DNA of 64,000 nucleotides. It comes from Chrysomallon squamiferum (taxonomy: Eukaryota; Animalia; Mollusca). The stretch covers positions 1,302,001 through 1,366,000 of the forward strand of contig CM022670.1 in assembly GCA_012295275.1 (NCBI GenBank), given 5' to 3'. Shown piece after piece: positions 1 through 64,000 of the stretch. The notes below the pieces were generated by a model, which saw only the letters and a list, made by a program, of their open reading frames with translations, was not told the origin of the DNA and searched no databases. The number at the start of each line of letters is the position of its first letter. Position 1 is the stretch's first letter. The translations under genes and the position numbers were made by a program.

Positions 1-16
1 TCTCTATCTATCTGCT

Positions 17-58
<42 letters not shown>

Positions 59-312
59 TAATAATAATAATAAAAATAATAAGAGTGATAGTAATAATAA
101 TAGTAATAATAATAATAACAGTAATAATAATAATAATAATAAAACAACAACAATAATAATAATAAATGAATAAATAAATAAATAAATACATAAATAAACA
201 GCAATGATAATATAGCAACAATAGAAATTAAACAACGGAAAATAGTAATAGTATGAAATAACAGTAATTAAAATAAAGTGTATTATTAAGATACTGTGTA
301 TTTTTATTATAC

Positions 313-435
313 CTGTATTATCCGCATTCGCACCTTCTCCGCCTCCTGCTAGTAAATAACTTCCAAAGCTCGATGTGCCACCGTCCCCCCCATAGGAAGC
401 TTGTACATCCCCGTCTCTACCCCCACCCCCTCCTC
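313..435 (-). CDS. Locus A exon 7: glycine-rich domain (GGGGGGRDGDVQASYGGDGGTSSFGSYLLAGGGEGANADNTG); gene probably continues beyond the left edge
   Basis: ctcgttctag| acceptor, ACA G|gtataa donor; 123 nt, phase 1 to 1; continues exon 6 in frame to give VICIGGGGGG...GGTSSFGSY..AGGGEG; G-rich island in AT-rich DNA. Confidence 0.85.
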
Positions 436-922
436 CTAGAACGAGAGATTTCCAGTTATATATTATCTTTATTTAGAACAGTTTAAAATATTTCGTAAAT
501 TGAAATGAACAAATATATATATATATGAACAAATAAAATAAATAAATATAGTAAACTAATTAATTGACTGATAAATACTATACTATTCAGGAGTTAATGC
601 ATAAAAAAAAAAAAAAAAAAAACAACGCACAAACCGCACAAAACACACACACACACACATACACGCAAAAAAGAAACCCACACCAAACAATGGAATATAA
701 TATAACGGAACATAACATAAACAACAAAACAATAAAAACAAATGAAAAAAAAAAAAAAAATAAAAAAAATATAAAAAAAAAAAAAAAAAAAAAAATATTG
801 TAATCCTTATTATACAAAATAGCACAGAGAAGATTAGATCTTGCGAACCTAACGTTCTCGAGCAGTTTTCGTTATTACTACGTAATTATCTCCAGTTACA
901 CTGACAGACGTCAACTACTCAC

Positions 923-1051
923 CTATACAAATAACATCCACTTTGCTGACAAACGACGGCACGGTAAAAACATCATCTTTCAAAAACTGTTTTCTGGTAT
1001 ACTCAACTTTGTCCCAAGTTACTGGTGTTGGTTGTGTTGTTGTTATGAATT
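923..1051 (-). CDS. Locus A exon 6: Thr/Pro linker and start of glycine-rich domain (EFITTTQPTPVTWDKVEYTRKQFLKDDVFTVPSFVSKVDVICIG)
   Basis: ttttcag| acceptor, ATA G|gtgagt donor; 129 nt, phase 1 to 1, open frame; F-x4-FTVP-x2-V-x-KVDVICIG is the typical start of phage-tail-type glycine-rich domains. Not in the ORF track. Confidence 0.85.
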
Positions 1052-1285
1052 CTGAAAATTCAAATAATAATAATAATAATAATGATAATAATAATAATAA
1101 AAATGATGATGATGATGATGATGATAATGATAATGATAATGATGTTGATGATGATGATAATTATAATAATAATGATAAAATAAAATAAAATTATTTATAA
1201 ATACTTAATTTTCTAGCATCCGCCTCTAAATAATATCACCATCATCAACACAAGCAGCAGCAACAACAACAACAACAACAACAAC

Positions 1286-1339
<54 letters not shown>

Positions 1340-1412
1340 CTTATATAGTATGAATACCCATATTTTTAAATTTAATTCTATTATTATTATTGTTGTTATT
1401 GTTATTATTATA

Positions 1413-1464
<52 letters not shown>

Positions 1465-1564
1465 CTTTTGTATTATATAATGTGTACTAATATATATATA
1501 TATATATATAAAGTGTTAAAGTTCTTATAAAAAATATGTTAACTTCAATCCTTTGTCATTTTAC

Positions 1565-1784
1565 CATTAGAAATCGTCAAAGTCCAGGTATCTGCTTTGT
1601 AACAGCCTGAAAATGATTTGACTGGTCCCCACCTGACATCAAGCAGTTTGAGTAATCCGGGCGTGTCACCACCATTTGAATCGTCACCAGTAGCAGAGGA
1701 CCAGTGCATTTTCTTCACCAGAACGTATTTAGAAAGGTACACATCACTTAGTTCCGCAGAACTGAGGTGCTCGTAATAGCTAAA
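1565..1784 (-). CDS. Locus A exon 5: C-terminal half of the family domain (FSYYEHL...GDDSNGGDTPGLLKLLDVRWGPVKSFSGCYKADTWTLTISN)
   Basis: ttccag| acceptor at 1785/1784, phase 0; phase-1 donor AAT G|gtaaaa at 1565/1564; read-through gives a stop at 1545-1547 (possible short isoform). Homologous to terminal exons of B and C. Confidence 0.85.
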
Positions 1785-1787
1785 CTG

Positions 1788-1881
<94 letters not shown>

Positions 1882-2286
1882 TTATAATAATAATAATAAT
1901 AATAATAATACCATTACTACTATTACTACTACTACTTCTACTACTGCTACTACTACTAATAATAATGATAATAATAAAAAGTGTCATATGATTAACCTGT
2001 TAGCTACAACAACAACAACAACAAATGATGTAAACAGATTAATAACATGGGAGTGAGAGGTCAGTTCGGTCTGTGTGAAAGACTGACATAACGAGCATAC
2101 TAAAAATGAAGTAAAGATCACAGTCACGGACATATTGCCTTTTACTTTATTGTTATGAAAGATTAAGGTAACAACTATTGCAACAATTTAGATGTATTCG
2201 ATATGTAAGTATGCTATCTGGGTTCAGCATTCACCGACATAATGATTCTAAACCTACATCAAACAATCAAAAGATAAAAAGTGTAC

Positions 2287-2588
2287 CAAAAGTACAGCTG
2301 TTAAATGAACGTGTCTGTTGGAATGGATGATCCACTTTATGGGCTCATAGCTCGACAAAGCTAAAACAATAGGTTTTCTGGTTTCTCCTCTGATGTACAC
2401 GTTTGTCGTGACCGCTGTTGGAGGTCGGGTACGGGTTTTACCTCTGTATATGCCGAGCAGGTGCACGTCGTAGTCTTCCACGTCGATGTTGTTGACACAG
2501 CTGTATACTTTTTGTTCAGTGCCCTCCAACGTCGCTGTGGAAAGGGCGTTTGGGTTGTTTGGAAGGACCCTGCAGTTGCCCACCTCAG
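2287..2588 (-). CDS. Locus A exon 4: N-terminal half of the family domain (PEVGNC...DVHLLGIY...KPIVLALSSYEPIKWII...AVLL)
   Basis: ttttcacag| acceptor, TTG|gtacac donor; 302 nt, phase 1 to 0; same length and splice positions as 13069-13370; clear homology to three paralogues in the window. Confidence 0.9.
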
Positions 2589-2857
2589 CTGTGAAAAGGC
2601 GAACATTAAGACAGATAGACAGATAAAGTAGACAGACAGATTAAGTAGACAAGTTCAAAGACAGATAGAGAAGCAGAGAGCAAACTAGTAGATTTTTCTC
2701 TTTAAAAGAAAACTTAAACTGTAGAACGGAAAATTTTCGATTAAATAAAAGAAACCCAAAACTGAATAAACACACGAAAGCTCGCACTCACATTCATACA
2801 AAGAACATGTACACACATATTAGTGAGGGGGGAGGAAGGGTGGAGGGATTTAGGGAG

Positions 2858-2928
<71 letters not shown>

Positions 2929-2938
2929 CACAACATAC

Positions 2939-3049
2939 GTAAACAAGTGTATCTGTTGTATCCTGGTTTACGACACACACAGTATCCATTCAGACATTTA
3001 GCATTGTATGAGCCGCGGCAGAACTTGCTACAAGATTTCCTAGGTAGGT
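2939..3049 (-). CDS. Locus A exon 3: EGF-like module NLPRKSCSKFCRGSYNAKCLNGYCVCRKPGYNRYTCL
   Basis: 111-nt symmetric phase-1 exon, tgtttcag| and |gtatgt; six cysteines with a CxC motif; identical length and homologous to exons at 13662-13772 and 16571-16681. Not in the ORF track. Confidence 0.9.
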
Positions 3050-3096
3050 CTGAAACAACAACAACACGATACTACTACTACTACTACTACTACTAC

Positions 3097-3150
<54 letters not shown>

Positions 3151-3640
3151 CTAACAGGCGTTAGAATAAAAAGACGACAACGGTGATGATGATGAAGAAA
3201 AAAGAAGAGGAGAAGAAGAAGAAGAAAATGAAGATAATAATTTTAAAAAAAAAAACTAAAAGATAATACTTTAAGCTGTCGTTAAGCAAGTATCGGCTTT
3301 ATTTATTTGTAAGAAATAAAACAAGATGCTACAGGAGAGAACAAGTCAAAACAGTGCAAGAAAAGATAAGAAAAGTTTAGTTCAGAATAAAGACAACTTG
3401 TAAACGATACGACAAAGAAAAACAAGTGAGCCATGGCGTCTGGTTCGCAGCGTGGTAATTGTTTTGAAAGAAACAGGACGTTCGCGAAGTGCAGGCGCAT
3501 TGAATTGGGTGTACAGTCGAGTGACGTCTTTTTAGAAACTCAGTCTAATAAATAAATCCACGCTTAAACATGTGGCAACGTGAATTAAAAACTAAAAAAA
3601 TAAAAAAAAATTCTCGATGATGAATTTTATTTATTTATTT

Positions 3641-3679
<39 letters not shown>

Positions 3680-4351
3680 GTTACCTATTTTATTATTATT
3701 TATTTATTTGGATATTTATTCAATTATTATTTATTTATTTATTTATTTTTATATATTTACTTCAGTAACTTTAAAAAAAAAAAAATAATAATAAAAAAAT
3801 ATATAAATATCGAACATAAGGCTACGTGTACTACTGTGTAACTTTTTCAAATAAACGTTCCTATGTCAACAATGAAACTCAATCAGTTTCTGTATTAAAT
3901 TTCAACATATCCGTTCCCGTCGCGAATAAAAGATTTCTGTATTCACCCGAGTAACGAAATAAACGGATCTACAGATATAAGATTTGCGACTGGGGAATCA
4001 CGTGCTCACTTTATCCCACAAAAAAAGAACAAAGGGGATGAATTGCACTAAGAAGACGCGGCAAATCCCAGAGGAAATATCCCCTTTCGCCGTCCTTTGA
4101 TGATTCACTATTACAAAAATGTTTCGGATGTCTAAGTTTTCATTTTATTCTGGGATTGTCTTTTTTGTGTTTTTTTCCCTATGTAAATTTCCAAATAAAT
4201 ATATAAATATAAAACGAAAAGGATTATAAAAATAATAAGACTATATGTATATATATATATATATATAATTTAATTTTAACGTGCACATTAACACACAAAC
4301 ATACGAACGCACACGCACAGACGCACACATATAATGCGTAAACATACTTAC

Positions 4352-4382
4352 TCTGAGTCTTGTTGGATGGATTAATTGTGTC
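4352..4382 (-). CDS. Locus A exon 2 (31-nt mini-exon, DTINPSNKTQ)
   Basis: Acceptor tttctag| and donor |gtaagt; phase 0 to 1 links exon 1 to the EGF exon exactly; contains an NKT sequon; same position and phases as the 16-nt micro-exons of loci B and C. Confidence 0.8.
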
Positions 4383-4387
4383 CTAGA

Positions 4388-4448
<61 letters not shown>

Positions 4449-5125
4449 GTAATAGTAATATTAACAGTAATTATAATAATAATAACAATGGTAATAGTAA
4501 TAACAATAGTAGTAGTAATATTAATAATAGTAATAATAACAACAGTAATAGTAATAACAACAGTAGTAATAATAATAATAATAGTAATAATAATAATAAA
4601 TAATAAAAGTAATAGTAATAATAATAGTAGTAATAATAATAATAAACAATAATAATAATATCAATAATAATAAAACAATAATAATAATAAAAAATAAATA
4701 AATAAATAAATACATAAATAAATAAATAATTAGCAGTGATAATATAGCAATAATAGAAATTAAACAACCGAAAACAGTAATAGTATGAAATAATAGTAAT
4801 TATAATAATAATGGTGACGATAATAGACTGTTGATAAGTGATGGTAATGAAAACAATAATAAACTGAAGATTAAAAACTTAATAAGAAATAAAATATTTT
4901 CATCTAAATGTAAATTTTCATCAGTTACAATAAAAATAAATAAATAAATATTTAAATAAATAAGTAAGGAAATAAATAAATAAATAAGTAATCAAGGAAA
5001 TACATAAATAAATAAATTATAAAAACGAAAGAATGAGAGAAAGAAATAAGTAAGTTAGTAAGTAAATAAAACTAGTTTTACACAAATTGTAAAATTTATA
5101 AAATTTCTAATTATCATCATCATCA

Positions 5126-5211
<86 letters not shown>

Positions 5212-5248
5212 TATTATTATTACTATTACTATTATTATTATTATTGTT

Positions 5249-5280
<32 letters not shown>

Positions 5281-5290
5281 AAACACCAAC

Positions 5291-5689
5291 CTCTCTATGA
5301 ACAGGTTTTGTCAAAAACGTCGCCATCACCACCGTAACAACGACCAATACAACCGCGATCACAAGAACTACTACAACTTCTCTTCTGGGGCTGGTAGAAC
5401 GTGGTGAGGTCGAAACGCTGTCATCAGCTTGATCCGAAACAATTCTAAGGTTGAAACATTCCCTCTCTCCACTGGAACCGTTTGCGACGGTCGCGCGACC
5501 GGCTTCTGCATCAACGTCGTCGACGTTGTAAATAACAACACCGTTGGAATTAGTTCCGCCAGAATTCGAAGACATCACTTCGTTGTAACTAGGCGGAGAT
5601 GGCACCGAATCGGCTTTCACGAAGCCGTTGCTCGGACAGATTTCTTCGTAAGGAGGCGGAAAGTCACTGAAAACAGTGTCCGCTGACAT
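5291..5689 (-). CDS. Locus A exon 1: cytoplasmic N-terminus (PPPYEEI, PPSYNEV) plus transmembrane helix of a type II membrane protein
   Basis: ATG at 5689 in gaaATGT context; 133 codons of non-repetitive, GC-richer sequence; hydrophobic stretch VVVVLVIAVVLVVVTVVMATFL preceded by RR; phase-0 donor GAG|GTTGGT at 5291/5290, just before the ORF runs into (AAT)n. Confidence 0.85.
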
Positions 5690-5792
5690 TTCGCTTCTGT
5701 TTCCACTCGTCGAATGGTTTTCCGTTTTTCACTCTGGCCCGTCTGAGAGTTCCGGTTTAAAACAAGCGTCTGGATCTGAGCGTGGCGAATGG

Positions 5793-5816
5793 AGTAACTG
5801 AGTAACTGAGTAACTG
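5793..5816 (-). promoter_or_regulatory. Three tandem CAGTTACT octamers (two TCAGTT initiator-like motifs) about 100 nt upstream of the locus A ATG
   Basis: AGTAACTG x3 on the plus strand; TCAGTT matches the invertebrate Inr consensus; E-boxes (CACGTG) near 5912 and 5940. Function inferred only. Confidence 0.3.
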
Positions 5817-6867
5817 CACCCGTGACTTCACAGAGTTGTCGTGGCGCGGAGGCCGCCGAAACACAATACCACAAAAAAAAAAAAACTCAATCGAAAAATA
5901 CCTGTCAATGACACGTGAAAATCTCTTTGTTCAATTTTGCACGTGATCGACCTACGTGCACACTCACCTGTGTCTCAGTCGACGTATTTCTAAGGCGTGT
6001 CGGAACAAAACAAATATTTCGTAATTACTGTTTTAAGGGTTGATAAAGAAAATGTTGAAATTCAAAGAGAAAAGGTGTGAAAATAGTGTCGAGCATTAAG
6101 TATCACCTCAACAAGAACACAAACACATGAACATCAATTTAATGAAAAAGAAGAAAATAAATAAGTAAATAAAATAATAAATAAGTTACTTCACCAGCAT
6201 CAACATCAACATCTTCATTATCATGATTATCATCAGCATCATCATCTGTATTACCTTGTGATTAAAAACAAATTAAATGAGATTTTCTTTGTTTAATATT
6301 GTCACAAAAAACAAAAAACAAAACAAAAAAAAAGTTTTCAGAAACAGACTTATCTCCCCTTGGAAAATTAATAGAAAGTAAAAATAATCGAAAATAAAAT
6401 AAATAATTACATAAAATAACAACAAGCATATATATAAATAAATAAATAACTACATTTGTTCTTGTACCTAAAGGTCTCTTGTCATAATAATTAAACATTT
6501 TGAAATTACGTCTATTATCATCACCATTATTATAATAATTATTTTCATTTTATACTATTGATTTTTTCTTATTATTATTATGTTATTAATATGTTTAATT
6601 TCTGTTGTTGCTATATTATCATTTTTATTTATTATTATTATTATCATCATCATCATCATTTACACTATATCGTTTACAAACACTGGAAAGAAAGATCTAA
6701 TATGACTAACATTAACAGACTGAGTCAGTGTGCAAGTAACTTTGAAAATACACACACACACAGACACACATACACACACACACACACACACATACATACA
6801 TACATACATATATATATATATATACATACATATATATAGATATATAGATAGATAGATAAATAGATAA

Positions 6868-6913
<46 letters not shown>

Positions 6914-6976
6914 TTCAGATATAGATATATATAGATATATATAGATATATATATCTATTTCTATCTATTGAAATTT

Positions 6977-7009
<33 letters not shown>

Positions 7010-7401
7010 ATATATACATATATACATAAATAGTTTAACATAACAATCATTTTATATCTGTCAGTTTTTGCTACAAGTATAAAAATTAATATTCCAGGCT
7101 ATGGAGAAACCGTAACGAGGGACAGTGTACGTATAGACGCCATTTGTTATCGGTATAATAATAATAATAATAATAATAATATAAAAACATTTTTTTTTTT
7201 GTTGTTGTTTTTGTTATCTCAGCTGGTTTACAAGAAAAACTCACGTTATGAAGATACACAAGATGTCAATACTCGACATTAGGCTTTATCAAGACGGAGC
7301 CTATCAAAGTTTCTGTCATCAGTTACTGGAGGTAATTAAATTCTACAATTTAGTCTTCACATGAAACCCCGATCTTTTCCCAACAGCAACACGGATCTTT
7401 A

Positions 7402-7741
7402 TATGTATGTATGTGTGTGTGTATGTATGTATGTGTGTATGTATGTATGTATGTATGTATGTGTGTGTACGTATGTATGTGTGTATGTATGTATGTGTGT
7501 ATGTATGTGTGTATGTATGTGTGTATGTATGTATGTATGTATGTGTGTATGTATGTATGTGTGTATGTGTGTATGTGTGTAAGTCTATATGTATGTATGT
7601 GTGTATGTACGTATGTATGTATGTGTGTATGTATGTATGTATGTGTGTATGTATGTATGTGTGTATGTGTGTATGTGTGTAAGTCTATATGTATGTATGT
7701 GTGTATGTACGTATGTATGTATGTGTGTATGTGTGTATGTA

Positions 7742-7798
<57 letters not shown>

Positions 7799-7877
7799 AT
7801 GTATGTATGTATGTATGTATGTATGTATGTGTATGTGTGTGTGTATGTATGTGTGTGTGTATGTATGTGTGTGTGTA
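7402..7877. repeat. Compound (TATG)n/(TG)n microsatellite with an internal 100-bp duplication
   Basis: AAGTCTATAT interruption recurs at 7581 and 7681; source of the MYVC pseudo-ORFs. Confidence 0.95.
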
Positions 7878-9215
7878 TAATGTGCAACATCCATGGCATT
7901 TTGATCTATCAGCTGTAGCTTTTCATAAGTTTAAAATTAAAAAAAATCTCTATATCAAATATTGAGATATTTCAGTAATCTCATCAAAGTTGTAAACAAG
8001 TATATATATACTAATTAATTGTGATAAAAGCAAAGGTAACCTCTAACCCGTTTTACATTTTACAAAATCATGTTGTTATCGGCGGCGAAATCGTTCATTC
8101 AGGTAGTTTGAATTACCGAGTTACCTCTCACACAGAGCGTTTCGGTTTGTGAGAAACACAAATGATAGAGGGCGCTGTACTTCGATGTGTCTGAACAAAC
8201 TTTTTTTTTTTTTTTTTTTTTTTTTGTTTGTTTTAATGTTACAAGAAAAAACGCAACTTAAAAGATTAGTGTCAGTTGTGACGTACGTCCCTCCCAACCC
8301 TTCTACTGGACCACTGTGTGTGTTGTCAAACATCAACAGTAAACAGAATTTTCATATCCCTTTATAATCCAACCAGTCACGTCCCTAACAAATGCTACTC
8401 TTTTATCATCAGACGTTTATTTTTATATTTTTAATATGCTGCCTCGTCTTCCGAAAATCGACCCATGGTGTAATGGTTGGAGGCTAAATGTACTGATGCG
8501 TGAGTTTTGTCATCCGTAAAATTTCAAAAGGTTTACTTGAGCAAGAAGCACAAAAGCCGAGCATTGGGTGAGATCAGTTTCCTTTTGTTAATAAAGTTTG
8601 AAATTGTTATTATTACTTTGATTTGTCACATGAGTGGTATTTTAATGCTGTGAATGATATTAACGATATAGTAATTTAGTACGAGACAGAAAAATTGCAG
8701 TGAAAAAAATAGCTTTAGACATGGTTTGGGTGTGTGGGTGGGTGGTGGTGGATGTGGGTGTGTCTGGGTATGTGGTGGATGTGGGTGTGTCTGGGTATGT
8801 GAGTGTGTATGGCTGTGTGCAATATTTGTGACTGGGTGTGTGAGTATGTGTGTGTTTGTGTGTGTGTTTGTGCGTGTATTTGTGGGTGTGTTTGTGCGTG
8901 TTCTTTGTAGTGGTTTTAGGATACCCGAGGGATCTTTTCCTGTGTTTCTGGTTAGCATGGCAGACACACAGAACTACGGGTATGCTTGTCTACGTCTGTG
9001 GTAGACTGTTTTTCGTTCATTACTCTGTTAGGTTACTGAATGATTATCTACCGTTAAGCTGAAGCTTTAAGTCTTACAGCCTAAACAGGTCAACAAAACA
9101 GAGTCGTTGTGGTTGTTATATTATTACTTCATGTACCTACAGGTGAAACACCTCGATGTTAACTCTTTGATGCTGACGTCACACGTGGCCCATGAAGAAG
9201 AAACCAGCATGGAAG

Positions 9216-9318
<103 letters not shown>

Positions 9319-9430
9319 TAAACAGATACTGATATATATACATACACGTATACATAGACAAATACACAAAAACACATCATTAACAACTTCTCTCTGTGCG
9401 CTAGCGTATATATGTGGAAAACAACAATAC

Positions 9431-11284
9431 ACAGCTATACTACTGTATAAAATCGCAAACAGCTATACTACTGTGTAAAATAGCAAACAGCTATACTACT
9501 GTATAAAACAGCAAACAGCTATACTACTGTATAAAACAGCAAACAGCTATACTACTGTGTAAAACAGCAAACAGCTATACTACTGTGTAAAACAGCAAAC
9601 AGCTATACTACTGTGTAAAACAGCAAACAGCTATACTGCTGTGTAAAACAGCAAACAGCTATACAAAAACAGCAAAAACAGCTATACTATGTGTAAAACA
9701 GCAAACAGCTATACTGCTGTGTAAAACAAACAAACAGCTATACTGTGTAAAACAGCAAACAGCTATACTATTGTATAAAATCACAAAACAGCTATACTAC
9801 TGTCTAAAACAGCAAACAGCTATACTACTGTATAAAATAGCAAACAGCTATACTACTGTGTAAAACAGCAAACAGCTATACTACTGTGTAAAACAGCAAA
9901 CAGCTATACTACTGTGTAAAACAGCAAACAGCTATACTGCTGTGTAAAACAGCAAACAGCTATACTATTGTATAAAATCGCAAACAGCTATACTACTGTG
10001 TAAAACAGCAAACAGCTATACTACTGTGTAAAACAGCAAACAGCTATACTACTGTGTAAAACAGCAAACAGCTATACTATTGTATAAAATCGCAAACAGC
10101 TATACTACTGTGTAAAACAGCAAACAGCTATACTACTGTGTAAAACAGCAAACAGCTATACTATTGTATAAAATCGCAAACAGCTATACTACTGTGTAAA
10201 ACAGCAAACAGCTATACTACTGTGTAAAACAGCAAACAGCTATACTACTGTCTAAAATAGCAAACAGCTATACTACTGTGTAAAACAGCAAACAGCTATA
10301 CTACTGTGTAAAACAGCAAACAGCTATACTACTGTGTAAAACAGCAAACAGCTATACTATTGTATAAAATCGCAAACAGCTATACTACTGTCTAAAACAG
10401 CAAACAGCTATACTACTGTATAAAATAGCAAACAGCTATACTACTGTATAAAATAGCAAACAGCTATACTACTGTGTAAAATAGCAAACAGCTATACTAC
10501 TGTGTAAAATAGCAAACAGCTATACTACTGTGTAAAACAGCAAACAGCTATACTACTGTGTAAAACAGCAAACAGCTATACTACTGTATAAAACAGCAAA
10601 CAGCTATACTACTGTGTAAAACAGCAAACAGCTATACTACTGTGTAAAACAGCAAACAGCTATACTACTGTGTAAAAAAATAAACAGCAAACTATACTGT
10701 GTAAAAAAAGCAAAAGCTAAAAATCGCAAACAGCTATACTATTGTAAAAATCAGCAAACAGCTATACTACTGTGTAAAACAGCAAACAGCTATACTACTG
10801 TGTAAAACAGCAAACAGCTATACTACTGTGTAAAACAGCAAACAGCTATACTACTGTGTAAAACAGCAAACAGCTATACTGCTGTGTAAAACAGCAAACA
10901 GCTATACTATTGTATAAAATCGCAAACAGCTATACTACTGTGTAAAACAGCAAACAGCTATACTACTGTGTAAAACAGCAAACAGCTATACTACTGTCTA
11001 AAATAGCAAACAGCTATACTACTGTGTAAAACAGCAAACAGCTATACTACTGTGTAAAACAGCAAACAGCTATACTACTGTGTAAAACAGCAAACAGCTA
11101 TACTATTGTATAAAATCGCAAACAGCTATACTACTGTCTAAAACAGCAAACAGCTATACTACTGTATAAAACAGCAAACAGCTATACTACTGTATAAAAT
11201 AGCAAACAGCTATACTACTGTGTAAAACTAGCAAACAGCTATACTACTGTGTAAAATAGCAAACAGCTATACTATTGTATAAAA
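9431..11284. repeat. 28-bp tandem satellite, about 66 copies, consensus AAACAGCTATACTACTGTGTAAAACAGC
   Basis: Directly visible array of ~1.85 kb with recurring variant units (ACTATTGTATAAAATCGC, ACTACTGTCTAAAA, ACTACTGTATAAAATAGC); no unique spacers. Confidence 0.97.
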
Positions 11285-11714
11285 TAATTGTGAATCAATA
11301 AAATGCTGTTGGACTTTTTCTTAAAATAACCAAAAAAGAAAGATAACGACGACAACAGCAACAACAACAGTAAAATAATGGTGATGACAATGATGATGAT
11401 AAAATAAATAAACAAACAAACAAACCAATAAATAAATAAATGAAAAAGCAAACAAGCATAAATAAATAAATAATAAAATAATGAAATATATTTTCAGTTA
11501 CAATATATTATCATGATTCTCATCAGAAACATTAACTTCATCATTATCAGGTCATCATTTGAATTAAAATTGCTAAAGGTAATAACTGTTGTCCTAGCTG
11601 TTGCGATTTTACCTGAAAATGTTGTCGCAGTATTTATATTAATTGTTGGTGGCATAGTAACAGTCTGTATTTCTGTATTAAATTTTCCAATGGATTCTGT
11701 GAGTGCAACAAACC

Positions 11715-11914
11715 CGGATATAACAAATATACCAGTTTACGTGAGTGAAATATCGTCTTTTATTATACTGGTAGGAGGAAAGACCCCAAACAAACCCAAA
11801 GACCAGAATGAAATAAGAAAATAGAAAAACTAGTTGAGCCAGTTGCTAAAAATATGTCCAGTCAATGTGAGATCGCCGTATATTTTTATTATTATCACTG
11901 TTGTTGTTGTTCAT

Positions 11915-11940
<26 letters not shown>
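11715..11940 (+). repeat. Left copy of a ~220-bp inverted duplication (partner 20160-20380)
   Basis: CGGATATAACAAATATACCAGTTTACGTGAGTGAAATA...CTAGTTGAGCCAGTT is the reverse complement, with few mismatches, of 20250-20380; similarity fades into (TAT)n. Confidence 0.9.
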
Positions 11941-11977
<37 letters not shown>

Positions 11978-12007
11978 TGATATTATTGTTGTTGTTGTTA
12001 TTATTAC

Positions 12008-12065
<58 letters not shown>

Positions 12066-12442
12066 GTAATTAGTATTAGTATTAATGTTATTATTTCTAT
12101 TTAGTTATGAATATTCTCTGTCTTATGTTCGTCTCATTAGACTCTGCACTTAGACAAAATTCGGGAACGCACTTTCACGATGCAAACTCTTTAAAAGGCT
12201 GATATTGCTGATCAGTTGATTTTGGTGTTTGCAATGAAACAGAAGTGGTGATGGTATTTCTTTACAAAGTTAAGCAACATTTTTATTCACAGAGTTACTA
12301 AAGAACAAGCAAACTCTGATGGAGCAGTTTTAAGTTTTCAAAATTAAAAATATTATTACAAATTAATATTACATAACACTAGCCCGTGTCTTCACATAGA
12401 AACATGTAAATATGTATTTGACGGTGAAGCAAACACAGAAAT

Positions 12443-12682
12443 TTAATAATCGACTAAATAGGTGCTGCCCACTGTGAGTGCCCAGTAGTCAGCTCTGAAG
12501 GTTCCAGTAAAGGAAGTCACATGACCAAATTGTTTTTTGATTTCAGTCAGTATCGTCAGAGTTTGACCTTCGACAGTATCAGTACCGTATCCATAGATAC
12601 GTTTTCTGATTTTCCTAACTGGAGGCATTGGTCTCCCAAACCCAATCAAATTTACAGAACACTTATCCACAAAGTATGAGTA
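12443..12682 (-). CDS. Locus B terminal exon (YSYFVDKC...GYGTDTVEGQT...FGHVTSFTGTFRADYWALTVGSTYLVDY*)
   Basis: Polypyrimidine tract plus ttgcag|; 240 nt to TAA; AATAAA on the minus strand near 12282-12287. Confidence 0.9.
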   Translation of the reverse strand, partial: YSYFVDKCSVNLIGFGRPMPPVRKIRKRIYGYGTDTVEGQTLTILTEIKKQFGHVTSFTGTFRADYWALTVGSTYLVDY

Positions 12683-13068
12683 CTGCAAGAAAGAAAAAAA
12701 AAAAAAAAAAAAAAATTGGTTTCACGCGCAAAGAGAATTATTACGCACATGCGTTCATTAACCATCGATCCATCGATCCTCCATATAGAACATATACATG
12801 CATATGTACATATATCTACATACATACATACATATATAGATATGCATACGTACATACACGCCATTCTACTCAGCAAAATATTGGTAAATATACGTTACTG
12901 CTAACAGATAAAATGACTCTACAGACTGATGTATAGAAGAAAGTATATGACTATAAGACATCTGATAACTGAGACTTTTAAAAAGTGATAACATTCTACC
13001 AATTCTTTCATTTACGTCTAAAGAAGCTTTTTTTTTTTCTTTTTTTTTCAGAATCAGAGAAATCGTAC

Positions 13069-13370
13069 CAGTATGACTTTCTGGATAGTGACTTCAGCAG
13101 GCACCTTAATCCACCAGGCTACAGCCAGATAGGACGTCAGAACTAGAACAACGGGTTTGTCTGTGTATCCCGAAATGACTAGAGTCGTATTCTCAACTTT
13201 AGCTGATGTTCGATAGATGTTTGTATAGCATCCAAGTACGTGAACTTCGGGCGACAGATTCAGATTGCTTTCATTGAAACAGCCGTACACAATCGCTTGC
13301 TTTCTGCCGCGATACAGTGGAACCGCCCTGGTTTGGTCTTCGCTGTGTACAAAACAACCAGCATAATCAG
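13069..13370 (-). CDS. Locus B domain exon (PDYAGC...PEVHVLGCY...KPVVLVLTSYLAVAWWI...KVIL)
   Basis: tttacag| and CTG|gtacga; 302 nt, phase 1 to 0; paralogous to 2287-2588 and 16041-16339. Confidence 0.9.
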
Positions 13371-13661
13371 CTGTAAATACAATTTTTAAATATTTCAAAT
13401 TGTGTCCCTTTACTTCATCGATTCGGACTGTTTCCCGTTCCGAACATGGCCTCTGACTCTGACAGTGTTTTCATCTCTGTGTGTGCGTGTGTATGTATGT
13501 ATGTATGTATCTATGTATGTATGTATGTATATGCGTGTGTATGTGAGTGTTTGTGTATTTTGCGTGTATGGGTGTGAGTGGTTGTATGTATATGTGTCTG
13601 TATGTACTTCTGTGAGCATGTGTATGTGTCAACAGATAAATTTATTTATAATGATACATAC

Positions 13662-13772
13662 GCAAGCACGTATAGTAGTTGTATCCAGTTTTGTCACAAA
13701 CACAGTATCCGTCAACACATTTGGCTTTTAACCTATGAACACCCGAACAATAAGTTCCCAGGCAGTGAGTAG
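13662..13772 (-). CDS. Locus B EGF-like exon (ATHCLGTYCSGVHRLKAKCVDGYCVCDKTGYNYYTCL)
   Basis: catttaaag| and |gtatgt; 111 nt, phase 1 to 1; six conserved cysteines. Confidence 0.9.
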
Positions 13773-14112
13773 CTTTAAATGATCATAATAAATATTTACA
13801 AATTATACACTTGTATGCTTACCTACCTACCTACCTATATATATCGATGCATATATGCATACATATATACATACACAAATACATTCATACATACAAACAC
13901 ACACTATTATTAAAATAAAAAGTAAAATAAAAATCAATTTAAAGCCAGTATATAAAAATACATAAATAAATAAATACATACATACATACATACATACATA
14001 CATACACACACGCATACATACACACATACAAATATATATACATACATACATTCATAAATATATACATACATGCAAACATACATACAAACATACATAGGCA
14101 AGCGAAACAGAG

Positions 14113-14251
<139 letters not shown>

Positions 14252-14663
14252 GTGTTTCACAGAAAGATAATTTTAAAATACATACTTGGAGTTAGTTCTG
14301 TAAAACAAAATAATAGTAACTACAGTGAGAAATAAATACAATCATTAGATTAAATACAGTCTAAAATATGACGTATTAACATTAAATAAGTAGATAAATG
14401 ATGATCATGGTACTGATTATTTTAATAACAATAGCACAAAGTTAGGTAAAAGAAGATGAAAGAACTTGATGTAACAGATAAGACTTGGGAACATAAAATA
14501 TATGAAATTTGAACAAATAAGCCAAGATAGGATGAGATATGATAAGATATCGTGATCACATATTTAACACAAGACACTGAGAGAACAGAAATAATAATTA
14601 TAATCTAAAGAATAACCAAGTTTGTTTTGTTGGGTTTTTTGTTGTTTTTTTGTAACCACTTAC

Positions 14664-14679
14664 CATTCCTTCCATTCCC
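14664..14679 (-). CDS. Locus B 16-nt micro-exon (GNGRN)
   Basis: ctattacag|GGGAATGGAAGGAATG|gtaagt; phase 0 to 1; same length and flanks as 17682-17697. Confidence 0.75.
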
Positions 14680-15547
14680 CTGTAATAGAATATAATTATT
14701 TATATATATATATTTTAGATTTGAAAATTTATGTATATGTACTTGTGTATGTGAACGTGCGCCTGTCAGTATATGTGAACTATGGATGTATACATATGTA
14801 TATGTGTGTGTTTGTGTGAATTTAAATACGTATGCACATAGATACTTATGTATGCGTGTATGTATACGTGTGAAGGATGTATATATGTGTTTGTTTGTAT
14901 GTATGTATGTACAGGTACTCACGAATGTATGTATGTATAAATCTATTTTAGGACTGAATATGTACATCTGACTAGACTCTGTAGGTAGACATTATTCAGG
15001 TAAACACATTGGCGCAGTCAAACTTCTTTATAAGGCCGATATTGTTGAACAAAATAAAAAAATAGGCAATTGTTATATGTAACAGGTTTCTTCTGTCTTC
15101 ACACCTAAACACAATGTTTCTATGACAACGTGCAAGCAGCAATACATAAAAGAGCTCATTGTAATAACCTGCGGTGTTAAAAGTGCCATCAAGAAACGTT
15201 TACCAAGCTGATTTCCCCTGAAGATTTTGAAAATAACTACACAGGAAAATATAACATTTATTCGTCAATTGCTATAATTTATAGTTTCGATGACCGTATA
15301 AAAGATAGGGTATTTTTATTATACGTTTGAATGGAGTCTGGCGCAAAAACGGGTAAAACGGGTACATTCTTATATACTTACATACAATCGATCGTTACTC
15401 AAGTATATTTGAGGCAGTGAATGGGGATGGATGTATGTCGAGAAAAGTTACAAAGAGGTTTAACTGTATTCCTCAACAATTCATTACTACTAAAATATTT
15501 CTTTGACAGTGAAGCAAACAAAAGAATTTTAATAATCAAATGATAAG

Positions 15548-15763
15548 TCAGCTGACCACTCTGAGTGACCATTGGTTAGCGCTGTAGGTTCCAGTAAAGG
15601 AAGTCACGTGTCCAAACTGTTTCGTGACGTCAGCCAGTAACTTGAATGTGTGACCTCCGAACATATCAATACCGTATCCATAGAAACCCGTTCTGCTTTT
15701 CTCAACTGGAGGGTTGTATCCACCACTCACAACTACAAAAGTCTTTTCCATAAAGTGTGAATA
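15548..15763 (-). CDS. Locus C terminal exon (YSHFMEK...GYGIDMFGGHT...FGHVTSFTGTYSANQWSLRVVS*); complete predicted protein is 233 aa, secreted
   Basis: ctcttgcag| acceptor; 216 nt to TGA; the following ~50 nt of 3'UTR are homologous to those after locus B. Confidence 0.9.
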   Translation of the reverse strand, partial: YSHFMEKTFVVVSGGYNPPVEKSRTGFYGYGIDMFGGHTFKLLADVTKQFGHVTSFTGTYSANQWSLRVVS

Positions 15764-16040
15764 CTGCAAGAGAGAAAGAAAAATGGTTTTAGTTTCACAC
15801 GTAAACAGGATACATACGTAAATACATTAACCTATCCATCCATCCATCAATGTACATATACATATATACATACATACACGCCATTCTACTCAGCAAAATA
15901 TTAGTGAATATACGTTACTGCTAACTGATAAAATGACTCTACAGACTGATGTATAAAAGAAAGCATACGACTGTAACACATCTGATAACTGATATTATTA
16001 AAACGTGATGAGATTCTAAACGTTTTTTTCTAAATCTTAC

Positions 16041-16339
16041 CAGCATGATTTTCTGGACAGTGATTCCAGCAGGCACAGTAATCCACCAGTATACAGGTTT
16101 GTAGGACGTCAAAACAAAAACAACAGGTTTGGTTGTCTGTCCCACCAAGTCAACAACAGTAAACACGGGTTCAGACGGTCCTTCCACGTTCGTATAGGAC
16201 GCAAGCACGTGAACCTCGGGCAACAGGTTCTCGGTGTTTTTATTGAAACAGCTGTACACAGACAATCGGCTTTTGTCATGATAAAGTGGAACCGCCCTGC
16301 TTTCTGTGTTTCTTTGTACTAAACAACCAGCATAATCAG
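16041..16339 (-). CDS. Locus C domain exon (PDYAGC...LPEVHVLASY...KPVVFVLTSYKPVYWWI...KIML)
   Basis: tttgcag| and CTG|gtaaga; 299 nt, phase 1 to 0. Confidence 0.9.
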
Positions 16340-16570
16340 CTGCAAATAAACAACTTAAATAAACAAAAATTATGTCCCTTTAATTCATCGATTCAGATTA
16401 TCTTCCGTTCCAGCCATGGCCTCTGACACTGACTGTGTGTGTGTGTATCAGTGTGTGCGCGCGTGTGTATGTGAGTGTTTATGTATGTGTGTATTAGTGT
16501 TTGTTCGTGTATATATGTATCTTGATGTATGTTTGTGTGAAGAGATAAATGTATGTATAAAGATACATAC

Positions 16571-16681
16571 GCAAGCACGTGTAGTAGTTGTACCCAGTTT
16601 TGTTACAAACGCAGTAATGGTTGACACATCTGGCTCCAATCTTAGACAACCCCGGACAATACGTTCCCAGGCATCGACTTT
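16571..16681 (-). CDS. Locus C EGF-like exon (KSRCLGTYCPGLSKIGARCVNHYCVCNKTGYNYYTCL)
   Basis: catttaaag| and |gtatgt; 111 nt, phase 1 to 1; six conserved cysteines. Confidence 0.9.
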
Positions 16682-16881
16682 CTTTAAATGATTATAATAA
16701 TACTTTACTTATAGATTATGCACTTGTAAACCAACATACCTACCTACGTATATACATGCATAAATATGTATACACACTAGCCCGAGTATCCTCTGTCGAA
16801 AAACAGATCACATTTGGATGTCATCAGCAGGAGATAGGTCTATATCTTGGCTGGTAAACTTATAGATATAGACATAAGGAA

Positions 16882-17009
<128 letters not shown>

Positions 17010-17105
17010 GGAAAGAGAGAGAAGGATAGGAAGTGCGTGAGTGATAGAGAGGTAGAAAGTGTAAGAATGTATGTCTTTCACAGGCAGTTTAACAATAAAA
17101 ACAAA

Positions 17106-17243
<138 letters not shown>

Positions 17244-17681
17244 ATGTATTTCACAAAGAGGTAATTTAAAAATAAATACTTGGAGTTTTTACTGTAATAG
17301 AATAAAAGTAAATACAGTCAGAAATAAATACAATCATTTTATTAAATACATTCTAAAATGTATGACTTGATATTAACTATAACAACAACAACAACAACAA
17401 AAATAACCATTGCAACAACAATTATAACAGCAGTAACAACAACAACAACAATAATGATTATAAAATACGTTAAACAGGATGAAACAACACGATATGATGG
17501 ATAAAATTGGGTCACATGAAATAAGGAAAACATTGATGAACTGGGTCAAGATAACATAAGATGAAATTAGATATGATAAGAAAGATAAAGTAAGATGAGA
17601 TAATAGCACTGATAATTCAAATATATTCTATAACCAGATATATATATATATTTAAAGTTAACTAATTAAGTAACAACTTAC

Positions 17682-17697
17682 TATTATTGTTATTCAC
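17682..17697 (-). CDS. Locus C 16-nt micro-exon (VNNNN)
   Basis: ctattacag|GTGAATAACAATAATA|gtaagt; phase 0 to 1 restores frame between leader and EGF exons. Confidence 0.78.
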
Positions 17698-17892
17698 CTG
17701 TAATAGTAAATATTTATTTAAGTATGCGTGTACGTCTGCTTGTATATAAGTATTTAAGTATTTACTTATGTGTACAAAAGTCCTTACGTATGTATGTATG
17801 TATGTATGTATCTATGTATGTATGTATGTATGTATGTATCTATGTATGTATGTATGTATGTATGTATGTATGTATGTATGTATGTATGTATG

Positions 17893-17925
<33 letters not shown>

Positions 17926-18077
17926 GTATATATATGCACGTATGTATATGTGTATGTATGTATGTATGTGTGTATCTATGTATGTATTTATGTGTGTATG
18001 TATGTATGTATGTATGTGTGTGTGTGTGTGTATGTATGTATATTATGTCATAAGAAATAACATAAACTAGTACTTAC

Positions 18078-18137
18078 TGGTGCTTGAGATAAAACTAAGT
18101 GTGATATAACCAGTAGAAATGTCAGCCTTACATCCAT
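18078..18137 (-). CDS. Locus C signal-peptide exon (MDVRLTFLLVISHLVLSQAP)
   Basis: ctcATGG start, 20 codons with a basic residue, hydrophobic core and small-residue C-region; phase-0 donor CCA|gtaagt matches the micro-exon; acceptor tgtttcag| 22 nt upstream (18160/18159) implies a 5'UTR exon further upstream. Confidence 0.75.
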
Positions 18138-18397
18138 GAGAGCTGTTTTATGTAAGAATCTGAAACAGCATGTAGAAACAACTAGCTTATATATATATTA
18201 TCATATATCTGGGAGTGTATATATATACATATATATATACTCCTAGATGCTGTTGCGAGATAATAAATACACAGGCAGGTTATTAAAAATATGATAATGA
18301 TGCTGAATGCGTCATATTTCACATAATTCATATTACGTATCATCTTTTTGAGACATCTCGATTTTTAATTTCATTATTTTATTTTTTATTATATATT

Positions 18398-18756
18398 TTA
18401 TTTTTTATTACTGGATACATTGAGAGTCCACTCATCTGCTCTGTAACATCCGAAAAATGATTTTACAGATCCCCATCTAGAGTCGAGATACTTCAACAAG
18501 CCGACTGTGTCTTCACCTCTTGACAAAACTAAAACAACAGGTTTCCAGCTTTCTCCTTTGATGTACGTATTTGTCGTTCCCGCTGATGCAGGTCTTGTGT
18601 GGACATTACCTTCGTAGTTGCTCAAGACGTGGACATCGTATTTTCCTCGTTCAACGTTGTTGACGCAGCTGTGAAGCTTTTGAGCAAAACCGTTGTACTT
18701 TGCTATGGCAACTGCACTGGGATTATCAGGAATTATCTTACAGTTTCCTACATCGG
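18398..18756 (-). pseudogene. Locus D: A-like paralogue with an in-frame internal deletion fusing the two domain exons; no EGF or leader exon found
   Basis: ttttcgcag| acceptor then DVGNCKIIPDNP...KPVVLVLS joined directly to RGEDTVGLLKYLDSRWGSVKSFFGCYRADEWTL; about 58 codons plus the intron seen in A are missing; frame still open; possible phase-1 donor TCC A|gtaata at 18412/18411. Confidence 0.7.
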
Positions 18757-20059
18757 CTGCGAAAACCAGAATAGAAATATCTAAAGTATTTGGCAAATCT
18801 AATAATAATAATAATCATAATCATAATCATAATAATTACAATACTACTACTAATAATAATAATAATAATAATAGTAATAATAATAGTAATAGTAATAAAA
18901 ATAGGAACGACAACAATAGTATCAACAGCAACAACAACAACAGCAATAATCATAATTTCCCCACTAGTGGGCAGTGATATTTGTAAATGTTATACAGACT
19001 GACCAGTGTCCATTTCCTGGTCTTTGAAATTTTGTTGAAAGTGTTAACCAATATATGTCAGATATTTGTGTTGTAGTTTAGACAACTGAAGATATGCTCT
19101 GATTTTAAACTGTGAAATTAATGTATTTTTAAAAATAGTAGTCTATATCGTATCAGTAATATTTGTCGAGAATTTCTTGTTCTCTTCTAGAAAAATCGAA
19201 AAAGAAGAGGAGACTCAGTGCTAGAAAAAACAAATGAATAAACAAAGAAACAACGATAGAATGACTGATAAATATCGAAAGCATAAAAGATAATTTTAGA
19301 AAACAATTATGGTGAATATTTATGCACTTTCAAATTTCCTATTTGTATTAAAATAAATTTTAAGTGAATCATTTTCAAACAAAAAGTTAACATCAGAAAA
19401 TAAACTAAAGATAAATGAATGGATGAATGAATGAATAAATAAATAATTAAAAAAAACAATAAATAATTAAAAAAAAAAAAACTAGTACTACTCCAAAGAG
19501 AAAAAGAAAATTAATACAAATGAAAAAAATGTTAACGAACATAATGTGAACCTAAATACATCTAAGGAGTTTGTTATCAGATTTCTGTTACAAACAAACT
19601 CTTGTTCTGTCTACATGTGTATTAAAATTCAACAAGCAAACTATTCCACATCGTGATTTTAATTACTAAGTTCTTTGTTCTTGTAAAATTCTACTGCCTC
19701 CATCTTCGGTTTGCAGGTCAAAGGTGTATATTTGCATTTGAGTTTATAAAAATAAAATCTGCATTTAGAGATTGGTCGACAAATCGCCGAGTATGATGTT
19801 TCATTGTCAAGTCACTTTGGTCATCTTACACTGAGCCTATTGTCCGCAGTCTGAAACTTGAGTAACTAGAAACAATCATCTTGTCTTTTTTCTGTCTTCC
19901 AAAAAAGAGTCGTAACGTAACGCGCTGTAGTTGTTTCCCCTGATAAACAAAACCTTGAATGTAATTACGATACAAACAATGAGAGGAAACAACTGGATGG
20001 AAATTTATTCTGAAATTTTATCTGACCGCTTGATTTATAGTTCTGTCATCAACCGGTGA

Positions 20060-20131
<72 letters not shown>

Positions 20132-20159
20132 CATAATAATCATAATCATAATCATAATA

Positions 20160-20380
20160 ATAATAATAATAATCATAACATGAACAACAACAACAAATAA
20201 TAATAATAAAATTATACAGCGATGTCACAAAGACTAGACGTATTTTTAGTAACTGGCTCAACTAGTTTTTCTATTTTCTTATTTCATTCTGGTCTTGGGT
20301 TTGTTTGGGGTCTTTCCCTCCTACCAGTATAATAAAAGACGTTATTTCACTCACGTAAACAGGTATATTTGTTATATCCG
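20160..20380 (-). repeat. Right copy of the inverted duplication (partner 11715-11940)
   Basis: AACTGGCTCAACTAG...TATTTCACTCACGTAAACAGGTATATTTGTTATATCCG. Confidence 0.9.
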
Positions 20381-20636
20381 TGCTAAGTCATTATTTATCG
20401 GAATTGGACAATACAGAGACTAAAAATATATTTTAAAAAAATAACAAAAATCAGAACAAAACAGCATAGTAAAATGAATTTGTCTCAAGGATGGTCGTTT
20501 ATAATATAAAATCCCAGTTATCATCGTAAGAAATAAGCTGTGTGAAGCGATGATCGTGTAGACAAATTCCGCATACAACCCTCAGTCTCTTGTGCCTGCA
20601 TAAACGTTTATTACTTACATACTGCCATGTTATATA

Positions 20637-21218
20637 TACTACTCAAACGAAGTTAAGGGCCAGAAATATTTGAGAAAATAAAAATAAGCTAATATGCTAA
20701 AATTGTGACGACCCAAGCCATAACTGAACTGGAGTAAGAACTGTGACTCATCTGTGAATAATGTCTCTGCCCACTGCCCACGTGTCCACCTGATGTGACG
20801 TCTGCGCAAATGAAGGCGAGCCAGATATCAGACTACATGACGCAGACATCGCAAACGATTCCTACTCGTCAGACGCACTGTTGTCTATAGCAGCTCTGAG
20901 TTGATCACGAAAATCGCCGTGCGGTCACAAAACGCTGTCACAGCGTCGATATCATCAGGAAACGTCTTCTCGTGCTGTTGTTGATCGTGATCTTCCAGAA
21001 CGGGAGTGATACTGAATAGAAGTAGTCGTCCTGAACCGCTTCCAGAGTCTACAGATATCACCTTGGTTTACATTTAGACACTGAGCCGCAGATCTTTGAG
21101 TGTGTTCATCTTGTCTAAATGACAACAGTAAAGTCAATAATCCTGTCTGGCCTAAAAAGAACACACTTTCAAAAATGATCAAAAAGTTCCTTTGAGTCTT
21201 AACTTCTTTTGAGTAGTG
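20637..21218 (-). mobile_element. Internally deleted Tc1/mariner DNA transposon (582 bp)
   Basis: 21-bp TIRs (TACTACTCAAACGAAGTTAAG at 20637 / CTTAACTTCTTTTGAGTAGTG ending 21218), both flanked by TA; transposase relics TQRSAAQCLNVNQGDICRLWKRFRTT...RSGRSRSTTARED (HTH), HIRWTRGQWAETLFTDESQF (first D of DDE) and SVMAW, with stops and frameshifts. Confidence 0.92.
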
Positions 21219-21741
21219 TATATAAATATAAAGCGATAAAGATGACAGATACATAATTTAAATCATATATCATGGTTTTGAAACATCTGAGTTTTTATTT
21301 TCGTCGTTATATTTTGATATAATTGTTTTTTTTATAGTCATTGTTACATATAATATACCAGTACACATTCTGCAGATATAAGGATTCCGAACATTTCACT
21401 ATATACAAAATATTTTAAATAAACGACATCCTCTCCGAATTTATCATAAATTGAAGTAGACGGCTACGGCGTTGTTTTTCTACGTTTTATCACGAACTTA
21501 CTGATTTTAGATAAATCATCTCTTTACTTTAAATGAAAAAGTGACTGAATGAATGAATGAACGAATGAGTCAGTGTATGTGTGTGTTAGTAAATGACTGT
21601 GAGTGAATGACAGTGAGTGAAGGAGTGAGTGAGTGAAGGACTGAGTGAGTGAAGGACTGAGTGAGTGAGCGAGGGAATGATTAATGAAGGAATGAGTGTA
21701 TGAATGAACGAGTGAGTTGAGAAAAAATATTGTGAAATACT

Positions 21742-21905
21742 GTAATTTATAGTTTTGATGATCGTATAAAAGATCGGGTATTTTTACTACACGTTTGAAC
21801 AGAATCTGTGGCCCGGCGCTTACCTGGAAAGAAGGGTAAAACGGGTACATCTTTATTTACTTACATACAGACGATCGTTGTTCAAGTATAGGTGGAGGCG
21901 GTGAA
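21742..21905 (-). repeat. Direct copy of 15274-15421; candidate 5'UTR exon/intron-1 boundary of locus C
   Basis: Shared blocks TAATTTATAGTTT..CGTATAAAAGAT..GGGTAAAACGGGTACAT..TACTTACATAC..CGATCGTT..CAAGTATA; a minus-strand GTAT|GTAAGT donor is conserved in both copies. Confidence 0.7.
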
Positions 21906-22858
21906 CAGGTATTTTGTAAAGGAGTATCTTATGCATGTGTAATTTATTGCATCATAACATTGTATATATTATTTTATTTACTTTTTGTTGTCCAGTAAAA
22001 ATTTAAAATTTAGAATCATTATTTCATATGTATATCAATGCTTAAAACATAATGTTTTATATTCACTGGTTTCTTAATCTGGAAATAACGAGAATATTTT
22101 AAAAGTCCATAAAAACGATACACATTTGATTTGTACTTGATACAAGATATTTGCAGATTGTAATATTACACAACAAATAAATATCTTAAAACAAATGTCT
22201 GTCTCTCACACATGCATGCACACTGTGAATGTGTAACAGTTACAGTGAGACAAATGAAGAAGTAACTTCCATTTAAACAACAAATCACCAGAATGCTCCT
22301 TGTAAACTGCGTGAAAATATATACACCGGGCTTTCTGTTATGGGATAACTCTCGAAAACCTATGACAAATCGCCCGTATTTGAGTTGTCTGCCGCTGAAT
22401 TACTTCTCCAAAAAAAAAAAAAAATTTTTTTTAAAAAAGTCCATGTTTCACGCAGACTCAGTCTTTGTATTATATTTATAAATCCTATTTCATTAACAAC
22501 TGTTTATTTTCTTTCCCGTACGTTAACCCTTAATTACTGTCATAATTGTCGTCTTTGGCAACAGCTACAACAATATCATAATAATTAATACATTTATAAC
22601 AATAATCTTGGTAACAAGATAAAAATGTAGAAATATTAGAGTTTGTAAACAATGATTATCTGAGAGAGGAAGTATTTTAGCTAGTAATTATTTTCCCATC
22701 CCTGGTTATTAGAGAAAAAAAGAAAAGGAAGTATAAACAATTTAACTCATGATCTCACTAGACACATATTTTTTTAAATAAACATGATAGATATTTTATA
22801 CTTAAAAGCGAATACATTTTACATTACATTACAATTAAAAACAAAATATGATTTAATA

Positions 22859-22904
<46 letters not shown>

Positions 22905-23956
22905 ATCTCTCTCTCTCTCGATCTCTGTTATTCACCCTCGTATGTTTCCTGTCTTCCTCTTTATCTCCTATTCTCACATATTTACACGTACACGCGTGAA
23001 ATCAGCACCATTACACACAAACAAAACAGCATCGATTGTTCAGTAATATCGATGTCGTCCGTTTATTTACGCATGCACACAAAACGAAAATAAAACTCAC
23101 ACTTATTTTTAGTTCAAAATCGTCAGACTGAAAGTCAAGGTCGAAAAACAAACAAGATAAGGGATAATTTTTATCCGATTTGTTACTGATATTCCAAACA
23201 TAAACTATCTCTGACTGAATAATAAATATTATTTTTCTAAATTTCCTTTCTCCTGTGTGACCGATATGTTGTCGAAGTGAAACAGCAGGCTGATACAGAG
23301 AGTCTGGTTGTGTTTCCATTCGGAGTCGCAGAGCAAACCTGCAATTTGTGAACAGGAAAAAAAAATAGATAAAATAAACAATGCAATAGAGATGTTTATT
23401 TATTTCTGGGGTTTTTTATGAGTCTTTTTTTTTTTTTTTTTTTTTTTGTAAAGATTCGTTGTTTTTGCTTGTATTCTGTTGTTATTGTTGTGATTTTGGG
23501 CTTTTTTTTTTTCTCGTTTGTTTCTTGCTTTTTTTTTTTTTTCTAGGTTGTTTTTTGTTTATGATTTTAAATGATTATTATTTCATTTTTTTAATGTTTT
23601 TTTTTGTTGTTGTTGTTGTTTTAATTATTTTATTTCTTTTACAACTGTAACTTATAAATCTTCTTTTTTAACCAGAAAATTTGTTCCTTTCATCATTCTT
23701 TAACTTCGCTTTCAATCAAAAAAGGAATCATTTTAAAATAAAAAAAACAAACAAGTGAAAAAAGAAACAAAAGAAGATAAAAGAATGGCAAAATGAAGAA
23801 AGAAAGAAAAGAGAGAAAAAGAGAAGAAAGAGAGAGAGAGAGAGAGAGAAAGAAGAGAAAAGAATGGCAAAAAAAGAACATACAAAGACATACATACATT
23901 CATAAATATATAGAGATGGAGAAAGATGCAAACATACATACAAACATACATAGGAG

Positions 23957-24032
<76 letters not shown>

Positions 24033-24059
24033 CAGTGTGCGGTGCTGAAAGATCTTCCT

Positions 24060-24310
24060 GAAGGCGTAACCAATCACAACAATTGTTACGTGTGAAGCGT
24101 AACCAATCACATTAATTCTTACATCTCACAAAATATATCTCGTTCCCGTGACACAGTTGTTAGGTATTAAACCGTATTCTTCTAGACTAATACAGGCGGT
24201 ATTTCGACACGTTACGTCACGGAAGAAGACGATTAATAACGAAGCTGTGTCACTAAGACCAGTTGATAGCTTTATGCTGAGAGGATATGGAGCGGAATAA
24301 GGTACGAGTA
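24060..24310 (+). promoter_or_regulatory. Candidate promoter: twin CCAAT boxes 33 bp apart, CRE-like and ETS motifs, possible first-exon donor
   Basis: GCGTAACCAATCACA twice (CCAAT at 24070 and 24103), TTACGTCACGGAAG near 24212-24225, locally CpG-rich, AATAAG|GTACGA near 24301. Confidence 0.4.
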
Positions 24311-25017
24311 TCAGTTTCAAAGAAAAATGGGACAAGGAGCTTGAGCCGTCTTATTTCTTTTTATAGATTCGTGAAAACCAGAATAAAAACAGGACGATTT
24401 ACATTTACACCATGCTGGGATGATCTCTGATGTGACGTGTTAATTTGATTGATTATTTGTACTCGATAACAGTTTTAGTTTACTGCTCAAACTGTGAACA
24501 TTTGAAAATTCTAGAGTAGTTTTTTTTTTTTACAAAACCAGAAACACTGTTTACCTTTAATTTAATTGCAATTTTTATTATTTATTTTTTTATTTTTTTA
24601 TTTTTTTATTTATTTATTCATGTTTCTTATTTTTATTTTTATTTGTGGTTTTTTTACTTTTTGTTGTTGTTTTTGTTTTGGCAGATCTGTTGTTGTTGTT
24701 TGTTTTTTTTTTTTTTTTTTTTTCATTCTCTTTAAAGCACGTCATACTCATTCAAAATACGTACTGTAGAAAACATTATTTTGCAAGTAAGATGGCTTAA
24801 GAAAGTCACTAATTAGTACTAACGGCATTATAACTGATACCAGGATCCCCTACTCAGAAATCACTTACAAGATGTAAAACCACTTCACCCTCTTTTCTCT
24901 CCAGCTAATTAACATATTGACATTGTTTTGACAGACAGCCGAAGATGTTTTAGCTCGGTGCCCACGATGTATGTACCTGGACATTCAGCGAATAAACACA
25001 TTACTTTACATTATGTA

Positions 25018-25091
<74 letters not shown>

Positions 25092-25957
25092 CACGTTAGT
25101 ATGTAGGTACAAATAATTATTATTACATTAGCACATTTAAAAATTTCACTATCGTGGCCGTATCTATATTGAAGAAAAAGAGGCAGATGCCTCATACTAG
25201 ATTTGACGATTTTTAAAATAAATAAATAAATAAAATAATAATAATTAATACAAACATTTTATTTACAAAATACAAAAAGAAAATATATCCTCCGATAGAA
25301 ACAATATACTCTGAATGAATTCGTTTTTGTCTACGGTTACCATTTGAAGTCTACCGACATCTAACTGACTTCAAAGACATCAGTTTTTGCCTCATTTCAA
25401 AACGAGTCTAGTTACGGCCATGTTTTGAAATATAAGACTAATATTTGTCTTGTACATACTTGTAGTATAATTATTCATTTTATGAAAGTTACTTTGATTC
25501 ATTAAACATTTTTAGGTTTTCTTAAATATTCTATTATTTGAGATAAAGAATTAAAATAGACGAATAGACGAATTTCGTAACGTGACTGTCCAGCATGACA
25601 TTGATGACGTCATTTTATTATTCGGCAATCTTCGTTTAATTACTTCTGTCACCAAGACTATAGTATAGTAATATTTATATCTTCTAAACGAAAAAAAAAA
25701 AAAAAAAATAATAATAATAATAATAATAATAAATGAATAAATAAATAAATAAATGAATAAATCAAAAATAACAATAATATTATTAATAATAAAAGCAACA
25801 ACAAGAGAAATAATATAACAATTTTATTGTTATGACAGATTGTGTATAATTACATGAAAACGAGGTTCAACGAACTAAAATTTACATATAAAGTATTAAA
25901 ACAGTTAATTTAGAGAAACTTCTCATTCATTTTATTTATTCCTATTTTAATTTTTAG

Positions 25958-26019
<62 letters not shown>

Positions 26020-26386
26020 TTACATTCTTCTTCTTCTTTTTCTTCGTATCCACTAAACAGAAAGTAAATTAATTTTGGTGTAATAAGGACCACTTTTCAG
26101 CAGAAGTATATTTTTGATTGGCATGTGCTAAGGTGAAACTACTTCAAAGATTGTCGTGTACGTTTCCAATTAGATGAACAGTAAATTCTTACAAAGCTTG
26201 AACCTGTTTAACAAGTGCTAGCGGTGTACTAAGTGGATTATCAGTTCTGTTTTACACCATTTCGTTTTCAGTTTAACTGCAGTCTGGTTATTGATACAAC
26301 TTAAGACGGTAATTTACTTAGACAAGCAAATGAACCAGGGTCTTTTCATAATAAACCAGCAAGAAAACAAATCTCTCATTTGAGGC

Positions 26387-26417
<31 letters not shown>

Positions 26418-26429
26418 GCTGTTTTATTA

Positions 26430-26469
<40 letters not shown>

Positions 26470-26471
26470 TT

Positions 26472-26502
<31 letters not shown>

Positions 26503-27375
26503 GGTTCGATATTTTTTATAAATATTTTTTGTAAAAAAAGTAGGAATAATTACGAGTGTAATATTTTCTATTGCTTATATATATGAAGGTCCCTAATTGT
26601 AATTACAGATAGAAGAACTACGATAAACAGAATACTTCAAAATGTTAAACAATAATAAAAATTAAAATCTGTATTTACTTCAGTACAGTTTTATAATACA
26701 TTTTAAGACATCCATTATGTACGTAAAGAGTATGGGATCGTGACTGACGAATAAAATCGTTTTGAACAGTAGGTCGACAGCCAGAAATAAATATAAAAAG
26801 AGATCTTTGGCATGCACGATCTAATTTAGATAAATCCATTCTTTATGATTTACTGCCCAGTCTCTTTTATCTATATTAACATCCGCAAATTAACTATGCT
26901 GTACTTTTGATTTAGAATGTATGCGTGCATGCGTGCATGCGTGCGCGCGCTCATGTGTACAACAATAAAGAGTAACCAGTAAAGATACTTAATTAGGCAC
27001 TGGCAAGGGACGTAACTCGTTTTATGATTTGAAAATAGCTTCAAATGTAAATGAAATAAAATTAATAATAATAATAATAATAATAGAAAAAAAGAGTTAA
27101 AATTCAGATACGATAACAACGTTACCCTGGTAATTGTACAACGCTGAACAATAATACGTGCAATCTGTTTTGTTTCACGGTGCGCTGTTAATAAACAGTA
27201 ACGACCGCAAACAGGATTCTCATACAACAGTCTTCCGTATTTTCCGTAGTCACAGCCAAATTGTTTTTATTTAAAAATCGAAATGATAATTATAATAAAA
27301 TGGGGAAAACGTAATTAAAAGTAATTCATAATTTAACCAATAATAATAATTCACTTCAGCACTAATGCAAAAATC

Positions 27376-27414
<39 letters not shown>

Positions 27415-27495
27415 TCGTTAGTAATAAAATGCAATTCATTTTAACAATATTTACAAAGTCATGGGGACCTATTATCATCAATACACTGTTTACCA

Positions 27496-27590
27496 TTATT
27501 GATACAAACTCTAAAAGACTTTCCAAATGCAAGTGTTAAATCGTCTCCCTTGAGACTAGAGAGTTCCATCAACTAACTGAGAAATGTTTT
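27496..27590 (+). repeat. ~90-bp direct duplication (partner 29555-29646)
   Basis: CTAAAAGA.TTTCCAAATGCAAGTGTTAAAT.GTCTCCCTTGAGAC..GAGAGTTCCATCAACTAA.TGAGAAATGTTTTA is present at both sites. Confidence 0.9.
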
Positions 27591-27687
27591 ACTACTACTA
27601 CTACCACTACTACTACTACTACCACTACTATTACTACTACCACTACTACTACCATTTCTACTACTACTACTACTACTACTACTACTA

Positions 27688-27728
<41 letters not shown>

Positions 27729-28155
27729 CATTGTTGTTGCTGTTGCTGCATATCAAGATTACAATAATTTCAGCAGAATTCTTGAATCGGGTTTTGAGGA
27801 CAGGTTGTGGTGGACAGACAAAAAAATTATTTTTAATCGTAACATACATAATTATTATAATTGTAAACCTAACGTTCATCCCACACGTTATAATGGTTTA
27901 TTCTCAATGGACAGTGATAAACAAATATCTCACAGTCGTCGATGATGAGGAAATAAAGTAATTCCATTTCCGTGTGTGAGATTTCCTTTGTCAATCAAAG
28001 CAGACACAGCCGCGATGTGCAGTAAACGTATTAAAGAATGCAGCGTTTGTCTTACACCAACGCCGTTAGACGTTGAGGTCAAGGTCGAAATATCTGTGCA
28101 TAGATAGCAGCGTATGTACGTACGTGAGTATATCTTTGCCGGTGTGCGGGTGTCT

Positions 28156-28188
<33 letters not shown>

Positions 28189-29286
28189 CTGTAAATGATT
28201 CTGTAAATGTGTGCTTCTTATAATAATACATATTACGTATGTGAGATATATGGGAATAGGTAAGTCTGTGGGGTTTATCTGTCTGTCCATGCATTTGTTT
28301 GTATGTGTGTGACGTGTCACTGAGTTTGTGTACATGTTTATATATTTATTCGTGAATGTGTGGGAAGGTGTGAATTAAGGCGTGTTTTTGTACAAATAAG
28401 AACAACAACAAAAACAATAACAACAACAATAACGACAGTAACGACAGTAACAACAACAGTAACTACAGTAATGAAAACACCAATATGAAGATAATGATAA
28501 TGATCAACAACAACAACTGTTCTTATTAATGTTATTGTTATAATAACAGCAACGACATCTACAATAACAATAGCAATAGCTAGTAGTAGATTAGGATGAT
28601 GATTATAACAATTGCAAATAATAATAATAATAAGAAGAAGAAGATGAAGAAGAAGAAGAATCATAACAACAACAACAACAACAACAAAAACAAGCGAAAG
28701 CTGGTAAATGAATAAACACGCCCACTGTTTTCACAGTTTGCGAATTCTGTTATAATACAGTCACAGAAAGAACCGATAGCATTTCCGAAAACGAAGTTGA
28801 TTGATGGATGGTCGACCGACATTTTATATCTTCATTATTTACAACTTCTAGTGATGTCACGAACTTTGAGTAATTCCTGTCTTGAAAATTTAATTTCCTA
28901 GAAGTCATCAAATTCAAAGAAAACATGGAAAAGTAAGGGTTAAATCAACACTTTATTTACGACGAGTTTAATCGATAAGTGAAGAACGGTTAGTTTTAAG
29001 AATGATTTTTTAAACATTTTAAATTATAAAATAAAAAAAACGATTTTAGAAAATGAGGAATGCGTATGCGAAAATAAAGATTTTTTTTTTGTTTTCTATT
29101 TTAATTCTTTTTAGTTTGCTTGTTGTGTTTTGATATATTTTTCCATATTTTCTTCTTTCTTTTTAAAGACGAATAGAAAATATGATAAACACATTTTTTT
29201 TTCTTTAAAAGAAAAGTAATTGGTTACTGTTTGAATGATTGCAAAAAAAACTAATAAAAAAAACAAAAAAAAAAAAAAAAAACAAC

Positions 29287-29409
<123 letters not shown>

Positions 29410-30088
29410 ATTTAATTAACATTGGAAATACGTTCGATAGTTACTGCAGCATACCTCAAAAAACAATTAACTCATAAAAAAGAAGAAAAAAAAGTAAAAC
29501 AGAAAATGTACTTTATATCTGAGATGTTTAAAAATCGTTTCCACCAAATTTAATATTATTGATATTCTAAAAGAGTTTCCAAATGCAAGTGTTAAATTGT
29601 CTCCCTTGAGACCGGAGAGTTCCATCAACTAATTGAGAAATGTTTTAACTGCTCACAGCCGAGTCTTTCATAGCAGAGACCAAAAAAAAAAAGCCACAGT
29701 CAGAATTTATATATTTTATTTTTATTGCTGTTTTCCAGGCTCATTTTAAAACTGAAGCCAGCGAATTCTTTCAGTTAACGAGATAGTTTAATACATTTCG
29801 TAATATGCAAAATCATTTTTCGATAAGCTTGTTGTTACTGATAATCAGACAGAGTCATTTAAGATCCTCGATCAAGTTTGTCCTTCACAGAACCTGTCAG
29901 TTTATTCAAGTTGTGCAACAACACGACCACCTACCGAAGAATGACACTGAAGAATTTCACTAGATTAAAGTGATAGGTTTATTCTTCTTTGTTGTTGTTG
30001 TTGTTTTAAAAAATATATATATATGTGTATGTATGTATGTATATGTAAATATATATATATATATATATATATATAGATAGATAGATAT

Positions 30089-30131
<43 letters not shown>

Positions 30132-31021
30132 TATTCAACATACAGCTATTTTGTTCATCTTATTAGAATATCAAAGGAATCTACGATAGGTGAAATATTC
30201 ATGATTCAAAAATACGTTTTCTTATTTCGTTGACTTCTATTTTAAAAAGTTATATAACCTTTTGTTGACTTCTTTACAGAGGACCAGCCACACAGCTAAT
30301 AAACATTTCACATGTTCATTCCTATTTTTGGAGTTTGGCTTTACTTACAGACGTAGCGAGCAAAAATACAAAATCAATAAAAACTAAAACCAAATGAACT
30401 GAAAATAACAGTTCGATGAAATAATCATACCAGAAGCTCTGATGTTTTAATTAAAACACCATCAGTTAATACATGTCTTCTTTGACTGAATTTGATCATG
30501 GTTCTTTGATGATCTCAAACCATGTTATATCCTGCTATGATAAAAAAAAAACAAAAACAAAAAAAATCGATACAAAAAGAAAGAAAATCCCATTCACTGC
30601 GTATTTATCGGTTTCATCTTGGTCAGATACGTTGTACGATTTTCTCTGATTAGAATTTAGGAAATGGAGGCGATAATTTGTTTGACGTTCTGGAACATGT
30701 AACTATCAAACAGACTACAACTTCTGATTAGCGACGTTAACCAGGACAGTCTAGTGCAAAGCATTAATCAGCGTCTCGTTAATTATTTCTTACCTTCATT
30801 AAATTTTAATATCATCTGATAGTGCTATGGATATTGCTTAATAAAATACGAATAAAATATACATATGTACGTACGTACGTACTTACATACACATACATAC
30901 ATACATACAAACGTACGTTCATACATATATACATATATACATACATACATACATATACATACATACTCACATCATACACATAAACACAAATACAAACTTA
31001 TATATATATATACACACACAC

Positions 31022-31075
<54 letters not shown>

Positions 31076-32152
31076 GTATCCATACACACATTATACATAC
31101 TTAGTGTACTGACAAGGAAACGTTCGAACTTTGAACATTACGAAAGTATAATAACTCGCTTTACAGATTCGATCCAGGAAGCAGTTACCATGTTCTGGTA
31201 CGTCACGAAAACAGTTCTAAACGACAGCGTGTCGTGACAGCTTTGTTATTTATTGTGCTTTGTTCATTAAACATGCCTCGTGAGCTTTTCATTAATTCGA
31301 AGCGATACAAATCGTGGCGTGACTGTCGTTGTTTTTCTAGTCGTCGTCTTTCATGTTTTAACGTATTGAACATGTTTCGTGTATCTTCATTAGTTCGCTC
31401 TCCAGAAGGAAATAAGTTACATCTATATTCATTACATTAATGTAGAATATAGATTTTTTTTCTTCTTCTTTCTTCGTCTTTATTTTTTTCCCTTCTTTCT
31501 TTTATTCTTTTGATATAATATAATTTTTATTATAGTATGATTTTATATATGCACGGAAATAATTACAAGCGTGTATTTGCATACGTACATATATATTAGT
31601 GCATACATATATACATACACACACACATACATATATTCATACATTAATACATACATTTATATATACACGTACGTACAAATGCATATATCAATGCATACAT
31701 ATCACACACAGAGATCTATATATACATGCATACATAAAATGTGTAGGTTTGGACGTGCATGTGAATGAGATTAGAGAATGAATGACTTTGTGATAATGAT
31801 CAGGCGATATCTAGAAAATTCTGTCAACAGATTCCAAACCATCAGATCTTCAGAATTGTGTGATTTCTTCGCGACCTCTCTCTCTGTCTAGCTAACATGA
31901 TTTTATCAAACTCTCAGAAGAAAATGTGTGTTCGTTCGTTGTCACTGTTTTGTGGGACAAGCTAATGACTAAATTGGGTTTCCTGCACCAATTACCACAG
32001 CCATTAGAACGTCTTCAGCGTTTACAGAACTGTTTGAAAATGATATGAGAAAGAAAGCCGTTCAAGAAAGTTTGGCAATTTTAAAACACTGACAGCATGT
32101 CCTATAAACAAAACCTGAGACACTGTACTGCAGTGAAATAATCACTGACTGT

Positions 32153-32397
32153 ATGACACGAGTTCAGCACAGTCTAATGACATCATGTCAGCACAGTCTA
32201 ATGACATCATGTCAGCACAGTCTAATGACATCATGTCAGCACAGTCTAATGACGTCATGTCAACATAGTCTAATGACATCGTGTCAGCACAGTCTAATGA
32301 CGTTATGTCAGCAGTCTAATGACGTCATGTCAGCACAGTCTAATGACATCATGTCAGCACAGTCTAATGACGTCATGTCACCAATGATGACTTCATG
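32153..32397. repeat. 24-bp minisatellite, about 10 units, CAGCACAGTCTAATGAC(A/G)TCATGT
   Basis: Directly visible; explains the QHSLMTSC repeat ORF; some units carry a perfect ATGACGTCAT palindrome. Confidence 0.95.
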
Positions 32398-33566
32398 TAA
32401 CTGGACATGAGATGAAACGTTCTGTCGTGACACAGCTGGATACGTTTACCAATAAGCATGAGTGGACATTTTTCTACTCACTTCACCACAGTCTGAAAAG
32501 CATTCAGCTTGGCTGTAGACGGAAATCTGTAAAACAGCACCAGCTCGAAAGGGAAGGAAGGTCAATAGGCGCACTGATTATTATTGATTTTTCAAATCCC
32601 TCACCCCTCGGGCCACATCTCTTCCAAAACCTGCTTTCTGACTCGAGAATAGCGAAAGCTTTTTAGTGCTGTTACGTTTAGAGAAATCTGTAACACAACA
32701 AAAAAAAATCTAGCTCTTGAAACTACGACGAAGAGAAATAAAACCATTTAAAACTGCATTAACTCCCACTACATTTAGCGAACGCCAGTTCGTGCACAGA
32801 AAACGATCCAGCGATCCCTGGCTCCTTGGGCAACCTCTCCCCCACAGCTAAAACACGAGAGTCAGTAGTTAAATTAAATAATCCCACATTTACACCCATT
32901 AAGTTTCGCGAACTTCAGTTCTGGAGAAGGCCGCCAGACGATCCATTCCCAAAACTCTTTAATCCGTTTAATGCGTTATTATATCACAACAGGGCTTCGC
33001 CCCCAAGTCCTATCTATCGATGTTTCGAAATTTCATGAGAATTCAACCGAGTGAAATGAATTTTGTTTATAAAATATGTTTTCTTCTCACACCATTATGA
33101 TGACACGTTTTTGATAGAGCAAATTTTAAAAATTGATTTCTTTTCTGAAGTGATACAAAAAAATATATGGAAGGAGAAAAAATATGTTTTTGTTTGGTGA
33201 CGTGAATACGCGTTTTGAGTTTGCACAATTTTTTTCTTTCTTTTCTGTTTTAAGAGTAAAAGAAAAAAGATAAAATAAACACTTGCAACAATGCTTGATT
33301 TCGATTAGTAAAAATGGTAGCAGTAAAATCAATAACACAAATGTACGGAATGCATTACAACTGCATCTGGAATGGAGTATCAAAAATTCCAGACTTCACT
33401 GTCGAACAAAATATCTTTCTAAAGACGAAATGAGTCGCATTCGTGGGAGATTTATTAAACGTTGCCGTCGTGGTTAAAAACAAAAACGTTAAAACATAAT
33501 CCTTTCACAACCCAAGTGATTGATTTTGAAATTTTTGGGACGTATTATATATCCGTGCGCATAAAA

Positions 33567-33683
<117 letters not shown>

Positions 33684-34014
33684 GGGCATCAAAATCGACA
33701 GCACACATTTTGATACATGGAGACTTCCTATCAATCAAGGAAGATAAACGAACTAAGTGTGAAAGAATAATTCTGATAAAAACATTAAAACGTCAACAAT
33801 AGAAAATAAATCACACACACAGCAGCTTGTAATGTAACACTGTCAGGATGTTAAGCAGTAAAACAATAACCTCGTACAGCCAGAATGATCTATGACAGTT
33901 TTAGAGACTATTCACCTCTAAATCCAAATCCAATTCCTAATAATTATTTTGCATTGTTTCGGTTTTCAAATATCGACCCTATTTCTGGATTTCAGACTCA
34001 CTCTAGAATAGTAT

Positions 34015-34870
34015 ATATATTATACCATATCTATACAGCACCTTTTCCACATTAATTAAATTCAAGGGTGCTTTACAGTATAAACTAAAATTTAAAAAGA
34101 CATGGACATAAACATATGAAAATAAATGTAAGCATAATGGTGAACAAGTTAAAATGGTGGTAAATATGGTATTAAAAATTGTTTAAAATAAGTTACAGGC
34201 TAGCTTGAACATTTTAAAATTGGAAAAAATAAAACATGGCTGTATATTAACAGAATGGATTTGAAAGACATGGGTCTTTAGTAGAGTTTTGAATGCAATT
34301 TTTATTTCAGCCTCCTTAGTGTTACTTGGAGTGAGTTGCACAAAGTCTGGACATGTGTAGTTGTTCTTGGTGTTACTAATATTAATGAATTACGTGATCG
34401 TAGAGTCCTATCCTTAACGTACTCTGGGAGTACGATGGTTCAAAGCGTTGTGTTTATGGACCAGGAGCCTGTACTGTATTCTACAGAGGACAGACAACCA
34501 GTGGAGCTCATTCAGTACTGGTGATATGTGACTGAGATGTGATGTGCTGGTTTTAATGCGTTCTGCTGTATTCTGGACTCTTTGCAGTTCACTGAGCAAC
34601 GTTACGCAAACCTTATAACAGTCCATTGCAGTAGTCCGGTCGTGACGTCACACGTCCATTCACCATTGTTTTTGTGTCATCACTGGTCAGATACTTTCTG
34701 ATTCTAACGATGTGAGCATCGCTTGACCGACATATTGCATTCACTTCAAGCTCCATACTCACTGTAGAATCAAATATAATAACAAGATTTCTCACGCGAG
34801 GTACCGGATTATGGAGGCATCACCCACAGTAACTGACACGATGTCAACGCCCTTTGAACAGCGCAAGTGT
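34015..34870 (-). mobile_element. 5'-truncated, decayed L2/CR1-group LINE (C-terminal ORF2 region and 3' tail)
   Basis: VRNLVIIFDS...RIRKYLT...TSRPDYCNGLL and LQRVQNTAER...HISPVLNELHWLSV..RIQYR match the conserved post-RT region of L2-type LINEs; frameshifted; 3' tail TGTAAAGCACC...AAAGGTGCTGTATAGAT with a stem, near 34030-34078. Confidence 0.9.
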
Positions 34871-35472
34871 AAACTTGTTAAAGTACTTGTACAGACGAAA
34901 AGGAAATATCATCCGATATATTTTCGTATCTCCCTCCAATCTGTGACATACGAAACGTATGAAACGTCAACAAGAAGGAAACAGGAGAGTTCGATGACTC
35001 CCGTCGTGGGTTAACTCCGCGGTGACATGCTATGTATGAATCAAGTCTTCTAAAACCCGCTCGTGTGTTCTCTGTCTCAGAGAAAACATGAAAGAAAGCA
35101 TTCTTATGATGTTGTTTATCTTTTTCTTTTTATCTTTGTTTGATTTATTAGTTTGTTTATAGTTTTATTTCATTTATTAATTTATTCACATTTTTTTTTT
35201 TTTTTTTTTTCCGTAATTTTTTTTTTTTTTTAAATGATTATAGCTCTCATATTCAGCTGTTAAATTTAATATTTAGAGATTTTCTTAGCATTTTTTTAGT
35301 TTCAGCTTCATCTTCGCCGTGTCTTACTATTACTGTCAATGTTCATCAATATTCCAGGTTTTTAAAAAAGACACAGAGACAAAGAAAGAGAAAGAGAAAG
35401 AAAGAATATAGAGAGGAAGATAAAAAAATGAAAAAAAGCAATAACACTAAAAACAAAAGCAACAATTAGAGT

Positions 35473-35548
<76 letters not shown>

Positions 35549-37491
35549 AACATATGGATAGGAAGAGGTCACAGAGAGATGAAGAAAATGAACAGAGATT
35601 TTGGTTCCACTGGTTTGTTCAGCACTTTGAGAACATCATGCAGGACCTGCTAGAGCTAACATTTCAAAAGAAATTCTGTAGATTTCCATAAACATTCCTG
35701 ATTCTTGAGTCCGACAATAACAAACTTAATGAAATGAGCGCCCTGCTTCATTAGATTAGGTTCGTTACTTGAAGCTGTATATCACTGGCTTTGTTCGACT
35801 ACTGCACACTTCAAGTTTTATTTCTGACCACGATTTATGTATATCTCTGATGGATTCTCGATTTTAATTTCCCTGCGAACAGTCTGTTTCTTCTCATCCT
35901 TTTTGTTCTCAAGACAAAAGCAAAGAAACGGCAGTTCAGAGAGGTTTTCCAAGATACAGATTAGACATAAGAATTAAAATATATATCTGACATTAAGGAA
36001 AAATATATTTCAGTCGAATCGAAAGAATCAATATTTTAATGTCAGATTTCTTTTGCCTTGTTAATACTTCTGTAAAAAAAAGGTTTCATAAGATAAATTT
36101 CATTGGTAAATATATTTTTGATGTCAAAGACTAACAAGAAGATCAATATGGCCTTATTAAGAGTATTAACTTCCACTTCAAACAATGAATAAAACACAGA
36201 GCAAACGATCTGTTTCGAACACAAAACATTTGATGCGATTTGATGTTCACGTTTCTGCCAAATTTGTTTTTGAAGAAACCTTAAACTAAACAATGAGGTA
36301 GTATTCAATTTTTTTTTTTGGAGCAACTGGATTTTTCTATTCCTGCCAAATCAAGACACCTTTAATCTTGAACATTAGGAAAATATAATTATGTGAACAA
36401 ATGGATTTCAAACACAACAGTTACCAAAGGTTACGTTTTTGTGATTAACGACATGTAGTTATTTTTACATATATGAAAAAGCTCACTTAATTACTATGAG
36501 AGCTAAGATTCGTGATATATATTTTGCAACATAAAAACCTTCACTTTGTAGAACTAGGCAGAATATTGGTTTATATATCTTTATTTGTCTGCAACTGTAA
36601 TGTAATAGATTATGCTTTGTCATATCGTAAATTATATATTTCTCAAGTGTGCCAATGTTGTCAATCAACATATATTAAATGGTAACCCAGGAATATATAT
36701 TTCGATCTTGTGATGTTGTTTACCAATAAAGAAAAAAGATGTATCAAACTAAAAACATATCTGTGAAATTGCATTACAAATTTCTATAGAAGTTATCTAG
36801 CAATCTCAATTACAACAATGGTTTAGATTTCATTTTATTAGTTTAAGATTATTAATGTCACTTGATACATGAAAAATGTTTTAGTCTCAGTATTTTTATT
36901 TCTGCAAGATACACCAGACACCATTTGGCTGAAACTCACAGCTCTGTAATAATTATGTGATACACACCCACATTATTCACACACACCCACACACACACAC
37001 ACACACACATTTATACATAAATGCACACATATCCAAACATGAATACATACATACATACATAAGCACGCCTGCATAATTAATTATGTATTTACATACATTA
37101 AAAAGTCGAACGAGAAAGAAACGTAAGTAATGTTTACGTTGTTAACACGATTTATTACGAATGAATATGATATTTATTTCTTGACGCGTTCTAGTTTTAT
37201 ACGAAGAAGATAATCCGCTAACGTTTTTTTATCTCGTCATAATGTCATTTTAATAGGTTTTTCTCATAAATATAAGATTTCTTCAGTCTGACAAAAAAAA
37301 AATTAAATATGTCTGTTAAATATTTATTATACATAACGCTGAAAGTTTTAAATACCAATTTCATTTTTATACATAAATTGTCAGTATGTGAGGGAATTCA
37401 CATACGATTGGAATAGGATTAGATGTGTTTCAGATAAAAAGACGTAGTTTGAATATATGTGTGTGTATGTCTGTGTGTGTGTGTGTGTATA

Positions 37492-37527
<36 letters not shown>

Positions 37528-39254
37528 TGTATGTATGTATGTATGTATGTGTACATGTATACATATACATCGTATCAAGGATTCCATGAGCAAAGTACTA
37601 GACTTTTCATTACAGAAAATCAAGAATTCCCCACAATTATTTGTACTGTTGTATCCGATTATTATTTTTCTTTCTCCTCCAAGCAGTTATAACAGATAAA
37701 TGAACGAATACGTAAGAAGCAAAGCAAGTGGTGTGTATATCAACAAAAGCAAAACGTAACATTATAACACTGGAATTTTACACGAGTTTCTGACATTAAA
37801 TACAAACAAACAGACTTGACTGTGGTACGGAGTTAATGAAGCAGATTTATGTATTTTCAGTTACACGTCAATGATTATACCAAGGTTGAAAAATGACAGT
37901 GAATGATAAATATCTTTATCTTTCAAATTAATCGTTAAAAAAAAAAAAAAATAAAAAAAAAAAAAGACCTCTTATGTTGTCGCAAATGTCGATCAGACAA
38001 CAAGCAGATCGTAAGGGAAGGAAAATAATGTTTTATTTCTTCACTGATTCGAAACTGTTAGGTTTATTCTGCGCTCTAAAACAGCTAGGACTTTTGCATT
38101 TGAGTTCCATTTACACCGCCAGATTTAAGGTTTTATTTCCAACCCCAACATCCCCGGTGTCTATCTATTTCAATGCTTGCAAAAAAAAAAAAAAAAAAAA
38201 AATGCATTTACCAAGTCTGTATATTTTCTTTTTGGCCATGCCAATTACTGGAAAGAAAATGAAAGAGTGATCTTGAACAGATTCGAACAAAGATAACTCG
38301 AAATTCAATTTATCTTCTTCCCCCATTACACAGATTTCTTAATTCAGTGTTTTAAAAAAGAAGAAATCAATTCACGTTTAAGGCTATCTTGACTGGTTCT
38401 GCAACACTTCTACGTACTGGTGGTTCAGATTTGAGATGTTAAACTTTCCTTTTGTTTCTTTATTACATTTTTATTTATTTTTTAATTTTATTATTTTTAG
38501 AAGATTACAAAGGCTATCTACCTTAAGAAGTTCTAAAGATATGTCTCCTTTGAAATATCTTGTTGGTTTTTTTAAAGATATTTTTACATCAGAGTCTTTG
38601 AAAAAAATAATAAAACGCTTCTTAACACGTCATCATAAAAGAGCCGCGATATTTTTTTTATTTTATATTTACTTTATTTCTTTACCTTCTCCGATGTTTG
38701 CGTTGTTGTTTGTTCACTGCAGATCAAAGAGCAAAGTGAAGCCACTAGACGCATTAGCACAAAGTCAAACTTGGTAGAATACCTTTGAAATTAATGGTTG
38801 GAACACACACGGATTATAACTTTTTTCTTCTGTAACTGCCTGCACGTCGTATGGACCCTGGATAAACTGACTGATGCGTGGACGGAATGATAAACAGAGA
38901 GACACTTAGACAGACAGACACCTTGAAAAAAACTACTCCGTCATGATGCACAAAACCTAGAGACAAAAATCTTACATTTAATCAGCGTTTTTACTTTTTA
39001 AAATAAATAATACGTGTTAAATTTAAAACCAGATAAAATTAGATCCGCTCATATTTTATCTACTTTTTACAATAAATAATACGTAATAAACTTAAAAATA
39101 GATCCGCTCATGCATTAACCGAATTTTTTGTTATTTACAAACATTTGAGGATTTTGCGTCTCGAATCAGATGTACGTCATGCAGTAACGTAAACGGTATC
39201 GGATAAAGAGTCGACGAAATCCGAAAACAGATTTTAAGAGAATTATTCTACGTT

Positions 39255-39297
<43 letters not shown>

Positions 39298-41696
39298 TTT
39301 GTAGAAAACCAATTTAAGTTATATCTGGCTATAAAATTGCATGAAACAAACATGGAGGTTGTTTACGTCTGAAATTTTTCTCTTGAAATCGGTTAAAAGG
39401 TTGTAACTAAACTTCGTGATCAAAGATGGAAGCTATTTACCAATAGCTGTCAAATGCACAGGAAATCTTTGACAGAATTTCCATACCGGCTGTACAAAAC
39501 CTCGAGAGACCGTCCCAAAAGAGCTCTAAATTACTATGCAAATATGGGCACTTTTATCAGAATTAGCTTTGTTATTGTAATCATCAAAATCATGTAAATA
39601 TCGCACCTCGGAAGTGAGAAATAAACTATTTTGAAATACAACGTGAATTCAGAGAGAGCTGTGAATTCAGTGATCTACATTACTGTTTACAACAACAATT
39701 GTAATAAGAAAAACAGTGGTATTAATGACAGCAATAGTGATACAGTCGTATTAGCTATACTAGCAATAAATGAAGAAGTAACCGTAGATAAGCTAATGCA
39801 GTGGTATTAGCTATACTAAAAAAAGAAGTAGTAACCGTGGCAGTAACAAAAACAGCAGTGGTGACAAGGAAGAACATGAACCCTGGAATCCGACCTTCTC
39901 CAAAGACTCGGGGACAAACAAACAAATGCCACGCCCCCAAAAAAAACCCTAAACAAATAAACAACAACAAAAAACAAGAAGTGGTAGACAAGTAATGTTG
40001 TGACTGTTCTTTCACTGTCACGTTTTTTTGTTGTTGTAATTATTATTATTGCTACTGTTGTGACTGTTATTGTTAATGTCGTTGATATTGTTATTGATAC
40101 ATTCGTCGTTATTTCACTGTTAGCCTGTCATTACTTCTTTATTTCTTATTCTGTTTTTCTTGTTCATGTTATTACTGCTATTGTTTATGTCGTTGTCGTC
40201 GTCGTTGTTGTTGATACTGTTGTCGTTGTTGTTGATATTTGTCGTTTTTTCTAGTTCTTGTTATTACTACTGTTGGTATTATTGTTTTATATTTATTATT
40301 ATTTTTAAATTATTATCATTATTATTATCATTATTATTATTATTATAGTTTTTGTTCTTGTCGTCGTCATCATCGTCCTCACAAAAGACAGTTGAACATC
40401 AGTAAGTTTCCTGTGCACTCTGTTTCAAACTGCGGCCGCGGGGAAGCCTGGCGGCCATGTTGGGAGTATGACATTTGTAATTGCTTCTGCGGCGCTGAAC
40501 TTTTCACGCGTATTTACATGTCACATGTCACATCACAGAGAAGTCCACTCGTGTAGATCGAGTCGAGATGTCGTTGGGCAGCAGTGACAATACACCACAC
40601 TGGACTTCACTTTCCTGAAAACTCACGTCAGTGACAGATCGTTGACAATGAATCTTTTCACAGTGCGTATTGTACAGCATAATATAAAGAACTGTAAAAC
40701 AAAAAAAAATAAAACGATTTAGAATATAAAATAATTTTGAAGCGGACCCATGTTTTGCTATTCAAAGGATCGCTCTGCCGATTTCCGAGATTTCCATATC
40801 TAAAAAAGACAGATCACAGTGATATAAAATAGCGCTATCTTTTGATGAATAGTTATTATTATTATTATTATCGTCGTTATTATTATTGTTGTTTTTGTTT
40901 ATACTTCTATTTTTTTTACTTTTGACAGAAGCAGCACTTTTTACTTCTACTACTACTACGACAACGACTACTATTATACAAACAACAAACAAAAAAAAAT
41001 ATGTGCACTCTAGCTTTGTTTTAATAGGCGAAATGTACGAAAAGATCACAACAGAATATATATAAAATGTTTTCTTACTAATTTTTAAATTATGTCATTT
41101 TTATTTGTTAAAAGATCGATACAAATCGATACATCAGAAAAACACCATTACCAAAAAAATCCTAAATTATCTGACTGGGAATTTTTCTTTAATGGATATA
41201 AAAACCATCGAACGAAGATATTAATCAGTATATTAAAATAAGAATAGAGTGGCATGCAATAATAATTCAATGCAATACTTCAAGAAAATAAATCGTTACA
41301 AATGTGTAAGAGCCAGAATTTGAAACTGAAATAGTCATTATGGCGGTCGCCACGTCTGCCATAATCCGTTCTGGCTTACTGCGGCAGTCACGTGGTTTCT
41401 CTCTTGTTTGTTTTCACGCCGTCTGATTCAATCTATTTTACGACATGCTGTCCAGTACTGCAGCAATATTTTATAGATGTTTGTGTTCAAACTAATGAAG
41501 TGATATGACTGTCATAATCTATATCGTTCCACTCATGTTAATAGGCAATATAGTAATGTCGTAATGTCGTAATGTGGTTTGATAAAGACTGCTTTACACT
41601 GCATAGAGAGAAGGGTCAGATCTGATTTGTGCTTGTTAATCTGGAAATGAGAAATCGTAGTCATTGTTTTCATCAGCCAAAGTGATCTGTTGTTTT

Positions 41697-41772
<76 letters not shown>

Positions 41773-41782
41773 TATCATTATC

Positions 41783-41826
<44 letters not shown>

Positions 41827-44800
41827 TTTGTTGGCTGGTTTAGTTGTTTGTTTGATAGTGTTTGTGTTGTTGTTGTTTTGCTTGAAAAATCAAAATAAAT
41901 AAATTATTCTGCTTTTAAAATGTACTGCCGACATGATTCCTGAATGTTTTATTAACATAACAGATAAAATATATGTGTGTGTTATGTGTTCTAAACCAAG
42001 CGCACACACACACACACAAACACACACACAGTTCTAAATTAAAGAAAAATTATGTATAGTTTTAATTAAATGTTTCAACTTAATGTATGTATGTATGTAT
42101 GTATGCATGTATGTATGTATGTATGTATGTATGTATGTATGTATGTATGTATGTATGTATGTATGTATGTATGTATGTATGTATGTATGCATGTATGTAT
42201 GTATGTATATATGTATGCATGTATACATGTTTTTTTGTTTTTTTTAATTTAACTGTTTTAATTGTTTTGAATGCTCTAATCCAAGAGATCTGGTTGCACA
42301 TTTCTACAAATGACATACGTTTAAAACCGAGTAAAATTCTATTATTTTATAATATCAGTGACAAATATCGATTCACGCTGTGATTTTGACAATTATAGAT
42401 AGTGCGTTCTCGTGTTTGGTGGAAACCACATCAATAACAAAATTACTTAACGACTGTTTGCGACGCGAGATTTTGAGTGCGGTACAGACAAGGATCATCA
42501 TCCAGCTAAGCCGATTATTATTGCCAGTAATTTAGGTAGTGACGCTGCTGCCGTTGCTGTTAACTGCTGACCGGCAGCTGGATGAGATTAAATCATCTAA
42601 CAAGCCAGCTGTTCATTATGTAGCTATTTCTGTCATTTCGTCTTAGACGCAAAGAATTCGTAAGAATTTTTGAAGGTCAGACATATTTGATCATTAATTA
42701 GAGCTCCGTCCTTAATCACAAAAACATTTGGTTTTCAGAATAATTAACGTTTTTAATTAGTTTATTTACGTCTGTTTTCGTAATATCCAGTTCTAGCCAG
42801 TGCTCGAATATGATGTGGTTTGTGCTTTCCTTTTTCTTTTCTTATATATATATATATAGATATGTGTGTGTGTTTATCATATATATATATATATATTTTT
42901 TTTATTTTATTTTATATGATTTTTTTTTTCTTTTCTTTTCCCTTCTTTTATTTTTTATTTTTTTCGATCCGTCATTATTCCTAGAAAGCTAAGTTAATAT
43001 CTGATTACGAAGAACCATCATTCACTAGGAGCTAAAATGGAAGGCTGCCCAGTTCCTCTTTTCACTGAATAATTTAGATATGAACTGATTCGTAATCAAC
43101 AACGTGTGTCAGATTTCCTTGTCCACTGCACGTAAGTGACACATGTCCATCAGTTAGTGACTGTGATGTACAAACATTCATATATAACTGTCATGCAGAC
43201 CACTGCCCGCGGTATAATCAAATTATTACTAAACAGTTTCAGATCTAGAAACAACTGAAAATAAAAATAATGGTAAACTATATGTTAAGAGAAATAAAAT
43301 AAAATATTTCCTTTGTTATAAAAAAGATGAAATTTGTGAGCAGTTGTTTTCGGGTGACAAAACTAAAGAAGTGTGGTAGTTCGTGCATTTAGAACATAAT
43401 TACGAAAGTATTGCTGCTTAAATGTTCCATATTCACGCATTATTCAGTGTATCCACGGTCAACTTCAGTTTCAAACACCATGACGAAGACAGAAAAAACA
43501 AAACTAAATCTTACGATGTCATTTATAAAAAACACTAATACGTCGATATTTAAAGCAACCATCGACAAAGCACGACCGAAGACCAAAAGATCAGTAAAGG
43601 ACAATTCCAGTGATACATTTAGAGAAAACGTTTGTTGAATTATTTTGTTATTTTTGTCTGGGGTTTTTGTGACCTTGTCGATAACGTTTCACACGATTCT
43701 GTCTCATTATTTTAGTGTCGCAAAACGCTAATTCTTCATAATTCGCTTTATCCTTTTGACCTTTTGTTGACTTGACCTTCATGGTCTCCGAGAACTCGAT
43801 CTTAATGCCAGTGGTGATGAAAACAGTGCTGCTAATCATGCTAATTGCACGTGCAATACGTGTATATCGTTTCATGATGCTCTTCTGAAATGACAAGTTA
43901 CGGCTGCCTCCTTGTCACCTTTTGTGATATTTATGCCGGCTAACGAAGAACAGATACACCGCCCTCAAAGACAGAGTGTTTCTGTAACAGGTTTCATGTT
44001 GAATTATATGCGTTTAAGAGGCAGCTCATTATTATTTTTAGAGCAGAATACAATTACGTACACCAAGAACAATCTAGCTTGACCTTCCAGGAAAACGATA
44101 ATGTCTCTTTGTGTCCTTTTTTCTCTGTCTCATTCCCATCAATCTAATTTGACTATCTCTCCCTCTGTCTCTCTCTCCGTCTCTCTCTCTGTCTCTCTCT
44201 CTGTCTCTATCTGTCTCTCTTTCTCTCCGTCTCTATCTGTCTCTCTTTCTCTCTCTCTGTCTCTCGCTCTATGTCTCTCTCTCTCTTTCTCGGGATAAGG
44301 CCAGTGTTCTTGTTATTATATGTTACCTGATATCATTGTTATCAAATTTGATATTTTCTCATTACTCATTTGGACAGACTCGGGGATCTGTAACAAATTG
44401 GCGTCATCCAGTTTCATGTGTTGTTGTTGTTGTTGCAACAGTTCCTGTTTTTGTTTTGTTGTTGTTTTATTGGATTTTTTGTTGCTGTGGTTGTTTTTCT
44501 TGCTCCTTTTGCTTTTATTATGTGTCGATATTTTGTTTGTTTCGTCTTGTTTTTGTGGGGTTTTTTGGTGGGGAGTTGTCGTTCTAATCGATTTTGATGA
44601 GATTGTTTTTCTTTGTGTTTTTTTTTTTTTTTTTTTCTATTTCTTTTCAAGATCATGTTACGAAATCATCGAGTAAAGACTTACGAGTTCAGTTATTGAC
44701 AATAAAACTAAAACGTAATTTCCTGACTACTAAATATCAATCTCTGTTACATAAAAAAAAAAAAAAAAAAAAGAAGAAGACAAATTGCTCAAAGTCATGA

Positions 44801-47800
44801 AGACAAATAAATCAAAATGAGAAAAATATAAAAATAGCTACACGGTAAACTGTGGCAGTTATATATATTGTGTTTTTTTTGTTGTTTTTGTTTTTAATTT
44901 ATTTTCTATACAATGAAACAAAAGCCTATGTCATGACGTCTGATAAATCAGGCCTGGAAAATCGACAGAAACGTGAAAACGAGCAATGAACGTTTGATCA
45001 TTTTGTCCTCTCATCTGACCACCAGACAACTGTTATCTTAAACAAAGAGAAATGAATAAAGGGAATTGATTAATTAATTAATTTTGACATTTAAAAGGAC
45101 GAAGAAGGAAAAGAAAAAGCATGTATTCCTTCCATAACATTCCTCTTAGTACTCAGTCACCGGCCTTCAGTCCTCTCCTTAGGCTTCAGCTTGAACAAGT
45201 AACCGGAAATACGTTACTCTGGGAGGTCGTTGTAAAATCTGCTTAGGTTGTTGCGTTCGTGGGGATCGTCTTTACTGTCGTAGTTCGTAATTAATTAGCA
45301 AGTGGTAGAGAGTATTATACGATTTACCTTTGAAACATATGCATTTTACTTTTTCTTTTTGCAGTGGGCGGGCATTTTAAGTTCTGCCGTACTGAAGGAA
45401 CTGGTTAAAGATGCTGTAGAGAAAATGTTTTAAGTTTAAAGAGCTGCACCAAACAATGTAAAGCGTGCCTGTTTTTCATTTTATATATAGTTTTTTTTTT
45501 TTTTTATGTGCGTTTTATCAGAAACATATTTTGAATGAAAGATTATTACATACCAGTAAATTACTTATCATTTAAAAATTACATAAAATTATGTAGAAAA
45601 AAACAAACAAACAGGATGTGACACAAATACATAGAGCTAGTTTATTATGTGGATTTGTTAACTTTTTAATAAGCAAACAACACACACCTTAGCGTCTGAT
45701 GCATCTGTACAAGATTAATTAGAATAATAAGCTGACCACGTTTTAGTTCTAAAGGAAATGAATAACGGAAAAGCAACTCAGTTTCTTTTTCTTTTTCTTT
45801 TTATAACAAGCGGAAAAGCAAAGAGATTTATTTTTCTCCTTTTTTTTAAATCTTTTTTTTTTTTTTTTTCAAGACAGGTGTAAAATACTCCAGTTTAAAC
45901 GAGGAGAGTTCACTGATTAATGGTGACCGTGTTCGCCGAAACAGTCTGTTTTACAGACACTGTGTTGTACGTGCAATGAATAACAAAACCAGGAAACGGC
46001 TTCCTCCCTCCAGACTGTAATTTCAATACAGTTTATGTGATCAATGGCTTAGCAGTGACAGCATTGGTGTGTGCATCTTATTCTTGTTCTAAGCTCATTT
46101 AAGGATCTCTTCGACTCTGCCCGCCATGAATAAAAACAATGTTTCATCAATTTACAAGATACAGATGTAGTAGTGTAATAGTTTTGAAGACCATTGTTAC
46201 ATTTATTTATCTGTAAACTGCTCGTTTTTCTTCTTTTTATTTTTTTTCTAGACAAAATAAATGTTTTGCTAACACATCCCAGTAATTTGTTTTTCTGAAT
46301 TAGTGTGTCTGACGTCAGAAATAAAAACTGCAATTGGTCGCAACACAGTTCGGCCATTAAACCACACTAAACCGTATTTACAGCGATAGCCAGACCTACG
46401 TAATAATCATCTTTTGATAAAGCGGTGTATAACAAATTTGTAATCCGAATAAAAAAAAAATACGATCAAAAACACGACTCGAAATATGTGGAAACTCCGG
46501 AAAGGTGGTATTTAATTTTATTAACCCTGACAGCTGAATTTATAATAAATGGTGGTGCAATGTGCAAAACGGGCAGTCAAAGCGATGTTAACACGTGACA
46601 ACGTGAGCGTTGCGTGCTTTCTACCTAGGGTTTGACACGAATGAATAATTGATAGTTCTGTCGGTCAGATTTGATCAGCTCTGCTTACAAAGCAGTATGT
46701 AAACACAGCTTATTCTAATTTTTTCGCTACTGTGTAAACAGTCGATAGCCTGATAGAGAATACTGTCAATGAAAACAAAATAAATACGAAAGCGAAAAAT
46801 ATAAAGAAATTTTTTTTTTTTTTTTTTAATGACGCACTCGAGATATTTTTTAATATACATTTATAGGGTGTCACTACGTAATTATGATTTAAGGACTATG
46901 GAAATACTGAGGGAAACGAATACACGATGCAGAACTATTTCACGATTAGCAGATGGCTTTTGTTGTTGTTGGTTTTTTTGGTTTTTTTGTGTGCGTGTAA
47001 TTTTGTTTTTGTTTCTTTCTTTGTTGTTGTTGTTGTTTTTTGTTTGTTTTTTTCTTTATTTGTTTCTTTGCTTGGGGGGTTTTGGGGGTATTTTATTAAC
47101 ATTACATTTCGTTACAACGAAAATGCTTCAAATCTCTTGGATTCACCACTGAATCACAAAGTATTCAGAAATTTGTAACTTATCTATAGTTCTGCTTTTT
47201 AATTTAAGTGTGTAAACTCTAGATTTTAATTCTCTCTCTCGATTCGCTTATCAGGTAATCAAGTAAGTCAAACAGTTTACTGATGTTATCTGTGAACTTC
47301 TCGGTCAGCTTTTTGTTTAGGCTTTACGGATGGCATGTGAAGCTTTTCGATATATATATATAAGTACGTTTGTGTGAATGTATAGAAATATAACTAGATA
47401 TGTATATATGTATGTATGTATGTTTGTATGTATGTATGTATGTATATATGTGTTTATGTATGTATATATGTATGTGTGTGAATGTATATCTGTAGCTGTG
47501 TTTGTGTGCATATATATGTTTGTGAGTATATATTTCTTTACATACACTTTCAGATAACTGATTATCTAGAATAAACAGAAACATCGATAGATATAATACT
47601 TATATGTGAATACTTTCTCTTTGATCAATTATTAAACAATCGAGTCGTGATTAGACAGGCTGACAGCAGGGCTCGAGAGAAGTGTGTTTATTGAATCTAA
47701 CACGTTAATCACTCAGTTCACTAAACAGTCAGTTCAAGTTTAATATTGTTGACGAATGTGAAGCAGAACAAACACGGCGCACAGGTCTTCTGTTTGCTCG

Positions 47801-48756
47801 TCAGTATTCGGTTCCTTGTCACAAAGGCAGTGGATGTTTGCACGACCCCAGGCTTAAATGCGTTCGACACGAGATGAAAGTTAAATAATATGATATTCCA
47901 TACTTGTATACTTAATATTAAATTACTACTGTAAATATACGTTATATATTAAGTAAGGTAAAACTTCGGTCCGTGTACCTGTTAAGTAACAGTTTTGTTT
48001 AAAAGTCGGTGTGTGGTATATTACTGAAAAATATACACGAAAGTCTACGCCGCTTTGCTAGTCAGAAGTTAGCGGTGAATGCAGGTTATCGATCTAACAG
48101 TTGTGAATTATCTACAATCTCTGCCAGCGACCCAACACGCCACTGTCAGGCAGGTAGAGTTCGACAGCGCTGGAAGAAAACCAACACGGGTTATGAAAGT
48201 TCTCCATACGTCGCTGAGATCACACGGCAGGTTTTTACGACAAACAAGTTTTGCCTGACGCTTTTTGTCTGATTCGAGATCGCAGAGCAGCATGTTACAA
48301 ACCAGTTCGTCTGCTGTTGCGACCCAAAGCTCAACCCTCTCGTAGCTGCGGGTCCGAGTCGAGCGCAGTGTTAAGTAAACATCGTATCAGTTTCCGAGGA
48401 GCCAATGGAGAGAGAGCCGAGGTGACAGTCAGTGCCGTGTTTTCAGAACTGGCTTCACACTGGTTTATGGAGAGAAGGGATATATACGCGTGTACAGCTA
48501 GATGTTTACTGGTATGACTCTTTTCTCAAAACATGTGGGCGACCAGTGAAGTTTTATTATGACGCAAAAGTCGTCTGGTTTCGCATGTTCAAACTTTGGT
48601 GACTGTTGTTGATGACATCAGTAGAAAAGTTTTTATCAAGCTTCTGTTCGTATTTACAAACAAGTCGTTTCTAATCTCGCTCAATTCTTATGAGCGTATT
48701 TGTTTAGTCGAGGACTATAAAGAAGTGAAATTGTGCCGAACGAGAACATTGGCGAC

Positions 48757-49425
48757 ATGGAGTTCGGTACGCTTGCTAGCGATGTGTTGTATTCTTCGAG
48801 GGATATACCTGGTGGTTCCACAGATTTCTGTCGAGTTCTCGAGCAGATTCGAATAATGGATGAAAGTGAAGGATCCAGAGTGTGCGAAATAAAAGAAACG
48901 AAATACGACAAAAAGAAATCGAAAAAAGACAAAGATAAATCGAAATCGAAATCGAGCGGTGAAAACAACAACAGATTCTGGCGTTTGAAGAGACACCAAA
49001 ACAATCGGGTGGAATCCCCGACTGGTGCCGATTCTTCACGAACACAAACGGCACCTACGTCCACCCATTCCGATCAAACGCAGTGCAAGTACAGTGATTC
49101 CGAAAACGCTCGGAAACCTCGAGAGACAGTTCACGCACAAATCGGCAGCACGCACAACCCCAACTTGTTAGGGTTTTCGGGGATTGACGATGAAGAATTC
49201 CGCCAAAGATCGAAGAGTGACTCTTCGGCTATGGCTCCCCGAAGACGTCCGGTAGTGGTGTCACCCATAGATTCGTTGCACGTGCATTGGCCGGACGAGC
49301 GGAAAGGAGCGAGGTTAACGACAACACTTCGGCCAAGATCGTTTTCTCACGGAGCGACCGGGATGCCTCACAAACCCATTCTGAAGAAAGGAGCCTCGGG
49401 ATCATTACGACCTGAATATTTTTAA
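48757..49425 (+). CDS. Uncharacterised, largely disordered 222-aa ORF (single-exon gene or first coding exon of a larger gene)
   Basis: Longest non-repetitive ORF in the window; GC-richer than the flanks; gacATGG start with an in-frame stop upstream (48718); Lys-rich NLS-like tract, RxRxxS motifs (RQRSKS, RPRSFS), LHVHWPD, KPILKK; preceded by a CpG-rich ~1-kb region with CCAAT (~48402) and TATATA (~48481). No family recognised. Confidence 0.7.
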   Translation: MEFGTLASDVLYSSRDIPGGSTDFCRVLEQIRIMDESEGSRVCEIKETKYDKKKSKKDKDKSKSKSSGENNNRFWRLKRHQNNRVESPTGADSSRTQTAPTSTHSDQTQCKYSDSENARKPRETVHAQIGSTHNPNLLGFSGIDDEEFRQRSKSDSSAMAPRRRPVVVSPIDSLHVHWPDERKGARLTTTLRPRSFSHGATGMPHKPILKKGASGSLRPEYF

Positions 49426-50431
49426 CTTTTTGTTTTGGACACCTTTTTTTATATACATACATGGAGTTTTATAACAATGAATATTTATTTAAAAAAAATA
49501 CAGTTGTTTCTAAAAATGTCTAACATTTCCCAAAGCTTTTATGTTTTGCTCTCACAAAGCATTATTCGACTGTTGAATTTGGGATATGTTTAAAAAAACA
49601 AGAAAATTAAATAATTTACTTGACAAAATGAGGTTTGTATAGTTCTCGTTTTTTTATTTTTTTATTTATTTTTTTTTTTTTTTAAATTTGTTTTTATATA
49701 TTTGCATAAATGATTCTAAATGACGTTACACTGTAATAACCCATGTGGTGTCGGGAAAGTATGTTAGTTACCATCATTATACATCTCTTTACTCAAATAC
49801 AGTTAATATGTAAAACTCGGTTATCTACCAAATACTGATTCTCTCCCAGCAAATATAACCAGAAGCAACTACATATATACGTACAAATAAAATATGAAAA
49901 AAGGGAGTGTTCCATGAGTTAAAACTAAGTATTAAATTTAAATTATCAGTTCTAAAAATGTATTTTAAATAAGGAAATACAATTACACTTTTTTTTTTCT
50001 TTCTAAAATGGCTCAGGAGGCTGTTATGCTTTTGGCTTGTACCAGGATTAATCATCCATAATTCACGAAATGAGAATTTCTTCTGACAGGCCGTGCACTA
50101 GACTTGATTTATCAGTAGCCGTGTTATCTGTCTCGTACAAACGTTCATATAAAATATTCTTACTGTTAATGTAGCATATTTCTACATGACAGAATTCTTA
50201 AAAGTTTGACATTAAATAAAAAGCTTAGAGCAAAAAAAAAAAAAAAAAAAATTTTTCAGCTTAAAACAAAAAATTAATACAAATTAAATATAATCTTTAT
50301 CAACTGCGGCTATTTTTGGCTGTGTTGTGGACTGTAATACTGTCTTCGATCACATACTTTCAATAACTGCTGTCAATACGCTGCAGACGTAATTATTAGG
50401 TCAGCAGTCTCTAAAAGATAATTGTTCAGTT

Positions 50432-50535
<104 letters not shown>

Positions 50536-51211
50536 AGCATTCGGAATTGCCGAGGATATAAAATTAAGCATGCTACACTTTAGTGTAGCTAAACACGACA
50601 ATAAAATAATAAAAAAAATAAAAAAATAAAATTGTGAAATTTCTCGTTCGCTTACGTTACTAAAATTCGCACGTTTTACATACGTGTCTGAGGCTGAAAT
50701 AACTTGTTGTGTAGGTTTTTTTCATAAACTTACTTAACATTCAGTAGGAAAACAAATTAAAAATATATGACTTGATCAACAACCTGTCGTCTTGCTGTGT
50801 ATGACCAGATATGTTATTTTATACTGACTGGGTTTATTCGGGAGAAAAAAAAAAGAAAAAAAAAAGACGAACATAAAAATGAAATCACTTGCTGCTAAAT
50901 TATTTTATGTTTTTAATTTTTAATTTATTTATTTCTTTTTTTATATATTTATTGATTATTTATTTACTTGTTTGTTTGTTTGTGTATTTGGTTGTTTATA
51001 TCTTTATTTATCTATCTACTTGTGTATTATAATTTGTTTACCCACCACAGAATATTCCAAACTGGGTTTCCATAATGCTTATGTTTAGATATTTACAATA
51101 TGCTATCATTCAGTCTGCAATATATATATTAAATTACATCTCTGAAAATAAATTTTGTCAAAGTAGTTTATTTATATGTATATCTATCTATCTCTCTCTC
51201 TCTCTCTCTCT

Positions 51212-51255
<44 letters not shown>

Positions 51256-51710
51256 TGCTTTGTGCATTAAGTATTAATAAACTAGACAAAAGATAATATG
51301 GTTAAGTTAGAAAACATTAAACAGTGGATCTGATAAATTAAATATTTATACATTATTATAAATAGAAGAAAAAAACGATTAGAAATTTAGAATCTTTTAA
51401 ATCTATTTATCATGAAAATAGCCTGCTTAGCATTCCTTTTTTTTTTTTAATTTATTGGTTTCATGGGGTTTCTAGTTGTTGGTTTTATTTATTTTTTTTT
51501 TTTTTTTTAATCGGGTTTTTTATTGTTTGTTTTTGTTTTGGTAACTTCCGAAAACGTTCGCTAATAAGGAAAAGCTCTAATTGCAAAAATTAGTGAATGA
51601 GTGAAATAATTCATTAAATAAGTCAGACAGCACATACCACAGACATAAACAATAAATTCAGTGACATTAGCTGTCTAAAACGTATTATAAAGAGAAGTAA
51701 TTTTACATCT

Positions 51711-51993
<283 letters not shown>

Positions 51994-52516
51994 ATCATTT
52001 TACTTGAAGGTCAAGTTGGACTGTTCTCGCTGTACCTAACTGTGTGCTGCTCTAAATATAAAAATGATTTGTTTTTAATTGAAATCTGTTCAGCGTCATA
52101 TGTGAGCGAGAGCTGCAGGGTTGCATATTTAATTATATACATCCTCGATCTGAAAACCAGTTTATGGTTTTATCTCCGTGGACTACCTATAAGTTATATA
52201 TATATATATAAAAAATACTAATATGAAATATTTTTTTGGAAAAGCAGTAAGAGAAAAAAGAGACTTCATAAAATGATATTATTGTTGTGGTTCTTCGCAG
52301 TATAAATATAATTTTTATTAATTATAAAGTAATAATACCAAGTTATATAATTTAATGCGTTTATATTATACAAAACTAATATATAAACTTGAAATTGATA
52401 AAGTTGTACATAAAGACAGAGATATAATTTTAAAAAAAAAAAAAAAAAAAAACAACATTCATGTAAGAGATTTATTATAGTTAAATTATACAAATCTTGC
52501 AACTACGTTTAGCTTT

Positions 52517-52592
52517 GGACCGGTTATGAGACTTGAACCAGCAGCCTATCGATCCTAAACGCGATGGCTACTAGCACACACGAGCTAAACGA
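52517..52592 (-). mobile_element. tRNA-derived SINE head remnant
   Basis: Minus strand TTTAGCTCGTGTGTGCTAGTAGCC...GGTTCAAGTCTC with box-A-like and box-B-like motifs at tRNA spacing; no convincing acceptor stem, so not called a tRNA. Confidence 0.4.
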
Positions 52593-54177
52593 TTATTTTA
52601 AAACCGGACACAAAGATTTGTAAAATGTTAGCAATATAATCATCTCCCGGCTAGTTCTTGATGGTCATTTAGCCTTTTGAGAAGAGGTTTTGTGGAACCG
52701 TTGAAGCACTGATATAAAACGTTTCTTTTAGTCGGATAATGGGAAATTCCTTTTAGGTAATAACGACGAGAAAAGAAGGACGCTCTTACAGCTGGTAATC
52801 ACTTATTGGGTCATTAACAGAGGAACTGACGTTTTGTCGTAGGCTCAAGGAGTTACACTTAACAGTTAATAGCATGTCAAATGAAACTTGCTAAAGGGTT
52901 TTTCACACTCTGTAACTTTTAAAAGCGATTTTTGTTCTTTCTCTGTCAACTTTTTCTTCTTTTTTTTTTTATTCCCTTCTATTTCTATTTATCTGTCTAT
53001 ATCTGTCTATCTATTTATATTTCTATCTATCTATATTTCTATCTATCTGTATATCAGTCTGTCTATCTATCTGTCTATATACCGATTTGTCTGTCTGCTC
53101 TCTGGCTCGTTCTAATACATACACACACATGTACACACACATACAGACTCACATCCTTCTATTATAGATATAAACAGATTATGAATATCCAATATACACA
53201 AGCATGAAACCATAAACATCATTTTTTCCTTAATGGACTTCGTTATACTGCACTGAGTTAATTACATTAATCTTCTTTGTAACTTTATAAATGTTCTTTT
53301 ATCTGTGTTCTGTATCAGAATTCAGAGTATTTATTCTTTTAAATAACGCTTACAATATCTTTGTATCTGAAATTTAACATACTTTTAAATTTAAAATAAA
53401 TAATTATTATTACTGCATTTCCTTTGTTAAGAAAGAAACGTAATAAAAAATAAATAATAATAAGATAAATGAAATAAAAAATAAAATAAATGAAAATCAT
53501 AAGGTAAAATAAAACTAAATTTTTAGTAATTTCCAATGAATAAAATAGTTCTCAGGTCTATTATAAATATTTAATTATGAAAAGGTAAACGTTAACCCAA
53601 ATGCTCCTGAAAACAAAGAAGAAGAAGAAAAAGGAAGAAAAAAAGGCAATCCATTCTACCGAAATAGTCATTAACAATCACGCAGTATGGGCACACCTTT
53701 AAAATAGAAATGGCGTAATAAGGATCAATTTTTATTTTTTTATTTTTTTTATTTTTTATGTAGCCCTGACCTTAAAAACATTAATAGGTATGAATTGCTG
53801 ACAGAGATATTGTATGTCTCGTGACAATGGCACGCTATCTGTGGACACACTAATCCAGACATGTCGTGACTGACACATATAAAGGCAATGTTGCTGAGAT
53901 CCCAGTGCCCAGCACATCCAGGTATTCCGAGCGAACGCGTCCAGTGAGTCTTTTCTGACGTAAAATAAAATTCCTCGGAGTCTACACGTTATGGCTAATA
54001 AAATGCATGACATACGTTTAGGAATGCCCCGAAAATGTACTGTTTCTTGAACGACGTATTTTCTGAAGAAGAAGAAGGAGAAGAAAAGAAAAGAATATAA
54101 GATTTATGTGACTAACTGGGAAGCACATAATAACGAAAAAGAAATGATCATACTACTAACATTTTGAAACCGTTATC

Positions 54178-54322
<145 letters not shown>

Positions 54323-54444
54323 TTTTTGTTAAACAAATTTTATTTTTTATTTTAATATCAGGCTTGTTAAAAAAAATCTGCTCATCCATGTATCTTATCT
54401 GTCTAATCAGGATGATGATGATGATGGTGATGATGATGATGATG

Positions 54445-54504
<60 letters not shown>

Positions 54505-54878
54505 TAATATCTTCTTTTTAAAACAAATAAACAGAAATTTCATGTGAAATCAATTTGAAAACTGAGGATTATTTTCCAAAACAAATTCTTCGGAAGCAAG
54601 TCGTTTGTAATGAAAGTTTGCGTGAATGCTGCGTCTTGCTTTACTTATTGATTACTGTTTGACTTGACAGGCATCTCTCTCTTTCCTGCAATCTCCCACA
54701 TTTCACATCTCATTGAGAAAAAGCTCCAAATCAAAGTTTATTTTTCTTTGTTTGGTTCTGTTTCTGTCTCACAGTCCGTATTATTATGTCTGTATTATTA
54801 TCTATATATGTACTACCTATATATCAGTCTATTTGTCTCTCTATCTATGTGTTACCTGTTTATCTGTCTGTATGTGTG

Positions 54879-54910
<32 letters not shown>

Positions 54911-56392
54911 CCGACTGATCGATCGACCTGTCTGTCTGTCTATCTATATATGTATTACCTATTTAGCTATTTATCTATCTGTATCTTCAGTCTGTCACTC
55001 TGTATATCTATCTGTCTATCTCTGTCGATAGTTATGTAAATGTATGCTGAAATAATGTTATGTGTCTACGTGTTTCTGTCTCTAATTAGTGAAGTATCCG
55101 TCTACATGCCTATCTCTCGTTTTCTCTCTTGTATTATTTATGAAGCTGTTTGTGTCTGTATACAAATCTACTATCTTTCATTTCTATATATCTGTCTTCT
55201 GTCTGTCTATCTATCTATCCATCTATTTATCTGTTTATAGATAGACAGACAGACAGACAGTCATACAGACAGATAGACAGACAGACAGATATATAGATAG
55301 ATAGATTTCCCTTTCTCTCTATTTATCTCACGGTCTTCCCATGTTTCCCCTCTCTCTCTTTTTCTTTACATGAATACTTCACTGACTGTTGTCATAATAA
55401 ACAACCTTTAAGACAGTCACACAGCCTCTGGGATCGCGCCCGGGTTGGCACTAATCAAGAGTAAAACGAGAACAGGTCGTGCTCTTGTGCTGACCGTAAT
55501 CTCATTAACCCTTTCACTGACGAACCTTGCCATTTAGTGCAGGCAAGTTTATGTTGCTCGAGTTAAGTGTGAATGTAAATCTGAAACCCCAAAAAGGACA
55601 GGACAGAGAGAATAATCCAACGAGGCAGTATAAATAACAACATAACAAAAACAACAGCAGTCATATTAATAATAAAAAAAAAGGTTAAGAAGAAGAAGAA
55701 GAAAAGGATCACAAAAACGTCAGAAAACGACTACACAGAGAGTTACTAAGAGAAAGCGTAAAACTAAAATCCCAATAAATTTCTTTTAAGGTATGATCAC
55801 ACTGCACGAAAGGTCTTACCAACTAAAGAGAGCAACTGAATCGTCATGTTTGTCATTAAGTACTTTACAGTTAAGGTATCCTCGCTGACATGTTTTCCAA
55901 TAAGAATTCCATTTGTTTCAAAGAATGCTTACATACTTATATATATATATATATATATATATTCATATATAGGTAAGTTCGTGAGATTTTTGTAAATGAA
56001 TAAATGACTGTATGAATGATAAACATCGTACCACATTTTCTCTATGAAAAGGTGTCTGATGTGAAACGTGTTAGTTTTGTTTGGGTAATGATGAAATCAC
56101 TGAGTGAACTTGACACAGAAAAGGAATGTTTTCTTAAGTTTGTTAGCGTTGAAAGTTTGCTGTGTATCTGATGATTGTTTAACAGACATGGATTTTTGTT
56201 ACAGGACATTCCCATTAGCAGTAAATAGCAAACATCTGAATGAAAGCAGGAGAGAGGTCGGCAGAAGGACCAGTGAGTTCTTTGACCAAACATACGTCAT
56301 ACCAGTTACCTACAACAGAGCTGTAGTTTGTGCATTATGAAGAATAGATTCAATAACAAAAAGATCTGAAAAACAATAATAATAATAATATA

Positions 56393-56434
<42 letters not shown>

Positions 56435-56924
56435 TTTTTTTTTTTTTTTTTTTTAAAAACCCTGTAAATTACGGAAATCCGGAGGGAAATAAATTGTCGA
56501 CAAGTTAACTGTTTTATTCCTCAATGTGAATCCCTTAACTGCTTATGTGCCGTGTATTAATGAAGTGCTTAAAACTAGTCACGAAACCTTTTAAGAGTAG
56601 AATCATCCTCCGCGTAAGTGAAGGTTTAGAAGGAACTATTTTAATCGTTCCAAATATAAACTTCAGCTGCATCGCTTAATTCGCTTTAATAAACATTTAT
56701 TTAAACAAACGTGTAATTGAAGCTAAATGTTTTTTGGGGTTTTTTTTAAATAGCGGCTTTGAAATAAAATTTGCGTGTCTGCGAACATTATTTTTATTTT
56801 TGGATCGTAAATATTTAATTTAACTAAGTTTAAAGGAAAATTACTTTGTATCCATTGCTTTAGCGTATTAGTACATTTTGCATCTCAGTAAAAGCATTTC
56901 TCTTTGTATTCCTTTAGTTGTATC

Positions 56925-57075
56925 CCATGCCAGCCTGGAGCTCACCACTGGCTTATCTAAGGCCGTCGTAGGTGCGTTCCTGTATATGGGAAGGTATATA
57001 TCAAAAATCCTCTGCTGCTTAGTAATCGATACAGATAGAAATGAAGAGTGGAGGTGGCGGATTTCCTCTCAGAAC
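56925..57075 (+). mobile_element. Diverged SINE central domain (Nin/Deu-domain-like)
   Basis: CCACTGG..ATCTAAGGCCGTCGTAGGTGC..TCCTGTATATGGGAAGGTATATATCAAAAATCCTCTGCTGCT...GCGGATTTCCTCTC resembles, from memory, the Nin-domain consensus seen in gastropod SINEs (aaggccgtggtatgtgctatcctgtctgtgggatggtgcatataaaagatcccttgctgct...gcgggtttcctctc). Confidence 0.55.
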
Positions 57076-57259
57076 ATCATTCTACGTGAAACTCTTTTAT
57101 GACAGTTGATAACCATGTGTTGAAGTGAACTTCGATGTCTGGTTCATTTATCTATAATCCTCTGTTGCTCCGATCCTGCTTCAAACACACTGAAATTTTC
57201 TGAAATTGTTTTTCATCATTTGCTGACACTGCAACCTTGTTTTGTGCTATAGATAACAG

Positions 57260-57314
<55 letters not shown>

Positions 57315-57683
57315 GTTACTCCTCACGCTGGGATCAATATCTACTATTTACTGATGGTGTTTTCATAAATTCATGATGATCGATGCGTGATATCTGATGT
57401 GTTGTGATATTAATCATGGTGTGAATTAGATGTTTTTATGTAGATGTTAAAACAATATGTACTGTAACAATAGCGGTGTAATTTTTGTTTGGTTTGCTTG
57501 TTAAGACTTTTTCTCTCTCTCCCGTTCTCTCTCTTTCTCTTTATTTATCACTCCCACTGTATGTATGTATGTATGTATGTATGTATGTATGTATGTATGT
57601 ATGCATGTATGTATATGTGTGTGTGAATCTGTCTTTATATGTTTATTTAGATGTAATTACGTATGTATCTCCATAACATTTTT

Positions 57684-57790
<107 letters not shown>

Positions 57791-59424
57791 CTAAGGTTTG
57801 TGCGTCAGTTACTGGTGTGTATGTGTGAGCGTGGTGTGTGTGTGTTGTGTATGCGTGTGTCTGTGTCTATGTGTGTCGGTGTTATTTTCCTTTTCATTAT
57901 ACGGTTTTTAATATTGATCAATAAAATTCTTTCAATTTCGCTGTGAAACTGTTAACTGAATTTTATGTCTTATTCAGGTATTTAAAATCTAACACATTTT
58001 AATGTGTTTTCGTTTCCTCTAGAGAATTTCGAGCTGTAAAAGCAATCTTCTGAGTCGTTATTTTGTTTCCAGTTTGTGTTAGTTTATGTTTTTACGCTGG
58101 CTATACGTGAAACTACGTAATGTTTTTAATGTTTTTTATCTGTCTTTTTTTTCTTCACTAGACTTGACAGCTTCATTATTTTGCACTTTTATATTTATTC
58201 CTTTTATTCCTAAATAAAATATATTTAAAAGGTTTTTGTATTTGTTTCATAATTTTGCCATAACAAATGTTTTGTGCTTGGAGAACAAAAAGAAAAGGAT
58301 TAATAGAAATGAGAATGTTAGGTTCGCCATTTCGAAAAATAATAAATATATTTTGAATTCAGAAGGTCAGTATGATGCCATATTTTTTCTCTTACATCAT
58401 ACATCTAATATTACCTCATCAGTTAAACTCTTCCTAACCAATTACATCTCGAGACAGGTCATTTGTCAGCAAGCATCCAATTTCAGCCTACAAACTCTCT
58501 AGAACCTGAACACAGCACTTGCATCTGAAAGTTTCGTTTTATTTCATTTGACGGCGTATTAAGATTAATTTTATGTTAGCAACTGTTGATGTCGTCAAAT
58601 AGTCGTTTACTTCTAGCCTTCCGAGGAAATGTTTTTTTTTTTTTCTTCTCTAAGCTGTAAGGGATTTTTTGACTATTTGCAGGAAAGCATCCACCAAAAT
58701 CTTTCATATATATCTGAAACCAAATGTGATACAACAACTTAAACGCATATGCATTCGCACAGTAAACAAATAAACACAAACAGAGAGACCCGAGGTCTAC
58801 AGCTATAATACACATCCTCGACATAATTACGTTGACAGGTTTTGTAACAAACCTTGTTAAAAACGGATGTGACTTGTTCCTACATCGTTTGTAATTTCCT
58901 CCATATTGAAGACCACTCACACGGCTACTACGAAGGGCACGATAACGTTGGCAATGAAGCCGTTGGACGTACAACGAAATCCTGCGTACAGGCATCAGGT
59001 TAGTTATTTCCTCCGTCAGTCGTGCAGTAGACTCTGTCGAATCGCTCCGTGCAGGTGTTGTTCTTGTTCAGCAATACAAATAAACAAGACATGGGAAACT
59101 TCTGTTTAAGCCAATGACGACAAGTAAACATCATGAAAATGCTATTTTAGTCTTTTATTTATATATATGGATTTATTAACAGAAGCTTTTTTTATTATAA
59201 AGATATGTTCATTTGTTCAGAATTAAAATATATGAATTTTAGTTTAGAAATAACTTCGTAAACGTGTTTTGCTGTGGTGTTATATATTTTTTTTTTTCAA
59301 AGGTATTCTTTTTGTAATATGCATTTTGTTTTGTTTCTTTGTTTGTTGATGTTGATGCTGTTGCCTCTGCTGCTGCTATTGCTGTTGGAGAGGTTAGTTG
59401 CTGTGGTGGATTTATGTCTTTCTT

Positions 59425-59467
<43 letters not shown>

Positions 59468-60225
59468 GGTTAAGTTAAAAATTGTTCTCTTTCTGTATCT
59501 GCCTGTCTCGTTCTCTTACTCTCCTCTTACTACATGTTCCATCATTTCTAAGTTTCTGAATGCACAGCAGAAATGTATAACGTATTAATGAATTGTAAAT
59601 CTTTTGACACAACAAAAAGAAGACTACTGCTCCGTTTTAATTTGCACGCGATCTTCACATCAAATATGATACGGCTCTTCTGCATAGGACAACAAAAACA
59701 ATTCACAACATTCTACATTTTGATAATTCTCAGCGTCCGTGGTAACTGTAACAGTTCTAGTGCTAACCATTAATCTATATATTTCATTACCGGCTTGGCA
59801 GCTTATTCGGTGAACACGGGTTATATCAATACTGTTCAGAGCTGCCTAATTTAGAAGGCAACGTTCTTTTCAACAAGTTATATATCACTGACTGGTATCC
59901 AGAAGACAACACTGTCAGCTGTAGATCAGAGGTTTCAGAAATAGGCCAGAGGTGGATTCATTTCGGGGAATGTAGCTTTGTAGATCAGTGGGGTTTTATC
60001 ATGAAGAAAATCGGTTGAAAAATGTAGATGAGGTTCCCGTCCCATGCATTCGCACTTCGTTTTTAGTGTTTAGCGTAATTTAACATTCTTGTTTGCATAT
60101 CCCAGACTGTTCTGTTGATTGTTTTTATTCATCATCATAACCACCATCACTGTCATAATTATCCTAGTATTATCATCATCATTATCATCATCATTATCAT
60201 CATCATTATCATCATCATTATCATC

Positions 60226-60288
<63 letters not shown>

Positions 60289-61309
60289 TTGTTGTTGTTG
60301 TTGGTATTACCCTGAATACGTACATAACTTTTATTTAATAAATGCATTTATTTATTTTCCTGACGAATTGATCCCAAATGATTTGATAATATCGATTTGG
60401 AAAATGAAAGTCAATACCCGGAAAGTGCCGCGAAAGACGATCACTAAACTGCGCTATAAAAAATTCCGTCCTATTTTGTTACTCTTTGTCAGGAGGGTGA
60501 TAAAGCAAATTCAAAAAAAAAACACCCAAATTTAAAAAAAAAAACATCCTATTGAATTTTTAAATAATTTCGTAAAATACCGTAAGGAAAGAAAATGGTT
60601 TTTGTTAATCTTTAAAAAAAGTGTGATAAAACAAATTCATCTGTTAGGTCTATGTCAAAAAAAAAATTTTCATCCTTTTAGTAAATAGAACACTGTTATT
60701 ATACTTTGAAAGGTTTTGAAAATGGTTTCTTTACTAAACTCTTGAAAAAAATCTGCTTCAACCCTCGTGAAAATTAGGTCTATTCAAAAAACCGTAATTG
60801 TTTTCAAAGACGTTTTCCGTGGACCAAGTCAGATTCTAGATTTTAACAACAGCTCATTACCCTTTTACTTTATCGTCATATTCGGGGGCAAATATGCGCC
60901 ACTTAATAACATTAGCAAAGTGTAAAGGACACAGATGGACATGTCTCTATAACGTCACTTGACTGTGAAACGTAACTTTTTCACACCTGAACTGACAGTT
61001 AATTAGTTCGAGAACTGGCATTAAAAACAATCAAAGATAATAATCTGGTCTATGTAATCATCTTCTTTTGCTCGCACATCGGTCAGCTAACTGTAATCTG
61101 CTGGTGGTGGTCAGAAAATGCGTGGGCAGCTCAGTAGCAAACATTAATTGATGTGGGAGGTAAAATACAAAGAGCATCATAATAGATGTCTCATTTTCTG
61201 TCTGACTTATGAATCTTATTCTCCTTTGAGTTTAACAAACATTTTATTCCTGTCTCTCTAGGGATTCTCATTACCCTGATTACCCACCTGGGATCTTTTT
61301 ATATCTCTC

Positions 61310-62120
61310 ATTCAGGTCTGAGTTTTCGGATTTCTCTAACGTCCGAGTTCCGAAATCTCTATCACGTCCAATGTTTTGTCACGTATTCGTTTTAGATTTC
61401 TACTTTTCGTACCTCTATCACGGTCGATTTCTAAGGTCTCTCACACACAGTTTTGAAATCTCTTTTCAAGTCGGTATTTTGAGATATCTATGTATTTTGA
61501 AATATCTCTCTCTACCACATCAGCGTTTTGAGATATCTCTATCATGTGCGATTTGTAACATTCTATCACTCCATCCATCCCTTTCACATCACAATTTTGA
61601 ACTCTTTCTGCCATATCAGCATTTATAGATATTTCTTTCACGTCCGACTTTTGAAATCTGTCTGAAACATATCGACTTGAGTTATATCTGTGATTTTTAG
61701 CATCTCTCTTTCACTTTTTGACGTACCTCTGTAACGTCCGAGCTCTGAGCTATTTCTTTACGTGTGTTTACGTTTCAGCCACGTTCCACTTCCAATATAT
61801 GTTACATTCACGTCTGAGTTTTTGAAATTTCTCATACCATAGATTTTTGTCATACCTTTTGTGAAGTCGAAATTTTGGGATATTTCTTTCAAGTCCGATT
61901 ATTTATATATTTCTTTTATGTCCAATTTGTTACATTTCTTTCACAATATTCTTGATATCTCTCTTTAAGTCCGAATTCTTAGATATCTCTATCACGTCCG
62001 ATTTGGAAAATGTCTGTCACAATATGGATTCCTGATATCTCTGTCGTATCCGATCTCTAACCTCTCTCTTACACTATGAGTTGTTGACATCCTTCTTATA
62101 CGTCCGAATTCTAAAATTTA
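61310..62120. repeat. Old, highly degenerate tandem repeat, unit about 27-30 bp, near GATATCTCTATCACGTCCGAGTTTTGA
   Basis: Recurrent ATCTCTATCACGTCC / TTTCACGTCCGA / TTTTGAGATATCT fragments (e.g. 61355, 61530, 61635, 61735, 61982, 62100). Confidence 0.65.
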
Positions 62121-64000
62121 TCAAAGCCTGTGTTGTAATCTTTCTTTCATGTAGGCCTTACTTTAGTTTTTCAATATTAAGCACAGGAGATTATGGACTA
62201 ATGTCATTTGAACATTGATTCTATAATTATTTCTGTCATCATTAATTGAAAAATATGCCGATAATGATAACTAAAATATCTCTTTTAGGAATTAATAAAT
62301 AAAGTTCACTGAAATGCCGTCAAAAAGATCATTCATTCCTTTCCATATAATGACGATAATCGCCAATTCAAGCTGAGATGTCGTGTAACAACATATTTAT
62401 TATTTATTTTCTAAACACTTTACAAGCACACCAGTGAACTTCCTAAAATTGCTCTGTACACCAGCAAGCCGATGGCTAAAGGGAAAATTCATGTTTCAAC
62501 TTGTTTTCGTGGCGATTCTACCTTCGACTGAGGTTCAAGGCTTTCGTGTAATGACCCGCTGTTTCGCTAATTAATTCTACGTACGAGAATGAATACTTAG
62601 ATGAAATAAAAACCGGGGAAGAAGCTGTATAAGGTTCGGGATATCTTCTCAAGGAGAGTTAACTTGTTTATTTTGCAATGTGATCAAAATAAAAGAAATT
62701 TACTTATTATAATTACATATCAGAAGATTCATTTAATGTTTTTGTTAATCATTATTTGGTGAATCGTTTAGATTTCGACTCTCCATTTTTCGAATGAAGT
62801 CGGGGTTTTCCATGTAGAATTTTTTAATTACGTTTTTTTGTTTAGGTTTAATGTGCAGTGTTACTACTGTTATCATGTTTTCTCAAATACGTATCGATAA
62901 TAAAGATTATTAGATGTCAAACAGTTGAAACATAGCTATCAAACTCTTAATTTGTGATTGTCGTTATTTTTATGAGAGGTTTCTGGTCTATTAATCTAAA
63001 ATGTCAGTGAAAATATATATGTATGTGTGTATTTCTGTATGATGTTGTGTTTATTATTTGCTTTTAACGATCCCAAAAAAACAACATAATAATTATTTTT
63101 AAAAACAGAGAAACGATATACATATTAATTTTATTATATTTTAATGTGGAAAAATTATCATTACTTAAAAGTAGATAATTAATAAATACTATTATAAAAT
63201 CCTGGATTGAGCTCAAAACTAAAGATCACGCCATAAATAAAAAAATTAAAAAAATTAAAAATTTAAAATTAATCGAAATAATGACAGTATCATATCAGAT
63301 AATGTATATATTTTTATTTTAGATTTATTATTCCATTTTTGTTTCATTTTTCAATTTGTTTAATTCAAGTTCATAAACTGAGTAAGCCGCAGGTTATCGC
63401 GGACTTTCTACCAATGATTTTAGTCGCAGTGAAAATTACTTGTCTTTTCAGATTCACGGACGTAGTTTGACACTGAGATTCAAGTTAAGCTCGAGGCTCT
63501 GCATTGTTAGTTTTATGTATTGTAATGTGAACATTGAGTGAACGTTTTACTCAATCAATACGCTAAAAACCTGAAGCGTGTCCACTTTGCTTCTTCTCAT
63601 ATACATGGCTTAGAAAAATCCACATCATAATTTCCCTGTAATATTGCATGATCATAAAAATTGCAGCATTTCGCATTTTTATTTTAGCATCAGTGAGTAT
63701 TCATCATCAGGAAAAGGTGATTAGAATTTAGGTAACAGTGTCATGTTGTGATTTGTTGGCAAGGTTATAATTATTCTCTGGTGGCTGATAAAACAATTTC
63801 TGAATGAAATTCGATCAACTATAAATGGAGGAAGAAAAATAAAATTGTCCGGAACATTTGTGATAAAAACTGTATGGACCATAAGATACGGTTTTTATTA
63901 TTTGTAACCAGAACACGTACTCATTTAAATTCCATTATTTCCTTTTATATCCATCAGTAATTGGAGGAAACTTTAAACCCCCAAGCGCAAATGTAAACCG

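Follow-up and report, generated by a model that had tools for sequence, protein, structure and literature searches.

Gene organization at the locus

The window analysed is a 64,000-nucleotide stretch of the Chrysomallon squamiferum genome (contig CM022670.1, positions 1,302,001 to 1,366,000). It contains a predicted minus-strand gene (gene A) that encodes a six-cysteine (Cys) module and an orphan (OR) domain, together with two paralogues (B and C), a broken copy (D) and an inverted fragment:

5291..5689, minus strand: gene A exon 1, with ATG, predicted cytosolic tail with two PPxY motifs and predicted transmembrane (TM) helix; tail and TM are alignable to residues 20-133 of Gigantopelta P0005
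5659-5648, minus strand: PPPY of PPPYEEI, overlapping a YxxPhi motif (gene A exon 1)
5596-5585, minus strand: PPSY of PPSYNEV, overlapping a YxxPhi motif (gene A exon 1)
about 5374-5309, minus strand: TM helix of gene A exon 1, predicted from hydrophobicity
4352..4382, minus strand: gene A exon 2, a 31-nt phase 0-to-1 micro-exon; stalk with one N-x-T sequon
2939..3049, minus strand: gene A exon 3, symmetric phase-1, 111 nt; six-cysteine module
2287..2588, minus strand: gene A exon 4, opening portion of the single OR domain, including two conserved cysteines
1565..1784, minus strand: gene A exon 5, remainder of the OR domain: the conserved G-x-D-x-x-G-G-x-T loop, a helix and the last strands
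923..1051, minus strand: gene A exon 6, Thr/Pro linker, then the first strands of a glycine-rich domain
313..435, minus strand: gene A exon 7, the initial glycine runs of a domain resembling Gly_rich_2
15548..18137, minus strand: paralogue B (exons 18137-18078, 17697-17682, 16681-16571, 16339-16041, 15763-15548), signal-peptide-like start, Cys module, one OR, stop
12443..14679, minus strand: paralogue C (exons 14679-14664, 13772-13662, 13370-13069, 12682-12443), micro-exon, Cys module, one OR, stop
18398..20380, minus strand: broken copy D, 3' Cys-exon remnant (20380-20355) and OR exon (18756-18398)
11680..12039, plus strand: inverted fragment, partial Cys exon and the following intron

Exon structure and coding frame of gene A

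The seven-exon model of gene A, first proposed in a sequence-only reading of this DNA, was reproduced in full. All seven exons lay at the proposed positions, every acceptor ended in AG and every donor started with GT, the cumulative exon phases were 0,1,1,0,1,1,1 and joining the exons by script gave 438 codons with 0 stops. The same reading had the open frame running off the left edge; the gene does leave the window, but the frame itself does not reach the edge because the window stops 312 bases inside intron 7. The C-terminus of gene A lies beyond the window, so later domains could alter the reading. GC content was 46.9% in the exons vs. 23.3% in the introns. Base shuffles of the joined coding sequence were open in 0 of 10,000 trials, a weak control because the exons were picked for openness.

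Comparison with homologues gave stronger support. Residues 144-371 were collinear with Gigantopelta P0002 at 60% identity, spanning junctions 3/4 and 4/5, and residues 376-437 were collinear with amphioxus P0043 (57.6% over 62 residues), spanning junction 6/7. The intron phases, including the phase 0-to-1 micro-exon, were kept in paralogues B and C. The dN/dS ratio between gene A and copy D was 0.40 for exon 4 (78 codons) and 0.16 for exon 5 (36 codons), values that show purifying selection on exons 4-5 as estimated from these codons. Across junction 1565-1051 (exons 5/6) the sole alignment was a low-complexity Thr/Pro one, to P0002, and no homologue among the proteins compared crossed the junction convincingly. 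By a rough donor matrix with approximate frequencies, the donors of exon 1 (GAG|GTTGGT) and exon 4 (TTG|GTACAC) scored low. Exon 6 had a good acceptor and the best donor of the gene. Splicing of the predicted exons in vivo, above all of exon 5 to exon 6, is putative. At 5287 a second candidate donor for exon 1 (phase 1, with exon 2 skipped) scored lower than the modelled one, and a search of introns 1 and 2 for a hidden signal-peptide first exon passed no candidate.

Cytosolic tail and membrane topology

Gene A has one hydrophobic segment, which peaks near residue 106 (19-residue Kyte-Doolittle mean 3.28) after a polar tail of 105 residues, suggesting a type II, single-pass topology. The tail contains PPxY motifs at residues 11-14 (PPPY) and 32-35 (PPSY) and aligned with the tail of P0005 (E 4.4e-8 among the 179 proteins compared). 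Both motifs are kept, as PPPYEEI and PPSYNEV in gene A and PPTYEEL and PPSYNEV in P0005, and P0005 was the one homologue among those compared with a PPxY tail and TM segment. The conserved tail and the single TM segment on its C-terminal side agree with the type II layout proposed earlier. No domain match was found in the 105-residue tail. PPxY motifs bind NEDD4-family WW domains and YxxPhi motifs bind AP-2; by this motif logic, the tail would bind both.

The cysteine module and the orphan domain

The cysteine spacing in exon 3 is C-x3-C-x7-C-x4-C-x-C-x9-C, a pattern that occurred 51 times in 38 of the compared proteins and window genes, and the exon was 71.8% identical to P0002 residues 22-60. 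The spacing, the C-x-C and the symmetric phase-1 exon are EGF-like. EGF identity, which the sequence-only reading had assigned to this exon, is unproven; no EGF family match was found in Pfam and no PDB match below E 0.07 (the fold searches covered residues beyond 36). Sub-cutoff weak matches to CS-alpha-beta, scorpion and nodulin peptides were rejected as cysteine-pattern noise.

For the OR domain begun in exon 4, 144 homologues were found at E<=0.001; exon 4 as a query by itself had no match among longer proteins, in the Atlas or in metagenome contigs. A profile of the OR family reached betaglycan at E 1.7e-8. The fold was modelled for the homologue P0002, 60% identical to gene A, and this model (pLDDT 95) superposed on betaglycan with a Z of 18.8 (rmsd 2.2 over 153 residues), compared with 3.8 for the best unrelated fold. 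Foldseek placed the model with betaglycan/endoglin at E 4.1e-8, and the OR model had no match among viral structures (best E 0.063). A profile from bacterial OR sequences only had three PDB matches, all betaglycan and all weak (E 0.08-0.43). What had been called an orphan-like domain is, as judged by the profile and the homologue's modelled fold, a true betaglycan/endoglin OR domain. Coral and bacterial OR homologues, including P0001, P0040 and many bacterial matches, carry the precomputed label PF26060 (TGFBR3/endoglin-like N-terminal domain), which probably covers the OR domain of this family.

Gene A shares the fold and the conserved cysteine pair with the orphan region of betaglycan (TGFBR3) and endoglin (PDB 6MZN, 9FDY, 9B9F, 5I04). 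In the vertebrate proteins, however, two OR domains intertwine and are accompanied by a ZP module and a TM segment at the C-terminus, whereas gene A has one OR only, after the Cys module and before a different domain, with tail and TM at the N-terminus. No ZP domain was found in the 438 gene A residues within the window or in the Pfam matches of the scanned homologues. Betaglycan and endoglin are type I proteins with a signal peptide, in contrast to the gene A segment near residue 106 behind its polar tail, and the betaglycan TGF-beta loop residues are not conserved in the alignment of the OR family profile. Gene A is probably not a betaglycan. For endoglin, the orphan region has been reported to be a novel fold, with tubulin cofactor C as the sole distant relative suggested (PMC5464963). 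Among open-access papers screened by title and start of abstract, none described lone OR domains or the Cys+OR family.

The glycine-rich domain

The start of the glycine-rich domain in exon 6 was 56.5% identical to that of P0043, and exon 7 was 55% identical to P0043. The window takes in about 62 residues of the domain, and by comparison with P0043 about 150 more are expected outside it. The likeness to phage tail proteins noted earlier is supported by sequence comparison: exon 7 matched phrog_863 (tail fiber assembly) at E 4.9e-5, the glycine-rich homologue from amphioxus matched the same family at 4.4e-8, and the best Atlas match of that homologue was a PF21722 Gly_rich_2 cluster (0.90, 166 shared features). 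Its direct score against PF21722 was 19.5 bits, under the curated cutoff of 24.3, and single exons of gene A gave no Gly_rich_2 match in Pfam. No match was found for the homologue in phage records or viral contigs, or for exon 7 among PDB sequences.

The proposed relation to ALK/LTK, receptors whose glycine-rich region forms a supradomain with a TNF-like part, is weak, with E 0.14-0.22 against ALK and 3.2 against LTK for the whole domain. The model of the homologue was poor (pLDDT 39.6); it gave Z 4.9 against ALK (rmsd 2.6 over 67) and Z 5.4 against the cyanophage Pam3 fiber (rmsd 4.6 over 76), the latter tied with unrelated beta folds, and Foldseek returned nothing (best E 3.3). The PF21722, phage tail-fibre and ALK/LTK regions share with gene A the start motif and strands at both ends of the glycine runs. 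ALK and LTK, however, are type I receptors with a cytosolic tyrosine kinase, whereas gene A has a 105-residue N-terminal tail and no kinase. The domain may adopt a polyglycine-II fold, and glycine-rich PPII bundles can bear variable binding loops, as described for phage gp38 (10.1101/2023.11.25.568672).

Relatives of gene A

The Cys+OR module was found in uncharacterised extracellular proteins of sponges, corals, molluscs, hemichordates, echinoderms and amphioxus, and as repeats in bacteria. Its partners include C-type, SUEL and F5/8 lectin, Sushi, LRR, WAP, MAM, TSP1, LDLR-b, Ig, trypsin, reeler and VWD domains. All of these are extracellular binding, immune or matrix types, and they equally suit matrix or adhesion proteins. 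Among 55 bacterial-type homologues examined, the repeats followed a hydrophobic segment in 44 of the 54 with a match, and many were on ECF sigma or BlaR1-like proteins. Planctomycete ECF extensions are reported often to stem from chance capture of neighbouring genes (PMC7671368), which weakens a sensor reading of the bacterial fusions. NCBIfam had no match for seven of the nine proteins scanned, and P0171 as a query found none in genome contigs.

Gigantopelta and Branchiostoma proteins are among the closest relatives of gene A. Uncharacterised Gigantopelta aegis LOC121374683 (P0002) has the Cys+OR part at 60% identity, but it has a signal peptide and TARSH_C and no glycine-rich domain. LOC121383034 (P0005), also uncharacterised and from G. 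aegis, shares the PPxY tail, TM and Cys+OR but has TARSH_C ahead of Cys+OR and ends after the OR without a glycine-rich domain. Branchiostoma floridae LOC118413629 (P0043) and its B. lanceolatum relatives have Cys+OR followed by the same glycine-rich domain; these are large mosaic proteases (Fz, Ig, trypsin) with a cysteine-rich spacer between OR and glycine-rich domain, and no PPxY tail or N-terminal TM was seen in them. OR with a glycine-rich domain was found in amphioxus and in two bacterial-type proteins. The domain combination that the sequence-only reading did not recognise was, in its full order, unmatched among the proteins retrieved, but each pairwise combination has precedent and Cys+OR is widely shuffled. 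Gene A represents a novel arrangement in a modular family that is so far uncharacterised.

Paralogues and broken copies

The tandem paralogues upstream of gene A were absent from the sequence-only reading. Paralogue B encodes 233 aa and is predicted to be secreted; the rule used for hidden signal-peptide exons found no first exon for paralogue C. Both have a 16-nt, phase 0-to-1 micro-exon at the place of gene A exon 2. Copy D lacks about 58 codons of the OR exon and the intron dividing the two OR exons, and the inverted fragment is 90% identical over 327 nt to 20380-20060. By OR sequence, gene A fell with P0002 (100/91), which is secreted, despite its own P0005-like tail; B and C fell with P0005 (100/95), a membrane-type protein, despite the signal peptide of B; and copy D fell with the gene A OR. 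Between B and C, dN/dS was 1.13, exons (72-76% identical) had diverged at the pace of the introns (69-81%), and open frames and cysteines were kept. By analogy, this divergence would fit diversifying recognition families; a ratio near 1 also fits relaxed selection.

Proposed role and alternatives

Gene A is probably an endocytic recognition receptor, as predicted from its domains and motifs. The full reading, to which we give a probability of about 0.48, is of a type II receptor whose ectodomain (Cys module, one OR, linker and glycine-rich domain) would bind a foreign or extracellular surface ligand, while the two conserved PPxY/YxxPhi motifs of the tail would drive uptake and turnover. The family would swap first exons (signal peptide or tail and TM) and last domains (TARSH_C, glycine-rich or none) around a constant Cys+OR core, yielding membrane-bound as well as soluble forms of a single recognition module.

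We regard it as unlikely that gene A is tethered to the membrane in a structural or adhesion role in matrix, mucus or shell-forming epithelium, with OR and glycine-rich domains as scaffolds and the PY tail serving turnover only. TARSH_C, TSP1, reeler, VWD and WAP, which are found in matrix proteins, are frequent partners, and the module is flanked by Thr/Pro linkers; however, the lectin, Sushi, LRR and protease partners and the change seen in B and C, which is near-neutral or diversifying, better suit recognition, and the two conserved tail motifs suggest regulated uptake. We consider quite unlikely a TGF-beta/BMP-family co-receptor or decoy acting through an endoglin OR1-like edge site, a scheme in which B and C would be soluble antagonists. 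Betaglycan and endoglin are the only solved OR relatives, endoglin binds BMP9 via OR1 alone (PMC5464963) and the soluble betaglycan ectodomain neutralises ligands (PMC10381214), but betaglycan depends on both of its subdomains and on a loop that ends in S-A-F-Q (PMC11865472). The equivalent loop has no aromatic residue in the family profile or in gene A (R-P-P-T-A-V-T), and the single OR, the opposite topology and the lack of ZP in the part seen also argue against this role. The OR domain also occurs in bacteria, which are not known to have TGF-beta/BMP-family ligands; moreover, a conserved ligand fits poorly with fast-diverging tandem paralogues.

It is improbable that the model is partly chimeric (exons 1-5 from one gene and 6-7 from another transcript or broken copy) or that the locus is a decaying tandem array. 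The low-complexity alignment across 1565-1051, the broken and inverted copies and a stop that lies six codons past the exon 5 donor on read-through, at the point where B and C terminate, would suit such an origin. Against it, the phases at this junction are compatible (1-1), exon 6 has favourable splice sites, no alternative start occurs between exons 5 and 6, amphioxus proteins also have OR and then the same glycine-rich domain, and exons 4-5 appear to be under purifying selection.

For the endocytic recognition receptor, a broader history is conceivable but doubtful: OR would be an ancient recognition module that bacteria and invertebrates share, the vertebrate pair would descend from the lone, unswapped form, and the snail lineage would have added a phage-tail-type polyglycine domain and an endocytic tail, giving a microbe-capturing receptor with diversifying secreted decoys, an undescribed invertebrate pattern-recognition family. 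A published proposal derives the endoglin pair from an ancestral OR2 gene that was duplicated and circularly permuted (PMC5464963); instead of permuting an OR2-type ancestor, the vertebrate pair would have arisen by simple tandem duplication and hairpin swap, with OR1-type order.

PF26060 seems to cover the OR domain already, each pair of domains has precedent, and the function of gene A is a prediction. Gene A is of value chiefly because its OR domain stands alone and is probably unswapped. With single copies present in molluscs, corals, sponges, amphioxus and bacteria, it becomes testable how the fold arose and what it first bound, and paralogue B, predicted to be secreted, is a ready minimal construct. 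The locus also displays exon shuffling between membrane and secreted forms.

Gene A and its tandem copies

Seven minus-strand exons of gene A (window 5689-313) were found where a sequence-only reading had placed them. All acceptors end in AG and all donors begin with GT, the phases run 0, 1, 1, 0, 1, 1, 1, and the exons, joined by script, gave an open frame of 438 codons without a stop. The product contained the motifs PPPY (residues 11-14) and PPSY (residues 32-35) and a single strong hydrophobic segment at about residues 106-127, followed by a six-cysteine exon (Cys module), the betaglycan/endoglin orphan domain (OR), a linker and the start of a glycine-rich part. The window is AT-rich eukaryotic DNA with many microsatellites; within gene A, GC content was 23.3% in introns vs. 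46.9% in exons. The window edge falls 312 bases inside intron 7, and introns 7 and 1 have about 260 bases in common (22-276 and 4546-4808; 87% identity, mostly low-complexity).

Further copies were detected upstream of gene A, all on its strand, together with an inverted fragment.

Copies of the gene A module in the window
Gene B, 18137-15548, minus strand: signal-peptide-like start, micro-exon, six-cysteine exon, two OR exons, stop; 233 aa
Gene C, 14679-12443, minus strand: layout as gene B; a first exon was sought and not found
Copy D (broken): Cys-exon remnant and OR exon without about 58 codons and without the inner intron
Inverted fragment of copy D, 11680-12039

The splicing, read from homology, has good support at three junctions. 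Residues 144-371 of gene A were collinear with P0002 (Gigantopelta aegis LOC121374683; 60% identity) and residues 376-437 with P0043 (amphioxus, Branchiostoma floridae LOC118413629; 57.6%), the former match spanning junctions 3/4 and 4/5 and the latter enclosing junction 6/7. With a snail supplying the nearest homologues, the host is probably a gastropod. Junctions 1/2 and 2/3 were backed by equal phases and the micro-exon in paralogues B and C. Gene A is a real gene and its exons are called correctly.

By simple codon counts, dN/dS for A vs. D was 0.40 in exon 4 (78 codons) and 0.16 in exon 5 (36 codons); the values were 0.24 and 0.30 for A vs. B and C (dS saturated), and 1.13 over 212 codons for B vs. 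C. Identity between B and C was 72-76% in exons and 69-81% in introns and flanks. Genes C and A are separated by a 28-bp unit in tandem (9431-11284; about 67 copies, 89% matches). The minus-strand segments 21728-21905 and 21251-21315 resemble two parts of the surroundings of gene B, its 3' flank (15259-15421) and the region upstream of its first exon, and on this likeness appear to be remains of another tandem unit. Directly upstream of copy D is a GC-rich minus-strand stretch (20640-21100) whose broken frames resemble a decayed Tc1-type transposase, judged by a motif; Pfam gave no support for a transposase in this stretch. A GC-rich plus-strand open frame of 234 codons (48721-49425), with a second GC-rich stretch at about 48100-48500, had no match in Pfam or NCBIfam and probably represents one large exon from an unrelated gene.

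Identity of the OR domain

The part described from sequence as orphan-like was borne out as a betaglycan/endoglin domain by both profile and fold. A profile from four window exons retrieved 39 proteins out of 6,341 candidates, and exon 4 alone retrieved 144 cluster representatives (E <= 0.001). When a 72-row alignment with the P0002 module as its first sequence was searched against PDB sequences, the four matches were all to betaglycan (E = 1.7e-8 to 6.6e-6), and every one comprised two tandem stretches. The AlphaFold model, made for the homologous P0002 module rather than for gene A (pLDDT 95.2, pTM 0.91), gave nine Foldseek matches at E <= 0.001, all betaglycan/endoglin; with VIA-align against 48,161 chains, betaglycan/endoglin scored Z 18.8 (rmsd 2.2, 153 residues), 13.1 and 11.7, and the next match 3.8. 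The invariant columns among 47 full-length modules were two cysteines, H, W, G, D and G, which include a G-x-D-x-x-G loop that betaglycan does not have. PF26060 is the precomputed label on many of the coral and bacterial homologues; we take it to be the TGFBR3/endoglin-like N-terminal domain, and Pfam seems already to include the OR domain under this entry. Gene A itself is not betaglycan, endoglin or ALK because it failed tests of their topology and architecture.

Distribution of the module

Named homologues came from Ephydatia, Oculina, Porites, Tegillarca, Pinctada, Saccostrea, Gigantopelta, Ptychodera, Saccoglossus, Glandiceps, Holothuria, Amphiura and Branchiostoma, and in them the Cys module and OR together (Cys+OR) stood alone, repeated, or next to another domain. 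Neighbours included TARSH_C, trypsin, Ig, Fz, LRR, Sushi, C-type, SUEL and F5-8 lectin, WAP, MAM, TSP1, LDLR-b, reeler and VWD, as scanned in partly overlapping sets of 8, 30, 6 and 15 proteins out of about 200 proteins. TARSH_C was the most frequent partner in the scanned animal homologues (P0002, P0005, P0031, P0041, P0052, P0067, P0079 and P0142).

In bacterial-type proteins the OR repeats lacked the Cys module and were frequently attached to ECF sigma or BlaR1-like proteins, and a hydrophobic segment preceded the first repeat in 44 of the 54 proteins with a match (55 examined). Bacterial ECF sigma and BlaR1-like proteins in the range P0003-P0039 carried two to five betaglycan-type OR repeats past the TM segment, and many were named with a predicted esterase at the end. 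These fusions are weak evidence for sensing because ECF sigma extensions are often chance captures, according to passages of PMC7671368. A bacteria-only OR profile matched betaglycan alone, weakly.

An OR tree of 86 domains (103 found, minus 18 near-duplicate rows, plus D; no vertebrate sequence) split 38 bacterial-type rows from 48 others at 100/100, the bacterial label being our own, from domain context and partial naming; being midpoint-rooted, the tree says nothing about direction of transfer. Gene A fell into a group with P0002 and D (100/99); P0005 (G. aegis LOC121383034) formed another with B and C (100/95). Gene A has the tail of P0005 and B a P0002-like signal peptide, against the OR grouping, so first exons have been exchanged around the core.

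Tail, Cys module and glycine-rich part

P0005 was the sole match to the gene A tail among 179 proteins (E = 4.4e-8). Both PPxY motifs of the tail are kept in P0005, the two tails having PPxYEE[IL] and PPSYNEV in common, and by sequence both tyrosines also lie within YxxPhi motifs, the type of signal recognised by AP-2. The Cys module, C-x3-C-x7-C-x4-C-x-C-x9-C, had been read as an EGF domain; the symmetric phase-1 six-cysteine exon stands, but neither family nor structure searches gave an EGF match. Its spacing had 51 similar matches across 38 proteins.

The glycine-rich part also had a sole match among 179 proteins, P0043 (E = 2.6e-16). Exon 7 matched phrog_863 (tail fiber assembly) at E = 4.9e-5, and the full P0043 glycine-rich domain scored 0.90 to the PF21722 Atlas cluster and 19.5 bits on PF21722, below the 24.3 cutoff. 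A profile reached ALK only at E = 0.14-0.22, and a poor model of the P0043 domain (pLDDT 39.6, 5-row alignment) gave cyanophage fibre (Z 5.4) and ALK (Z 4.9) among tied weak matches. On these scores, the proposed resemblance to a phage tail is likely and the proposed link to ALK is suggestive only. Two bacterial-type proteins, P0171 and P0176, share the pairing of gene A, with a C-terminal glycine-rich domain after their OR repeats.

Gene A is a new arrangement in a widespread, uncharacterised family on a known fold. The combination of parts, which the sequence-only reading did not recognise from any characterised animal family, is new as an arrangement among the proteins retrieved, but each neighbouring pair of parts has precedent elsewhere.

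Possible function of gene A

Gene A would be a type II membrane protein that displays Cys+OR and the glycine-rich domain outside the cell. The ectodomain would bind a surface ligand, the PY/YxxPhi tail would lead to uptake and degradation of the protein, and B, and probably C, would be soluble versions of the module. We give this reading, an uptake receptor with soluble counterparts, a probability of about 0.48. Many pattern-recognition receptors are reported from Gigantopelta in passages of PMC7895826, in whose main text the words endoglin and betaglycan do not occur; the passages of PMC10381214 and PMC13187141 contain no description of lone OR domains.

The same displayed parts may instead serve as a matrix or adhesion scaffold, which we consider unlikely. 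A role as TGF-beta/BMP co-receptor or decoy, to which the betaglycan/endoglin fold might point, is a little less probable; it is weakened because betaglycan requires both subdomains and a loop that gene A does not keep (passages of PMC11865472). Least probable is a partly chimeric gene A model; in its favour, the only match spanning junction 5/6 is low-complexity linker.

Origin of the OR fold

The lone OR domain offers a test of the origin and first ligand of the TGF-beta co-receptor fold. For the orphan region of endoglin, PMC5464963 proposed duplication and circular permutation of an ancestral OR2 gene. The lone module runs from hairpin cysteine to core cysteine to core and aligns in order with each betaglycan half, and the P0002-module model spans betaglycan 30-359, its 153 aligned residues corresponding to the subdomain of first strands and last core. 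Such an order would fit a simple tandem duplication in which the hairpin was swapped.

What the first reader, a model, noticed from the sequence alone, without database searches (positions are those of the whole stretch)
313..1051. Intron-containing glycine-rich domain of phage/bacterial type in an animal gene (possible ancient horizontal acquisition)
Seen: spliced sequence KQFLKDDVFTVPSFVSKVDVICIGGGGGGRDGDVQASYGGDGGTSSFGSYLLAGGGEGANADNTG, split by a phase-1 intron in the first glycine. Established: this motif set is common in phage tail-fibre and bacterial surface proteins; in animals the best-known related fold is the ALK/LTK ligand-binding region. Inference: the motif looks closer to the phage/bacterial form; the introns argue against contamination and for a domesticated gene.
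Basis: partly seen in the sequence, partly recalled or inferred. Interest (0 to 1): 0.75.

Follow-up and report, generated by a model that had tools for sequence, protein, structure and literature searches.

The report
Phage-tip glycine domain in invertebrate receptors
An intron-split animal (likely snail) gene encodes the start of a glycine-rich domain related to phage tail-fibre tips; the same reordered domain occurs in amphioxus and other snails, so it is likely an old animal building block, predicted to act as a surface binding head, rather than a recent gene transfer.

Summary
Exons 1051-923 and 435-313 (minus strand, GT-AG, phase 1) end a seven-exon, stop-free 438-aa model that runs off the window. 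The model has a predicted type II membrane anchor, an EGF-like repeat, a betaglycan-orphan-like domain and the start of a glycine-rich domain. The spliced piece beats all 10,000 shuffles on a cyanophage PF21722 profile.

Its best relatives are animal: amphioxus (60% identity, beside the same EGF+orphan module) and three gastropods. These carry a reordered domain, with about 33 residues moved towards the C-terminus. That order also occurs in uncultured phages, one bacterial locus and the amoeba Pelomyxa. The modelled amphioxus domain matches the phage Pam3 and Bxb1 tips better than ALK.

So it is phage-like and domesticated, but probably predates the mollusc-chordate split. The tree names no donor and does not reject a phage sister. 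There is no RNA support for the splices. This scan reported related domains earlier in bacteria and a protist, none in an animal among the 8 notes shown. Verdict: a new variant of a known domain; ancient transfer is plausible but unproven.

The parts
313..435 (-). Exon 7 (phase 1-1): glycine run, GG-D-GG-TSSFG motif and next strand of the glycine-rich domain; the gene continues beyond the window start
   Evidence: aligns without a long gap to amphioxus P0004/P0174
436..922 (-). 487-nt GT-AG phase-1 intron inside the first glycine; lies where cyanophage-type domains carry ~33 extra residues; no hidden exon found
923..1051 (-). Exon 6 (phase 1-1): Thr/Pro linker, then the first two beta-strands of the glycine-rich domain (from about base 998)
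1565..1784 (-). Exon 5 (phase 0-1): second half of the betaglycan-orphan-like domain; read-through of its donor would stop at about base 1546
2287..2588 (-). Exon 4 (phase 1-0): first half of the betaglycan-orphan-like domain
   Evidence: profile of four window copies hits betaglycan 9fdy at E 2.6e-5
2939..3049 (-). Exon 3 (phase 1-1): six-cysteine EGF-like repeat
   Evidence: 72% identical to Gigantopelta P0005
4352..4382 (-). Exon 2 (31 nt, phase 0-1): predicted linker exon, the least certain part of the model
   Evidence: splice signals and phase fit only
5291..5689 (-). Exon 1: predicted cytoplasmic N-terminus with two PPxY motifs, then one hydrophobic helix (type II anchor)
   Evidence: same N-terminus and anchor in Gigantopelta P0006, E 3e-9

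Best explanation
Exons 6-7 encode the start of a reordered PF21722-like glycine-rich domain that is likely the outermost binding head of a predicted type II membrane receptor, and that animals have likely carried since before the mollusc-chordate split. Shown: the exon model, the homology, and the reordered strand order in amphioxus, gastropods, Pelomyxa and uncultured phages. Predicted: a small TNF-like beta-sandwich from which glycine-rich extended segments bundle outward, as in the Pam3 fibre tip. Inferred: variable loops at the tip bind an extracellular ligand (protein or microbial surface), the EGF-like and orphan-like domains form a stalk or second binding site, and the cytoplasmic PPxY motifs recruit WW-domain ligases for uptake. 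Also inferred: the domain moves between mosaic proteins as a unit bordered by phase-1 introns. Its ultimate source is likely the phage/bacterial/giant-virus pool, with date and donor unknown.
For: Seven exons, all GT-AG, matching phases, 438 aa with no stop. Exons 3-5 align across their junctions with Gigantopelta P0005, 61% over 226 aa. Amphioxus P0004 was found through the neighbouring module, not through glycine, and carries the same domain next to it: 54.9 bits; B. belcheri 59.7% over 67 aa. A profile search found 6 proteins among 7989 candidates scored: 2 amphioxus clusters, Lottia, Pomacea, Nucella, and Pelomyxa at E 2e-5. The segment that cyanophages hold at profile 27-70 sits near the C-terminus in P0004 and in all five aligned animal domains. 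Fold matches: Pam3 fibre Z 10.7, rmsd 3.4, 142 aligned; Bxb1 Z 7.8; TNF folds next. [quoted passage not shown] Module swapping: Gigantopelta relatives carry TARSH_C instead, and gastropod copies follow LDL-receptor-B repeats. Three B. lanceolatum isoforms begin at the residue matching the window's exon-7 donor, indirect evidence for a shared intron.
Against: No RNA shows any splice, and exon 5 could end the protein at about base 1546, as the three upstream copies end in stops there. About two thirds of the domain lies outside the window, so the reordered C-terminal part is inferred for this gene. The fold model is of the amphioxus domain, from 5 sequences, mean pLDDT 68, with residues ~100-155 under 50. 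Only 1 of the 150 best orphan-module hits carries this domain. The tree does not star an animal clade and does not reject the window grouping with phage rows (p-AU 0.118 and 0.385). Pomacea ranks below several cyanophage domains. No ligand is known.
Confidence: 0.62

Rival explanations
1. Recent or lineage-specific horizontal transfer from a phage or bacterium into this mollusc, followed by intron gain.
For: Exon 7 is 55-61% identical to cyanophage tail proteins over 40 aa. AU tests do not reject window + phage groupings. No copy was found in other Gigantopelta-like hits.
Against: Amphioxus is twice as close in score as any phage (57 vs 28 bits) and shares the reordered layout and the neighbouring module. 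No close prokaryotic or viral relative by pattern plus tblastn in three collections or in phages and plasmids. Only weak matches in 3 of 802 bacterial genomes searched. Third-position GC of exons 6-7 (0.33, 0.35) is at the low end of the other exons (0.39-0.57), not foreign-looking.
Confidence: 0.05
2. No transfer at the animal stem: the reordered domain was already in early eukaryotes and was inherited vertically with many losses, while viruses exchange copies with hosts.
For: Pelomyxa P0178 has the reordered domain behind a B-box. L115, among B-box, NHL and HD genes, is of protist or giant-virus type. Animals + Pelomyxa + L115 group at 75/84, unstarred.
Against: Only one named non-animal eukaryote was found. 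No sponge, cnidarian, choanoflagellate or fungal hit appeared, though that search scored only 7989 candidates of 376-2000 aa. The order is much commoner in viral contigs (23 of 26 pattern hits).
Confidence: 0.3
3. Exons 6-7 belong to a separate gene or a decayed leftover, and the membrane protein ends after the orphan-like domain.
For: The exon-5 donor is moderate (G|gtaaaa) and read-through gives a stop 12 bases later. The three upstream copies end that way. The cluster holds deleted and inverted pieces.
Against: Phases match, exon 6 begins with a Thr/Pro linker like the one after the same strand in P0005, both exons are open and conserved, and amphioxus joins the two modules in one protein.
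Confidence: 0.15
4. The domain derives from the animal ALK/LTK glycine-rich domain.
For: ALK and LTK chains appear in the Foldseek list, at E 0.23-0.88; same broad fold class (recalled).
Against: No ALK_LTK family hit for any animal copy. Phage families are hit instead (PHROG 863 by 5 of 5 copies, best E 5.9e-8). The domain is ~214 aa, against ~280-350 aa for the ALK/LTK chains listed.
Confidence: 0.03

Closest known systems
Pfam PF21722 Gly_rich_2 / PHROG 863 (cyanophage tail-fibre proteins such as P-RSM6 YP_007675223.1)
   Same: Opening strands, glycine run, GG-x-GG-xSSFG motif and closing strand; the spliced piece scores 37 bits on a profile of such domains; the ESM Atlas points to PF21722 clusters at 0.88-0.90, lead level only
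   Different: About 33 residues (a glycine segment and two strands) are moved towards the C-terminus; animal copies stay below the 24.3-bit cut-off; gastropod copies add conserved cysteines; split by introns
Cyanophage Pam3 tail fibre gp24 (7YPX) and mycobacteriophage Bxb1 tail tip chain Q (9D93)
   Same: Best solved matches: Z 10.7 and 7.8; TNF-like sandwich plus glycine-rich bundle
   Different: Only 142-148 of 214 residues align; these are virion fibres, whereas the window's is a module of a predicted membrane protein
ALK/LTK TG (glycine-rich) ligand-binding domain, PF12810 (accession recalled)
   Same: Animal cell-surface protein using a TNF-like plus glycine-rich fold (recalled; weak Foldseek rows)
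   Different: No family hit, smaller, no kinase seen, opposite predicted membrane orientation; probably a separate animal lineage of the fold
Uncharacterised mosaic proteins XP_035673048.1 and XP_019626214.1 (Branchiostoma), XP_009049285.1 (Lottia), XP_025100012.1 (Pomacea), KAL8605942.1 (Nucella)
   Same: Same reordered domain; amphioxus also has the EGF+orphan module
   Different: Amphioxus versions add Frizzled, Ig and trypsin domains; gastropod versions follow LDL-receptor-B repeats; none is shown to have the type II anchor
Betaglycan/endoglin orphan domain (9B9F, 9FDY, 6MZN, 5I04)
   Same: The ten Foldseek hits with E under 0.001 for the neighbouring module are all betaglycan or endoglin; two cysteines and the VH-V/L and P-V-L-V-L motifs align
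   Different: One copy fused to an EGF-like repeat, no ZP domain seen; TGF-beta binding untested

Membership tests
PF21722 Gly_rich_2 | Reaches the curated cut-off (24.3 bits) | tested here: not met
   Window exons alone: no hit. Full homologues: P0174 19.1, P0178 17.9, P0175 16.4 bits; P0176 and P0177 no hit at E 0.05; amphioxus domain best E 0.00058. The spliced window piece was not scanned against Pfam.
PF21722 Gly_rich_2 | Profile homology beyond glycine bias | tested here: met
   37.2 bits vs glycine-fixed shuffle max 21.7, 0 of 5000; three seed phage proteins pass the PF21722 cut-off
PF21722 Gly_rich_2 | Standard order of segments (second glycine run and strand pair right after the first) | tested here: not met
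   The window matches profile 6-34 and 68-98; amphioxus holds 27-70 near the C-terminus
TNF-like + glycine-rich (TG-type) fold | Beta-sandwich with glycine-rich bundle like Pam3 gp24 | tested here: met
   On the amphioxus homologue only: Z 10.7, rmsd 3.4, 142 aligned; model pTM 0.75
TNF-like + glycine-rich (TG-type) fold | Polyproline-II geometry of the glycine segments | not testable with these tools
   The tool gives only helix/strand/other; glycine segments are 'other' and partly low confidence
ALK/LTK glycine-rich domain | Sequence family hit | tested here: not met
   No ALK_LTK hit at E 1 or E 0.05
ALK/LTK glycine-rich domain | Structural match | tested here: inconclusive
   Foldseek E 0.23-0.88; not among the 50 VIA rows shown; the second-look job could not be run
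Horizontally acquired, lineage-specific gene | Best hits non-animal and absent from distant animals | tested here: not met
   The top five of 144 are animal, led by amphioxus
Horizontally acquired gene (ancient) | Animal clade nested with support inside viral or bacterial sequences | tested here: inconclusive
   Base of the tree unresolved; animal clade not rejected (p-AU 0.59) and not starred
Betaglycan/endoglin orphan-like domain (neighbouring module) | Sequence and fold match | tested here: met
   E 2.6e-5 for the window-exon profile; Foldseek E 6e-8, TM 0.48-0.53, for the Gigantopelta homologue, model pLDDT 93

The most novel reading that the evidence does not exclude
A reordered phage or giant-virus tail-tip domain was captured once by an ancestor of bilaterians, independently of ALK/LTK. 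It gained phase-1 introns at its borders and has since been shuffled as a mobile binding head among invertebrate receptors and proteases: a second, overlooked animal family of the phage-tip fold, perhaps used to recognise microbes.
Probability: 0.35. Interest if true: 0.7.

Novelty: new variant of a known kind. Interest (0 to 1): 0.47.

Why it matters
In animals this fold is known to me only from ALK/LTK (recalled). A second family, in a different strand order shared with uncultured phages and possibly giant viruses, gives a natural comparison for how the fold entered animals and how polyglycine bundles tolerate reordering. It also names two unannotated mobile modules of invertebrate mosaic proteins: this one and the EGF+orphan-like module. 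The domain superfamily itself is large and known, and transfer is unproven, which limits the score.

Tried and rejected
No host genome is held, so the downstream exons could not be read.

RNA check: of 20 runs listed I laid 4. Three RNA runs gave no cover; the fourth gave DNA-type contigs over 806-1051 and no joint. This is no evidence either way.

Word-indexed protein searches with single exons found nothing (0 of 261 and 0 of 58 candidates). PDB sequence searches with glycine-rich profiles gave 0 hits.

My first idea, a 33-residue deletion or a lost exon, was rejected: no such exon scored in six frames (best E 0.71) and homologues show relocation instead. The idea that animals made the new order by exon shuffling is not excluded, since the intron sits at the insertion point and one B. 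belcheri copy is annotated without most of the moved segment. It is not needed, because intron-less phages have the same order.

No viral relatives of L115 were found. The weak scorpion-toxin Pfam hit on exon 3 (17.4 bits, cut-off 25.1) was rejected; the exon is EGF-like.

Literature: 'PF21722' gave 0 papers. Searches showed no paper on this animal family, judged from listings only. De Munck 2021 is not held. Passages of bioRxiv 10.1101/2023.11.25.568672 added nothing on origin. Look-ups of earlier notes by sequence and by place were empty. No complex prediction was run.

Full report
Observation. The window is AT-rich, microsatellite-laden animal DNA. On the minus strand, exon 1051-923 ends in G|gtgagt and exon 435-313 starts after ttctag; the 487-nt intron falls in phase 1 within the first of six glycines. 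I built an HMM from 115 distinct viral domains related to a cyanophage protein that passes the PF21722 cut-off. The spliced 84 residues scored 37.2 bits. None of 5000 shuffles and none of 5000 glycine-fixed shuffles reached this (max 14.8 and 21.7). The match is real. No RNA run covered the region, so splicing is inferred.

The gene. Five more exons upstream (5689-5291, 4382-4352, 3049-2939, 2588-2287, 1784-1565) have GT-AG borders and matching phases, giving 438 residues with no stop. Exon 1 holds two PPxY motifs and a hydrophobic helix preceded by arginines, which suggests a type II anchor (inference). Exon 3 is a six-cysteine EGF-like repeat. Exons 4-5 form a betaglycan-orphan-like domain: a profile of the four window copies hits betaglycan at E 2.6e-5, and the modelled Gigantopelta homologue (pLDDT 93) returns only betaglycan and endoglin among its ten significant Foldseek hits. 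The EGF+orphan module has 372 hits at E up to 0.001. I looked up names for 25 of the best 150; those named include a sponge, gastropods, bivalves, echinoderms, hemichordates and amphioxus. The closest protein is from the gastropod Gigantopelta (61% over 226 aa), so the host is probably a gastropod.

Animal relatives of the glycine-rich domain. One of those 150 hits, amphioxus XP_035673048.1, carries the same domain beside the same module; it was found without using the glycine-rich sequence. A profile search then returned 6 proteins of 7989 candidates scored (376-2000 aa only): two amphioxus clusters, Lottia, Pomacea, Nucella, and weakly the amoeba Pelomyxa. With the window piece as query against 144 domains, the ranking was amphioxus 57.3, 56.0, 55.8; Lottia 36.1; Nucella 34.0; best cyanophage 28.1; Pelomyxa 27.7; Pomacea 26.6 bits. 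The gastropod copies were found with a profile that contained window exons, which favours them slightly. The window copy is closer to amphioxus than to other snails, which suggests two old paralogous lines (inference). Three B. lanceolatum isoforms are annotated as starting at the residue that matches the window's exon-7 donor; this hints at a shared intron, but I could not read that DNA.

Reordered domain. The window matches cyanophage profile positions 6-34 and then 68-98. The skipped part is not in the intron. In amphioxus it lies near the C-terminus, as in all five aligned animal domains. This probably explains why the copies fall below the Pfam cut-off. A DNA pattern for the reordered C-terminus found it in frame in 23 of 26 viral-contig hits, 7 of 14 metagenome hits (one more truncated) and 1 of 3 bacterial-genome hits, the last among phage-like genes. 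The pattern fixes certain codons, so these counts are minimums. The order is therefore not an animal invention.

Fold. The amphioxus domain model (5 sequences, pLDDT 68, pTM 0.75, middle poorly predicted) matches the Pam3 fibre (Z 10.7) and the Bxb1 tail tip (Z 7.8), then TNF folds. ALK and LTK appear only weakly. In predicted viral structures the best hit is Satyrvirus A0A3G5AF42 (E 7e-12, TM 0.69, 32% identity), then uncultured phages. Satyrvirus occurs in a paper on soil giant viruses (PMC6243002, search listing only); I could not read that protein's sequence. [quoted passage not shown] PMC13243192 (passages) lists ALK/LTK, S16 gp38 and Bxb1 among PPII-bundle proteins.

Origin. I built a tree of 25 reordered domains. 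Nine near-duplicate, multi-domain or truncated loci were left out at the start and six more near-duplicates before the run. It has a starred gastropod group (97/91), window + amphioxus at 89/77, Pelomyxa + L115 at 81/92, and an unresolved base. An animal clade is not rejected (p-AU 0.59). Neither is the window grouped with either phage set (0.118, 0.385), as it fills only 24% of columns. The tree names no donor. Searches for close prokaryotic or viral relatives of the animal form were empty or weak (3 of 802 genomes).

Mechanism. The most likely reading is a membrane-anchored recognition protein whose outermost module is this domain, binding through variable loops as phage tips and ALK do (inferred; no ligand known). 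Its partners differ between species: TARSH_C replaces it in Gigantopelta, and LDL-receptor-B repeats precede it in other snails. With phase-1 borders, this fits exon shuffling of a symmetric module (established for animal extracellular proteins; recalled). The main structural doubt is the link between exons 5 and 6.

Verdict. A real, domesticated, phage-like domain, old in animals and patchy in the data searched. It works like the Pam3/ALK binding heads by prediction, and it is not a formal member of PF21722 or of the ALK family. I found no paper on it in the searches named under Tried and rejected; most subscription journals are not covered and no supplements were read.

Noticed in passing
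window 18756-12443 (-): Three more copies of the orphan-like module (18756-18400, 16691-15548, 13782-12443), the last two with their own EGF-like exon; each ends in a stop after the last strand. The first has lost the stretch spanning the intron between its two halves.
   Followed up: partly
window 11600-11745 (+): Inverted, frame-broken fragment of the EGF-like exon, 84% identical over 19 aa to Gigantopelta P0005.
   Followed up: partly
window 9403-11286: Tandem array of about 28-bp units, roughly 90% alike, between the gene and its paralogues.
   Followed up: no
window 5689-1565 and P0001-P0150: The EGF+betaglycan-orphan-like unit is an apparently unannotated mobile module from sponge to amphioxus, and related repeats occur in bacterial-type proteins fused to sigma-70, BlaR1 or RCC1 domains. 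It may deserve its own study.
   Followed up: partly
P0095 (JGI/IMG, unnamed): A probably prokaryotic protein pairs three orphan-like repeats with a standard-order glycine-rich domain (PF21722 21.5 bits), the same domain pairing as the window gene.
   Followed up: no
L115:1477-2274 (-): Metagenome contig with the reordered domain among B-box, NHL and HD genes; protist or giant virus, not determined; groups with Pelomyxa in the tree.
   Followed up: partly
window 48721-49425 (-): A 234-aa open frame that looks like a real exon of an unrelated gene.
   Followed up: no
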